64,000 nt of DNA, taken from Octopus vulgaris (taxonomy: Eukaryota). The position numbers and the translations under genes were made by a program. Position 1 is the first letter of the stretch. Every line of letters begins with the position of its first letter. The DNA is taken from the NCBI GenBank assembly GCA_951406725.2, contig OX597814.1:32984001-33048000 (forward strand), in the 5' to 3' direction. Below are positions 1 to 64,000 of this stretch, piece after piece. Under the pieces are notes generated by a model that was given only the letters and a program-made list of their open reading frames with translations, was not told the DNA's origin and ran no database searches.

Positions 1-102
1 GCTTGTGTGGCATGGTGCAGAGTTCTGTTGACAGACATAGGGTCTTCGAGCAGTCACCCTCTTGATCCAAGGCATCACTACCTCCTCCAAGCACTTGATG
101 TA
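1..102 (-). pseudogene. Tc1/mariner-superfamily (maT/DD37D-like) transposase fragment, running off the window edge
   Basis: Minus strand translates YIKCLEEVVMPWIKRVTARRPYVCQQNSAPCHTS, matching the QQDxAPxH motif around the second catalytic Asp (here D>N). Confidence 0.75.
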
Positions 103-431
103 TCTGAAATGTTTGTACTGGAGCTTCCCGTTCCAATGCCAATTAGTACAGCATATTTCCAAATTACTTAATTGCGTTATGGTGCTGTTTTTCTCACAGA
201 CGGCGCCTAAACTAATCCTACTACACTGGGTAATCGACAAAATCCAAAACAAACAATGCACAAGACATGTTCTTGCCCCCCAGACAGAAGGTAAACTCTT
301 TTTACTTCAAATTTTTATTGATATAAGATGTGAATCATCGAAACCGGTAATATTTTCTTTATATAATTTTAAAAATCATTTTTACTAAATTCCCTCTTAA
401 ATTGAAACGTCTTAGACCTACTTTTTTGCTA

Positions 432-572
432 TCTCCACCTCCATCTAATCTGGAACTCAACTGACGAAAGAAAACTCCGAATGACCCGTTCTTGTTTTTT
501 CTTGTCCCTTTTTGTATTATCTAACTGTCTGGATATTTTGCGTTCTTGTCCCATTTTTTGTATTCTTTTTTA
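432..572 (+). mobile_element. Short interspersed repeat tail (probably PLE-derived), related copy at 57290-57530
   Basis: Shares CTGA(C/G)GAAAGAAAA..CGAATGACCC and GATATTTTGCGTTCTTGTCCC with the 57.4-kb copy; both end at TA repeats. Confidence 0.55.
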
Positions 573-618
573 TATACATGTAGCGGCGTACGTACACTTT
601 GGTCTTTTATATGTTAGT

Positions 619-651
<33 letters not shown>

Positions 652-665
652 CATGACGATGAGCT

Positions 666-743
<78 letters not shown>

Positions 744-744
744 C

Positions 745-948
745 GGTGAGCTGGCAGAATCGTTAGCACGCCGAGCAAAATGCTTAGCTGCATTTCATCC
801 GCCTTTTGTTCAAATTCCACCAAGGTCGATTTTACCTTTCATCCTTTCGGGGTCGATAAATTAACTACCAGTAAAACACGAGAGGCGATGTAATCAACTA
901 GTTCCCTCACCCCAAATTTCAAGCCTTGTTCCTTTAGTAGAAAGGATT
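745..948 (+). mobile_element. tRNA-derived SINE, family A (Meta-domain-like core)
   Basis: Head GGTGAGCTGGCAGAATCGTTAG, B-box-like GTTCAAATTCC, core CCTTTCATCCTTTCGGGGTCGATAAA; many other copies in the window. Confidence 0.85.
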
Positions 949-3097
949 GTATGTATATTTATATATAAATATATAATGATACATTCATACATACTTACAT
1001 ACATACATACGTGCATATACCATCAGATATGTCCGTATTAAACACTGATGTAATGCACTCAGTTGTAATCTCTTACTAATGCTAAAGCTGTTATATGTGC
1101 ACCATTCGCAGGAAAACATATTCTACTGTTGTTCTAGGGAAAGACACCTATTCTACCTCTTGCTTTCTACATACCTTTGAAGCTCAGCCTTTATCTACTA
1201 TAATCAATATCTCTGAATTGCCAAAAGTCATGCATTTTGGAGTGTACCTCTAGTGTGCAAGTTGAACCGATAAATACATGCATAATACGCGCTCAAACAC
1301 AATATGATATAAAATAATATAAAAATTAGATAGATACATACATGTGTCGTTTTATTCCATGACTGTTTTGATGATCAAAATAATTGAAGCAGTGGTGAAG
1401 GAAAGCAAGCAGCCAGTTAATAAATATATTGTCAGTTGGACAGACCTATAGCGTCAGGTAGTTAAAAGCTACAGTAACCCTTGCACACTGTTAGTTGAAA
1501 CAAAAGTGTTATTCATTTAAGAGTATTGATTTTGAAAACGATTTCTCCTGAACACGTAATTTCATTTCGCCAATGCCAGAAGGTGGTACAACGTCCGAAT
1601 GAACTAGGTCAGTTAATCGTATGAGTGACTATCACGAATACTTGGCACAATAGTTCATGAGTTCATACTTAGCTGCTGGCGATGCATTTTGTCCTAAGGC
1701 AAGTCAATTAACTCGACTAGCCTCCGTCTATCTAGCTGAAAAATCATCTATCAATCCATCTGGGAAGTTGAAGAGTGTTAGGCTGGTGTCCTATCCCGAG
1801 GGAGAATTCTCTCTCATCTGTTTAACGATACGGAAATAAGAGATGAGAGCTGGTCCTATGAGTCATAATGGCTTGAGAAAAGAGTATAAGTGATGTTGAA
1901 TGTTTCTTTCAGGGTTAATATTTATTCTATATAGTTATTTATTTTATTTATTTATTTATTTATTTATTTTATCAACATTGGTTTATTTCACTGTATCACC
2001 AAGATTATTTCTATGTGCCGCAGGTGTCTGCAGTGTATGTATTCTTGTGCAGGTAAGCAAGAATACACACACACACACACACACAAACACGCACAAACAC
2101 AAACATATACATACACGCACAGACACAAACACATACACACATACATTTTAAATACATAGAATGAGTGTCTGAGATTGTGTTTTTCTGTCTGACTGTATGA
2201 TTAAATATATTTATAGATGTCTTTTTTCATATACATATATGTATAAAGCCTGTTATTGCTGAAAGAATTCCAGTATGTATATGTGTACAATTAATCCATC
2301 TGTATGCGTATCTATGGTTGTGCATACGTATATCTATGCTTGTGTATACAGTATGTGTATGAGTACCTATGGTCGTGTATATGTGTATATGTATTTATGA
2401 TTGTGTATACGTCTATGTGTATGTGTGGCTCTGTGTCTGTTAATTTTACTGGTGTCTAGTATTTAGGTGTGTGTGTGTGTGTGTATGTATATAACTTCAT
2501 AGTGTTCATATTGATTCAGTCTTGCTTTCGTACTTCACCATCTTTATCATCGTTGTTGTTGCTGCTGCTGTTAATGTTGTTGTTGCTGATGCAGTCCTTG
2601 TTATTCTTGTTGTTGTTTCAGTTGTTTTGTCATCATCGTCGTCGTCGTTGTTGTTGTTGTTGTTGTATCTAGTACACCCCATTCTTTAACTTTTATATTC
2701 TCTGAATTGATTTGATGATTATTTGTAGTGACTAGCAGGAGTTCTCTTAGGCAGCAGACATTTTGATTAAACACCGGCTCCTTGCAAAAAGAGAAGAAAA
2801 GAAGCGAATAGAGAAAAACAGAGAGTAGGCATGAAAGAATAAGAGAATGAAAACGAACGTGAACGAATGTGTATATATGGAAAACACTATATTTAAAATT
2901 GTTTTGTTTTTCTTTAGATGAGATTATTTTGCCGGTGGTGGTCGTGGTGTTAGTAGTGATGGTGGAGCGTTTATATATTTATTTATTATTTCTATTTTTA
3001 CATTTAAAAAAAATATCATATCATCATTGAAAAGTCGAACAGGCATACAATATGATGTATATACATATATACGTACCTTTGTATTTGTGCGAGTGTC

Positions 3098-3227
3098 TAT
3101 ATATATATACATATATATACATATATATATATATGCATACATATATACATATACGCATATATACACACACACACATATATATATATATATACACATACAT
3201 ATACATACATATCTATATATCTATCTA

Positions 3228-3261
<34 letters not shown>

Positions 3262-3266
3262 CATAC

Positions 3267-3339
<73 letters not shown>

Positions 3340-3543
3340 TATATACATGTATATATATATATGTGTATATATATATATATATATATGTATGTATATATAT
3401 ATACACATATATATATATATATGTATGTATATATATATACACATATATATATATATATATATGATATATATATATATATATATATACATAAACATATATA
3501 TATATGTTTATGTATATATATATATGTATGTATATATATATAC

Positions 3544-3590
<47 letters not shown>

Positions 3591-3627
3591 CATATATATA
3601 TATATACATACATATATATATATATAC

Positions 3628-3668
<41 letters not shown>
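3098..3668. repeat. Long interrupted (TA)n/(TACA)n microsatellite
   Basis: Direct inspection; source of the YI-rich pseudo-ORFs. Confidence 0.95.
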
Positions 3669-3669
<1 letters not shown>

Positions 3670-3949
3670 GATTGTTGTTTTCAATACACAAATGTCTAGT
3701 AATACTATAGTAGGTCTGAAATAGTCTTCTCCTCTCAATTCAAGTCTAGTTTTACTTATTATTCATTAAATATAAAGCTGAATTTTTTTTTCTCTTAGTT
3801 TTGCATGTCTGCTACTACTGAAGTATAGACTTCGTCGAGAGGGTGAATTTCTCTATCAGGATAAGATTCCCACGCGATGAATAGAATTCAGAATCACAGC
3901 ACACCATTATAAAATATTTCTACGTTAATGTTACTGCATACAGTTCCCA

Positions 3950-4253
3950 TTGTGGAGGCACGTGGCCTAGTGGTTGGAGCAGTGGACTCGCGGTCGAGGG
4001 ATCGCGGGTTCGAATCTGAGACCGGGCGATGTGTGTGCTTATGAGTGAAACACGTAAGCATCACGCTGCTCCGGCAGAAGGTAATGGCGAACTTCTGCTG
4101 ACTCTTTCGCCACAACTTTCTCTCACTCTTTCCTCCTGCACCTTGCAGCTCACCTGCCACGGAGCGGCATCCCGTCCAGGTGGAGAACCTATGCGCCAAG
4201 GAATCCGGGAAACCGTCTCTATGAGCCAGACGTTGCTCGAGAAGGAACAAACA
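3950..4253 (+). mobile_element. tRNA-derived SINE, family B, with TSD
   Basis: A box TGGCCTAGTGG, B box GGTTCGAATC; 10-bp TSD ACAGTTCCCA at 3940-3949 and 4254-4263; second copy at 46650. Confidence 0.9.
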
Positions 4254-4398
4254 ACAGTTCCCACTAACCTTCAATTACAACTTTCACTGCTGATATTGTT
4301 ATCGCTGCTGCTGTTGTTGTTTAGTCATCCTAATCAACTGGACCTTCCTGACTTGTCTACAACGCTATTTTTTAAACATATCTAAGCACCATATCTAA

Positions 4399-4563
4399 GG
4401 CGCAGGAGTGGCTGTGTGGTAAGTAGCTTGCTAACCAACCACATGGTTCCGGGTTCAGTCCCACTGCGTGGCATCTTGGGCAAGTGTCTTCTGCTATAGC
4501 CCCGGGCCGACCAATGCCTTGTGAGTGGATTTGGTAGACGGAAACTGAAAGAAGCCTGTCGTA

Positions 4564-4614
<51 letters not shown>

Positions 4615-4806
4615 ATATGTTTGTGTGTCTGCGTTTGTCCCTCTAGCGTTGCTTGACAACCGATGCTGGTGTGTTTACGTCCCCGTCACTTAGAATAAGT
4701 ACTGGGCTTACAAAGAATAAGTCCCGGGGTCGATTTGCTCGACTAAAGGTGGTGCTCCAGCATGGCCGCAGTCAAATGACTGAAACAAGTAAAAGAGTAA
4801 AGAGTA
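4399..4806 (+). mobile_element. tRNA-derived SINE, family C (CORE-like), with internal (TA)n
   Basis: TGGCTGTGTGG and GGTTCAGTCCC boxes, CORE-like CTTGGGCAAGTG, tail GACTGAAACAAGTAAAAGAGTAAAAGAG. Confidence 0.88.
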
Positions 4807-5201
4807 TACCATCCAATGTCACTTGCCCTGCTAAAGATGGTAGCGTGTGACTTATGGAGTATTTTGAGGTTCTACACCAGTTTCACATTACGAATCGCCT
4901 TTTCCTTACTTAGTTGTTTCATACCGTATCGTTTCGGTTATTCCTTATGTCTACTACTTTGTTAAAAGCCGCGTCACGTAAATTCTATATAACCCATTCG
5001 ACTGAGACGTGCGAAAATGCAGTTCTCCGTTGTGAACTGAAGTGGTACTGATGATGTGAATAACAGACAAATGAATAAAAGGCAAATGTTTGTTTACAGA
5101 GCATCAGAATTTGCATGACTCCATTGATCGCAGTAACTAAAATAAGAAATAATCATTAACAGGAAATAAATATTTAAATGAATATATATACATATAGATA
5201 T

Positions 5202-5311
<110 letters not shown>

Positions 5312-5322
5312 ATATATATACG

Positions 5323-5384
<62 letters not shown>

Positions 5385-5385
5385 A

Positions 5386-5590
5386 AGTTAATCCAAACAT
5401 GAAAACACAAAGAGAAAACACAACAACGCGAGGACGTGGAACAAATATAGTATTATTGGACGCTCAGGAAGAAAGGGAAGAAGGAGGGCTTTACGTTTCG
5501 AGCGGAGCTCTTCGTCAGAAACATAGGAAAAGGAAAGATCCAGAGACGGGAAGACGGAGGGAAAAAAATCGCCAACGGTACACACGCGGT

Positions 5591-5645
<55 letters not shown>

Positions 5646-5850
5646 AATCCAAACGGGAAACAAAAAAACAACAACAATGGAACAATTACAGTATTATTAT
5701 TAATAGGCGCTCAGGAAATGGAAGCAGGGAGGTATGACGTTTCGAGCGGAGCTCTTCGTCGGAAACATAAAGAAGGAAGAGAGAGGAAAGAAAGATCCCA
5801 GAGCGGGCAACAGGGATAGAGAAAAAAACGACTGGTGTTTACGAGTTACA
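5386..5850 (-). mobile_element. Two tandem copies of a ~200-bp PLE-type terminal repeat, each with a minimal hammerhead motif
   Basis: 5386-5591 and 5642-5850 are homologous to each other and to 35830-36041(+); both 3' ends abut (TA)n. Confidence 0.75.
5489..5521 (-). ncRNA. Minimal type I hammerhead ribozyme motif
   Basis: TTT-CTGACGA-A-GAGC-TCC-GCTC-GAAA-CG-TA-AAG: full core, 4-bp stem II, palindromic ACGT stem III. Confidence 0.7.
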
Positions 5851-6439
5851 CATGGTGAAAGGCGGATGTTTACGATAACAAGAGCAAAGTAGGTTTTTAA
5901 AGGCAAAAGAGTGGAGACAAGGTTGGTAACGCAACAGATGTGTGTGTATGTGTGAGTGTGTGCGTGTGCGTGTGTGTATGTGTGTGTGTGAGGCGAGATA
6001 AAAAAACAAAAAATATATGTATGTGTTAGTGTGTGCGTCTGTGTGTAGGCGTGTGAGGTAGGGCGAGACAGTGGTCAGCATAGCAGACAAAGGTCAGTAG
6101 TAAGAAAAAGAAGGAAGGAGGAAGGGAGGGAGGGGAAGGGGTAGGGGCGTATGTAGCGTGCCAGCGTGTGTTGAGTAGTAGTGTGTGTATGTGTCCAGTG
6201 TCGTGGTAGTATTAATGGCGAGTAGATTGAATGTGTGTAAGAGTAATGTATATATTTAAGCAATGTGTGTATATGTGTGCGCGTGTGTGTAACGAAAAAG
6301 GGGGGTTAAGGAAAAAGGACTCCAGCTGAGGGGAAGATGGAAGAGTGGTCCCGCGGAGACGGCGGTGGGAAAACCCAACGACAAGCGACGGTCCCAGGAA
6401 CGGGCGGGAGGTCTCGTCGGGTCCAAGAGCGAGGTGCAT

Positions 6440-8030
6440 GCGGCGCGTATGCGTGCGCGAACCGGCGCAAGCGCGTGTGTGCGCGCGCCTGCGAGTATGC
6501 GCGTAAGTATGTATGTGTGTGGATGTGTGAGTGTGTCTGTGTGTATGTCTGGGTGGCAGTGTGTCCGATGAATGTATGTGAGTATGTGTGTATATATGTG
6601 TGTGCATAGATGTATGTCCGTGTGTGTGTGTGTGTGTGTATGTGTATGAGTGTGTATGTATGTACGTGTGGGTGTGGGGAAGTGTGTGTATGTGCATGTG
6701 TGTGCGCGTACATACAGGTGTGTGAGTGAGTGTGTGTGTGTGTATGTATGTGTGAGTGTGTATGTATGTGTGTGTAGGATGCATGTATGTGTATGGGTGT
6801 ATGTATGCGTGTGTGTATGTATGTATGTGTACGTGCGTGTGTGTGTGTGTATGCGTGTAGGTGTGCGCGTGTGCATGCATGCATGCATGTGCGTATGTGT
6901 GTGTGTGCATGTGTGTGGGTATATATGTATGTGCGTATATGTGTGTGTATGTGCGTACATGTGTGTGTGTGTATGCATGTGTGTGTATGTAGGTGTGTAG
7001 GCGTGTGTGTATAGGTGAATGTATGTAAGTATGTATGGGTGTGTCCGTGTATGTGTGTGTATGTATGTGTGTGTCTGTAGGTGTGTGGGCGTGTGTATAT
7101 GTGTGTGTATGTAGGTGTGTGGGCGTGTGTATATAGGTGTATGTATGTATGTCTGGGTGTGTCAGTGCATGTTTGTGTGTGTGTGTGTATGCATGTGTAT
7201 GTAGGTGTGTGTGTACGTGTGTAATGTATGTGTGTATGCGTGCGTGTGTGTATGTAGGTGCGTGTGTATGTGTGTGGGAGTGTAGGTGTGTGTGTGCGTG
7301 TGCGTGTTTATGTTGGTGTGTGCGTATGTGAGTGTGAGTGTATGGGTGTTTGTCATGCATGTGTGTGCGCGTGCAGGTGAGTGTGTGTGTAAGTATGTGT
7401 GTGTGTATGTTTGTGTGAGTGTGTATGTGTGTATGTCTGTGTGTATGTATGTGCGTATAGGAGTATGTAGGTATGTGTGTGTGTATGTATATGGGTGTAT
7501 GTATGTATGTGTGTGTGTGTGCATGTGTATAAGTATTTGTGTGTGTGCGTATGTGTGTGTATGTGTATGTGTGTGTGTTTATGTATGTGTGTATGTATGT
7601 GTGTAGGCGTGTGTGTGTAGATGTATGTATGTATGGGTGTGTGTGTGTGTGTGTTTGTGTGTGTGTGTAGGTAGATGTGTGTGTCTGAGTGAGGGTATGG
7701 CTGTGTAGGTGTGTGTGTGTATGAATGTAAGTGTGTGTGTATACAAGTGTAATGTATGTATGTAGGTGTGTGTGTGTGTGTATGTGTACGTGTGCGTGTG
7801 TATGTGTGTGTGTATGCGTGTGAGTGTGAGTGTATGGGTGTATGTCTGTGTGTGTGTATGTCTGAAGTAGGTATGTGTGTGTATGTATGTATGTGTGTGT
7901 GTGTGCGGGTATGTGTGTGTGTGTGTATGTGTGTGTGTGAGTAGGTGTGCGTGTATGTATGTGGGTAGGGATGCATGCGAGTGTGTGGGTATGTATGCAT
8001 ACATACGCACGCGCACATCCGAAGCATATA
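6440..8030. repeat. Degenerate (TG)n/(TATG)n low-complexity tract
   Basis: Direct inspection; explains the 633-aa His/Thr pseudo-ORF. Confidence 0.95.
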
Positions 8031-8033
8031 TAT

Positions 8034-8078
<45 letters not shown>

Positions 8079-8129
8079 CATATAAATATACATATATATA
8101 TATATACATACATACATATAAATATATAT

Positions 8130-8182
<53 letters not shown>

Positions 8183-8502
8183 AAATATGTATAACCTATG
8201 TATATATCTATAAATATACGCATATATATGCTTACACACACACACACATGACAGGTTTCTTTCAGTCAATGATGACATGGATGTTCAACAACACTGTCTG
8301 TCCCATGTTACTTTATGCGACATGAGAGGTTTGTTCACTGTTTGTGTAACAGGGAAAGATGCATAAATCTATGACTTTAACATCGATTGTTTAATTATTG
8401 CTGATCATTGATGAAGTAAGGTCCATGAATGCATAATATATCTACTATTATTATATAATGACTTCGGCATTTTAAACTAATATATATATGTATATATATG
8501 TA

Positions 8503-8568
<66 letters not shown>

Positions 8569-8571
8569 TAC

Positions 8572-8611
<40 letters not shown>

Positions 8612-8614
<3 letters not shown>

Positions 8615-9300
8615 AAAAATATGATAAAATCTTAATAAGAAATCTTAACAAGAAATTATAAAGTAGTTAGCGTGAAAAACCTCATAAGAGAAAAAAACTG
8701 TAAATTTTTTTCTTTGAAAATATTTATTTATATTGTATAGAGGGCATTATTACACATAAATGCCGCACACTAGGAGGGACTCTTAAAGTCATAACTACCA
8801 AATATAAACAAATCGTATCGAATGCAATTCTCGAAGCGAGTCATTTAAAAACAGAATTTAGCTCCATATCACCTGTGATTTCGCAATTAACGCATTATCC
8901 GCGTCCCTTGCTCTTCAGTGAAGCGAATCCAAGATATATCATTAATAAACAAAAACATCATACCAGATAGATAACCATCGCCTCCATCGTAGAATATGGA
9001 AATGTTTACCTATCATACACCTATGTAAATGGCGGGCTCTTTCGAATTGCATTTCGGTAACAACGTGCTTCTTCGGAACAAATTTTAAAAATAGGATAAA
9101 ATCTTAATAAGAAATCTTAACACGAAATTATCAAGTAGTTAGCGTGAAAAACCTCATAAGAGAAAAATGCTGTAAATTTTTTTCTTTGAAAATATTTATT
9201 TATATCGTATAGAGGGCATTATTACACATAAATACCGCACGCTAGGAGGGACGCTTAAAGTCATAACTACCAAATATAAACAAATCGTACCGAATGCAAA
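8612..9300 (-). mobile_element. HHR-bearing tandem element, 472-bp period, about 1.45 copies
   Basis: CTTAATAAGAAATC at 8631 and 9103; ~215 bp duplicated; 3' end abuts (TA)n at 8611. Confidence 0.8.
8861..8924 (-). ncRNA. Type I hammerhead ribozyme motif
   Basis: GCTTCA-CTGAAGA-GCAA.ACGC..GCGT.TTGC-GAAA-TCAC.AG.GTGA-TA-TGGAGC: all three stems and a canonical core. Confidence 0.85.
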
Positions 9301-9884
9301 TCTGATCATTATGTCAAACTGTCGTTGGCCCTTTGGTTGAACTACTGTAGTTCTACAATGTGACTAAATCTATATGACTGTATATATAATTATTCATAAG
9401 CACGCTCTAGTAACACGCTACTCATCAAATATTCTTCTGACAATTTAAGAAGTACCATTATTCGAAGACTAAAGCACTTAGAATATTTTACTATTCAAAC
9501 TGTTTACGCAACACACAGTAACTCAAATTACGATGTCATTCATTGCTGGTTTCCTATTTTGACCCTAATTGTCTGTGCACACAGCATTGTTTTCTTTCGA
9601 GGAGAATACGACCCACAATTTCCGAACTGACTTTTCAACAAAGATCACTAATTTGTCTTATTTTCATAATCTTATTTACAGAATGAATAATGTTCATGAC
9701 TGGACGAGTATAACATCCACCTAGATACAGTAAAGTCAGTAGTATTTCATTTTGTACATTTGCCATGTCGCAATGCGATGGAGAGGAGGTTTGCATTTTA
9801 CCCAACCGCAGTTAACAAAGTAGCAGTAATACATTATAATATAGCTATCAGTACATTTGCTAATATAATATAAAATATGTTTCA

Positions 9885-10151
9885 TAAGTGTACTTGTAAG
9901 GCAAGTGATTTGATCTGAGATTTGATCTGTGATTTGATCTGAGATCTGATCTGAGATCGCGTGTTATAAAAATAAAACAATAACAGTATGAAAGGCACAT
10001 ATCATCCATTTAAAAGTACACAAAAGCTGTTAACTTCGCTGATTTGATCTGTGATTTGATCTGAGATCGCGTGTTATAAAAATAAAACAATAACAGTATG
10101 AAAGCACATATCATCCATTTAAAAGTACACAAAAGCTGTTAACTTCGCTGA
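9885..10151. repeat. Diverged repeat with 12-bp GATTTGATCTGW units and a ~110-bp tandem duplication
   Basis: 9918-10042 is repeated at 10041-10151; similar to the reverse complement of 12620-12748. Confidence 0.75.
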
Positions 10152-10328
10152 AATATTTTATAATTTGGTGTCAACATTTTTGCCATACCAATTGTACTGC
10201 ATCCTCGTTAATGGCCATGTCGCAGTCGGCGCGACAAAAATTATGACGCCAAATAATAAATGTTGAAGGGAAGTCAAGTCTTTCACTGTTTTATAATAAT
10301 TAATATATTATAATCTGTACTTAACAAA

Positions 10329-10625
10329 CAGGCGTGGCTCTGTGATAAGAAATTTGTTTCCCAATCATATAGTTATGGGTTCAATCCCACTCAAGGTAAC
10401 TTTCTTTCAGGTGGCGAGCTGGCAGAATCGTTAGCACACCGCGCAAAATACTAAGCGGTAATTCAGCTGTCTTTAAGTTCTGAGTTCAAATTCCGCCGAG
10501 GTCGACTTTGCCTGCTATCCTTTCGGGATCGATTAAATATGTACCAGTTGAGCACTAGGGTTGATATAATCGACTAACCACCCCACCGAACATGGTGTAT
10601 TCGTAAGAAAATTTGAAATTAATAT
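10329..10625 (+). mobile_element. Truncated family C SINE head followed by a family A SINE
   Basis: GGCGTGGCTCTGTG..GGGTTCAATCCC, then GGCGAGCTGGCAGAATCGTTAG..CCTTTCGGGATCGAT. Confidence 0.8.
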
Positions 10626-10795
10626 ACTATAAACGCTACTTACGAAATGATATTTTGTGCCAAATAAATATATATGCTGCTTCAAAATAACTGCAAATAT
10701 ACCGTATATATTATTTTAGAATGTCTGAAACGGAGGCGAAAAATATGGAAATGGAACTAGAAAATATTTCAGCACAGTAGATAGTCGAACAGCCA

Positions 10796-10863
<68 letters not shown>

Positions 10864-11134
10864 TACATACATATATATACTGCAAGTATATAACGTATGA
10901 AAGTAATTCTCGCCAATAGACATAACAAATAAATAAACGCACGTAGAACAAAATAAATCCTGCCTTAATTTTGGCCAGGTATTATCGTTGTAATATTCAA
11001 GTGTATTTTTTAATGTTTAAATGTTTTATATTTGCTATGCAGACGTATACATGCATACCTATCTTATGTGTGTGTGAGTGTGTGTGCATATACATATATC
11101 AATGCATTTTTGTGTTTCAATATACGTTTATGTT

Positions 11135-11199
<65 letters not shown>

Positions 11200-12093
11200 G
11201 TATATATATGTATTTATGTATGTATATACGTCTCTGTATATGTGTACATATATGTATACGTATGCACATATATATATATATATATACATACATACATACA
11301 TACAAGCACACAGAACAATATATTAGTGCATGTTTCAAGATATATATATATATATGCGTGTGTGTGTGTATATGTATGTATGTATGTATATATGTATATA
11401 TATATAACGCTAGAGTTTGTTTTTCTTGATATGTGCTGAGAGGGGATAAAGAAGCCGAGGAAGTTTAGGCGCTAAACTTTATCTGTTTTAAGACGGCTTA
11501 TAATAGATCTTTCCTTTGGCCCTCAATATTTCAGCTCCTTTATGGACATGACACATGTTTTGTTATATTATGAATGCAAAACCACCTTTGGCATAAATCT
11601 GATGGCTGTCTCAAATACCTGGCTTCATTTTGTTTCCTAACAAGTAACGAGAAATTATGTGTAAGTGTACATGTTCCATTATGCATGTGTATATGTTTGT
11701 TTGTGATTGTGTTTTTGCGAGATTACGTATTTGTGATTCTTCAAGTAATTATAGGTATGTGTGGGTGTTTATCCGTGTATTCGCTTGGTATAAGCGAAGG
11801 AAGTGGGAGTGTAATCCAAGAAGGTTGAGGGGCGGGAGATAATAGGAGAAATGGCAATGAAAGATGGTGATGGAATAAACTCTTCAACGTTGCCGAATAC
11901 GGGGGGTTACTCAGAATAGAAAGTAGCGGAATCATGAGAAAGAGAGAGATGGAGAGCAAAAGCGAAGAAAAGAATGGGAGCAGAAGTGGGAGGTATCTAA
12001 AATATGCGATAGAGTGAGAGAGAATGTTTAAGTAAAATTAATATGCGTTTTGAGAAGAGAGAGAGAGAGAGGGAGAGAGAGACAGAGAGAGAC

Positions 12094-12164
<71 letters not shown>

Positions 12165-12363
12165 GAAACAGAAGACAAACCGTGAAAGGGACAGAAGGTA
12201 AAAAGAGAAGAAGCAAGGATTGTAACGAGTTGCAGAAATGTAATGAAAAGAAACAAATAAGAGTGCGTGAAACTAATGCAGCGAATGATATTGTGACTTA
12301 CTTTAAAAATACATTTGGTTGTAAAACGTGTGCGAGTGGAAAGACAGACAGACAGACAAACAG

Positions 12364-12407
<44 letters not shown>

Positions 12408-12489
12408 TCTATATCAGTCCGATTCGATTTCTTCATGTATGTATGTACATGTGTATGTTGTGATTTTGTCATTTGATATATATATATAT

Positions 12490-12692
12490 ACAATTGCAGC
12501 GTGGAAGGTGTTTATAAGCCATTTAAGAAACACACAAAAGCCGTTCGATTCACTTCAACATTTAAGTTTAATTTGTCAAAATATTTTCGTCGCTAAAATA
12601 TTTTGACAAATTAAACTTAAATGTTGAAGTGAATCGAACGGCTTTTGTGTGTTTCTTAAATGGCTTATAAACACCTTCCACGCTGCAATTGT
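12490..12692. repeat. Perfect palindrome, 98-bp arms, 7-nt spacer
   Basis: 12490-12587 is the reverse complement of 12595-12692; spacer CGTCGCT. Confidence 0.92.
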
Positions 12693-12745
12693 TTTCGTTT
12701 CAGCACACGATCTCAGATCAAATTACTTGCTATGCGAGTACATCT

Positions 12746-12797
<52 letters not shown>

Positions 12798-12846
12798 AAA
12801 CAAGTAAAAAATAGAAAATGCTAAAATAATTTTATAGTGAACATTT

Positions 12847-12884
12847 CAGTACCGGTTTCGGTCATTTTGAGACCTTTTCAACTG
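12847..12884 (-). ncRNA. Minimal type I hammerhead motif, U3-A8 variant
   Basis: CAG-TTGAAAA-GGTC-TCAAAAT-GACC-GAAA-CCGG-TA-CTG. Confidence 0.8.
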
Positions 12885-13656
12885 TAACGATTAAATAATT
12901 AAATTTAGAAAAATTAGAAAAAAGTTTTTTTAAAAGAATATTTCTATAGTAGTGTTCAGATTTAAGTGGCATTCTGCCTTTCTCTGACTCCCTTGTTTGC
13001 ACTTGTGTGTTCGAGGTACTTGTGAGTTCTTGGTAGGGTAGTAGAGGGAAGGCTGGTGAGGAAAGGGGGTGGGAGAATCTGGGAGTGCCCTGATGGTCGT
13101 ATTTTGAATGGTCAGTGGCGGCTGGCAGTCTCAGTTCAATTCAGGAGAATATTTATATTGACAGGCTTGTTTATAGAATTAGCGTAGGTGTTATACTAAA
13201 AAACATTAGTGACAAACTTAAGGGGTAAGGGGTGGAGAAGAAGAAGAAGAAGAAGAAGAAGAAGAAGAAGAAGAAGAAGAAGAAGAAGAAGAAGGAGAAG
13301 GAGAAGATGACGATGATGGTGATGGTGGTGATGATTATGACGACGATGATGATGATAACGATGATGATGAAGAAGAAGAAGAAGAAGAAGAAGAAGAAGA
13401 AGAAGAAGAAGAAGAAGAAGAAGGAGAAGGAGAAGATGGTGGTGATGATGGTGGTGATGATGATGACGCCGATGATGATGATAATGATGATGATGAAGAA
13501 GAAGAGGAAGAAGAAGAAGAAGAAAAAAACAGAGAAGGGAGAATATGAATGGGTGTAAATATAGCTATGAAGGGGCTGATTAGTAATGGATTCTATGGAG
13601 TGTAGTATTTGTGTGTGTATATATATTTTTTTCTTTTATTCTAAAGTTGAGGTATA

Positions 13657-14540
13657 TTAATTGCTTGTCGTAGACCCGTTAAGAAGTGGCTTGTATTTTG
13701 TAATAAAGAGATTTTCTTTACTTATTCGTTGTCTCGAGGTTGTATCGTCCCTAAATTGGTAGAGGGGGAAAATTCTGAAGTTTGGTGTTTTTTTGTTGGC
13801 GCAAGTATCTATGTGTTGGCTAAAAGCTATTTTTCTGTTTTGGGGAATTTTTATCTGGGATCTGTGCAGGGTCATTCGTTTACGCAAACCATTTTTTGTT
13901 TGGCCTATGTACTGCTCTTGACACCCGGAGCAGGTTAGTGAGTATATTAGGTTCTCTGAAGCACATGTGAAGTTGCTTTTCACTGTAAACCGTTGTCCCT
14001 GTTTGAAGGAGAACTCAGAACCCTCGATTAGATAGTCGCATATCCCGCAATTGGGTCTTCCACATTTTTTTTACTGTCGGCTTCTGTGTTGAAGAGTGAA
14101 TTCGGGCTTGTGTAAGGAGACTTTTCATGGATCTAGGCTGTCTTTTGCTTTTTATGATCGTGTGTGTTTGGAGGATTGTGTTCATTCTGTGGTCTTTTTT
14201 TAGGAGGGGTATGTTGTGGAGGATGGTGTCGAAGGCTTCGTTATTGAGAGGGTTGTGTGTGGAGATGTATGGTAAGGCTTTTGGTTGTAAGTTTTTCTTT
14301 GATTTGGGATGTCTCAGTTCCTTGATGTTAAGTTGAAGGGCACGTTGAATGCACTTGTCAATAAGTGAAGGTGGATAGTTCCTGGTGATTAGGGTATCTT
14401 TTAGTTCTTGTAGTCGTGTGTCTCTGGTGTTTGCGTTAGAGACTATAGTGCATATCCTTTTTGCTAGATTGAAGGGGATATTCATCCTGGTGTGTCTGGT
14501 GGCATGAATTGAATGGAAGATATTGCTTAGAGTCTGTAGG

Positions 14541-14541
<1 letters not shown>
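13657..14541 (-). pseudogene. PLE reverse transcriptase C-terminus and GIY-YIG endonuclease, two frameshifts
   Basis: KPTDSKQYLPFNSCH, then NIPFNLAKRICTIVS..RNYP, then CGRPNCGIC..FTCASENLIYSLTCSGCQEQYIGQT..RMTLHR..ENLFITKYKPLLN. Confidence 0.9.
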
Positions 14542-14628
<87 letters not shown>

Positions 14629-14687
14629 TATATATACATATAAATGAGAAAATCACAAAGAATGGAGACTTATGCATTCTTTAATTC

Positions 14688-14817
14688 GCTTACGCACATT
14701 TCGGGTAGGATTGCACTTCAGAACTCTGTGAAACAGTAATCATACATATTTATCGATCCCATATTCGATCGATCAAGATTCTATAGAGATTCTGCACTAT
14801 TCTGTCCTTTTCAAAGC
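14688..14817 (-). ncRNA. Type I hammerhead motif (U3-A8) with ~100-nt extended stem II
   Basis: GCT-TTGAAAA-GG..long hairpin..CC-GAAA-TGTGCG-TA-AGC. Confidence 0.6.
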
Positions 14818-15030
14818 TATACTTCATGATCACACTGTTTCGAATAGTAATTTTATTTCATAATTATATTACAATTATTTTAATTTACTCATTAAGGTCT
14901 ATCGTGGCTTAAGTAATTATCTACTAAATCTGGTTCTATATACCTCTTGTGTCTGAATTTGTTAATAGGAATTTTGCCATAAACATTCATCAAGTTGATG
15001 GGTGCGATTGTTTAAATTAACTGTTATATT

Positions 15031-15393
15031 CTTCTCTACTCTAGGCACAAGGACCGAAATTTTGGGGGAGGGGGTCAGTCGATTAGATCAACCTCAGTAC
15101 ACAACTTGTACTTAATTTATCGACCCCGAAAGGATGAAAGGCAAAGTCGACCACGGCGGAATTTGAACTCACAACGTAAAGACAGACGAAATACCTATTT
15201 CTTTACTACCCACAAGGGGCTAAACACAGAGAGGACAAACAAGGATAAACAAACGATTATATCGACCCCGGTGCGTAACTGGTACTTATTTAATAGACCC
15301 CGAAAGGATGAAAGGCAAAGTCAACCTCGGTGTAATTTGAACTCAGAACGTAACGGAAGACGAAATACCGCTAAGCATTTCGTCCGGCATGCC
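15031..15393 (-). mobile_element. Dimeric family A SINE with 17-bp TSD
   Basis: AAATTAACTGTTATATT at 15014-15030 and 15394-15410; core motif occurs twice. Confidence 0.92.
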
Positions 15394-16789
15394 AAATTAA
15401 CTGTTATATTACAATCCTAGCATGATCTGATACTGTTCCTAAATAGGTCTGTTGAAATATCTCTCGGGGAAGCAAAGTTTGCACCGTCTGCTTCCGTTAG
15501 GTATGGCGACTTTGGCTGTTCGAGGAGCTTCCATTTAATTCTGTATGGCCTTCCTTCTTTTAAACGTATTTGGTCAACAATATAACGTTGCTCTTCACTG
15601 AGAAGGAACTGGTTATTTATTCTGATCTTGAAAACCCACCTCCACTCCCATTGTTCCAACATTTTTCCGTGCAGGTTGTTGGTGTTGGTGTTACTGTTGT
15701 TGCTATCGGTCCCGTCGCTGGTGTTTGTGCTAGACACCACCTCCGCCATATAGACCTCAGCCTCGAAGTTCAGTCGATTGCCGCTCGGCCTCAGAGTTCC
15801 GTCGACCGACCGCTGCACACTCATTATTAACCTTTCATGAACATTCTGCCTTTGGGTAGGCTTTAGTAGCGTTCACTAAAATATTTTTTTTTACACCGAG
15901 TGCGCAGATGAACGAGCCCCTTGATTTGTGTCTATTAAATAATCGTCCTTACCTATGGGATTTCGTGAAATGCTTGTCTACTAACCTAAGGAACATCTTT
16001 CATATGCATATTTTGAAGCTGAGTGAGAAGTGTGGGACAAACCAAAGGAGATACAGTGGCGCTCTCTTTTGTACGTGTTAGGTCCCAATATGTAGGAGAT
16101 GCGCTCTTCAAACCCGCGACCTGCCGAGGAGTCCTTGCAATAGGGAGCCGCAGAGTTGAAGATGTATTTATTTGGGGAAAGATTCGATATTCTCTTACTG
16201 ATGCCCTTCTCTAGGCTGTGAAACAGGTTCAAGAACCTAGTGAAGGGTTTCGGTAATTATCATTTTATTGCTTTTTAGTGAAGTGATGCTCTCTCTGGTT
16301 TGAAAGTAATTAACATTTCTTGAGGTTGGTCTTTTATCATACTGTTTAGAACGAGTCCAGCTCAATTTTCATGTCGATTGTACAACTGCGTCCGCATATG
16401 ATTTTTTTTTATAGGAATGTATTATCGAGAGTTCCATTCTGAAGAGATTTTGTACCAGTCGGCTTTTTTTTCTTTTTTTTTTTACCTGCGCTAAAGAAAA
16501 ACATCAGTTCTCCTTTTTCGCATTCCTCTTTCCATAGTTTTCAAATGCTTTCAAGATTAACACCCGCTGATTTTTTTTTGATTTCAATGTGGATTTCTTA
16601 ACCAATGGATTTAAATTTTTTGTCGTTAGCTAGCGTTGTCAATTCTAATAGATCAGTTTCATCCCCATTTTCTTTATTGCTTTTTTTCCCCCTTGGTCAT
16701 CTTTATTTCTTATAATCTTTCTGCAATAGGTTCTGTTTCGAGGTTGCGATGCAGCATTACTGGCATTCAGTGAAGCCATTTCTTGTGTA

Positions 16790-16833
<44 letters not shown>

Positions 16834-17528
16834 TGTGCGTGTGTGTATTTTTTTTTTGGGTGGGTGTAGCTGTGTTAAATAAAATGGGACAACAAAGCCA
16901 AGGCTGTGTGTCCTATAAATTCCACACAGATTTAGCTTTGTTGTTTCAATTTATTTAACATATACATGCTCACACAAGACCCGCATTATACTCCTCATTC
17001 GTATTATTATTGAAATAAGAGTTTAACTACGGTCCTCCCGTGGCACTTACATAGCCTTACCTGCCATCTTGGGTCTTCTGGATACCAATACCTCACATAC
17101 ATACATACATACATATATATATATATAAGAATTTTTTGCGTAATGAGATTTTAAACAAACCCAAAGCTGTGTAGATATTAGAGCATTTATATATAGGTCT
17201 TACAGCTGTTTGCTTTCATCTCTTACAGAGATTTTATAACTAGCTGCTTTGCTTGTTGCAAGATCGGCGATTGAATGTCGCTTGAATTTCTGTATATGGC
17301 AAACTTGAGCGAATTACTGCCATCTCTAGCAGACAAGGTGTCCACCACCGAAGAAGGGCAGAAATAGCCGGAAACCAGGCTGGTCTACTGGTCCTGTCGC
17401 TAGAAGATGGTAGGTGTTCACTCCCTTGCTTGCAATATATCGAATGCAGCTTGCATCGTTAACTAGCTAGAGGAAATGTTCTCTTGGGTTTATGAAATCG
17501 CAGTAATGTCCATTTCTACAGATGGATG

Positions 17529-17895
17529 GGAAGCACTCCGTCGGTTACGACGACGAGGGTTCCGGTTGATCCGAATCAACGGAACAGCCTGCTCGTGAAA
17601 TTAACGTGTAAGTGGCTGAGCACTCCACAGACACGTGTACCCTTAATGTAGTTCTCGGGGATATTGAGCGTGACACAGAGAGTGACAAGGCCGGCCCTTT
17701 GAAATACAGGTACAACAGAAACAGGAAGTAAGAGTGTGAGAAAGTTGTGGTAAAAGAGTACAGCAGGGATCACCACCATCCCCTGCCGGAGCCTCGTGGA
17801 GCTTTAGGTGTTTTCGCTCAATAAACACTCACAACGCCCGGTCTGGGAATCGAAACCGAGTCCGCTGCCCTAACCACTGGGCCATTGCGCCTCCA
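17529..17895 (-). mobile_element. tRNA-derived SINE, family D
   Basis: Near-identical reverse complement of 54100-54483; imperfect TSD CATT(T/C)CTACAGA. Confidence 0.9.
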
Positions 17896-19557
17896 TTCCT
17901 ACAGAACAGCCACGTTAAAATGACAACAAACATTACTTGCCAGTACAGTCACTACCTTCGTCTCTTACAGAAATTTAAAATTTTGCTTCCAATAGCCAGT
18001 TCTTTTGGTCTAACTATGGTATCTCCAGCTGCTTCATAGGAAAATCATCAACATGTAGTACAACGTTTTAGCATTTTTCAAAAATTTAGTAAGCCCCACA
18101 TACGAAGATTTACAAAAGTATTTCTGACAGAAAATATCATACATGCATGGAGTTACGATTTTACACACTCAACAAAGTATTATTGTTAAGCTGAAGCTGT
18201 TGTTTATGTAAAAAGAAACGGAATGACAGTGTCGTAAGTCCAAAACACTGTTTTTGGACTTACGACACTTTCGCATGAGGTTTTTTTTTATTCAGTGTGT
18301 TCTTCTTAATACATTTGAATGCTGTACCCCGTCGTCTTGTTGATCATACTTAGATTTATTAAAACAAAATGTTTATGTCATTTTGCATTGATTTTCATTG
18401 ATTCGAAATTTTGTATTTCCCAGGCCCATTTCCTTATTATTTTCTTAGGTATAACATGCTTTGTATGCTCTTGCTGATTAACATTATTAGTTTTGTACTT
18501 AGTTTCTTAAGTTTCTTCTGTATTTCTCCATTTGAAATTAAAATTGATGTGGCTGTCCTTGTTTGTATTTTCTTTTCGACATTTGATATATATTATATTG
18601 AAAATTTTAAGAGGTTTTACACAAGTAAATTATATAAAAGAACAAAAAGAATAAAATAATCTGAAAACTGCATCGTGGATAAAAACTGAAAATATCTCCA
18701 TTTCTATTAAGGGATGCTGCCGGTTTCATTCTTTTGAAAAAATCTAGTCATGCTGAAGGAGGATTGGAAATAAATTGAAATAAACCTAATCAAATTAATC
18801 TTTCACGATATCCGACGTCGAAGTTCACGTTCCTCTTGCAAATTTCACACGGAGCTGGTAGTTAGCTTCTTTATCATGGCAGCTGAGTAGTAATACCATG
18901 GTAGTAGTAGTAGTAGTAGTATTAGTAGTAGTAGTCATTGTCGCTGTCGCCGTGGCCTTGGTGTTGGTGCTTGTGGTCGTCGTTGTTGTGTTCATCGTGG
19001 GGACAGTTCAAGTAGTGCTTTATCACTAAGGAATGGCTATTATTTGTAGGAGCGGTAGCAACACTATGGTTCGTATCAGTCATGGCTGTGTGTGTGTGTG
19101 TATGTCCGTGTGTGTGTGTGTGAGTGTGTAGCTGGTGGAATTCGTTGAATTCAACAAAAATCAATCGAGGTTGATGAAATAGAAAATGTTTTCTCAGTGT
19201 AAAATATTAACAGTTTAACGCAATTTCAAAATTCTACGAATAATTAACATAAAATCTCCAATGTCTTAGAATAATATAATAGTTCAGTTTCAGCAATATG
19301 CAGTTATATATGTGTGTGTGTGCATGCATGTATGTATGTATTATGTATGTATGTATGTATGCGTCTACCTGTAGAGATGTGTGTACGTATGTATATGATT
19401 GTGTTTGCGTGCATGTATGAAAAATTGCAATTGGAAAATAATTTATAAATCATATTGCTTCTTCCCTATATATATTTTCAATCAGCAATTGTATTTTAAT
19501 ACAAACATATATACGTGTGTGTGGGAGGTGTTTGTATTTTTATTATATATATATATA

Positions 19558-19615
<58 letters not shown>

Positions 19616-20251
19616 TAAGCATATATGTATATATCTATCTATTTCTATATATGTACATGTATATATTTCTATGTATGTCTGTATACTACACACACATATA
19701 GGAATACAGGTATATACGTACATACATGCAGTCATAAATATATACCTACGTACGTGCATACTTTTACATATCCCTAAGTAGTCACAGATGTGACGTCATA
19801 CTATCATTGCTGCGAGCCATTTTAATAAATGCTGCGTTTTCTTGTCTTATGTAGTACATCTTGCCATATTTTACTATCGGCTCATTTTTCTTATTTGTTG
19901 GTGAAGCGAATCAATCACATTATCAGTGTCACAGGAATTCCTCAAATTTATAACTCATCAACATGATGTATTTCACATCGATTTTAAAAATGCCTTGGTA
20001 AATCCCACCGGCTTCTGTTTTATATTATGCGGAAGATAAGCATTCCATTCCTTGAAAGGTTGCAAATAAGATAAGTATTTTTATTCCTTAAATGGTTTTA
20101 GGCAAAATAAACGAAAGCCAAAAAAACGGCCTATTGCATGGAGTTAGCACTTAATTTATAATCATAGATAGTATTCAAACAATAAGGGAAAATGAAGCTA
20201 AATGGACATCTACCCCGCAAGGTTCGACTTCTATTTCAGCTCATTTCATAT

Positions 20252-20339
<88 letters not shown>

Positions 20340-20485
20340 TCAATAATAACATGAATGTGCATACGAGAATTTATATGAACACACACAGACATATATATAT
20401 ATACATCTTTATATGCACATATTGATATCTTTCTAAATATATTTATATATTTATGTGAATATATGCATGTGCATATGTGTATATA

Positions 20486-20528
<43 letters not shown>

Positions 20529-20867
20529 GCAGCTATGCGTATATGTAGGTCTACACACACACACACAGATATATATATATATACATACATATATACATGT
20601 GTGTACTTTAGTGTGTGTGTGTGTATGTGCAAATGCGTTCGCGCGCACGTGTGTGTGTGCAAGTATGTATCTACGCATGTATGGCAGTAACCATGCATAT
20701 ATGTATGCATATACCAACAACATTTACATGGTATCTTTTTCGAAGATGTACCCCAGAGCCATAGAATCTTATCCCCCTTCGTTCTTTATTGTGCATTCTT
20801 TCAATTTCCTTCCTTCTGCAAGCATTTACATATCTCTGTCTCTCTCCCGCTCTCTACCGCTCTCCCC

Positions 20868-20913
<46 letters not shown>

Positions 20914-21083
20914 TTCTTTCCTCAATTGATGCTTTATAGAAATGCAATGCAAAAACAGATGAAAAACATACAAATTGTAAACATTGTTTAATTACACGTA
21001 ATTATACACGCAGATACTTATACATATGCACATGCACACACATGAATATATACACACATACACACGCACACACACACACATGA

Positions 21084-21176
<93 letters not shown>

Positions 21177-22266
21177 TATATCATGATAAAATGGCTAACA
21201 TAATGAAAAAAATTAGTAATTTATTGTGAGAATTAATTAGTCCGGCAGTTAACTGTTTGATATTGTGTTTCGTGATATAGTTAAAAACTTATATTTGAAT
21301 AATATTCATAATCATGTTATTAGTAATATCGTTGTTGTTGTTGTTCTTCTTCTTCTTCTTGGTGATGGTGATGCTGGTGATAATGATGTTTTTACACTAT
21401 TTTTTTACTTTTTACAAAGATCTAGATTTTGATTAACAGATATCTGCTCAAAAGCGCTAATTACACTCTAAACATACAATTTATCAAATTTTTATTCAAC
21501 ATTTTTAAATAACTCATTATAATCTTTTCAGTACTTTTTTTTTTTTGCTGCATTATTTTGTTTACCTGGATTAGTGAGCGAATTTATACATACACAGAAA
21601 CTAATTCATACTGACCGAAACGTCAGGTAAACGTCGACACACTAACACACGCATATACATATAAACCTAGATATACATGCTTACACATTTATACATATCT
21701 ACTATATATATATATATATATATGAAAATTTTGACCGGGGATGATTTAAGAACTCTCTTACCTAATTACTCGAAACGCGTGTATTAAATGCATTTAAAAT
21801 CTCAAAGTATCAACATTATATTTATCTTTATTATATGCATATCTATGTAGATGTATGTGCGCTTGCATACATTCTATTATATTCTATCATATTATATTAC
21901 ATTACATCATATTATATTATGTTATATTATATTATATCTATTATATTATACTGTATTGTTTTAGAGATTAACAGAATTATTAGAGGTCAAGCAAGAATGC
22001 CTTGCAATATTTTGTTTTGTCTCTATACCTTGAAGTTTAAATATCGTTGAAATTAACTTCTTCTTTCATTCTACCAGGTTTAATATGAATTTAACCAGGT
22101 TATTTGTATCACAGTTCACTATATTTCCAACTTTTAAGTCCTGAATATTTCACTGGGGCACAATCAGATGAACAACAGGATTGTTGTCTCTACTTTAACA
22201 CAATTAACGAAATCAAGTCACACATTACAAAGTCGTTCAAGATATCATACTACGACCGTAGTTTAC

Positions 22267-22311
<45 letters not shown>

Positions 22312-22390
22312 CATATATATATATGTATATGTATATATATATGCGTGTGTGTGCGTGTATGTGCATGTGTATACACACACAGACACAGGG

Positions 22391-22429
<39 letters not shown>

Positions 22430-22430
22430 T

Positions 22431-22790
22431 GAAAGAAGGTTTGAAAATGCAATTTTAAAAGATGTTTATTTACTTGACCGGTTTCACTTTTTTAGAAAAA
22501 GATTGTCAAAAGTAACATGTAAAAGCTTTGTTGTGTTAGGTACTGGTTGTCACAAAATATTACAATACATATATACATTCTTTGATAAGAACGTTAAAAG
22601 CAGTTTACAAGGAAAAATCTTGAGAAAATATAAAAAAGTTCATTAAAATATTGGGCACAAAAAGTTGGAATACTTATATACATTCTCTGATAATAATAAG
22701 ATGTTAAAAACAGTTTACAGAAAAAATTTCTTTCAGAAATTATTAACAAGTTCATAGAACCTATTAGGATTTCATGTTTGTTTGGAAATA
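22431..22790 (-). mobile_element. Short HHR-bearing element between microsatellites, with an internal duplication of ~105-bp period
   Basis: Hammerhead at 22470-22515; TATATACATTCT..CAGTTTACA..AAGTTCAT repeated near 22571 and 22676. Confidence 0.65.
22470..22515 (-). ncRNA. Minimal type I hammerhead motif, U3-A8 variant
   Basis: TTACTT-TTGACAA-T.CTTTTT-CTA-AAAAAG.T-GAAA-CCGG-TC-AAGTAA; perfect 6-bp stem I. Confidence 0.75.
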
Positions 22791-22806
22791 TCTATCTATC
22801 TATCTA

Positions 22807-22869
<63 letters not shown>

Positions 22870-23034
22870 ATTAATCATGAATTTTCTGGTTAATTCCGTA
22901 ATGGAATCGGCGGCTTATATTTATTTGCTGCCGATAAATTTGGCGCGAGTGCGACGATTTGAAAATTTTAGGTCAGATATTGACGAGGTAGCAACGAGAA
23001 TGCCTCGTGAAAAATATCTGTTCCGGCTTGGCTA

Positions 23035-23139
23035 TTTCTTACTGATGAATCTAAGGGCCTATGGTAGATTGGCTTGATTTAATTTAATCAGGTTAGTTTT
23101 CCATTAAACAGTAGATGAAACGGTGCATCGTCTAAGAAA
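23035..23139 (+). ncRNA. Type I hammerhead ribozyme motif, copy 1
   Basis: TTTCTTA-CTGATGA-ATCTA..TAGAT-GAAA-CGGTGCATCG-TC-TAAGAAA; predicted cut after C23132. Confidence 0.88.
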
Positions 23140-23528
23140 TTACAGGGTAAATGTTTTTTAATTTTCTCCTGGTTTACGGAATTGACGTTATTTTGCGGTT
23201 AAAGCTTTTGGCTGTTATTTCTAGTGGGTGAATGGCCTATTATGGCCGTTCCTTGATTGTGATGTTGAACTTAAAAATGGTTTATGACTATTTAATTTTT
23301 TCCCACTAGGCCGCTGGTGGCAAAAGAATTCTACAAAATTTTTTTGCCACCCTATATTGATTGATTAATTATGAATTTTCTGGTTAATTCCGTAATGGAA
23401 TCGGCGGCTTATATTTATTTGCTGCCGATAAATTTGGCGCGAGTGCGACGATTTGAAAATTTTAGGTCAGATATTGACGAGGTAGCAACGAGAATGCCTC
23501 GTGAAAAATATCTGTTCCGGCTTGGCTA

Positions 23529-23633
23529 TTTCTTACTGATGAATCTAAGGGCCTATGGTAGATTGGCTTGATTTAATTTAATCAGGTTAGTTTTCCATTA
23601 AACAGTAGATGAAACGGTGCATCGTCTAAGAAA
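23529..23633 (+). ncRNA. Type I hammerhead ribozyme motif, copy 2
   Basis: Identical to copy 1; predicted cut after C23626. Confidence 0.88.
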
Positions 23634-23855
23634 TTACAGGGTAAATGTTTTTTAATTTTCTCCTGGTTTACGGAATTGACGTTATTTTGCGGTTAAAGCT
23701 TTTGGCTGTTATTTCTAGTGGGTGAATGGCCTATTATGGCCGTTCCTTGATTGTGATATTGAACTTAAAAATGGTTTATGACTATTTAATTTTTTCCCAC
23801 TAGGCCGCTGGGGGCAAAAGAATTCTACAAAATTTTTTTGCCACCCTATATTGAT

Positions 23856-23897
<42 letters not shown>

Positions 23898-24462
23898 AAA
23901 TTATAAGTTCAAAAAGATCATATTTTGGTAGTATATATATACGCAGAAAGAGATATATTTAGTTTACAAAGAATTTAGGATAAAATGACCTGTTTCACAC
24001 AGACACACACACTCACACCGTTCTGACCTCTAAAGACCGATCCCCATATCCACTGAATCGTGAAAGAGAAGCAAAACTTCTTTTCAATTCCACACTGCTC
24101 TTCCTTCCCCCCACCAAAACACACCTCCTAAACTGTCCCTTGAAAGTAGAAAATAGTCTTTAACAGTAATATTGGGAAACAGGTCAGTTGATCCTAAATT
24201 GTTCTTTCACCTCTCTCTGTCTTTTGCTTTTTGTATAATTTTTACCTACATACATACATACATATGCTCGCCGCCCATACACATCTTTGCCTATATACAT
24301 TCAGTAAAGCTTTACATAGCGTCGAACGGTTATCGACAGCTATTTCCAACAAACATTGGTACCTTGATGCACCACTATTTCCTATTTATAATTCTACCTT
24401 TACGGTGATTTATTTAGCTGGAAAACAATACTATTGTATTGCAATATTATTTATAATTCATA

Positions 24463-24531
<69 letters not shown>

Positions 24532-24543
24532 ATATATATATAC

Positions 24544-24589
<46 letters not shown>

Positions 24590-24611
24590 ATATATATATA
24601 TACATCTACAT

Positions 24612-24680
<69 letters not shown>

Positions 24681-25369
24681 TATAAAACCCCTAGGTGCAA
24701 TATAATTCCGTAAAGGAAAACTTTTAGCATCCCTAATTGTAGCTGAAGGTGTGGAAGCATCTATATTGCAAGAAATAAGAGGTTAAAAACTCTTGATGTT
24801 GTAAGAACTGACAGGGGAGACAACCACCCCATGAGCGTCTCTAGAATTACTAAACTCGATTGATTTTGCCTATCAGTCGTAGGTTCGTCAGTGGTGACTA
24901 TACAAACGATAAAACATTGCGCCTAGCTGTTTATGTTAATTTTCATTATATGCATTAGCATTTCGCTAAATCAGCCATAAATATTTATGGTAAAAAATAC
25001 ATGTATACTGACAACCGGATTTAGCCAAATCCATCGAGTGCCGGAACCCGATGCATGCATTCCTCGTTCTGTCCCTGGGATGATCTTCGAACACCTCCTT
25101 GATCTTGAGAAAGAAGGAATTAAGGATGGGGAGAAGAAAGAGAGCGTGCCAAGGATTGGCGGGACAACAGAAAGGCAGGGTAATGAGGTGCAAAGTGAGA
25201 AAGACAGACAAATGTGAGAGAGTGGGGGAAGAGGAGACCACAGAATCAAAGAGGCGAAAAAAGAGAAAGACAGAGACCAGTGAAGTATAGAGGAAGTGTG
25301 TGTAGAAGTCGTACAAAATAGCGGAATGCTTACATACATATACGAGAAGAAGGTGTACGTTACGCCGCA

Positions 25370-25438
<69 letters not shown>

Positions 25439-25711
25439 TATATACTAGATATTTACGTCAAAAGTGGGTGCTACTAAATTGACGCAAACATGCAGCAAAT
25501 AGTCAACAAAGGTAGTGGTCACTTCATATGCCGCTAAGAAAGGACAATATTTTTAGAAACACATTATCAAAATTCATACAGAGTGCTCTGCTGGGGTGGA
25601 GTGGATATGGTAAATAGAGGCTCTTATAACTATGCCAGGAGTTATAAAGTGCAAGCAAATACTATATATGCTTTCACTATTTGCTTGTATATATTCTTGT
25701 TGTTGTAGATC

Positions 25712-25743
<32 letters not shown>

Positions 25744-25905
25744 GCGAACGAATGAAGAGGGGCAGTAGAGGGGTGTGGGGATAAAGAATAAGGTGACAAC
25801 AGAAGGGTAGAAGAAAGTCAATCTCACGATATACACATCTAATTAAATACTTTTGCCTCTCTTCTATGTCCATCATTGTACATATATATATGTGTATGTG
25901 TATGC

Positions 25906-25945
<40 letters not shown>

Positions 25946-25947
25946 TA

Positions 25948-25980
<33 letters not shown>

Positions 25981-26138
25981 GTACTTGTTTCAGTCATTTG
26001 ACTGCGGCCATGCTGGAGCACCGCCTTTAGAGTCAGCGGATCATATAATATATCACACACAACGCCCGGTCTGGGAATCGAAACCGCGATCCTCCGACCG
26101 CAAGTCCGCTGTCCTAACCACTAGGCCATTGCGCCTCC
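25981..26138 (-). mobile_element. Family C SINE tail fragment plus family D SINE head fragment
   Basis: TACTTGTTTCAGTCATTTGACTGCGGCC and GGGAATCGAAACC..GGCCATTGCGCCTCC. Confidence 0.8.
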
Positions 26139-26331
26139 TATATGTGTGTGAATATATATGATAGCAAAAAATCTGAGGCATAGTTCTAAAACGTAAATGA
26201 CTCCCTATTGAGCGTGATTACCAGTATATATACATGTACATGTTTGTTTGTGTGTGTATATATATATCGATATATAAGGGTAAGTTATATGTATGTATTT
26301 ATGTATATACAGATACATTTAAATGTATATA

Positions 26332-26387
<56 letters not shown>

Positions 26388-27480
26388 CGCATATATACAT
26401 ATATATGTATATATGTATGAATGTATTTATGTATGTCCTATATATTTGCGCTAGCTTTCTTTGCATGTCAAACAATACATTATTTAGACAAGCGCCTTCT
26501 TCGTTTCGGCATCCGCACAAATCATTAGCCCGATTTCACCGTTCAAAGCAACATTGACAGAGAAACGATAAAGAAAAAAGAAAAAGAAAGAAAGAAAGAA
26601 AGAAAGAAGGAAAGAAAGAAAGAAAAATCAACTGCACAATGAAATCAGTAAAAGCTAACAAAAATGAATAAATAAATAAATAATAGTAAATAAATGACTA
26701 TAGACACACACACACACAAACAAACAAAAAAATCACAAATAATAATGATAAAAGAAAGCAAGGAAAGAGGCAAGAGCGAATGAATGAATGTGTGTTGCTG
26801 GTGTATCATCATCATCAAGATGTATCAAACAAACAGACGGAAAAATTAATTACTAGTGATATGCAAACATGCCAAATAAATGACTGATTGACTGACTGCC
26901 TTGACTAATTCATTGCTCCGAAGGCTCAACTCAACGGTGATATCAGAATGTAGTTTTATACTACTAACGCCATATTTGTTTTCCACTCCGTTGTTTCTGT
27001 TTTCTTTTTTTGTTTTGAAGAACGAGCGCTCTTTCAGGCGCATTTTTTCGGGGTTATTTGTTTTTTGTTGTTTTTTTTTCTTCGGTGTGCGGCTTTCTTT
27101 TGCTAGTTGTGTTACTTTGTTTATGGTATTTAGCAATAGTTTGCTGAGATTTTTTGGTTTTGGTTCTTTTGTTGTTGTTGTTGTTTTTGTGTATTTGTTC
27201 CTCCATTTGCCTTACACCTAAAAGTGCTCAAACATTCTAAAGAATCTCCCTTCTCTGCACATTTTACTTTCGTTTTTCTCTTTTATTTCTCCCCCCTCTC
27301 TCTCACTATAATTCTTTCTATTGCTTTCTCCCTTTTTCCAAAGGTGTATTTATCTGTGTGTGTGCCTCTCTCTCTCTCTCTCTCTTTCTCTCACTCTCTA
27401 TTTCTCTTTTCTCTCTCTTTCTCGCTCTCGTTCTCTCTCTCTTTCTCCCTTTCGTTCTCTCTCTCTATATATATATATAT

Positions 27481-27523
<43 letters not shown>

Positions 27524-27524
27524 T

Positions 27525-27583
<59 letters not shown>

Positions 27584-28260
27584 TATACCGACGTATGTAT
27601 TTGTTTATGAGTGTATGTGTATCAGACTCTACCCGCATATTGTATCACAGTTTATTGTTTCTGTTTATCTATCTACCTTTCTATACGGTTTTTCTTTCTC
27701 TCCCTTTTCATCAATCTCTCTCTCCCGCTCTTATGTATCTATATAACCACATCTCCTCATTTCCTTTCAGCCAACTCCCTTCGTCTCATATGCGTCCCAA
27801 TATTCTTCTTAACGTCGACGAATTTTCCCTTTTTGCTCTTCTCTTATATTCCTCGTCTTTTATTGTGTTTGTTTACATTTTTCTTCCCTTCCTTCGATCA
27901 TCAACGTTCACTGAAAAACCCATTGAAATGAATATCGACAACAACATTAACACAAAGACAACAACAGCCTCGACGACATCAACGACAACAGCAATAACAT
28001 TCACTAAAACATTATCAAACAAATGCTACTACATCAGGCAAACTCTTCAATTTATATGAGTAATAAGAGTTTTCTACGTAAATTTTTTGTTATTTCTCCC
28101 TTAAAGAGTATAGTTAGCGAGCTTGTTGGCAAGGTTGTTGTCGTTGCAAACATTGTTGCAGGGCTCGTTTAGTGTTCATTGTTTTTGCTGTAGGCTATTA
28201 ATGAATGTACAGATGGACGGTAGGACGGACGGTTAGATGGATAGACAGAAAGACGGATAG

Positions 28261-28339
<79 letters not shown>

Positions 28340-28378
28340 GAGAGAAACAGACAGATAGATAGGTAGGTAGGTAGGTAA

Positions 28379-28473
<95 letters not shown>

Positions 28474-29224
28474 CATACATAGACAGACAGACAGACCGAC
28501 AGAAAGACGGACGGATGGACGGACACACGGACAGTTAGACAGACAGACAGTTAGATAGATAGCTAGATAGGAGATTTTATAAATGCATAGATAAATACGT
28601 GGATTAATGGAAAGATAAATAGATGGATGAATAACTAGCCAGGTGATGTATAATAAATCTGGGTTTCGGAAAATTTATTTCGAAGGTATGAAAATGCTAA
28701 GTGTAATGAGTATAATCAATCAAAACAGAGGGGAATTAGATGAACTGATAGATACAGAAGGTGGTCATGAGAGAGAGGGGGGGGGGGAGAGAAAGGGATG
28801 GAGAGAGATGGGGAAAAAGTAAATTGGAGATACAAATTGTGGAAGGGTGAGAGAAAAGAATGTTTAATTTCCTTTGTATTTTAGTTGCCCTTTTCAAGTA
28901 ATGATTTCTCAAACTGTTTTGGTGTCGCATATAGCTATTTGACTGAAGTCAGTTGATAACTTGCTTTTTAACTTCAGTATTGTAAGAATTAATAGTCAAG
29001 TAGGCTTAAGCACTGCCAAAGATAGAATTGTCACTTTTGCTTGCGTAAGTTTTCAAGCAAACATACAAACATGCACATATCTATACACACAGGGACATAC
29101 ATACATACATACATACATACATACATACATGCATGCATGCATGCATACATGCATACATACATACACACACACATACATACATACATAATACATACATACA
29201 TACATACATACATTCATACAAGGC

Positions 29225-29575
29225 ATACTGGAAGAATGTCCCAGCGAAAACCTCAATAAAATGTAAGCACAACAGACCTGATATAATGATTTGGGATAGA
29301 GGAGAGACACTGTATACAGGTGTGAAAATCAGTTTCCCAGCTGATATTAACATACAGTTGAAGATCAGTGAAAAAGAGAATACCTACGTTGAACTATTGA
29401 GAAATCTGCAGTTACTCAGGTTTATTGGGACACTGGGATGGATAATACAGTGCCTAAATGATCTTGAGAAATTAGGCTTCTCAAAACCAGACAGGAGAAA
29501 ACTGATTCGAAGACTACAAATCCAATCCATCAATGGAACTGGAAAAATCTGTAAAATTTCCCAGTAAATAATTTA
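29225..29575 (+). pseudogene. RLE-type non-LTR retrotransposon (R4/Dong-like) endonuclease fragment
   Basis: WKNVP..KHNRPDIMIWDR..ISFPADINI..KENTY..IGTLG, a PD-(D/E)xK restriction-like endonuclease pattern. Confidence 0.8.
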
Positions 29576-30119
29576 AGTATATATGAGCATGTCTAGAACA
29601 TGCAAATATATGCATGAGAAGACACACACACAAAAAAAACATACTAATCTGCACATAATCACACGTACAAAAATACCCTTTTGATATTGTTGAAATTCCA
29701 GTGAAGAAACCTTTGTCTAGGTTCGAAACCGGCTGTTTCTCTATGGGCAAGAAACCTTGAAAGAAAACTGAATGTTGATATTCATACATAGTTACTGTTG
29801 CGTCCACAGGAAAATGGAAACTAAGTCAACAACTCCAGTGTTAGCTGCCCGCGTATCACGTATCTATGCATCTCCTTTGTAGAGAAAGTTATTAAAGGTA
29901 CTTGGAACCGACAATGGGAGCCATCTTGAAGCGAGATTATGAAGAAAGAAAATTTGCGGAGAAGCTTCAGCAGGCACCCCTTGCATTTAAACCCATATGT
30001 ACTGTTCGAACACTTTTGGCTACTGTTTTCTGATAATTTGTAGTTACACCTGATCACTGTACACGATAAGTCCATTGACAGACATACAGATAGTTAGGTA
30101 GGTAGAAAGATAGATAGAC

Positions 30120-30161
<42 letters not shown>

Positions 30162-30264
30162 GGAGATAGATAGATAGTTAGATAGATAGATAGATAGATA
30201 CATACATACATACATACATACATACATACATACATACATACATACATACATACATACATAGATG

Positions 30265-30295
<31 letters not shown>

Positions 30296-30317
30296 AAAGT
30301 CAGTGACAGATAGATGG

Positions 30318-30367
<50 letters not shown>

Positions 30368-30369
<2 letters not shown>

Positions 30370-31541
30370 GTTTCTTTATTGGCCACACAGGGCTGCACAC
30401 AGATGGGACAAGTTACAAGGTAGAGCTTTTCTTTTGGGGGATGAAAAAAACAAAAAACAAAAGAAAAAAAAAAATAATAATAATAATAAATAAATAAAAT
30501 AAAAAATAAAAAGAATAAAAAGAAAAAAAGAAAAGGAAAAGGAACAAAAGAAAAGAGAAATGAAAAAAGAAGAAAAAAGGGGGAAGAAGAAAAAAAAGAA
30601 CGATCAATAGGGATCGTGTATCACAGTGTTATGATATATGGTGTAAAGGGGAAAGCAAGGTTTATCCGTGGGAAGAAAAGCCTACGAAAAAGACCACGGT
30701 AACCTTGGTAAATATTGTTATATGTTACCACATTTGTTTGCAAGTGGGTAACCCTCTGTTTTCAATTTCTGAGTTCATAGGATTATGCTCAAGGTGGCTT
30801 CGTCATTCATACGTGCCATCCTTGCTACATTCACCCATCTTTTTTAAAACATTCGCTAGACAAAACTTGCTTCTCTACTCTCACTTTCCTTTTCAAGTGG
30901 TACTTGAAGAAGTTGATGAGAGATTGACCAGAGAGGAAAGTGTTTGTCTCCAATCCTTTCAGACGCGTCCACCAGACACATTCTTTCGCCATAGCCACAA
31001 GGATGATGAAAATAGCTCTTCCTTCCCGTTTGAAGGAAGGAGGCGTGACAATATTGACGATAGACTCAGCTGATAAACCGACTCGTCCCACACGTGACAG
31101 CAGTTGTTCGACACAAGCCCACAGGTCGGAAATTGTTGGACACTGCACGAGTGCGTGCAGAACGGTTTCGTCGCTCTGACCGCATCTCGGGCAGGTCGGC
31201 CCCGTGTTTCTCGAGCCGTGTCTGTAGAGATTATCCCGAACGGGTAGCGCTTCTCGGTAACACTGCCAAGCCAGGGATCTCTGGAAGTTGTCCATGGGCC
31301 CTGGCCCGAAAGTCATCCTGAACAGGCGGGTCAGGTATTCCTCGTCGACGTCCAGGTTCGCCCCGAGCTCGTCGTCGTACCTCCCCTCCACTAATCCCCT
31401 ATAGGATGCTTTGGTTGTGTTGAAGTCACTCAAGGTCGACCCAGGACGGCAGAGTTGCTTGAGAGCAACGCGACACTCGCGGTGCCATTCGCCCTTCCTC
31501 GGCCTCTTTTTGATCCACGACTGCAGTTCGGTCATGGAGAC
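30368..31541 (-). mobile_element. 5'-truncated L1/Tx1-clade LINE (zinc-knuckle C-terminus plus 3' UTR) inside (GATA)n
   Basis: ORF 30831-31535: AWQCYREALPVR..CPRCGQSDETVLHALVQC..AKECVWWTR (zf-RVT-like); 3' end AATAAAGAAAC then (ATCT)n. Confidence 0.85.
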
Positions 31542-31546
31542 GATAG

Positions 31547-31605
<59 letters not shown>

Positions 31606-31696
31606 GAGATAGATAGATAGATAGACAAGTAGTCAGACTGGCAGATAGACAGTCAGACTGGCAGAAAGACAGTCAGACTGGCTGACAGACAGATAT

Positions 31697-31726
<30 letters not shown>

Positions 31727-31728
<2 letters not shown>

Positions 31729-32132
31729 GTTTCTTTTTTAGCCACACAGGGCTGCACACAGATGGGAAAAGTTACAAGGTAGAGCTTTTCTTTTGGGGGA
31801 GAAAAAAAAAAAGGTGGCGTAGGTTTTCGATCAAAAGGGATCGTAAAAGGGAAAAAAGAACAAAAAAAAGTAAAAAAAGAAAAAAAAGGAAAAGAAAAAA
31901 AGAAAAAAGGAAAAGAAAAAAAGAAAAAAGGGAAAAAAGAAAAGAAAAATGAAAAAAGAAGAAAAAAGAGGAAAAAAGGGGGAGGGGAAAAAACGATCAA
32001 TAGGGATCGTGTATCACAGTGTCATGATGTATGGTGTAAAGGGGAAAGCAAGTAAGGTTTATCCGTGGGAAGAAAAGCCTACGAAAAAGACCACGGTAAC
32101 CTTGGTCAATATTGTTATATGTTACCACATTT
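31727..32132 (-). mobile_element. Second copy of the same LINE, 3' UTR only
   Basis: Homologous to 30368-30735; the 3' end again abuts (ATCT)n. Confidence 0.85.
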
Positions 32133-32516
32133 AACAATAGCACCAGCTCCACAAAACCAACATCACCATACAGATGATATTACCAAGAAGAACATTGCTT
32201 TTGCCAACAACAACGACCCAGTACGCAAACCATGAACATTGACTTCACCCTCAAAACAATTATACACTCCACCAACTTCGACAATACCATCAAGACTATT
32301 ATCATCAACTCAAGAACATCATGAATATTGCCAACATTATTTCGGTCGCCATCAACATCATCAGCACCAGCACCAACTTTACCATCACATCATCATATCA
32401 CCAACACCAACGCCACCATCAGCAACATTACAAACAGTACAACAACTGACATTAGTACCAACACCGCCAACGACACGGCCGACACTATCTCCAACACATT
32501 CAAATACAGTAGCAAT

Positions 32517-32752
32517 ATCTATTTCTTTACTACCCACAAGGGTCTAAACATAGAGGGGACAAATAAGGACAGACAAACGGATTAAGTCGATTACGTCGAC
32601 CCCAGAGCGTAAATGGTACTTAATTTATCGACCCCGAAAGGATGAAAGGCAAAGTCGACCTCGGCGGAATTTGAACGCAGAACGTAGCGGCAGACGAAAT
32701 ACGGCTACGCATTTCGCCCGGCGTGCTAACGTTTCTGCCAGCTCGCCGCCTT
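32517..32752 (-). mobile_element. Family A SINE with 15-bp TSD
   Basis: AAATACAGTAGCAAT at 32502-32516 and 32753-32767. Confidence 0.92.
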
Positions 32753-33446
32753 AAATACAGTAGCAATGCCATCGCCATCACCACCACCACCACCACCACC
32801 ACCACTGTAAAACGCAATCATCTACACAACCAAGTTGAACATCACCAATACCGCTAACACCACCGATTCTGTCAACAACACCAATACCACCATCACTGAC
32901 AATACCACCACAATCAACACTACCATCTGCATAACCGATGCTACCAACACCGATCCGATTCCACCACCACCACCACCATCGCCACTACCACCATCGCCAC
33001 TGCTGCCCAACACAACCACCAACGCCATCATCCGCACAGCAAAAACCACCAACAAAAAACAATCCGATAGCATGGCAACGATACTAGAGACAGGCGACTC
33101 CTTGTATTACTGTCGGAATAAAACAGTAAAAAGAGACACTTCAGGCAAGATACCCGATGCTAGTCAATGAAGCTCTGTTATTGTTTTTATATTGATGATA
33201 TTCTTTCCACGTTGTGGTTGTCGTTATTGCTGTTGTTGTCGTCGTTGTTGTGTGATGTGCTATTTATAGGTGTTTTATTTTTTATATTTTTTGTACATAG
33301 ATGCTTTTGCTTATTTTTTTTTTACAGTTTTATATATTATTACACATAGTTATTATTTTTTTTCTTTTTTACGTATTCCAGCGATATTTTACCGGTTATA
33401 TTCTCTCTTCTATGTTATTATTTCCTTTGACTTCGCCTTCTGCCTA

Positions 33447-33478
33447 TACCATCACCATCATCAAGATCATTGTCGTCG

Positions 33479-33509
<31 letters not shown>

Positions 33510-33510
33510 T

Positions 33511-33558
<48 letters not shown>

Positions 33559-33650
33559 GTCATCATCATCATAAATATCAATTTCATCATTATCATCACC
33601 GTCGCTATTATCACACTCTTCATCATCATCATCATTATCAACATCATCGT

Positions 33651-33696
<46 letters not shown>

Positions 33697-33887
33697 TTTA
33701 TCATCCTCATCATCATCGCCGTCGCTATTATCACACTCTTCATCATCATCATCATCATCGTCACCATCATCATCATCATCATCATTATCAACATCATCGT
33801 AACCATCATCATCATAATCATCATCATCATCAACATCATCGTAACCATCATCATCATAATCATCATCATCATCAACATCATCGTCAC

Positions 33888-33918
<31 letters not shown>

Positions 33919-33937
33919 GTCGTCGTCGTCGTCGTCA
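33447..33937. repeat. (CAT)n microsatellite with higher-order repeats
   Basis: Interruptions CCGTCGCTATTATCACACTCTT and CAACATCATCGT recur. Confidence 0.92.
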
Positions 33938-34255
33938 TTGTAGGCGGCGTCACCATGGTCATCAGCAGTGCCGCCACCGTCACTGTCGTTAACCTCATCA
34001 TTGACACACTGCAATCTACATTACTTCCGATCAATATATTTTGTCTTTGGCAATCTATTCCCTACTTCCGGTTAATGTCACAGCAATACATTTTCTTTTC
34101 TGCTGGAATAGTTATTGCTTTTGCGGTGTGGATATATATATTCGTTTGAGTGTCCGTGTGTGAGTGCGTATGTGTGTGTGTGTGTCTGTGTGTGAATATG
34201 CTGTGTTTGAGTGTGTACGTGCGTGTATGCGAGTGTGTGTACATCCCTGTATAAA

Positions 34256-34320
<65 letters not shown>

Positions 34321-34321
34321 T

Positions 34322-34364
<43 letters not shown>

Positions 34365-34544
34365 CCACGTACACACATATAAATATATAAATAGTCACAT
34401 ATAAATACATCTGTATAACGTATATATATATGCTTATATATATGTGTGTGTGTATGTATGACTTTATGGGAATATACATATACATATTATTACTTATTAA
34501 CATATATAAACATATACTTGTATATTATCTGTATATAAGCACGC

Positions 34545-34582
<38 letters not shown>

Positions 34583-34627
34583 CCACACACACAAATGCGC
34601 ATATCTGGGCGTGTGTGTGTGTTTGCT

Positions 34628-34705
<78 letters not shown>

Positions 34706-35158
34706 GAGCGAGAGAGAGAAAATGAGAGAGAGAGACAACAAAACACACACATATAAGTATATATCGTTTATATATCTGTGGTCATATACCGATTTCTACT
34801 TCTCTATATATGTGCATATGTTTGTATATGTGTGTGTATATGTCTGTATGTATATGAGTGTGTGTGTGTGTGTACGTGTGTGTCTGCGTGCTTGTGTGTG
34901 TGTGTATGCAAACACCTATGCCGTTATGTTAGTGCATGTCAGAGAGACGTTCAAGTATGTATAAACTGAAAGGAGGGATTTCACGCAGAAGGGAAAATAA
35001 GAAGGGAATAGACGATAAATGCTCGTCCTAATTGCATTCTTCACGTAGGTGAAGCAGATTATTGTACATAACTAAATTATTTGATGATCAGACATAACCA
35101 CAGAGTGATATGCGCTTGTGCGTGTGTGTGTGTGTGTGTGTGTGTAGATAAATATATG

Positions 35159-35250
<92 letters not shown>

Positions 35251-35472
35251 TACATACTTATATGCATACATGCATATTGAAGATTGACTGTAACCATAAC
35301 TCGGATTGAACAGACATGAAACGATCGTAGTGTTTTACTCATTATCTTTTATTAAACTTTTAATAAATTTGATATATATTTAAAATAATATAAATTAATT
35401 AATTTTATGTATTGGCTTAAGTTTTTCATTGTTTGATTTGCCTAATAGTGGTTTTATCTCTAATTTAATATA

Positions 35473-35537
<65 letters not shown>

Positions 35538-35539
<2 letters not shown>

Positions 35540-35775
35540 CTCTTTTACTCTTTTACTTGTTTCAGTCATTCGACTGCGGCCATGCTGGAGCACCGCCTTT
35601 AGTCGAGCAACTCGACCCCGGGACTTATTCTTTATAAGCCTAGTACTTATTCTATCGGTCTCTTTTGCCGAACCGCTAAGTGACGGGGACGTAAACACAC
35701 CAGCATCGGTTGTCAAGCAATGCTAGGGGGACAAACACAGACACACAAACACACACACATACATATAAACATGTA
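35538..35775 (-). mobile_element. Family C SINE, 3' half
   Basis: Reverse complement of 4610-4806. Confidence 0.85.
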
Positions 35776-35829
35776 AGTATTTTTATATGTGTGTGTGTGT
35801 GTGTGTGTGCGTGTGTATTTCTGTGTATA

Positions 35830-36041
35830 TGTGACCGCGTGTGTATCGTTGGCGATATTTTTCCTCTGTCTTCCCTTCCTTGGGTCTTTCCTTTTCATAT
35901 GTTTCTGACGAAGAGCTCCGCTCGAAACGTTAAATCATCCTTCTTTCTTTCCTTTCTTGAGCGTCCAATAACACTATACTTGTTCCACGTCCTCGCGTTG
36001 TTGTGTTTTGTCTTTGTGTTTTCATGTTTGGATTAACTTTA
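35830..36041 (+). mobile_element. PLE-type terminal repeat with a minimal hammerhead (35902-35934)
   Basis: TTT-CTGACGA-A-GAGC-TCC-GCTC-GAAA-CG-TT-AAA; same family as 5386-5850. Confidence 0.75.
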
Positions 36042-36310
36042 TTTCTATGTATACATACATATATCCAGTCGTACATACATGCAAAAAGTTAGATTTGCAA
36101 AGGGGAAGAAAAATTCAATTCATACAGCAACCATGCATTTGTCTAGCTGCTGAGAATAACACAAGAGTTGCTCAAATGCTGAGAGTTGTATATCAAAGCA
36201 TCTACGAAGCTACTGGCATGCGCAGTTATTTCTTATTCTCAATTTTTATAAACACACATGCATGGATGCTTGTATGTACGTATCTATATATGTATTATTT
36301 ATATACACTG

Positions 36311-36345
<35 letters not shown>

Positions 36346-36743
36346 CGTGTGTGTGTGTGTGTGTGTGTCTGTGTGTCTGTCATCTTTCCTTTAGTTTTTT
36401 TTTAGCAATATTTATTGTATATAGTTTTGCTTCCTCAGCTAACCACGTGGCAATATTTGAATTACTCCCCTTCTGTATTTTTAATCACAGCTACTTTTAA
36501 TTGTTTAGTTATTTTATTAATAATCTTGAAATTGAGTGCTATTTTTTTCCATTCTGTAAACAGTTATGTTGATACATAATGTGTTCGCAAGCCACTCGTG
36601 ACCTGAATCAGGCAATATGATGATCGTATTCGAAAACCATGTTGAGTTTCAACTGAAAGGCTTAGTTCTGATAAAGCCTCGGGAAATTTTTCCGTCTGAT
36701 AGAACGGTACAGTATGTAGGCACTCTGAGTAGTAACCAAGTTG

Positions 36744-36779
<36 letters not shown>

Positions 36780-36781
<2 letters not shown>

Positions 36782-37190
36782 ATATCCTGGAAGGAATTGT
36801 GCCAAATTTTGGTATTGAAAGCTATGCCAATGCGAGAACGGGACGACACTGCATAGTGCCAAAGATCCCAGCAATGCCATCACGTTTCAGGAACAGTTAC
36901 TGCAACAGCCTGGTTTTCAAGGGCCCACAGCTTTTTAATATTCTCCCAAAGTGTCTGAGGAACTTTGCACAAAGTACATGTAGGGGTTTTTAAATCAAAG
37001 CTGCATCTCTTCCTGTCGAGAGTCCCAGATGAACCTACCTCAGGGCAAGAGGTGCAACTGAGGATAGCTATGTCAAATTCCATTCTTCACCAAGTGCCAC
37101 ATATTAGAGGAGGCGCTTTGTAATAATAGTGTAGCAAAACAGCTGTGCATCAGCATAGCTGCAGCTCTGAGCTGAAGCTAGAGAGAAAAA
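36780..37190 (+). mobile_element. CR1-group LINE 3' fragment
   Basis: ILEGIVPNFGI..RTGRHC..NSLVFKGPQLFNILPKCLRN, then FKSKLHLFLSRVPDEP in another frame. Confidence 0.8.
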
Positions 37191-38149
37191 AATATATATA
37201 TACAAACAGATATATATTGATATAATCTCTACATACAGAGATGTTTGTATATTCATGTGCTTAGATTAACAACCAAAACAGAATGAATGCGAAATTAAGA
37301 TGTAACAACACATGTTAACAGCGAACGTCAGCAAAGTTTTGTCATTCACATACATTGAAATTATAAAAAATTGTTTTAAAAAATTAAAACAATCATTAGT
37401 GAAGTCTAAATTTTTGGAAAAAGCAAACCATTAACAAGAACAAGAACAATAAATGTATTTATTTTAGAAGAAATATTTTATTTAAATACAAGCTACTAAT
37501 GTCAATTAAGATTTTTATCATTTACAATTTGTCGTTAATAGTTCCTTTTCGTATTTTTGTCTTGTGTTTTATTTTGTTGTTTTTCATATAAAAAAAAAAC
37601 ATTCACACACTTTTACAAACAACATAGCTGTACACAAAGGTAAACAAACAAAAACACAGAAACACACATACACACACACACATTCCACCCTTACATATAC
37701 ACATACACAAACACATATATGTGTATGCGTGTATGAATGTGTATGTTCATATTTACATACATATACATATATACATCACTCAGTGTGTGTGTGTGAGTGA
37801 GTTTGTGTGTGAGTATGTGTGTGTGTGTGTGTATTCACATACACAGACAGAAATATAATTTGCTTTCAATTAACAAAATTCATTTATTTCTCCGCTTTAA
37901 ATCGTGATAAAATTATCACAATATCAATAAATAAATAAATAATAAATAAATACAATATTAAAACATAACACAGAAAGAAATAACAATGAACATATAACAA
38001 AGAAAAAATAATAAATAACAACTAAATGATTGATAATACTACAAAATATTTTTACAAGTTTAAGTAGTCGCTTAATTATGTTTTAATCGAGTTAGAATGT
38101 CGCATAATTGCTTATAATTTTTTATAATCATTATTATTATTATTATTAT

Positions 38150-38231
<82 letters not shown>

Positions 38232-38243
38232 GGTGGTGGTAGC

Positions 38244-38275
<32 letters not shown>

Positions 38276-38755
38276 CTTTTGATATTATTATTATTATTAT
38301 TATTATTATTGATGTTGTTATATTCTTTAATATTATCATTTTAATTCTTATAGCATTCAAAATGTTATTCTTATCGTTATGAATAATATTTTTAAAATTT
38401 AATTTACGTTGCCCGCAAACATTTCATATTCTTCTTTGCAAAGCTGAAATAAATCCTACACCAGTGTATTCTACTATCTGATTTATTCCAGTTTTCCTTC
38501 CAATAATTTCGTTTCTCCTTTTTTTGTTGTTGTTGTTGTTGTCATTGTATTTTAATTGCTGGCTTTGTTTTTTTTTTTTTAGGTTTGTATCGTATTTAAC
38601 ATAATTTTTTTTTTCTTATATTTGCATTTTACACTTTAAATTTTCATTTTCATTGTTTCATTTTTAAATACATTTTTCCTTATTCCGCTTTTTTTTTCTA
38701 TTAATATTCAACTTTATCATTATTGTTGTTCTTAATATCATTATTATTATTTATT

Positions 38756-39127
<372 letters not shown>

Positions 39128-39263
39128 TTTTAAATACCATTATAATGGTAATATTTTTATATACAAAGGGAAACCATAATAACGCGAAAGAAAATAAGAA
39201 AGGAACAAAAACTTTTGAATTCTGAAATGAAGAAAATTTCATCACCACCACCGCCATCATCAT

Positions 39264-39297
<34 letters not shown>

Positions 39298-39339
39298 GTT
39301 ATTATTAGCCTTATTATTCTTATTATTGAGAAGTTGTAG

Positions 39340-39545
39340 CGGCAACTAACAAAGTCGTTAGAGCTGTGGGAAAAAAAAATACTTTGCAGCATTACCTTCA
39401 CTTTCTGAATTAAAATTCATCCGAGGTCGACTTTACTTTTCATACTTCCGCGATACATAAAAGAACTACAGGTTGATCACTAGGATCATTGTAATCGTCA
39501 TAGTCTCTCCCCTAAATTTGCTGGCTTAGTTTGACAAAATTTGTA
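39340..39545 (+). mobile_element. Decayed family A SINE
   Basis: CCGAGGTCGACTTTACTTTTCAT core. Confidence 0.65.
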
Positions 39546-39570
39546 ATTATTATTATTATTATTATTATTA

Positions 39571-40136
<566 letters not shown>

Positions 40137-40157
40137 TACTATTATTATTATTATTAG

Positions 40158-40440
40158 TCATAAAGATTCAACACCCAAGTACCAATCACAAAAACCAATA
40201 GAGCAGTTTTCCGATACAGCTGTCCGAAATGAGCAGTTTTTTTGGTGGGGCCTTCCCTTCCTTGATGTCAATTCCATATATCCGGCATATTTCTCGAACC
40301 TAGTTGTTAATGCTCCGAGTGCCACTAAAACTACTGTGATAATAGTTACTCGTACATCCTCAGGTATGAAAAATCTATGATCTTGTTCGTGCATCCCCAG
40401 GTATGGTAATATATATGATTTTCGGTCGTGCATCCTCAAT
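40158..40440 (-). pseudogene. Older decayed RLE-LINE fragment
   Basis: VTIITVVLVALGAL resembles VTIPVIVGALG of the adjacent element. Confidence 0.55.
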
Positions 40441-41879
40441 TATGGCAATATTTATGATTATTATTTCTGTTTGCAAAGAAAGGACGCTTGTTCGTGTCTC
40501 GTAAGATTTCAATGAAATTTCTTGTTTTATTTGGTATTCCAATCCTCATTGAACTGTTCACCAAGCTTGCTCGCTTTGCTTATACCGAGCTGGTTTGGCA
40601 AAAACTTCGCTCCTTAAGGGCGAATCTCGAGATATAAATTTCAAAATTTAATATTTCAAAATTAAAACAAGAGTATGGCTTCCCAACTGAAAGAAATTAT
40701 GGCTGTTGGAACAACGATTATGATATGATTTCCCACAATCAAATGACATGGTCAAGAGACAAATCACAGACAACAACAGCAACAGGAGCAGAAACTGAAG
40801 TGAGGAGCAGGAAACAATTAAAAATGACACAAGAACAACCTCCACGTACGTTTCGAACACCCATGCCAGTAACATCACTACTACCACCACCACTTTAAAA
40901 TCTATTAGCTACAAGTGCTTCTCATTAAAAACAAGGGAGCTGGAGTGAGCGACGCAGGCCCAGATAAAAAAAATGCTGAATTCCAACTTTGGAGATAAAC
41001 CTCTGTCGACTGTAAAAGACGCTTTGGCACAGCTGAGCTGAGATCTCCAAATAAACAGAAAGCTAAAGAAAGTGCAACAACAGCCTTCAGAAGTCAGTAT
41101 TTGTGGATAATTCTCACAGTGGTCGGAAATTGGTTAACAGAAAAATAGTAACGGTTCCACCCGAAGTAAACATATCCTTGCTGGTGGCAGTCGTGTTATA
41201 CGGCAAACAGCATAAAACACTCAATTCATATATAACACTCAAAGTCTACAAAACACTACAAAGTCTACAAAAAAGTCTACAAAAGTCTACAAAACATAAA
41301 TAACATTCAAAGTCTACAAAACTGAAAAGGAAAATTGGTCAGACACGGTAATGGAATTATAGATAGTTATTTTATCCTTTCACATTTCACACTTCCTGAC
41401 AATTCATCTTATTTTCTGACTAGATATTCACAAAAGAGAATCTATCTTCTAATTTTTACTACTGTCTATAGATTTACGGCTACAGTTTATCAGAACCAAC
41501 TTCAGACTGTGGCGATTGAACCTCATCTAATATATCATAACCAAGCAGTTAGAACGAACGGTTAGAAAACTAAACAAGCGAGCATAATTGGTAACTAGAA
41601 ATGTTTGATATCTAGAAAATGGGTGTATGTAATGTAGAAAGAATGGATTGACTCCAAAATGATAGACAAACGCTAGAAGAATAGACTAAAAATCACGACA
41701 CAAGGGAGGAAAATAGACCAGCACATACAAAAACCGGAGAACAAAGCTAATAAACACAACAGGCGAGATAATATAGATCAATAAACACAAACAGGAGATA
41801 TATAAACCAATAGATGCAACATGTATCATAAAGATAGACCAACAAACCAGCCAGAAGAAACAGCAGCCCTTTAGCGATA

Positions 41880-42262
41880 TTTCCATAGGCAAAACTCAGA
41901 TCAACGCGTGGTACAACCACTTCGAATATCGCTCCACCTCAGAGGAAAGCAAGGCACACTCAGGCAGGTCATCCACAGGCCGAAAGGAAGAGCCGACTGA
42001 GAAGGTACGGAAAATAGTCATGGAAGACCGTTGTGTATCAATCCAGGAAATGGCTCACGAAGTGGGAATAAGTACAGGATCAGCGCATTCCAAATTAGCG
42101 GAGGATCTGAGCACGCGGCGAGTGTCGATGAAATTCATCCCAAGATGCTGGCGGAGTAGCATAAGTAACTCCGCATAGAAATCGCTCAAGACATGCTGGA
42201 CTGTGCAAATCCCCATCCAGACTTCATGAAGACTGTCATCACTGATGAAAAGACATGGGTTT
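41880..42262 (+). pseudogene. mariner transposase fragment (HTH to first catalytic Asp)
   Basis: WYNHF..SGRSST..VMEDRCVSIQEMAHEVGISTGSAHS..RRVSMKFIPKML..FMKTVITDEKTWV, with in-frame stops. Confidence 0.85.
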
Positions 42263-42699
42263 GTGCTTTCTGCTCAATGCGTTCGCTCATTTAAACGAAC
42301 GTCTTACAAATTAACAGAATAAAAGTTCAGAATAATGGCTAAATAGTGAAAACTGACGTCAGAAAGAGAGGAACATCTACCGATTTAATGCAAGAGAGAT
42401 AGCTAAACTGGCACAAGTGATTTTGAAACAAATAAACGTGCGAGTCAATGAGTGAACGTTCTGGAGTAACCTGACCTGTTAAAGATAGCAACAAAATTTC
42501 TCTCAAATAACAGCCTAGATTTGTAAAGCTGGTAATGTAGCTTCATCATCCTAAAACAGGATGATGGTGATTGCAAGGTGTTTAGTCATACATGTTTTCG
42601 AAAAAGATTAACCTGGGATTGAGGTCAACCTGGGACATACGTCAAGATGCAATACGAATAGATGGAAAAGCTATGGTAAAGATAGAGATGATATTGACG

Positions 42700-42985
42700 C
42701 AGGAATAGGGGTGTGGTTAAGAAGCTATAATTGCAATCACATGGTTTTATATTCGATTCCACTGCACGACACTATGTGTTTTTCTATAACTTCGAGCCGA
42801 CCAATTTCATGTGGGCATTTTTGGTTGTCAGAAATTGCGTGGAAGCTTGTCTCCTCGTAAAGAGAAAGATAAAGTACCAGACTTTAAAAAATAAGTACTG
42901 GAGTCGTTTTGTTCGACTAAAACCCTTCAAAGTTGGTGCTCCAGTATGGCCACAATCCTATAACTGAAACAATTGAAAGATAAAG
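42700..42985 (+). mobile_element. Decayed family C SINE
   Basis: GGTGCTCCAGTATGGCC..ACTGAAAC tail and GCCGACCAA core. Confidence 0.65.
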
Positions 42986-43179
42986 TCTGATGCAACTCAA
43001 CACAACAAATGTAATGAAGACAAACTGATGGAACGGTTATCGGAGAGATAAAGTAAGAGTCAGAACTCGTAACAGAAAGATAAACCAATGTCAACAACGC
43101 ATGTAAGAAATATAGACCGAGAGGTAGAACACGTGTCAAAAAGAAAAACCATCAATAAAAGAAGCGGGGAAAAATAGTC

Positions 43180-43739
43180 GGATCTTTTCGGTTTGAACGG
43201 CAGTTTTTAACATAATTTCTAGGTAACTAAAACATTTGAAACTTTGTATACTGGTAGAATGTGTTTATAAAACATCTTTTTCTCTTGGCTTTAGTGAGAA
43301 AATTCTATAGTTTATAAGATATTTGTTGTTTTTTTCTTCAATTTCTGCAATTTCAACCAATTGTCACCCATAATTATGACCCTAGCATCGATCTATTGCA
43401 TTTCAATCTGTTTTAGGGTTAGGGTTAAGAGTGGGGAGAAGGGTATCTTTTTTTCTTCACAAATGTAAATAAACTCAATCTGTTTCTTAAACGAGGGACA
43501 TATTCATACGGCACAGAATTTTTTTACCTCAATTCTGTGCCGTATGAATATGTCCCTCGTTTAAGTAACAGATTGAGTTTATTTACATTTGTGAAGAAAA
43601 AAAGATACCCTTCTCCCCACCCTTAACCCTAACCCTAAAACAGATTGAAATGCAATAGATCGATGCTAGGGTCATAATTATGGGTGACAATTTCATATGA
43701 CACCGCTAGAAAAAGTTGCCGTTCAAACCGAAAAGATCC
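43180..43739. mobile_element. MITE with 23-bp TIRs and 8-bp TSD (possibly Merlin-type)
   Basis: TIR GGATCTTTTCGGTTTGAACGGCA at both ends; TSD AAATAGTC at 43172-43179 and 43740-43747. Confidence 0.9.
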
Positions 43740-44669
43740 AAATAGTCAATCATTTATTGCTTATGTGAGAAACCTGAACTAAAAGAGAGACGTGATTGAG
43801 ACAACCATAGTAATAGACAAAACGCTGTTCAGGACGATAGAAAGAATGAACGGTATTCACATGAGTTTAAAAAAATTGTCACAACAGAATGGATTTTGAT
43901 AGACTAGACAGATAATGTACATAAGAAAGATAGACGAAATATACACCAAAAGAAAATAGGCCATCATACAGTGGATGTCATAAAGACAGACAGAATAGTA
44001 AAGACATCAGAAGGTAAGTCAAACCGAGAGATACAAATATGAAAGACGAGCAAACAGCGGATAGGTAGACAGGCAGGGTGGAGGGGAGGAAAGTGTGACA
44101 AAGAGACAGACAGGCAGACGTACTGACCGACAGATGGACAAATATACAAAGGAGAGGGAGGAGAGAAATAAATCATCAACGAATGAAAGAAATGAATACA
44201 GAGAAAGGAAAGAAAGCAAGAAAGAAAAGAAAAGACGTTGGCACTGTTTGACAAAAGACCAGATTTAGAATTGTCTTCAAGCAAAGTTTTGTTGATGTGC
44301 TGAAGGTGGTGGTGGTGGTGGGGGGAGCGTTGTGACGGCGCAAAGGAAAGAGACGAGGCAGGAGGTGAGTAGTGAATGGTATGGTGTCTCGAACGACACT
44401 CGCATTTTACCTTAGAGCAACGTTTCCTATCTTGAAGCAGCCAGACGGTGATTGCTGGCCAACCGCTACCGCCGTCACTAACACTACCACCAACATATCG
44501 CTGCTATCACTACTGCTGCTGCTACTGGCGGCGGCGGCGGCAACGGCAAGAGTGGCGGCAAGAGCGGCAGTGACTGCTGCTGCCTCTTCTCCGACTGGTG
44601 TCAATACAACTATCACCACTATCGCTACTAACATTACCGTGGCACTACTACTACTACTAGTAGTAGTAA

Positions 44670-44723
<54 letters not shown>

Positions 44724-45632
44724 TACTGCTGCTGCTAATACTGCTACTGACGACGTGGGGGGGATGAGTATATTACCGTTATTACTACACCTATACTATT
44801 ACTATCGTTACTGTGACCACCACTCCTGCTGCACATTTTATGCAGCCGTTTCTGCCATTGCAGTTGCTGTTGTTTCTACTACAGATATTACAAGAACAAC
44901 AACTACTACTAATAATAATACTAATACTACTACTAATACTACTACTGCTGCTGCTGCTAATACTACTGCTAAGTAGATATATAGCCATGCGATTAGTGTG
45001 TGTGTGTGTGCTGTTCAAAACGTCCTGATTCATGTCCTTTTCTTTTAGGAGAGTCCACATCAAAGTCTGAATGGAACACCCAAAACTAGATTGCTAATTC
45101 TTATTTGGTCACTAATTCTAAATTAACTCGTAGATGTCCCACTAATCTCAAAATACCGCGTGGTAGGGACAACATGTGACTTTATGTACATGGACATGGT
45201 AAATTCGTCAAAGCAGTACCGAGTTCAGTGAAGAGTGATGAGCTACGATGCATAACACAAAAATGAAACCTTTGGTAGTGCCAATATGCTGCAATAGAAT
45301 TAATGTATTCGGTTTAACGTATACGACGTAATGTGTTTTTAAAAAAGGGTCCTGCAACTGTCTAGATTAAGGGAGTCACTACGACTGTCTTCGGCTCAAA
45401 AGATCATCTGGCTCACTACACAGACGATTAACAAGTCAACCATAATGCCAAAAAACAACTGGAAAACTTCGGCTTAGAAATGTTTGGTAATTGTGAACCT
45501 AATATTTCAGCTAAGAAATGTTAGGTTTACACTTACTGAAGTCAAGATAATGGAATTCCTTCAAGAAGAAACGAGTAAAGTTTGTCCTCTAAGGGTGAGT
45601 CAGAGAACGTGGGAGTTAACTATTCTTGTTTA

Positions 45633-45886
45633 AAAAAAAAATGCGCCCTTTTAAAGCTTAGCCAGGATCATGGGCCCAGTTTCCCGGTTTCAATGGCGTA
45701 TGTGTTCCCCATATGGACGGGACACCAGTCCATCGCAGCGTTACTCATTTTTACCAGCTAAGTAGACTGGAGCAACGGGAAATTAAGTGTTTTGCTCAAG
45801 AACACAACGCGTCGCCGGTCCAGGAATCGAAACCACAATCTTACGATCATGGTGCTGACACCCTAACCACTAAGCCACGCGCCTCC
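45633..45886 (-). mobile_element. tRNA-derived SINE, family E, with 14-bp TSD
   Basis: ACTATTCTTGTTTA at 45619-45632 and 45887-45900; head GGAGGCGCGTGGCTTAGTGG..GGTTTCGATTCC. Confidence 0.88.
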
Positions 45887-46237
45887 ACTATTCTTGTTTA
45901 GTTATTTATTTTTTATTTTCGTAACTTCACTGGATTGAATTTTGCTACTGTAGGCCACCAGTAACACTTTTAAACGGCAGCCCATTACTTTACAATTCAA
46001 TTCATTGCCTTTTTTACTCTTGCATATATAAAGGTGTTTAGATTCCCGATTTCTGCTGAAAAACAGGTAACGGTCAATGATATCCTTCAGAAAGATCTTA
46101 TTTACTGCAACACACCTGTGTCAACTTATCTGTAATTTGGTACGGTAGAATGGTATATTGTAGTGCTTATACGTAGCATTAGCTGTACTGTGAAATAGAT
46201 TGATAGTTTGGTAACTAGTGCTACCGATTTCAATTTC

Positions 46238-46613
46238 CTTTCTACTAATTTGGGGGGAGGAGGCCAGCCGATTATATCGACCCCAGTACACAACTGGTAC
46301 TTAATTTATCGACCGCGAAAAGATGAAAAGTCGACCTCGGCGGAATTTGAATTCAGAACGTAACGTCAGACGAAATACCTGTTTCTTTATTACCCACAAG
46401 GGGCTAAACATAGAGGGGACAAACAAGGACAGACGAACGGATTAAGTCAATTAGATCGACCCCAGTGTGTAACTGGTACTTAATTTATCGACCCCGGAAG
46501 GATGAAAGGCAAAGTCGACCTCGGCGGAATTTGAACTCAGAACGTAACGGCAGACGAAATACCGCTAAGCATTTCGCCTGGCTTGCTAACGTTTCTGCCA
46601 GCTCCCCACCTTC
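46238..46613 (-). mobile_element. Dimeric family A SINE with 15-bp TSD
   Basis: ACCGATTTCAATTTC at 46223-46237 and 46614-46628. Confidence 0.92.
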
Positions 46614-46649
46614 ACCGATTTCAATTTCTACCCAGGTAAAATAGAGTGG

Positions 46650-46988
46650 GTGGAGTCGCATGGCCTAGTGGTTAGAGCAGCGGACTCGCGGTCGAGGGAT
46701 CGCGGGTTCGAATCTGAGACCGGGCGATGTTTGTGTTTATGAGCGAAACACCTAAGCTCGACGCGGCTTCGGCAGAAGGTAATGGCGAAGTTCTGCTGAC
46801 TCTTTCGCTACAACTTTCTCTGACTCTTTCGCTACAACTTTCTCTCACTCTTTCCTCCTGCATCTTGCAGCTCACCTGCGACGGACCGGCGTCCTGTCCA
46901 GGTGAGGAACCTATACACCAAGGAAACCGTGAAACCCCGTTCCTATGAGTCAGGCATTGCTCGAGAAGGAACAAACAGCAACAATAAC
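46650..46988 (+). mobile_element. Family B SINE
   Basis: Homologous to 3950-4253; TSD AAAATAGA(G/A)TGG. Confidence 0.88.
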
Positions 46989-47096
46989 AAAATAGAATGG
47001 CGTCATAATCAGGAATAATATGATTAACACTGAGAAAGAAAGAGAGAGAAGGAGAGGTGGATAGGGAGGGAGAGAGAGAGAAAGGGAGAGGCAGAC

Positions 47097-47127
<31 letters not shown>

Positions 47128-47189
47128 GACATACAAGTACACAGAGCGATAGACAAATACATAGCTGTTTATATGTAATACTTTCACTC

Positions 47190-47580
47190 CAGGACGAGCT
47201 GGCAGTAACGTTCGCACGCCGGGCGAAATGCTTAGCCGTATTCCATCTGTCTGTACGTTTTGAGTTCAAATTTCGCCGAGGTTGACTTGCCGTTCATCCT
47301 TTCGGGATCGATAAATTAAATACCAGTTACGTTCTGGGGTTGATCTAATCGACTGGCTCCTCCCCCAAAATTTCGGGTCTTGCGCCTAGAGTAGAAAAGA
47401 ATTATAAGCACTCTGAGTTAAAATCCTACCGAGGCAACTTTCCTTTCATCCATTCAGGATTGATGAATGAAAAATAAGTAAAAACCCAGGACGGCAGATT
47501 GGCGGAAATAAAAGAACGTTGGACCGGATACTGTATTTCTCCCGCTCTTTGGGTTCTGAGTTCAAATCCCTCTGTGGCCT
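47190..47580 (+). mobile_element. Family A SINE (47190-47403) plus two further fragments
   Basis: GAGCTGGCAG head, CATCCTTTCGGGATCGATAAA core, tail GTAGAAAAGAATT. Confidence 0.8.
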
Positions 47581-47825
47581 GCTTGGGTGGCATTACTTAA
47601 TCTGTTGTCTGATTTAACATCACTACTTGGCCACGTGGTTGCCTTTAGCAGAGTTCACTATGATGCAAGCATTGGGGGTCATATCTCTGATTTGAAGACG
47701 ATATCCATCCTCCCTCTATACCCTCCAGTCTCTAAGGTCTTGTAAGGGTCACGGGTACTACTACCACCTACCCCGCAGACTAAAAGATAAAACAATGCTT
47801 TTATTTTCCACCACCACTTCCATTT

Positions 47826-47890
<65 letters not shown>

Positions 47891-48336
47891 TACTACTACT
47901 ACTATTACTATCCCGCCACCATCTCAAGAATATATCATTACCAGCATCATTCTCAGTCAGGGTTTTCTTTTTGTTTGTTACATCATCACTGTCCCCCAAA
48001 TCACTTGCTACTACCTCCATACCCTATGCTCCTCTTCCCCCTCTTATTAATGCTTACATTTCTTCCCTTTCTCCTCATCCTCCTCCTCTTCCTCCACCCA
48101 ATCATCATTATCATCATCATTATTTCCACTACCAGCACCATCACCACCCGACCATTATCACTACCCCCACCATCATCATCATTGTCATAGCTATGGGGAA
48201 GGTATCTTGGTGGACTTGCTACCTCCTAGAAATACCAACAAAAACCCTCAAATCTCACTTTCCCGTTTGAAAAAAAAATTATTGTCAATACCAACACCAA
48301 CCTAACTGACCATCCAACACAACTAGCGCTAACGCT

Positions 48337-48435
<99 letters not shown>

Positions 48436-49911
48436 AACTTCAACCGCTGCCACTAACATACCACTACTGCAGCTACCCTCACCTTAGCTACCTCTTTTTA
48501 AGCACTACTACCTCAACTAATACCCGCCACCATCTTTATCACAACCACTAATGCCAACACCAACACAACGCCAACACATCCATCGCAAACTCCAACAGTA
48601 ACACTACTCACGAACACAAGGAGTACCACTATTACTATCACCACAACACTGAACAGCAACTCCACCACTACCACCACCAACATCAATACAACAACCTATA
48701 CCACTGTTACTACTACTACTATCACCACTACAACTTTCACAACTGTCTTTCATTGCCACCGTTGCGACCATCACCACCACCACTACAACCTATACGAGCA
48801 GCAGTACCACCACCACCAACAACAACAACAACAACATCATCAACACAGCACCACCGACACCACCACCAACACCATCATCACCAATACATCATCACCAACG
48901 CCAAGGACCACCAACCCCGCCAAACGTGGCGCCACCATCACCACCACCAAGAGAAGCAACGCACTACCATTACACCATCATCACTACCACTGCCACCGCC
49001 CCAACAACATCATCAACACAGCACCACCGACACCAACACCATCACCGTCACCACTACCAACACCGCCAACACCATCACCTCCACCACTACAACCTATACC
49101 AACAGCAGTACCACCACCACCACCACCAATAACAACAACAATAACATCCTCAGCACAACACCACCGACACCACCAACACTATCATCACCAACGCCAAGGA
49201 CCAACCCCGCCGAACGTAACGCCACCATCACCACCACCAAGAACAGCGACACACTACCATTACACCATCATCACTACCACTACCATCGCCCCAAGAACAT
49301 CATCAACACAACACCACCGATGCCACCACCGTCACCACTACCAACACCGCCAAAACCATCACCACCAACGCCAACCACAACCGCCAACACCGCCAAAACT
49401 AATACCACCACCACCGCCGCCGCAAGCACCACCACTATCACCACCATCGCCACCGCTACCACCGCTACCACCGCCGCCGCCACCGCTACCGCCATCTTTT
49501 GTCGGATTGGCTACGACACAATTCATCATCTGCCTGTCGCTGGGAGCACATCTTGAGGCGAACTCTTTCGATTCGAGGAATAGTTGTTGAGTATTGAAGC
49601 GGGACGATATGGTACCAATGATCAAATGCCTAGAAGGGATAGAAAGGAAGTAGCACCTGCATCTTTTCTTTACTCAGTAGACACACACACACACACACTC
49701 ACACACAAACACTCACGTACGCAAACACACGCACGCGCGTGCGCACATACACGCATGTAAACGAATACAGTGTGACGCAACATACACTCAACTACTGAAC
49801 GCCAGAGAATTGCCACCGGTTATTTCAAGTATACACGCAAGCAGACGCACCACACAAAACATACAACACAAAGGCATATATATGCATATGTATATATGTA
49901 TGTATATATAT

Positions 49912-49945
<34 letters not shown>

Positions 49946-49946
49946 C

Positions 49947-49984
<38 letters not shown>

Positions 49985-49998
49985 ATATACAAACACAC

Positions 49999-50031
<33 letters not shown>

Positions 50032-50839
50032 ATGTATGGTCATATATTTATATACAGGCAAACATATGTATGCCTGTATGTAGGTAGGAAAATATAATTG
50101 TCTGTATGTGTGTATGTGTGTATGTGTATATGCCTCGTGTGCGAATATGCATTTGTGTATCTATTTTTTTCTATATAGTTTGTGTTTGATAAATACATAC
50201 GAGTATGCATGTGTGTATGTGTGTTTTTTGTCATATATTTATGCATAAAATTATATTTATATTTATATTTACCTCTCTATATATTTATATATATCTATGT
50301 GAGAGATAGGGGGGAAGAGAGGTGTCCATGCGCGCATGTGCACACGTGTGGTCATGTAAAATATATGGCATGTATATTCACAAATATATGCACACGCACA
50401 CACGCACAGACACACACATATGTATGCATGTTTGTGTGCGTGTGTGTGTGTATGTGTGGCTGGTGTTTGCATGTGTATATACCTCCTATCTTAAATACAT
50501 TTCTCTTTGTTGAAGCGCCATTTTCATGATGTTTTTCTAACCTTTATCGAACAGTTTCTTTTCATGTAACCAAATAAAACTTTCCTCTCTTGTCTCATCC
50601 TACTCCTATAACACGCCCTTCCTTTACCTCATATTCTTAGAATTGCAAAAATCACAATTTCGATAAATATAACTATATCATCATCATCTTCCTCATCATA
50701 AGTCTTAGGTGCAGTTATATAGTTAAGTAGTTCGCTTTGCAATCATGTAGTTTGGCTTCAGTCTTTTACTATAGCTACGAGCCGGTTAATACCTTGGAAG
50801 GGAATTTAGCAGACGACACAGTGTTGTAGCCCGTCGTAC

Positions 50840-53700
50840 ATCATTGAGGTTCGTCATGTCTCTGAAGACTGTCAGGTTATCAGCTTTACACTTTGTTTAT
50901 CCTGAGGTAGCTTCTTAGGTCAATTTTGGTATGGAATCCATAATTATAATGGTTGGCGTAAAAAATCAGGAGCCGGTGTAACTTTTGAATTCCGTGCAAT
51001 CTTCCACTCTTTAGCGTCTCTTGTCATTTAAAATTTAGACCACTGTACTCCAGTGAACACAGCACTATGCCACAATGAACAATCCTGAGCAAGATGCTCT
51101 CAAGGAGACTGCTCCATTCTACACATTTTTAAAGATTATCTTGAACGTTTCTTTGTATCCTTTTTTAAAAATTTTGGAACACCACGTGACCGAGCGCCAA
51201 CTAGTAGTTCACCAAATAAGGTCTGTTTGGGGAGTCTGGAGTTGTGTATGCGCACAAAATGTCCACTAAATCAAAGACGGAATTTTCTCACAAAAGCATA
51301 TATGTTTGACAAATTAGTCCTCTTGTGCACAGTCGTTTTGGAAATTTTACCCTGCCACCTGACAGACATGTTAGATAGAAGCAGTTAAGTTTTCTGGCTT
51401 GTCTTCGGTAAACAGTCAAGGCTTCACAGCCATAATCTCCACGACAACTTTGCATATGTCGAGTTTTGCTTTTTAGATATGGAATTTTTGTTTTGTTTTG
51501 TCTTTTTTTTTTTTTTTTTTTTTTTTTAGTTTTTGCACTGAAGACTGGTTTTGCTATTCTTGCGTTCACTTCATCCTCAATGGGAAAACTGACTGATTAT
51601 GAGACCGAAATTATCACAAGCTGAAGCAAATTGTCTATGCTGTATTGAAAATCTGCTTCAGTGTTTACATTCAGAGCATAATCCTCAGCAAAAAAAACCC
51701 TTGTGAAAGTGTTCTTGGCTTTGTCCTTGCTTTCAGGCAGTCTGTGTTAATAAAAACCCTTATCATATTTGTATTGATCTGGATGCCTTGTGTTTCATGG
51801 GAGAATGCATTCTGAAGAACTGCATTAAATATCAAGATGAAGATCATGGGTGCTAAAGTACAACCCTACTTCACTCTCTTGGAAAGGTACTGAGACTTTT
51901 CCATCATTCAAGACACAAGTGTGCATGCTATTGTGAAACTGATGTGTCATATTGATGCACTTGGGCAGTCAAACAAATTCCTTCATTATCTTCCAGATAA
52001 CTTGTTGGTTTATAGTATCAAAAGCCTTGGTGTAGAAGATTTGATTTTGTTTCTGACATTTTTCTTGAAGCTCTCTTGCAGCAAAGATCATGTCCATGGT
52101 CCCACGAGCTTTTCAGAAACCACCTTGACTCTTGGGAATAAGTTCAGAATTAAGTTGCTGTATGAACATAATCCGTGCTAGGATGCCAATGGCATGTGTG
52201 ATGAGCCCTTAAGTTTGTCACACTGTTGGATATTGTCTTTTCTGTTATAGAGGTGTACAGTGCAGGCATATTTGAATTCTTGTACAATTAGTTTGTGCTC
52301 TTACATTGTAGCGCGTTGTTTTATTCCTGTGTTACTATGTCAATAGATAGCAGGAATTGCATCAGACGCAGGGAGCTTTAGCTAGTTGTTTGATAACCAC
52401 TTGAATTTCACAAAGTGTAAATGGGTCACTGAATTGCTAGTTAATGGACATTTGGAGCAACCAGTTTATTACCTCTACAATAAAATGAGGGACAATTCTA
52501 GACGGTGTCAAAATATTCTACTAATCGCTGCGGTATCAGTGATTTCTCTGCAAATAAAGATGTGCCATCAGAGCTGAGTAGGGGCGGGCAGGTGCAGTTC
52601 TCAATATTTTAGGATCCATGTAAAATGTGGAACTCTTTATCGAAGCTTTTTATCTCACCTCGGTGCTGTATTTTTCAAGCTCGTTGCTGAAATCACTCAA
52701 TTTTCCATAGTGCGAAATTTGTATACTGATTCATTTCCTTATGCACTCTATACAAGAAACGTTTTATGCAACTGATTCTTCCTATTTAATAATTCAACGA
52801 TTTTATTAAACAAGTCTTGATGTTTGCGTTCTTTTTTCACTAACACTGCAAGTGAGAATGCATAGATAGTGTCCCGGAATTTGATCCATTCGTCCTCTGT
52901 GGAGAGATGTGAGCCACCCATTGTATCTAATGAGCGAGTTAGCGTAGATTCACTCTCAGGATTATTATTCTTGCGCCCGAGTTTGTTGCGGTTCGTTCAT
53001 CTGTCCTCAGGAACTCTGCATTTCTTTATTTTGAGTATGCACTTGGCTATCAATAGGCGATGGTCAGTTCAGCAATCAACACCACAAATGGATTGGTAAC
53101 ACATATGCCATGCCAAAACTTCTGCAGACAAATGACGTAGTGAGTCAAGTGCTGGTATTTAAAGCGGAGGTGTATCCAAGATGCACATCTGCTTTAAAAG
53201 TGAGTTTAAAAGTGGTGTCTGTCAGGAGTAACTGGTTCACAGTGCAAAGCTGGAGCAAAGCTTCATTGGTGGGATTGCAGTTTCCAAATCTATTAGTTCC
53301 TTTTGTCGGTAGTTTCAGAATCATAAACCGATCTCTTATGGCTTTTTAGGAGGACGGTGAGACATTTTGCTACGCTATTTTTCACCGTAAAAGCTATACC
53401 AGCTTCACACCTGTCACTTTATCTTTCTCTGGCCAGTAGATTGTGTAAACTGGTACGTTTTCTTTGAGCTGCCCAGTCTCTGGTAATCTTGTTTCGTTGA
53501 GAGCAGCTGTGTTATAGTAGTACTTTGATAATTCTCTACCAACAAGGCGTGATCCTCTTCGAAGTTTATCTAGTTGTTGTTTTAAGCAAAGTGCGTACAT
53601 TCCATGCACCAAGCTTCAGTGGTATATGGTGTGTCCTAATATTGAGACTTCAATATTAGGATCACGGTAGCCACGGTCTGCTGACTAAGAAGGAGTCAAG
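50840..53700 (-). mobile_element. Heavily decayed RTE (BovB-like) LINE
   Basis: APE N-terminus LVGRELSKY..AALNETRLPETGQLKE..YTIYW (53394-53612) and RT C-terminus YGCEALTVYRRQARKLNCF (51288-51569); many stops and frameshifts. Confidence 0.8.
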
Positions 53701-54099
53701 CAGCAATTTTGGGTACACCTTTTCTTGCCCCTTCCTGGTTCTTGGGAGGCGAGCAGTGAGTTCTTGTCACAGTTCCGTAAAATCATGCAGGGACTCGTGA
53801 GAGATTTTTGCATTTGTATTTTGTATACAAAACGCTCACCCAATCTCTCTTTTCTCGGTAATACTATTTTCAGTAGGTGCAATATGGTCGAATGGTAAGG
53901 AAGATTTCATGACAATTATGTTTCTATTCTTCTGTGTGGCATCCTGGGCGAGTGACATTTTCCAAAGCATCGGTTCGATGTGAATGGTACTGGGCAGACG
54001 GAAACTAAATGGAAGCTCGGGATGGAGTATGGCTGAGCTTTAAACGCCCAAACACATAACAGTGTCGCGCTGATTCCGTCTTAGCATTATATCAAGGGT

Positions 54100-54486
54100 G
54101 TGGAGGCGCAATGGCCCAGTGGTTAGGGCAGCGGACTCGCGGTCGTAGGATCGCGGTTTCGATTCCCAGACCGGGCGTTGTGAGTGTTTATTAAGCGAAA
54201 ACACCAAAAGCTCCACGAGGCTCCGACAGGGAATGGTGGTGATCCCTGCTGTACTCTTTCACCACAACTTTCTCTCACTCTTACTTCCTGTTTCTGTTGT
54301 ACCTGTATTTCAAAGGGTCAGCCTTGTCACTCTCTGTGTCACGCTGAATATCCCCGAGAACTACGTTAAGGGTACACGTGTCTGTGGAGTGCTCAGCCAC
54401 TTGCACGTTAATTTCACGAGCAGGCTGTTCCGTTGATCGGATCAACCGGAACCCTCGTCGTCGTAACCGACGGAGTGCTTCCTTCA
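54100..54486 (+). mobile_element. Family D SINE with 9-bp TSD
   Basis: ATCAAGGGT at 54091-54099 and 54487-54495. Confidence 0.9.
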
Positions 54487-54778
54487 ATCAAGGGTACAGG
54501 TAGCGATGGAATATTCAGCCACTTCCACGTTAATTAAGTTAGCCAGGCGAGTAATTAAACAAACTGCTGAATACTCAGGGTCAGAATTTCAATTATGTCT
54601 AAGCCAGTCTCAAATATACCTGGTGAAAAGGCATGTCTCTTCTTTAACATCCTGTAAAGAATGAGTGATTGGCTTGGAAAAAAAAACCTGTAATACATGA
54701 TGCCGCTTTTGAAAACCTGTTCTATGATATGAATATATTGAATATTCCTTTAGCTACACTAATATATTCCAAATTTCC

Positions 54779-54972
54779 ATGACATGTAATGCCTCTGTTG
54801 CTTTTTTGGAGAATAATTTTAAGCATTTGTTGAAGAAGCAGGAAGTTTCATTAAAGAGAACGACAGCAATTAGGCTTCTCTGGACACCGTTTGATGAATT
54901 GGTCAGCGTGTTCACCAGACTTAAACCCGATTGAAAATCTATGGAGTGTTCTGAAGAGGAAGATATAGATCA
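54779..54972 (+). repeat. 194-bp inverted duplicate of Tc1 transposase segment 55562-55755
   Basis: Near-exact reverse complement. Confidence 0.9.
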
Positions 54973-55079
54973 AGTAAGTGATGTGAGCCGTTTTCCATAA
55001 CATCACACGTTCACACATACACACTTGTACACACATGCACACACCTATGAATGTGCGTCTGTGTACATATTCATATATA

Positions 55080-56561
55080 CACTGCGTGTCAAATTATTGG
55101 ACATCTCAGTTTTTTCGCAAAAAAGAGTATTTATTTGTTCGAATCCAGATATTTTTCCACTGCATGACGATAACACCCATCTGCGTTTACTGTACCAAAA
55201 TAAACCTGATCCACCCATACGTAAAGAAACAACGGTCATTTTTGTTAATAGGTATCATTTTTACTGTCCTAAATTATTAAGTAGGTCTAATAAAATGCTA
55301 ATTATGCAAAAACAAACATTTCTTTAATATGACAATTAATTTTTAACAATAAATATAATCACAACCAACTTTATAATGAACATAATATGTTTGAATGGAA
55401 ATAATACAAGAAATATGAGATCATTAAGTTCTTAATGATGGATGTATGATACTCCACATGAGAAACGTCCCTGACGAGTTTATCCATTGAATTTGTCAAA
55501 GTAAGCAGCATCCGCAATAGCTTCCCGGAGCGCATCTTTCGTTGAACACTGCCGTCCATCCTGATATATATCTTCCTCTTCAGAACACTCCATAGATTTT
55601 CAATCGGGTTTAAGTCTGGTGAACACGCTGACCAATTCATCAAACGGTGTCCAGAGAAGCCTAATTGCTGTCGTTCTCTTTAATGAAACTTCCTGCTTCT
55701 TCAACAAATGCTTAAAATTATTCTCCAAAAAAGCAACAGAGGCATTACATGTCATCTTAATTCCGTTTGGAACTTTGCAAGGACCAATCAACTTGTCCCC
55801 AATGATGCCAGCCCAGACCATGATTCCGATTCCCCTTTGTTGGCGTCTCAAAGGATGAGGACGATTCTCGCTAATTGTAACCCATTCTTTACTCCACCCA
55901 TCTGGTTCGTCTAGGGTAGCACGGCATTCGTCAATAAAGAGTACTTTTGAAATATCTATCTTCATGTAGTCTTCTGCTCATTTGACTCTGTTTTGTTTAT
56001 GAACAGCCTTCAGAGGGGGGCTTGTAACAAGTTTTACGTTCTTTCTGCCTGCTTCAGGTTGCGACATCTAGTAGATTTCGAAATGTTTTCCTACCACAAC
56101 GTCTAAACACTTCTCAACTAATCAGACACGTATTCTTCGCAACCTCCCTCGTTGGAAACAGCCCTCGATTTATCCTTGTCAGCCCTCGAACAGACAGCAG
56201 AAAGCTCCACAAATTTCTTCAGAGTTCGATGATCTCTTTCCAGGATCTTTGATATTTCCAATGTCGGTTTTGTTTTGCCAAGAACTTAGACGATGGTGGA
56301 CTCCTCATTTGATGTTAAATCACGTTTTTGACTCATAATAACACTGTTACTGGGCACTTGCCTTATAATTAAGGAAGGTAAAATTGTTGATTCACGAAAA
56401 TGGCCGCCGTTTGTTTACAACGGCGCGGATCTAATTTATTTAGTTACAGTTATGCGCAGGCAGATGCTGCCATCATTCAGTGAAAAAAAATCAATCTGGA
56501 ATCATACGAATAAATACTTTATTTCGAAAAAAATAGCTGTCTAATAATTTGACATACAGTG
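55080..56561 (-). mobile_element. Defective Tc1-family transposon (TRT/DD37E-like) with long imperfect TIRs
   Basis: TIR CACTG.TGTCAAATTATT.GACA at both ends; VLFIDECRATLDEPDGW, RRQQRGIGIMVWAGI and SPDLNPIENLWSVLKR; second-Asp region missing. Confidence 0.88.
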
Positions 56562-56562
56562 C

Positions 56563-56599
<37 letters not shown>

Positions 56600-56642
56600 G
56601 ACAAATACATAGACAGACAGAGAATTAGACAGACAGGCAGAC

Positions 56643-56734
<92 letters not shown>

Positions 56735-56987
56735 CTTTTAACTTTTACTTACTTCACTCGTTAAACCGCGGCCATATTGAAGCAGAGGGCACTGATAGTG
56801 AGGCAAATAAATACGTTTGGGCTTGATAAATAAAATATACATACATACGTATATACATATATACGTACGTACCTACATGCATACGTACATATACACATAC
56901 ATACATATATGCATACATGCATACATACATACAGGCATGCATACATACACATACATGCATACATACATACATACATACATACATACA

Positions 56988-57019
<32 letters not shown>

Positions 57020-57525
57020 GATATAGATACATACATACATACATACATACATACATACATACATACATACATACATACATACATACATACATACATGCAT
57101 GCATGCATATATACATACATGATTACATACATACATACATGTAAATATATATATAGAGAGAAACAAAAGCTGAAATTATTCAGAGGTTGAACATTCTTGT
57201 ATAAGCATATACATATTCATATATTTAGAGAACAATTTTATATTGAGTAATAAAATACAGATGTTCGCAGATGGAATGTGGAAATTCTAAGGCTATGCAA
57301 CCAGTCGTGGATGCATACAAGCATTACTGTAAAGCCGGTCACCTCGTCTCCAGGGTGGAAAGATTGTCGTAGCGGAAACTGCCAGGATAATCTGGTGCTT
57401 GACTGAGGAAAGAAAAATTCGAATGACCCCCTCCTTGTTTTCTTTGTATTGTCTATCTGGATGTTTTGTTGTCCCCTTTTGTATCACCTAGCTGTCCAGA
57501 TATTTTGCGTTCTTGTCCCGTTTTT

Positions 57526-57566
<41 letters not shown>

Positions 57567-57996
57567 TAAAAGTACAAGAGTATATATAAGTTCCTATGTG
57601 CATTTCACTCTTATGGATGTTTGGAGTCAACGATAGATGTTCCAAATGCATATATAAATGGTTAGCAACATCGCATACTTTGGTATATAGTGATCCTTAA
57701 CCTGATACAATAAGGTGTTCCCTGAGCTGGCGTTATGGTTCACCATCTATACGCATTTGGAACATCGCAGAACTCCAAACAACCGTATTGACCGAACAGG
57801 CGGAGGAACTTTAATATAAGCATGTGTTTATTCTTATCTTCCTTAAATTTAATCTGTAGCTCATAACTCTTAATACTACTCAATTTCAAAGTTAACTAAA
57901 GGTTATACAGAAAGTAGACCGACTTATGAACATCGAGGTGGAGCTATAAACATGACAGCAATAGTTGTATATTTGATTGTATAGACGATTATTACA

Positions 57997-58031
<35 letters not shown>

Positions 58032-58073
58032 GCTTTATATAGCTTATACATAAATTGCCCATCTTCTATGTTC

Positions 58074-58130
<57 letters not shown>

Positions 58131-59029
58131 ATAATAATCATAATAATTATAATAATAATAATAACAGCAAAGAGTACTATAATGACAACTTTTTACTTTT
58201 TATTATAAATTATAACATATGTATATATATATAAATATAAAGACACAAACATACATACATATATATATATATAGAGAGAGAGAGATATGAATATATACAT
58301 ATATGTGTGTGTATGTGTGTGTGTGTGTAAATATGCATGTTTACACTTACACATACATGCATATATATGTGCATGTGTATGTGTCTGTCCGCGCGCGTGT
58401 GTGCATGACAACTGCCGCTAGGTCATACATAAATTTTCTGTCTTCTCTATCGTATATACTTATACGTATGTATGTATGTATGTATGAAAATGTATATATA
58501 TATATATATATATGATGTATGTATGTATACATGTAAGTACATATGTGAAAGGGATGGATGTATATTATATATATATATATATAAACTGACTGCCGATAGG
58601 ATTTTTCTTTTCTTTTTCCATCTCAAAGAGAACATTCATTAAATTAAGGAATTCACTGCGTACGGCAGTCAGTGCATCACACTTTAACTTAATTATCCAA
58701 ATTTACGCCATTGGCTTATTCCATTTTATTTATTTATATGTTTCGTGTTTTTAGTTATGCAAATTATTCAGGCCAAAAATATACATTACTCCTCCATGTA
58801 CTTAGAAGAAGAAAATAATATATCCGCTGACCTGAAAGCCCGATAAGACTTCATTGTGATGATGAGCTGCCATAGACCGAAACATATGTCCATAGTTGTT
58901 CATTGACTACACACAAATACCAGGTTATCCGTTCTCTGCGAATATGAATTAACTTGAGAAATTATCTTTATTTCCGCGGAATTATATCCACTTTTCTATG
59001 ATGCTCATTAAATTCTTCTATATTTTAAG

Positions 59030-59225
59030 TGTTTCAGTCACTGAACTGCGACCTTGCTGGGGCACCGTCTCGAAACGTTTACCCAATCAAATCGTCCGCC
59101 ATGCGTAGCGTATTTTAAGTCTGGTATTCATTTAACGATCTTTTTTTTGCCAAAACGCTACATTACAGGAACGTAAACAAACGAAAACTTTTTCTAAAGG
59201 AGTGGGGAACAAAGACACACAGGCA
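59030..59225 (-). mobile_element. Decayed family C SINE tail
   Basis: GTTTCAGTCACTGAACTGCG..GCTGGGGCACC. Confidence 0.6.
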
Positions 59226-59237
59226 CACACACAGAGG

Positions 59238-59268
<31 letters not shown>

Positions 59269-59386
59269 AGCTTCCCATGTGTCTGATTAATTTCCCTTCA
59301 ACTTTTTCCCTGAAGAAAACATTATTTCCACTCCTCACGGTAAGTTCACATAATTCTTTTTATCGTTACATATGTATGTATATGTG

Positions 59387-59522
<136 letters not shown>

Positions 59523-59835
59523 TGTTTATTTTTATGCTATAATTAAACCAGTTTTACATTAAATTGAAGGATTACTCATTACATTTGGAAGGATTCAAAT
59601 GTTCCAAATCTTTAACAAGATTAGTATTGACAGTGACTTTGAAGTATCGGCGAGTTAAGCTATCATGGGAGAATTCGATGACACTTTAACTGGCCGAAAT
59701 TTTGAAGTCGATACAATTGATCTTAAAGACACACACGCGTACATTTACAAAAAAGCACAATGTGACATTCACACACACACATACATGTGTATTTTTGTGT
59801 GTGAGAGCATGCGAATATATGTATGCATGAATGCA

Positions 59836-60415
59836 GGTAGGTAGGTAGGTAGGTAGGTAGGTAGGTAGGTAGGTAGGTAGGTAGTTAGGTAGGTAGGTAG
59901 GTAGGTAGGTAGGCAGGTAAGTAGGTAGGTAGGTAGGTAGGCAGGTAGGTAGTTAGGTAGGTAGGTAGGTAGGTAGGTAGGTAGACAGGTAGGTAGGTAG
60001 GTAGGCAGGTAGGTAGTTAGGTAGGTAGGTAGGTAGGTAAGTAGGCAGGTAAGTAGGTAGGTAGGTAGGTAGGTAGGTAGGTAGGTAGGTAGGTAGGTAG
60101 GTAGGTAGGTAGGTAGTTGGCAGGTAGGTAGGTAGGCAGGTAGGTAGGTAGGTATGTTGGTAGGTATTTAGGTAGGTAGGTAGGTAGGCAGATATGTAGG
60201 TAGGCAAGTAGAAAGGTAGGTAGGCAGGTAGGCAGGTAGGTAGGTAGGTAGGTAGGTAGGTAGGTAGGTAGGTAGGTAGGTAGGTAGGTAGGTAGGTAGG
60301 TAGGTAGGTAGGTAGGTAGGTAGGTAGGTAAGTAGGTAGGTAAGTAGGTAGGTAGGTATGTATGTAGGTTGGTAGGTTGGTAGGTAGGTAGGTAGGTATG
60401 TAGGGAGGTAGGTAT
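59836..60415. repeat. (GGTA)n tetranucleotide tract
   Basis: Direct inspection. Confidence 0.95.
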
Positions 60416-60679
60416 ATAAATATGTATGTACGGTACGTCATCGGAGTTTCAACTGATGAATCCAGAGTGTCTGAAAATATACCATTTTCTGATAGTGTAT
60501 TTGTGTGCGTATGTGTGTGTGTGCGCGCGTGTGTGTGTGTGTGTGCGTGTGTGTATGCATGTGTGTGTACATATGTATGTATGTATTTATGTGCGTGTGT
60601 ATATATGAATTTTTTTGAGGTGGTATGCAGATGTGTTTTATTAAGAAAAAGTAGGTAGTCAGAAATTTTGATAATTATT

Positions 60680-60722
60680 TATTAGCGCTTTCCTCTTATT
60701 CGCTTCGGAGACTCATCAGATA
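60680..60722 (-). ncRNA. Minimal type I hammerhead motif
   Basis: TAT-CTGATGA-GTCT..AGAG-GAAA-GCGC-TA-ATA; G.G mismatch at the base of stem II. Confidence 0.6.
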
Positions 60723-61031
60723 TGGTTTTTACAGAGAATGTTTTACCTTTTAAACAATGTAGAAGACAATTTCTTCTTTTCGTTATCTATGTTTTCGTAT
60801 ATATATATAAATATATATGTATATATATATATACGCGTGCGAACATATGTCTGCTTATTTATGTATGCGTGTGTATGTAAGTGCAAGCATATGTATATCG
60901 TAAATGTCTGGAGGCTCTGCCAGAGGGAGATAAAAGGGAAAAGAGGAAAGGAGAGAAAAGAAGTTAGAAGGACAAGAAGACAGAAAGGACAGGAAAGGAA
61001 CGGGAAAGAAAAACAGAAAGCAGCAATATAT

Positions 61032-61070
<39 letters not shown>

Positions 61071-61205
61071 ATGATAGACATAGAAACAAGGCAAATTATC
61101 TCTCCGTAGACTGAAAAAATGACACATGTATCAGCGGTGTCTACATCATTTGACCAATCCCAGACAAAAAATTAACTAACTGGCTACTGTTTTTTTTTCA
61201 TTTTA

Positions 61206-61312
61206 TACGTGGTGTGATCAATAAATATACGGATTTTTGCCATACTAAGGAAACTGAAGTATGCAGAGTAAAACCGCTTGGCACACATTGACCTTGAACT
61301 CTGCTGTGCATG
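61206..61312 (+). mobile_element. Probable mariner-like terminal fragment
   Basis: Begins TA-CGTGGTGTGATCAATAAATAT, resembling mariner termini; no partner TIR seen. Confidence 0.4.
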
Positions 61313-61576
61313 ATCAAATTTCGAAATTACGTGATAAGGTTTTATTAAACTGCTTCATTCTGTGAGTTTATCTCGCCAAAGAAAGATGTTGTGACTTGCT
61401 GCTCAGTCCCGAATATTCACGGTATATTTTAGCTCTCATTTCTAGCAATTGTAGGTACTATTTTGCGCACTCATTTATTAATTTTATCGTTTTAGTTTTA
61501 ATTGCTAGAGCAACCTATATTGTAATGTACTTAATATATATTAATATCTTAATATATTATTAGTATATCTTATTGT

Positions 61577-61876
61577 GGAGGTGCAATGGCCCAGTGGTTA
61601 GGGCAGCGGTTTCGCGGTCGTAGGATCGCGGTTTCGATTCCCAGACCGGGCGTTGTGAGTGTTTATTGAACGAAAACACCTAATTCTCCACGAGGTTCCG
61701 GCAGGAGGTGGTGGCGATCCCTGCTGTACTCTTTCGCCACAACTTTCTCTCACTCTTTCTTCTGTTGGCTTGCTCGCTTAGCCAGTGGGGTGGCGTCATT
61801 TGAAGGCTAAAACAATGCGAAGCGCATTGTGACCAGCGATGTGTAACAACATCTGATAGCCTGGTCGGTCACGGTG
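61577..61876 (+). mobile_element. SINE with a family D head and a distinct tail, 12-bp TSD
   Basis: ATATCTTATTGT at 61565-61576 and 61877-61888. Confidence 0.9.
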
Positions 61877-61998
61877 ATATCTTATTGTATGATACTATAC
61901 ATTTTAATCGTTTTGAATGGTCTCGCTCCATTTTCAAAGATTTTTCTCATGAATGAATGGGGTGCAGGCTATTTCGTTTTAACCTAGAGTAATTGTGG

Positions 61999-62058
61999 AA
62001 ACCTCTGACGAGAATCAACATCCTATTAATCAAATTTCGAAATTACGTGATAATGTTT
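61999..62058 (+). ncRNA. Type I hammerhead motif
   Basis: AAACCT-CTGACGA-GAA..TTC-GAAA-TTACGTGA-TA-ATGTTT (AGGTTT in the upstream half copy). Confidence 0.7.
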
Positions 62059-62223
62059 TATCAAACTACTTCATTCTTTGGTTTTATCTCGCCGAAGAAA
62101 GATTTTGTGGCTTACTGGTCGTAGTCCTGAATATTTCATGAGACTAATGATTTGGTGTGGCTGTTCGAATTATATTTTAGCTCCCATTTCTAGGAATTGT
62201 AGGTGCTATTTTGCACACTCATT

Positions 62224-62269
<46 letters not shown>

Positions 62270-62549
62270 TTGATAAAGAGGAGGAGGGTGGAGATTTATA
62301 CAAATTGGCGAAACCATACGGTATCCGCCAGGATAATTTATACCATTCAGATGTGTGTGTGTGTGTGTGTGAATTTTTTTATGTGAATTTGTGTGTTGAA
62401 TCATATTTTATTGTGTTGGCGATAGTCATTCACTTTTAATGCCTTATTATTTAACACACTCACCGGTTCGATTTCCACTCATTTATATTTTCTAAAATTT
62501 TCGTTGCGTCTTGCAACCTCACAATAATGTGTGTGTGTGTGTGAATGTA

Positions 62550-62590
<41 letters not shown>

Positions 62591-62599
62591 TCATACATA

Positions 62600-62768
62600 C
62601 ATGGGTGCAAGGTGGAGTAGTTATATGGTTGGAAGTTTGTATCCTGTTCGGCTTCTGGTTCAGTCGTACTGTGAGTGAATGTGGTAAACGGAAACTGAAA
62701 GAAGCCTGTCGTATGCACACGCACATGCATATATATACATACATATTTACATACACACACACAATCAT

Positions 62769-62861
<93 letters not shown>

Positions 62862-63010
62862 TGTATCTCAGTATGTCTGTTTGTGTTTGTCCCTAGACAC
62901 TGGGCGTTGGTTTGTTTACGTCTCCGTAACGTAGCTGTTTGGCTATGTTACTACGCTCAAACTAATAGCTGTTCGACTAAAACACTCTAGGTAGCACACC
63001 AGTCCAATAT
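62600..63010 (+). mobile_element. Decayed family C SINE with expanded internal microsatellite
   Basis: GGTAAACGGAAACTGAAAGAAGCCTGTCGTAT and GTTTACGTCTCCGTAAC. Confidence 0.7.
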
Positions 63011-63279
63011 CAGAAGCAAATGTATGTAAGTACTCAGATACTGAGATTCTTAGATAAGTATCTCGGTATGGTCCCCATGTCTAACTGAATAACATTAATA
63101 GACACTTAAAGATTTTTCTTATTAGTCATTCTTTGGGTCCCATAAACCATTCGAGTAAAGATTTTATTTGCAGAGATATATCTGCGTGTAGGTGGTATAA
63201 CTCAAATTTGTTGGCGATGTTCGTCTAGGACCCGTTTGGATGTTAAGATCTTTTTTATTCTCTTATGTGCTTTGGCAGA

Positions 63280-63612
63280 ATATTAAAGTGAGTAAGGTAG
63301 CTTAAGGTGACATAATTCTGTCTTAATGTTGTGATGAAATACGAGCATGACTTTTGTAGATGACGGATGGACCAAGCCTTGGGTGAATTTTAAAGCTAAT
63401 GGCGAAATCATTTGGGAATTTTTGTTGGAATACTTTCCACAACATACAAATGATATAGAACTCACAGTGGCTTTGGAGGGAATAAAGTCTGGACTCCTCG
63501 AGACGATTTTGATAATCAAGACCTCTCATGTCGTCTGTTTTCCTTGTGTTCGATCTTTCGGCTACTTCAATTTTTACAATATTTTGTTCCGTGTAAGGAA
63601 GACCACAGCGAA
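63280..63612 (-). pseudogene. CR1-group LINE 3' coding fragment
   Basis: MRGLDYQNRLEESRLYSLQ..YIICMLWKVFQQKFPND..HPRLG. Confidence 0.75.
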
Positions 63613-63661
63613 CAACAGGATATAGATAGATAGATAGATAGATAGATGTACATGTATGTAT

Positions 63662-63758
<97 letters not shown>

Positions 63759-64000
63759 CATATATTCGTATACATATGTGTGTGCATATGTATGTATGTA
63801 TGTATGTATGTATGCATGTATGTATGTATGTGTAAATACACACAAGGACTCACACACACATAGTAATAGATAAAAATGCGTCAAATGACAAAGATGAGAA
63901 AGTACATACCATAAGTGCTCAGAGCAAACCAAGTGAGTAAACTCTGACACTAAGTGCAGCGATGCAAAATCTAAAGAAATAAGATTTGACGTTAAACAAT

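What the first reader, a model, noticed from the sequence alone, without database searches (positions are those of the whole stretch)
22864..23857. Young 494-nt tandem hammerhead unit: candidate cephalopod retrozyme producing a circular RNA
Seen: two near-identical 494-bp copies inside (TA)n, each with a canonical type I HHR, so cuts after 23132 and 23626 would release an exact monomer. The unit is rich in stems: ATCGGCGGC/GCTGCCGAT, CAGATATT.ACGAGG/CCTCGT.AATATCTG, GTTAATTCCGTAA/TTACGGAATTGAC, CTAGTGGG/CCCACTAG, GAATGGCC/GGCCGTTC and GGTGGCAAAA/TTTTGCCACC. Non-Watson-Crick pairs are mostly G.U on the plus strand, as expected for selection on RNA. Established: tandem type I HHR repeats (non-LTR retrozymes) give circRNAs in other animals, and PLE terminal repeats carry HHRs. 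Inference: a recently active non-coding family mobilised by PLE RT; I cannot tell whether this family is already catalogued.
Basis: partly seen in the sequence, partly recalled or inferred. Interest (0 to 1): 0.88.

Follow-up and report, generated by a model that had tools for sequence, protein, structure and literature searches.

The report
Two-armed hammerhead retrozyme, Penelope-type insertions
This doublet is one copy of a young, non-coding jumping repeat with a predicted self-cutting RNA motif, and the shape of its many genomic copies suggests that a Penelope-type enzyme copies one unit-length RNA, likely a ring, from two fixed start points at once.

Summary
The 494-bp doublet, both type I hammerhead motifs and all listed stems are real. 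It belongs to a young non-coding family: about 2,600 exact hammerhead-motif matches, unit usually 489-493 nt (494 is peculiar to this locus). It is a new member of the known animal non-LTR retrozymes, not the terminal repeat of a coding element: 0 of 140 loci had a Penelope ORF joined to an arm.

The insertions carry the Penelope-like (PLE) footprint. Of 127 two-armed copies, 113 pair one end 131 nt with one end about 234 nt past the predicted cut; none pairs like with like. An autonomous Neptune family in the genome follows the same rule (13 of 13). Arms stop just after the cut three times more often than expected (28 of 140 against 10), yet 84 of 106 read across it. Unit-specific variants are never mirrored between arms (0 of 97). 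This favours one monomer-length, likely circular, template.

Cleavage, expression, circularity and the partner enzyme are not shown. The window copy itself is single-armed and atypical. The scan has noted what appears to be this family on other DNA, with the same reading.

The parts
22788..22867 (.). Left (TATC)n/(TA)n target run; its last TATAT overlaps the element's 5' junction as microhomology
22864..23357 (+). Repeat unit 1 (494 bp)
23358..23858 (+). Repeat unit 2, ending at the family's long end (site B) where it joins (TA)n
23034..23140 (+). Type I hammerhead motif 1: stem I 23034-41/23133-40, core 23042-48, stem II 23049-53/23112-16 capped by a 58-nt insert with a long hairpin, GAAA 23117-20, stem III 23120-22/23129-31 with self-complementary loop; predicted cut after 23132
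23528..23634 (+). Type I hammerhead motif 2, identical; predicted cut after 23626
23133..23626 (+). Predicted cut-to-cut monomer (494 nt here, mode 491 in the family); no substitution against the family majority; longest ATG ORF on the circle 66 aa
23255..23263 (+). Site A (cut+131; also 23757): the family's short 3' end; not used as an end in this copy
23264..23372 (+). About 100-nt 'tail' between sites A and B, with a 14-bp hairpin just before site B; a 4-nt duplication (23356-23363) lies at the internal site B
23859..23891 (.). Right (TA)n target run

Best explanation
The doublet is one insertion of a young, non-coding tandem hammerhead repeat family (an animal non-LTR retrozyme) that is likely copied into (TA)n repeats by the reverse transcriptase-endonuclease of a Penelope-like element. 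Shown: the family is dispersed and non-coding; most insertions are two back-to-back arms whose sense 3' ends point outwards into (TA)n; one arm ends 131 nt and the other about 234 nt past the predicted cut. Inferred: (1) read-through transcripts of arrays are cut by the hammerheads, probably acting as dimers, into unit-length RNA. (2) The monomer is closed to a ring by a host ligase, or held as a nicked ring by stem I. (3) A PLE protein, probably a dimer, cuts both strands of a TA repeat and primes cDNA from both DNA ends on the same RNA, one at site A and one at site B. (4) Each enzyme runs round the ring, so arms can exceed one unit, and stops more often just before the cut. (5) The two cDNA ends are joined; some long arms are later extended by DNA-level duplication. 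The window copy is a single arm running from site B back to site B twice. It may be two turns of copying or a later duplication of one turn.
For: Copy number: 1,776 + 830 exact matches to two variants of the hammerhead 3' half, 0 for the reversed controls; 1,001 site-B and 884 site-A junctions with (TA)n. End rule: 113 of 127 two-armed insertions are A+B, 0 A+A, 0 B+B, 14 have a non-standard end (164 loci). A young Neptune-type PLE in the same genome pairs one short and one long end in 13 of 13. PLE reverse transcription starts at two internal sites downstream of the hammerhead, which makes the 'tail' (PMC11167929); the tail is often at one end only (PMC8557442). Ribozyme under selection: across 7 subfamilies (91-100% identical, 95 of 490 columns variable) the core is invariant except N7, which takes all four bases; the cut nucleotide is C or A; stem II has an A-U to G-C change; loop III changes two bases and stays self-complementary. 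Cut is used: 28 of 140 arms stop within 30 nt after it against 10.0 expected (p = 7e-7; A arms 16 of 70 against 5.5, B arms 12 of 70 against 4.3; no excess on the other side). Template continues across the cut: 84 of 106 arms reaching position 40 cross it, 31 of 140 cross two or more. Monomer bottleneck: 0 of 97 unit-specific variants are mirrored between arms at the same register (30 arrays), while 8 variants found in one array only are fixed in all covering units (7 of 75 arrays).
Against: No cleavage, RNA or circle was observed. The partner is not found: two young Neptune families have about 40-nt tails, other end motifs and no detectable homology to the unit; a 100-nt tail is longer than the 30-40 bp in print. 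In vitro, the anole Poseidon protein used uncut RNA as its main substrate and showed no strand difference in start site (PMC11167929). Only 2 of the 28 stops are at +1 or +2 (median +16), in an 80% A+T stretch at the foot of the ribozyme, so a structural stall or AT-rich joining could explain them. The 30-nt window was chosen, on partly the same loci. In 10 of 38 arrays with four or more covering units some variants are shared by only some units: several are periodic within one arm (later duplication or assembly), and L128 and L039 look like mosaics of different templates. The mirror test loses power if donor arrays were uniform when copied.
Confidence: 0.72

Rival explanations
1. Same family and same PLE-type enzyme, but the template is an uncut or partly cut linear multimeric transcript. 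The ribozyme only trims some 5' ends, and no ring is needed.
For: Uncut RNA was the main substrate of a PLE protein in vitro (PMC11167929). Stem III is predicted weak as a monomer. Eight of nine frog retrozyme dimers did not cleave in vitro (10.64898/2026.07.22.740005). Mosaic arrays exist. The excess of stops after the cut fits linear 5' ends.
Against: 0 of 97 unit-specific variants are mirrored between arms, and variants private to one array are fixed in all its units; a multimer copied twice should pass on unit-specific changes in register.
Confidence: 0.2
2. The unit is the terminal repeat (pLTR) of an autonomous PLE, and the arrays are truncated copies of it.
For: Retrozymes are related to PLE pLTRs in frogs (10.64898/2026.07.22.740005). 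The anatomy is that of PLEs. A rare coding parent could escape a sample of 140 loci.
Against: PLE coding fragments lie in 12 of 100 and 2 of 40 loci but never joined to an arm's 5' end. Arms run unit into unit for up to 11 cuts. At least 7 subfamilies propagate as closed units of about 490 nt.
Confidence: 0.04
3. A DNA-level satellite or assembly duplication, with the hammerhead as a passenger.
For: Periodic variant patterns within single arms (L031, L108, L118, L144, L236) show that DNA-level duplication or assembly expansion does act on these arrays, and could have made this doublet from a monomer.
Against: Dispersal over many contigs, fixed outward ends in (TA)n, variable 5' junctions and conserved ribozyme chemistry across subfamilies need an RNA-based route. 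The two window units differ at three sites.
Confidence: 0.04

Closest known systems
Animal non-LTR retrozymes (Cervera and de la Pena 2020, PMC7229834, passages and Discussion read; Li et al. 2026, bioRxiv 10.64898/2026.07.22.740005, parts 1-3 of 5 read, supplements not seen)
   Same: Short, low-GC, non-coding tandem units with one type I hammerhead each; dispersed; coexist with PLEs. Tandem cDNA from a circular template and PLE mobilisation are proposed there.
   Different: Unit of about 491 nt, above the 170-400 nt of the 2020 paper and within the 51-972 bp of the 2026 survey, whose sample was 31 vertebrates, three insects and one anthozoan. Stem II carries a 58-nt insert. In the parts I read, neither paper describes two-armed insertions, fixed start sites or tests of the template.
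Penelope-like elements: Poseidon PAc of the green anole (Frangieh et al. 2024, PMC11167929, parts 1-2 of 4 read) and PLE structure (Craig et al. 2021, PMC8557442, passages)
   Same: Two internal start sites downstream of the hammerhead, a tail at one end, inverted 5'-truncated arm, AT-rich or (TA)n targets.
   Different: No ORF. Tail about 100 nt rather than 30-40. The genomic copies show strict one-short-plus-one-long pairing and a trace of the ribozyme cut, whereas the in vitro study saw no strand difference and no need for cleavage.
Dimeric type I hammerheads of PLEs and amphibian satellites (PMC4209133, passages; PMC7229834)
   Same: Short helix III capped by a palindromic loop, predicted to work as a dimer.
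   Different: Three-pair helix III with a 6-nt loop, 8-bp helix I and a long helix II insert; not the minimal PLE motif.

Membership tests
Animal non-LTR retrozyme | Tandem units of a few hundred bases, each with a type I hammerhead | tested here: met
   154 cut-to-cut units of 481-499 nt
Animal non-LTR retrozyme | Non-coding, low GC, no long terminal repeats | tested here: met
   Longest ATG ORF 66 aa; about 35% GC from the bins; arrays bounded directly by (TA)n. PBS and PPT were not searched.
Animal non-LTR retrozyme | Dispersed multi-copy family | tested here: met
Animal non-LTR retrozyme | Self-cleavage of the transcript | not testable with these tools
   Indirect only: conserved core and pairing, excess of stops after the cut
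Animal non-LTR retrozyme | Expressed as linear and circular monomer RNA | tested here: inconclusive
   Only contigs of runs guessed to be RNA were available
Type I hammerhead ribozyme | CUGANGA and GAAA core, NUH cut site, three helices with helix I open | tested here: met
   helix III predicted stable only as a dimer; no Rfam match at gathering score
Type I hammerhead ribozyme | Tertiary contact between loops 1 and 2 | not tested
   An internal loop in helix I and one above helix II exist; contacts were not modelled
Autonomous Penelope-like element (pLTR of one) | RT and GIY-YIG ORF joined 5' of the repeat | tested here: not met
   0 of 140 loci searched by tblastn; the 24 loci L243-L266 were not searched
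PLE-type insertion (works like) | Inverted 5'-truncated arm, tail at one end, microsatellite target | tested here: met
   113 of 127 two-armed insertions
PLE-type insertion (works like) | Shared terminal sequence with an identified autonomous partner | tested here: not met
   Two Neptune families tested, no homology; other PLE families in the genome not tested

The most novel reading that the evidence does not exclude
Penelope-type enzymes integrate by priming both ends of one double-strand break on a single ribozyme-made RNA ring, one subunit at each of two fixed sites, and roll round it. The strict one-short-plus-one-long rule, seen in both the retrozyme and an autonomous Neptune element, and the pile-up of stops at the ribozyme cut would be the genomic record of this step and of hammerhead cleavage in the germline.
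Probability: 0.45. Interest if true: 0.72.

Novelty: new member of a known kind. Interest (0 to 1): 0.5.

Why it matters
How animal retrozymes are copied into genomes, and what the hammerhead of Penelope-like elements is for, are open questions. A circular template and PLE mobilisation were proposed in 2014 and 2020 (PMC4209133, PMC7229834), while the one in vitro PLE study found cleavage unnecessary (PMC11167929). This family gives a 491-nt substrate with mapped start sites and three quantitative genomic signatures, so the model can be tested directly. The element class itself is known.

Tried and rejected
Rfam scan of the window: 0 matches.

Expression: no listed holder is on record as RNA. 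Contigs of four runs guessed to be RNA, from four studies, cover all 29 bins of the unit. In the control, X6 also covers 28 of 29 bins of a stretch that includes the flank, as the two large unlabelled runs X15 and X16 do, and X1 covers 20 of 29. Contigs cannot show ends, strand or level, so nothing is concluded.

Partner search: protein searches returned two young Neptune families. A profile of the unit found no match in their 3' regions: best E 0.84, and one match at E 5e-4 lying beyond the TA run of L273, read as a neighbouring old relative. A third search with another PLE fragment failed on stop codons and was not repeated. Forty loci chosen for family ends without a nearby hammerhead match held short arms, not coding partners. 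Pfam on 100 of 494 long frames near arrays and in the window found LINE, PLE, helicase and transposase fragments, none belonging to the unit.

A minus-strand hammerhead, as in viroid-like RNA replication: no CUGANGA on the minus strand.

Fold-back synthesis of the second arm: rejected as a general route because in L033 the short arm holds sequence that the long arm's 5' end lacks.

Multimeric circles as templates: rejected for L108 and L236, where the periodic pattern is in one arm only.

Arms that seemed to start exactly at the cut were partly alignment-edge artefacts; re-measured them with anchored alignments.

Literature searches. None listed a paper describing a cephalopod retrozyme family or two-sided priming of retrozymes; subscription papers, repeat databases and supplements were not searched.

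Full report
OBSERVATION. The doublet is real: period 494, two copies, 99% alike, between TA runs. The units differ at three substitutions. The plus strand folds far better than shuffles as a circle (z = -6.5, 23 G.U pairs) and better than the minus strand (z = -4.7, 3 G.U pairs). The ribozyme departs from the textbook form in two ways. Stem II is capped by a 58-nt insert holding a long hairpin. Stem III is three pairs with a self-complementary loop, predicted unstable alone (pair probability 0.01) but strong between two copies (-17.5 kcal/mol). That is the layout described for dimeric hammerheads (PMC4209133, passages). Rfam does not detect it.

THE FAMILY. A genome search gave 201 matches in the 40 best of 1,068 candidate regions. 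Exact patterns for two variants of the ribozyme's 3' half match 1,776 and 830 times, with 0 for reversed controls. I fetched 164 loci in three sets: the 40 best; 60 consecutive hammerhead loci on contig C1; and 64 C1 loci chosen by their ends. Cut-to-cut units are 481-499 nt, mode 491 (154 units). The 494 of this locus comes mainly from a 4-nt duplication at the junction. Units fall into 7 clusters, 91-100% identical to the window's subfamily. Among their representatives 95 of 490 columns vary, yet the CUGA-GA core is fixed while N7 takes all four bases. The cut nucleotide is C or A, the top pair of stem II changes from A-U to G-C, and loop III changes two bases while staying self-complementary. 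The 3' half of the motif was used to pick these loci, so only the 5' core and stems I and II are independent of selection. The unit codes for nothing longer than 66 aa. A second species label also holds it (run X16).

NOT A TERMINAL REPEAT OF A CODING ELEMENT. tblastn with PLE proteins from the flanks found fragments in 12 of 100 and 2 of 40 loci, none joined to the 5' end of an arm; 24 loci were not searched. Arrays mostly end in (TA)n on both sides.

INSERTION ANATOMY. Most insertions are two arms joined at their 5' ends, with sense 3' ends pointing outwards. The ends fall at two sites: A, 131 nt after the cut (window 23263), and B, 231-236 nt after it (window about 23858). Of 164 loci, 127 are two-armed, 36 single-armed and 1 gave no alignment. 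Of the 127, 113 are A+B (30 of 34, 38 of 44, 45 of 49), none is A+A or B+B, and 14 have a non-standard end. In 16 of the 113 the script placed the A end at 146 through chance extension into the TA run; I counted them as A where these show the end at 128-136. Genome-wide there are 1,001 exact B junctions and 884 exact A junctions. A very young autonomous Neptune-type PLE in the same genome (at least 150 copies scored 100% identical over 211 aa; the clade name is my reading of the domain order) has two ends 40 nt apart and pairs one short with one long in 13 of 13 two-armed copies. This matches published PLE features: two internal start sites downstream of the hammerhead that define the tail (PMC11167929), and an inverted arm with the tail often at one end only (PMC8557442). 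The window copy is a single arm from B back to B twice, so it is atypical.

WHAT THE TEMPLATE WAS. I took all 141 exact A and B junctions listed for contig C1 and measured where each arm stops; 140 aligned. Twenty-eight stop within 30 nt after the cut, against 10.0 expected from exposure (p = 7e-7). The best 30-nt windows on the whole circle start at the cut. The excess holds for A arms (16 of 70 against 5.5) and B arms (12 of 70 against 4.3), and is absent on the other side of the cut. The window was chosen; correcting for 490 windows leaves p near 3e-4. Only 2 stops are at +1 or +2 and the median is +16, so a stall at the folded ribozyme or AT-rich joining remains possible. Still, 84 of 106 arms that reach position 40 read on across the cut and 31 of 140 cross two or more, so most templates are continuous there. 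If both arms copied one multimeric transcript, its unit-specific variants should appear in both arms in register. None of 97 did (30 arrays; 1 of 71 and 1 of 65 at offsets of one unit). Eight variants found in only one array are fixed in all covering units (7 of 75 arrays). Both results point to one monomer per insertion, read repeatedly. Against this, 10 of 38 arrays with four or more covering units share variants among only some units. Several patterns are periodic within one arm, which points to later duplication or assembly expansion and means long arms overstate the enzyme's run. L128 and L039 look like mosaics.

WHAT IS NOT SHOWN. Cleavage, expression and circularity were not observed. 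The partner is unidentified: two young Neptune families have about 40-nt tails, other end motifs and no homology to the unit.

COMPARISON. The element meets the sequence-level definition of an animal non-LTR retrozyme (PMC7229834; bioRxiv 10.64898/2026.07.22.740005). Tandem cDNA from a circle and mobilisation by PLEs were proposed there and in PMC4209133. My seven paper searches listed no description of this family or of the pairing rule; repeat databases, subscription papers and supplements were not seen. The scan's notes hold units of 480-495 bp from this genome with the same reading, and 359-, 360- and 536-bp families. A look-up by sequence returned nothing, so I did not confirm that they are the same family. 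I recorded the two-end reading before opening the notes. They are not independent support.

VERDICT. A real, young retrozyme family; a new member of a known kind. Its value lies in the genomic evidence on how PLE-type enzymes copy ribozyme-bearing RNAs, which can now be tested at the bench.

Noticed in passing
L116:825-4321; L161-L202: Very young autonomous Neptune-type PLE, unit about 4.0 kb, with an upstream 495-aa frame overlapping an 811-aa RT-endonuclease frame. Its 3' region has a minimal hammerhead-like motif with a U3-A8 core (a variant noted in PMC4209133) and two ends 40 nt apart, paired one short plus one long in 13 of 13 two-armed copies.
   Followed up: partly
L267-L296; window 13675-14543 (-): Second young Neptune-type family (791-aa frames, tandem period about 4.4 kb, tail about 40 nt, similar variant core); the window holds a fragment 89% identical in protein to the L055 copy.
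   Followed up: partly
L055:4690-5460: A copy of the repeat family inserted outside (TA)n is flanked by a 13-bp direct repeat that looks like a target-site duplication.
   Followed up: no
L031, L108, L118, L144, L236: Variants recur with periods of 2, 3 or 4 units within a single arm, suggesting block duplication after insertion or assembly expansion.
   Followed up: partly
L053, L119, L207, L219, L232, L249: Both arms stop at nearly the same unit position, as if both enzymes met the same obstacle or RNA end.
   Followed up: no
L221:3043-3498; L149:5907-6042; L273:226-426: Older relatives of the unit (about 73% identical in L221 and L149; a weak profile match in L273); the L221 copy also ends at site A.
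   Followed up: no
L130, L215, L241: Arms of almost exactly one unit that start and end at the same site (A to A or B to B), like the window copy's double turn.
   Followed up: no
window 48767-49367 and 9947-10167: Other two-copy tandem repeats (periods 290 and 109).
   Followed up: no
window 30834-31652 (-): LINE-type fragment with a zf-RVT domain.
   Followed up: no
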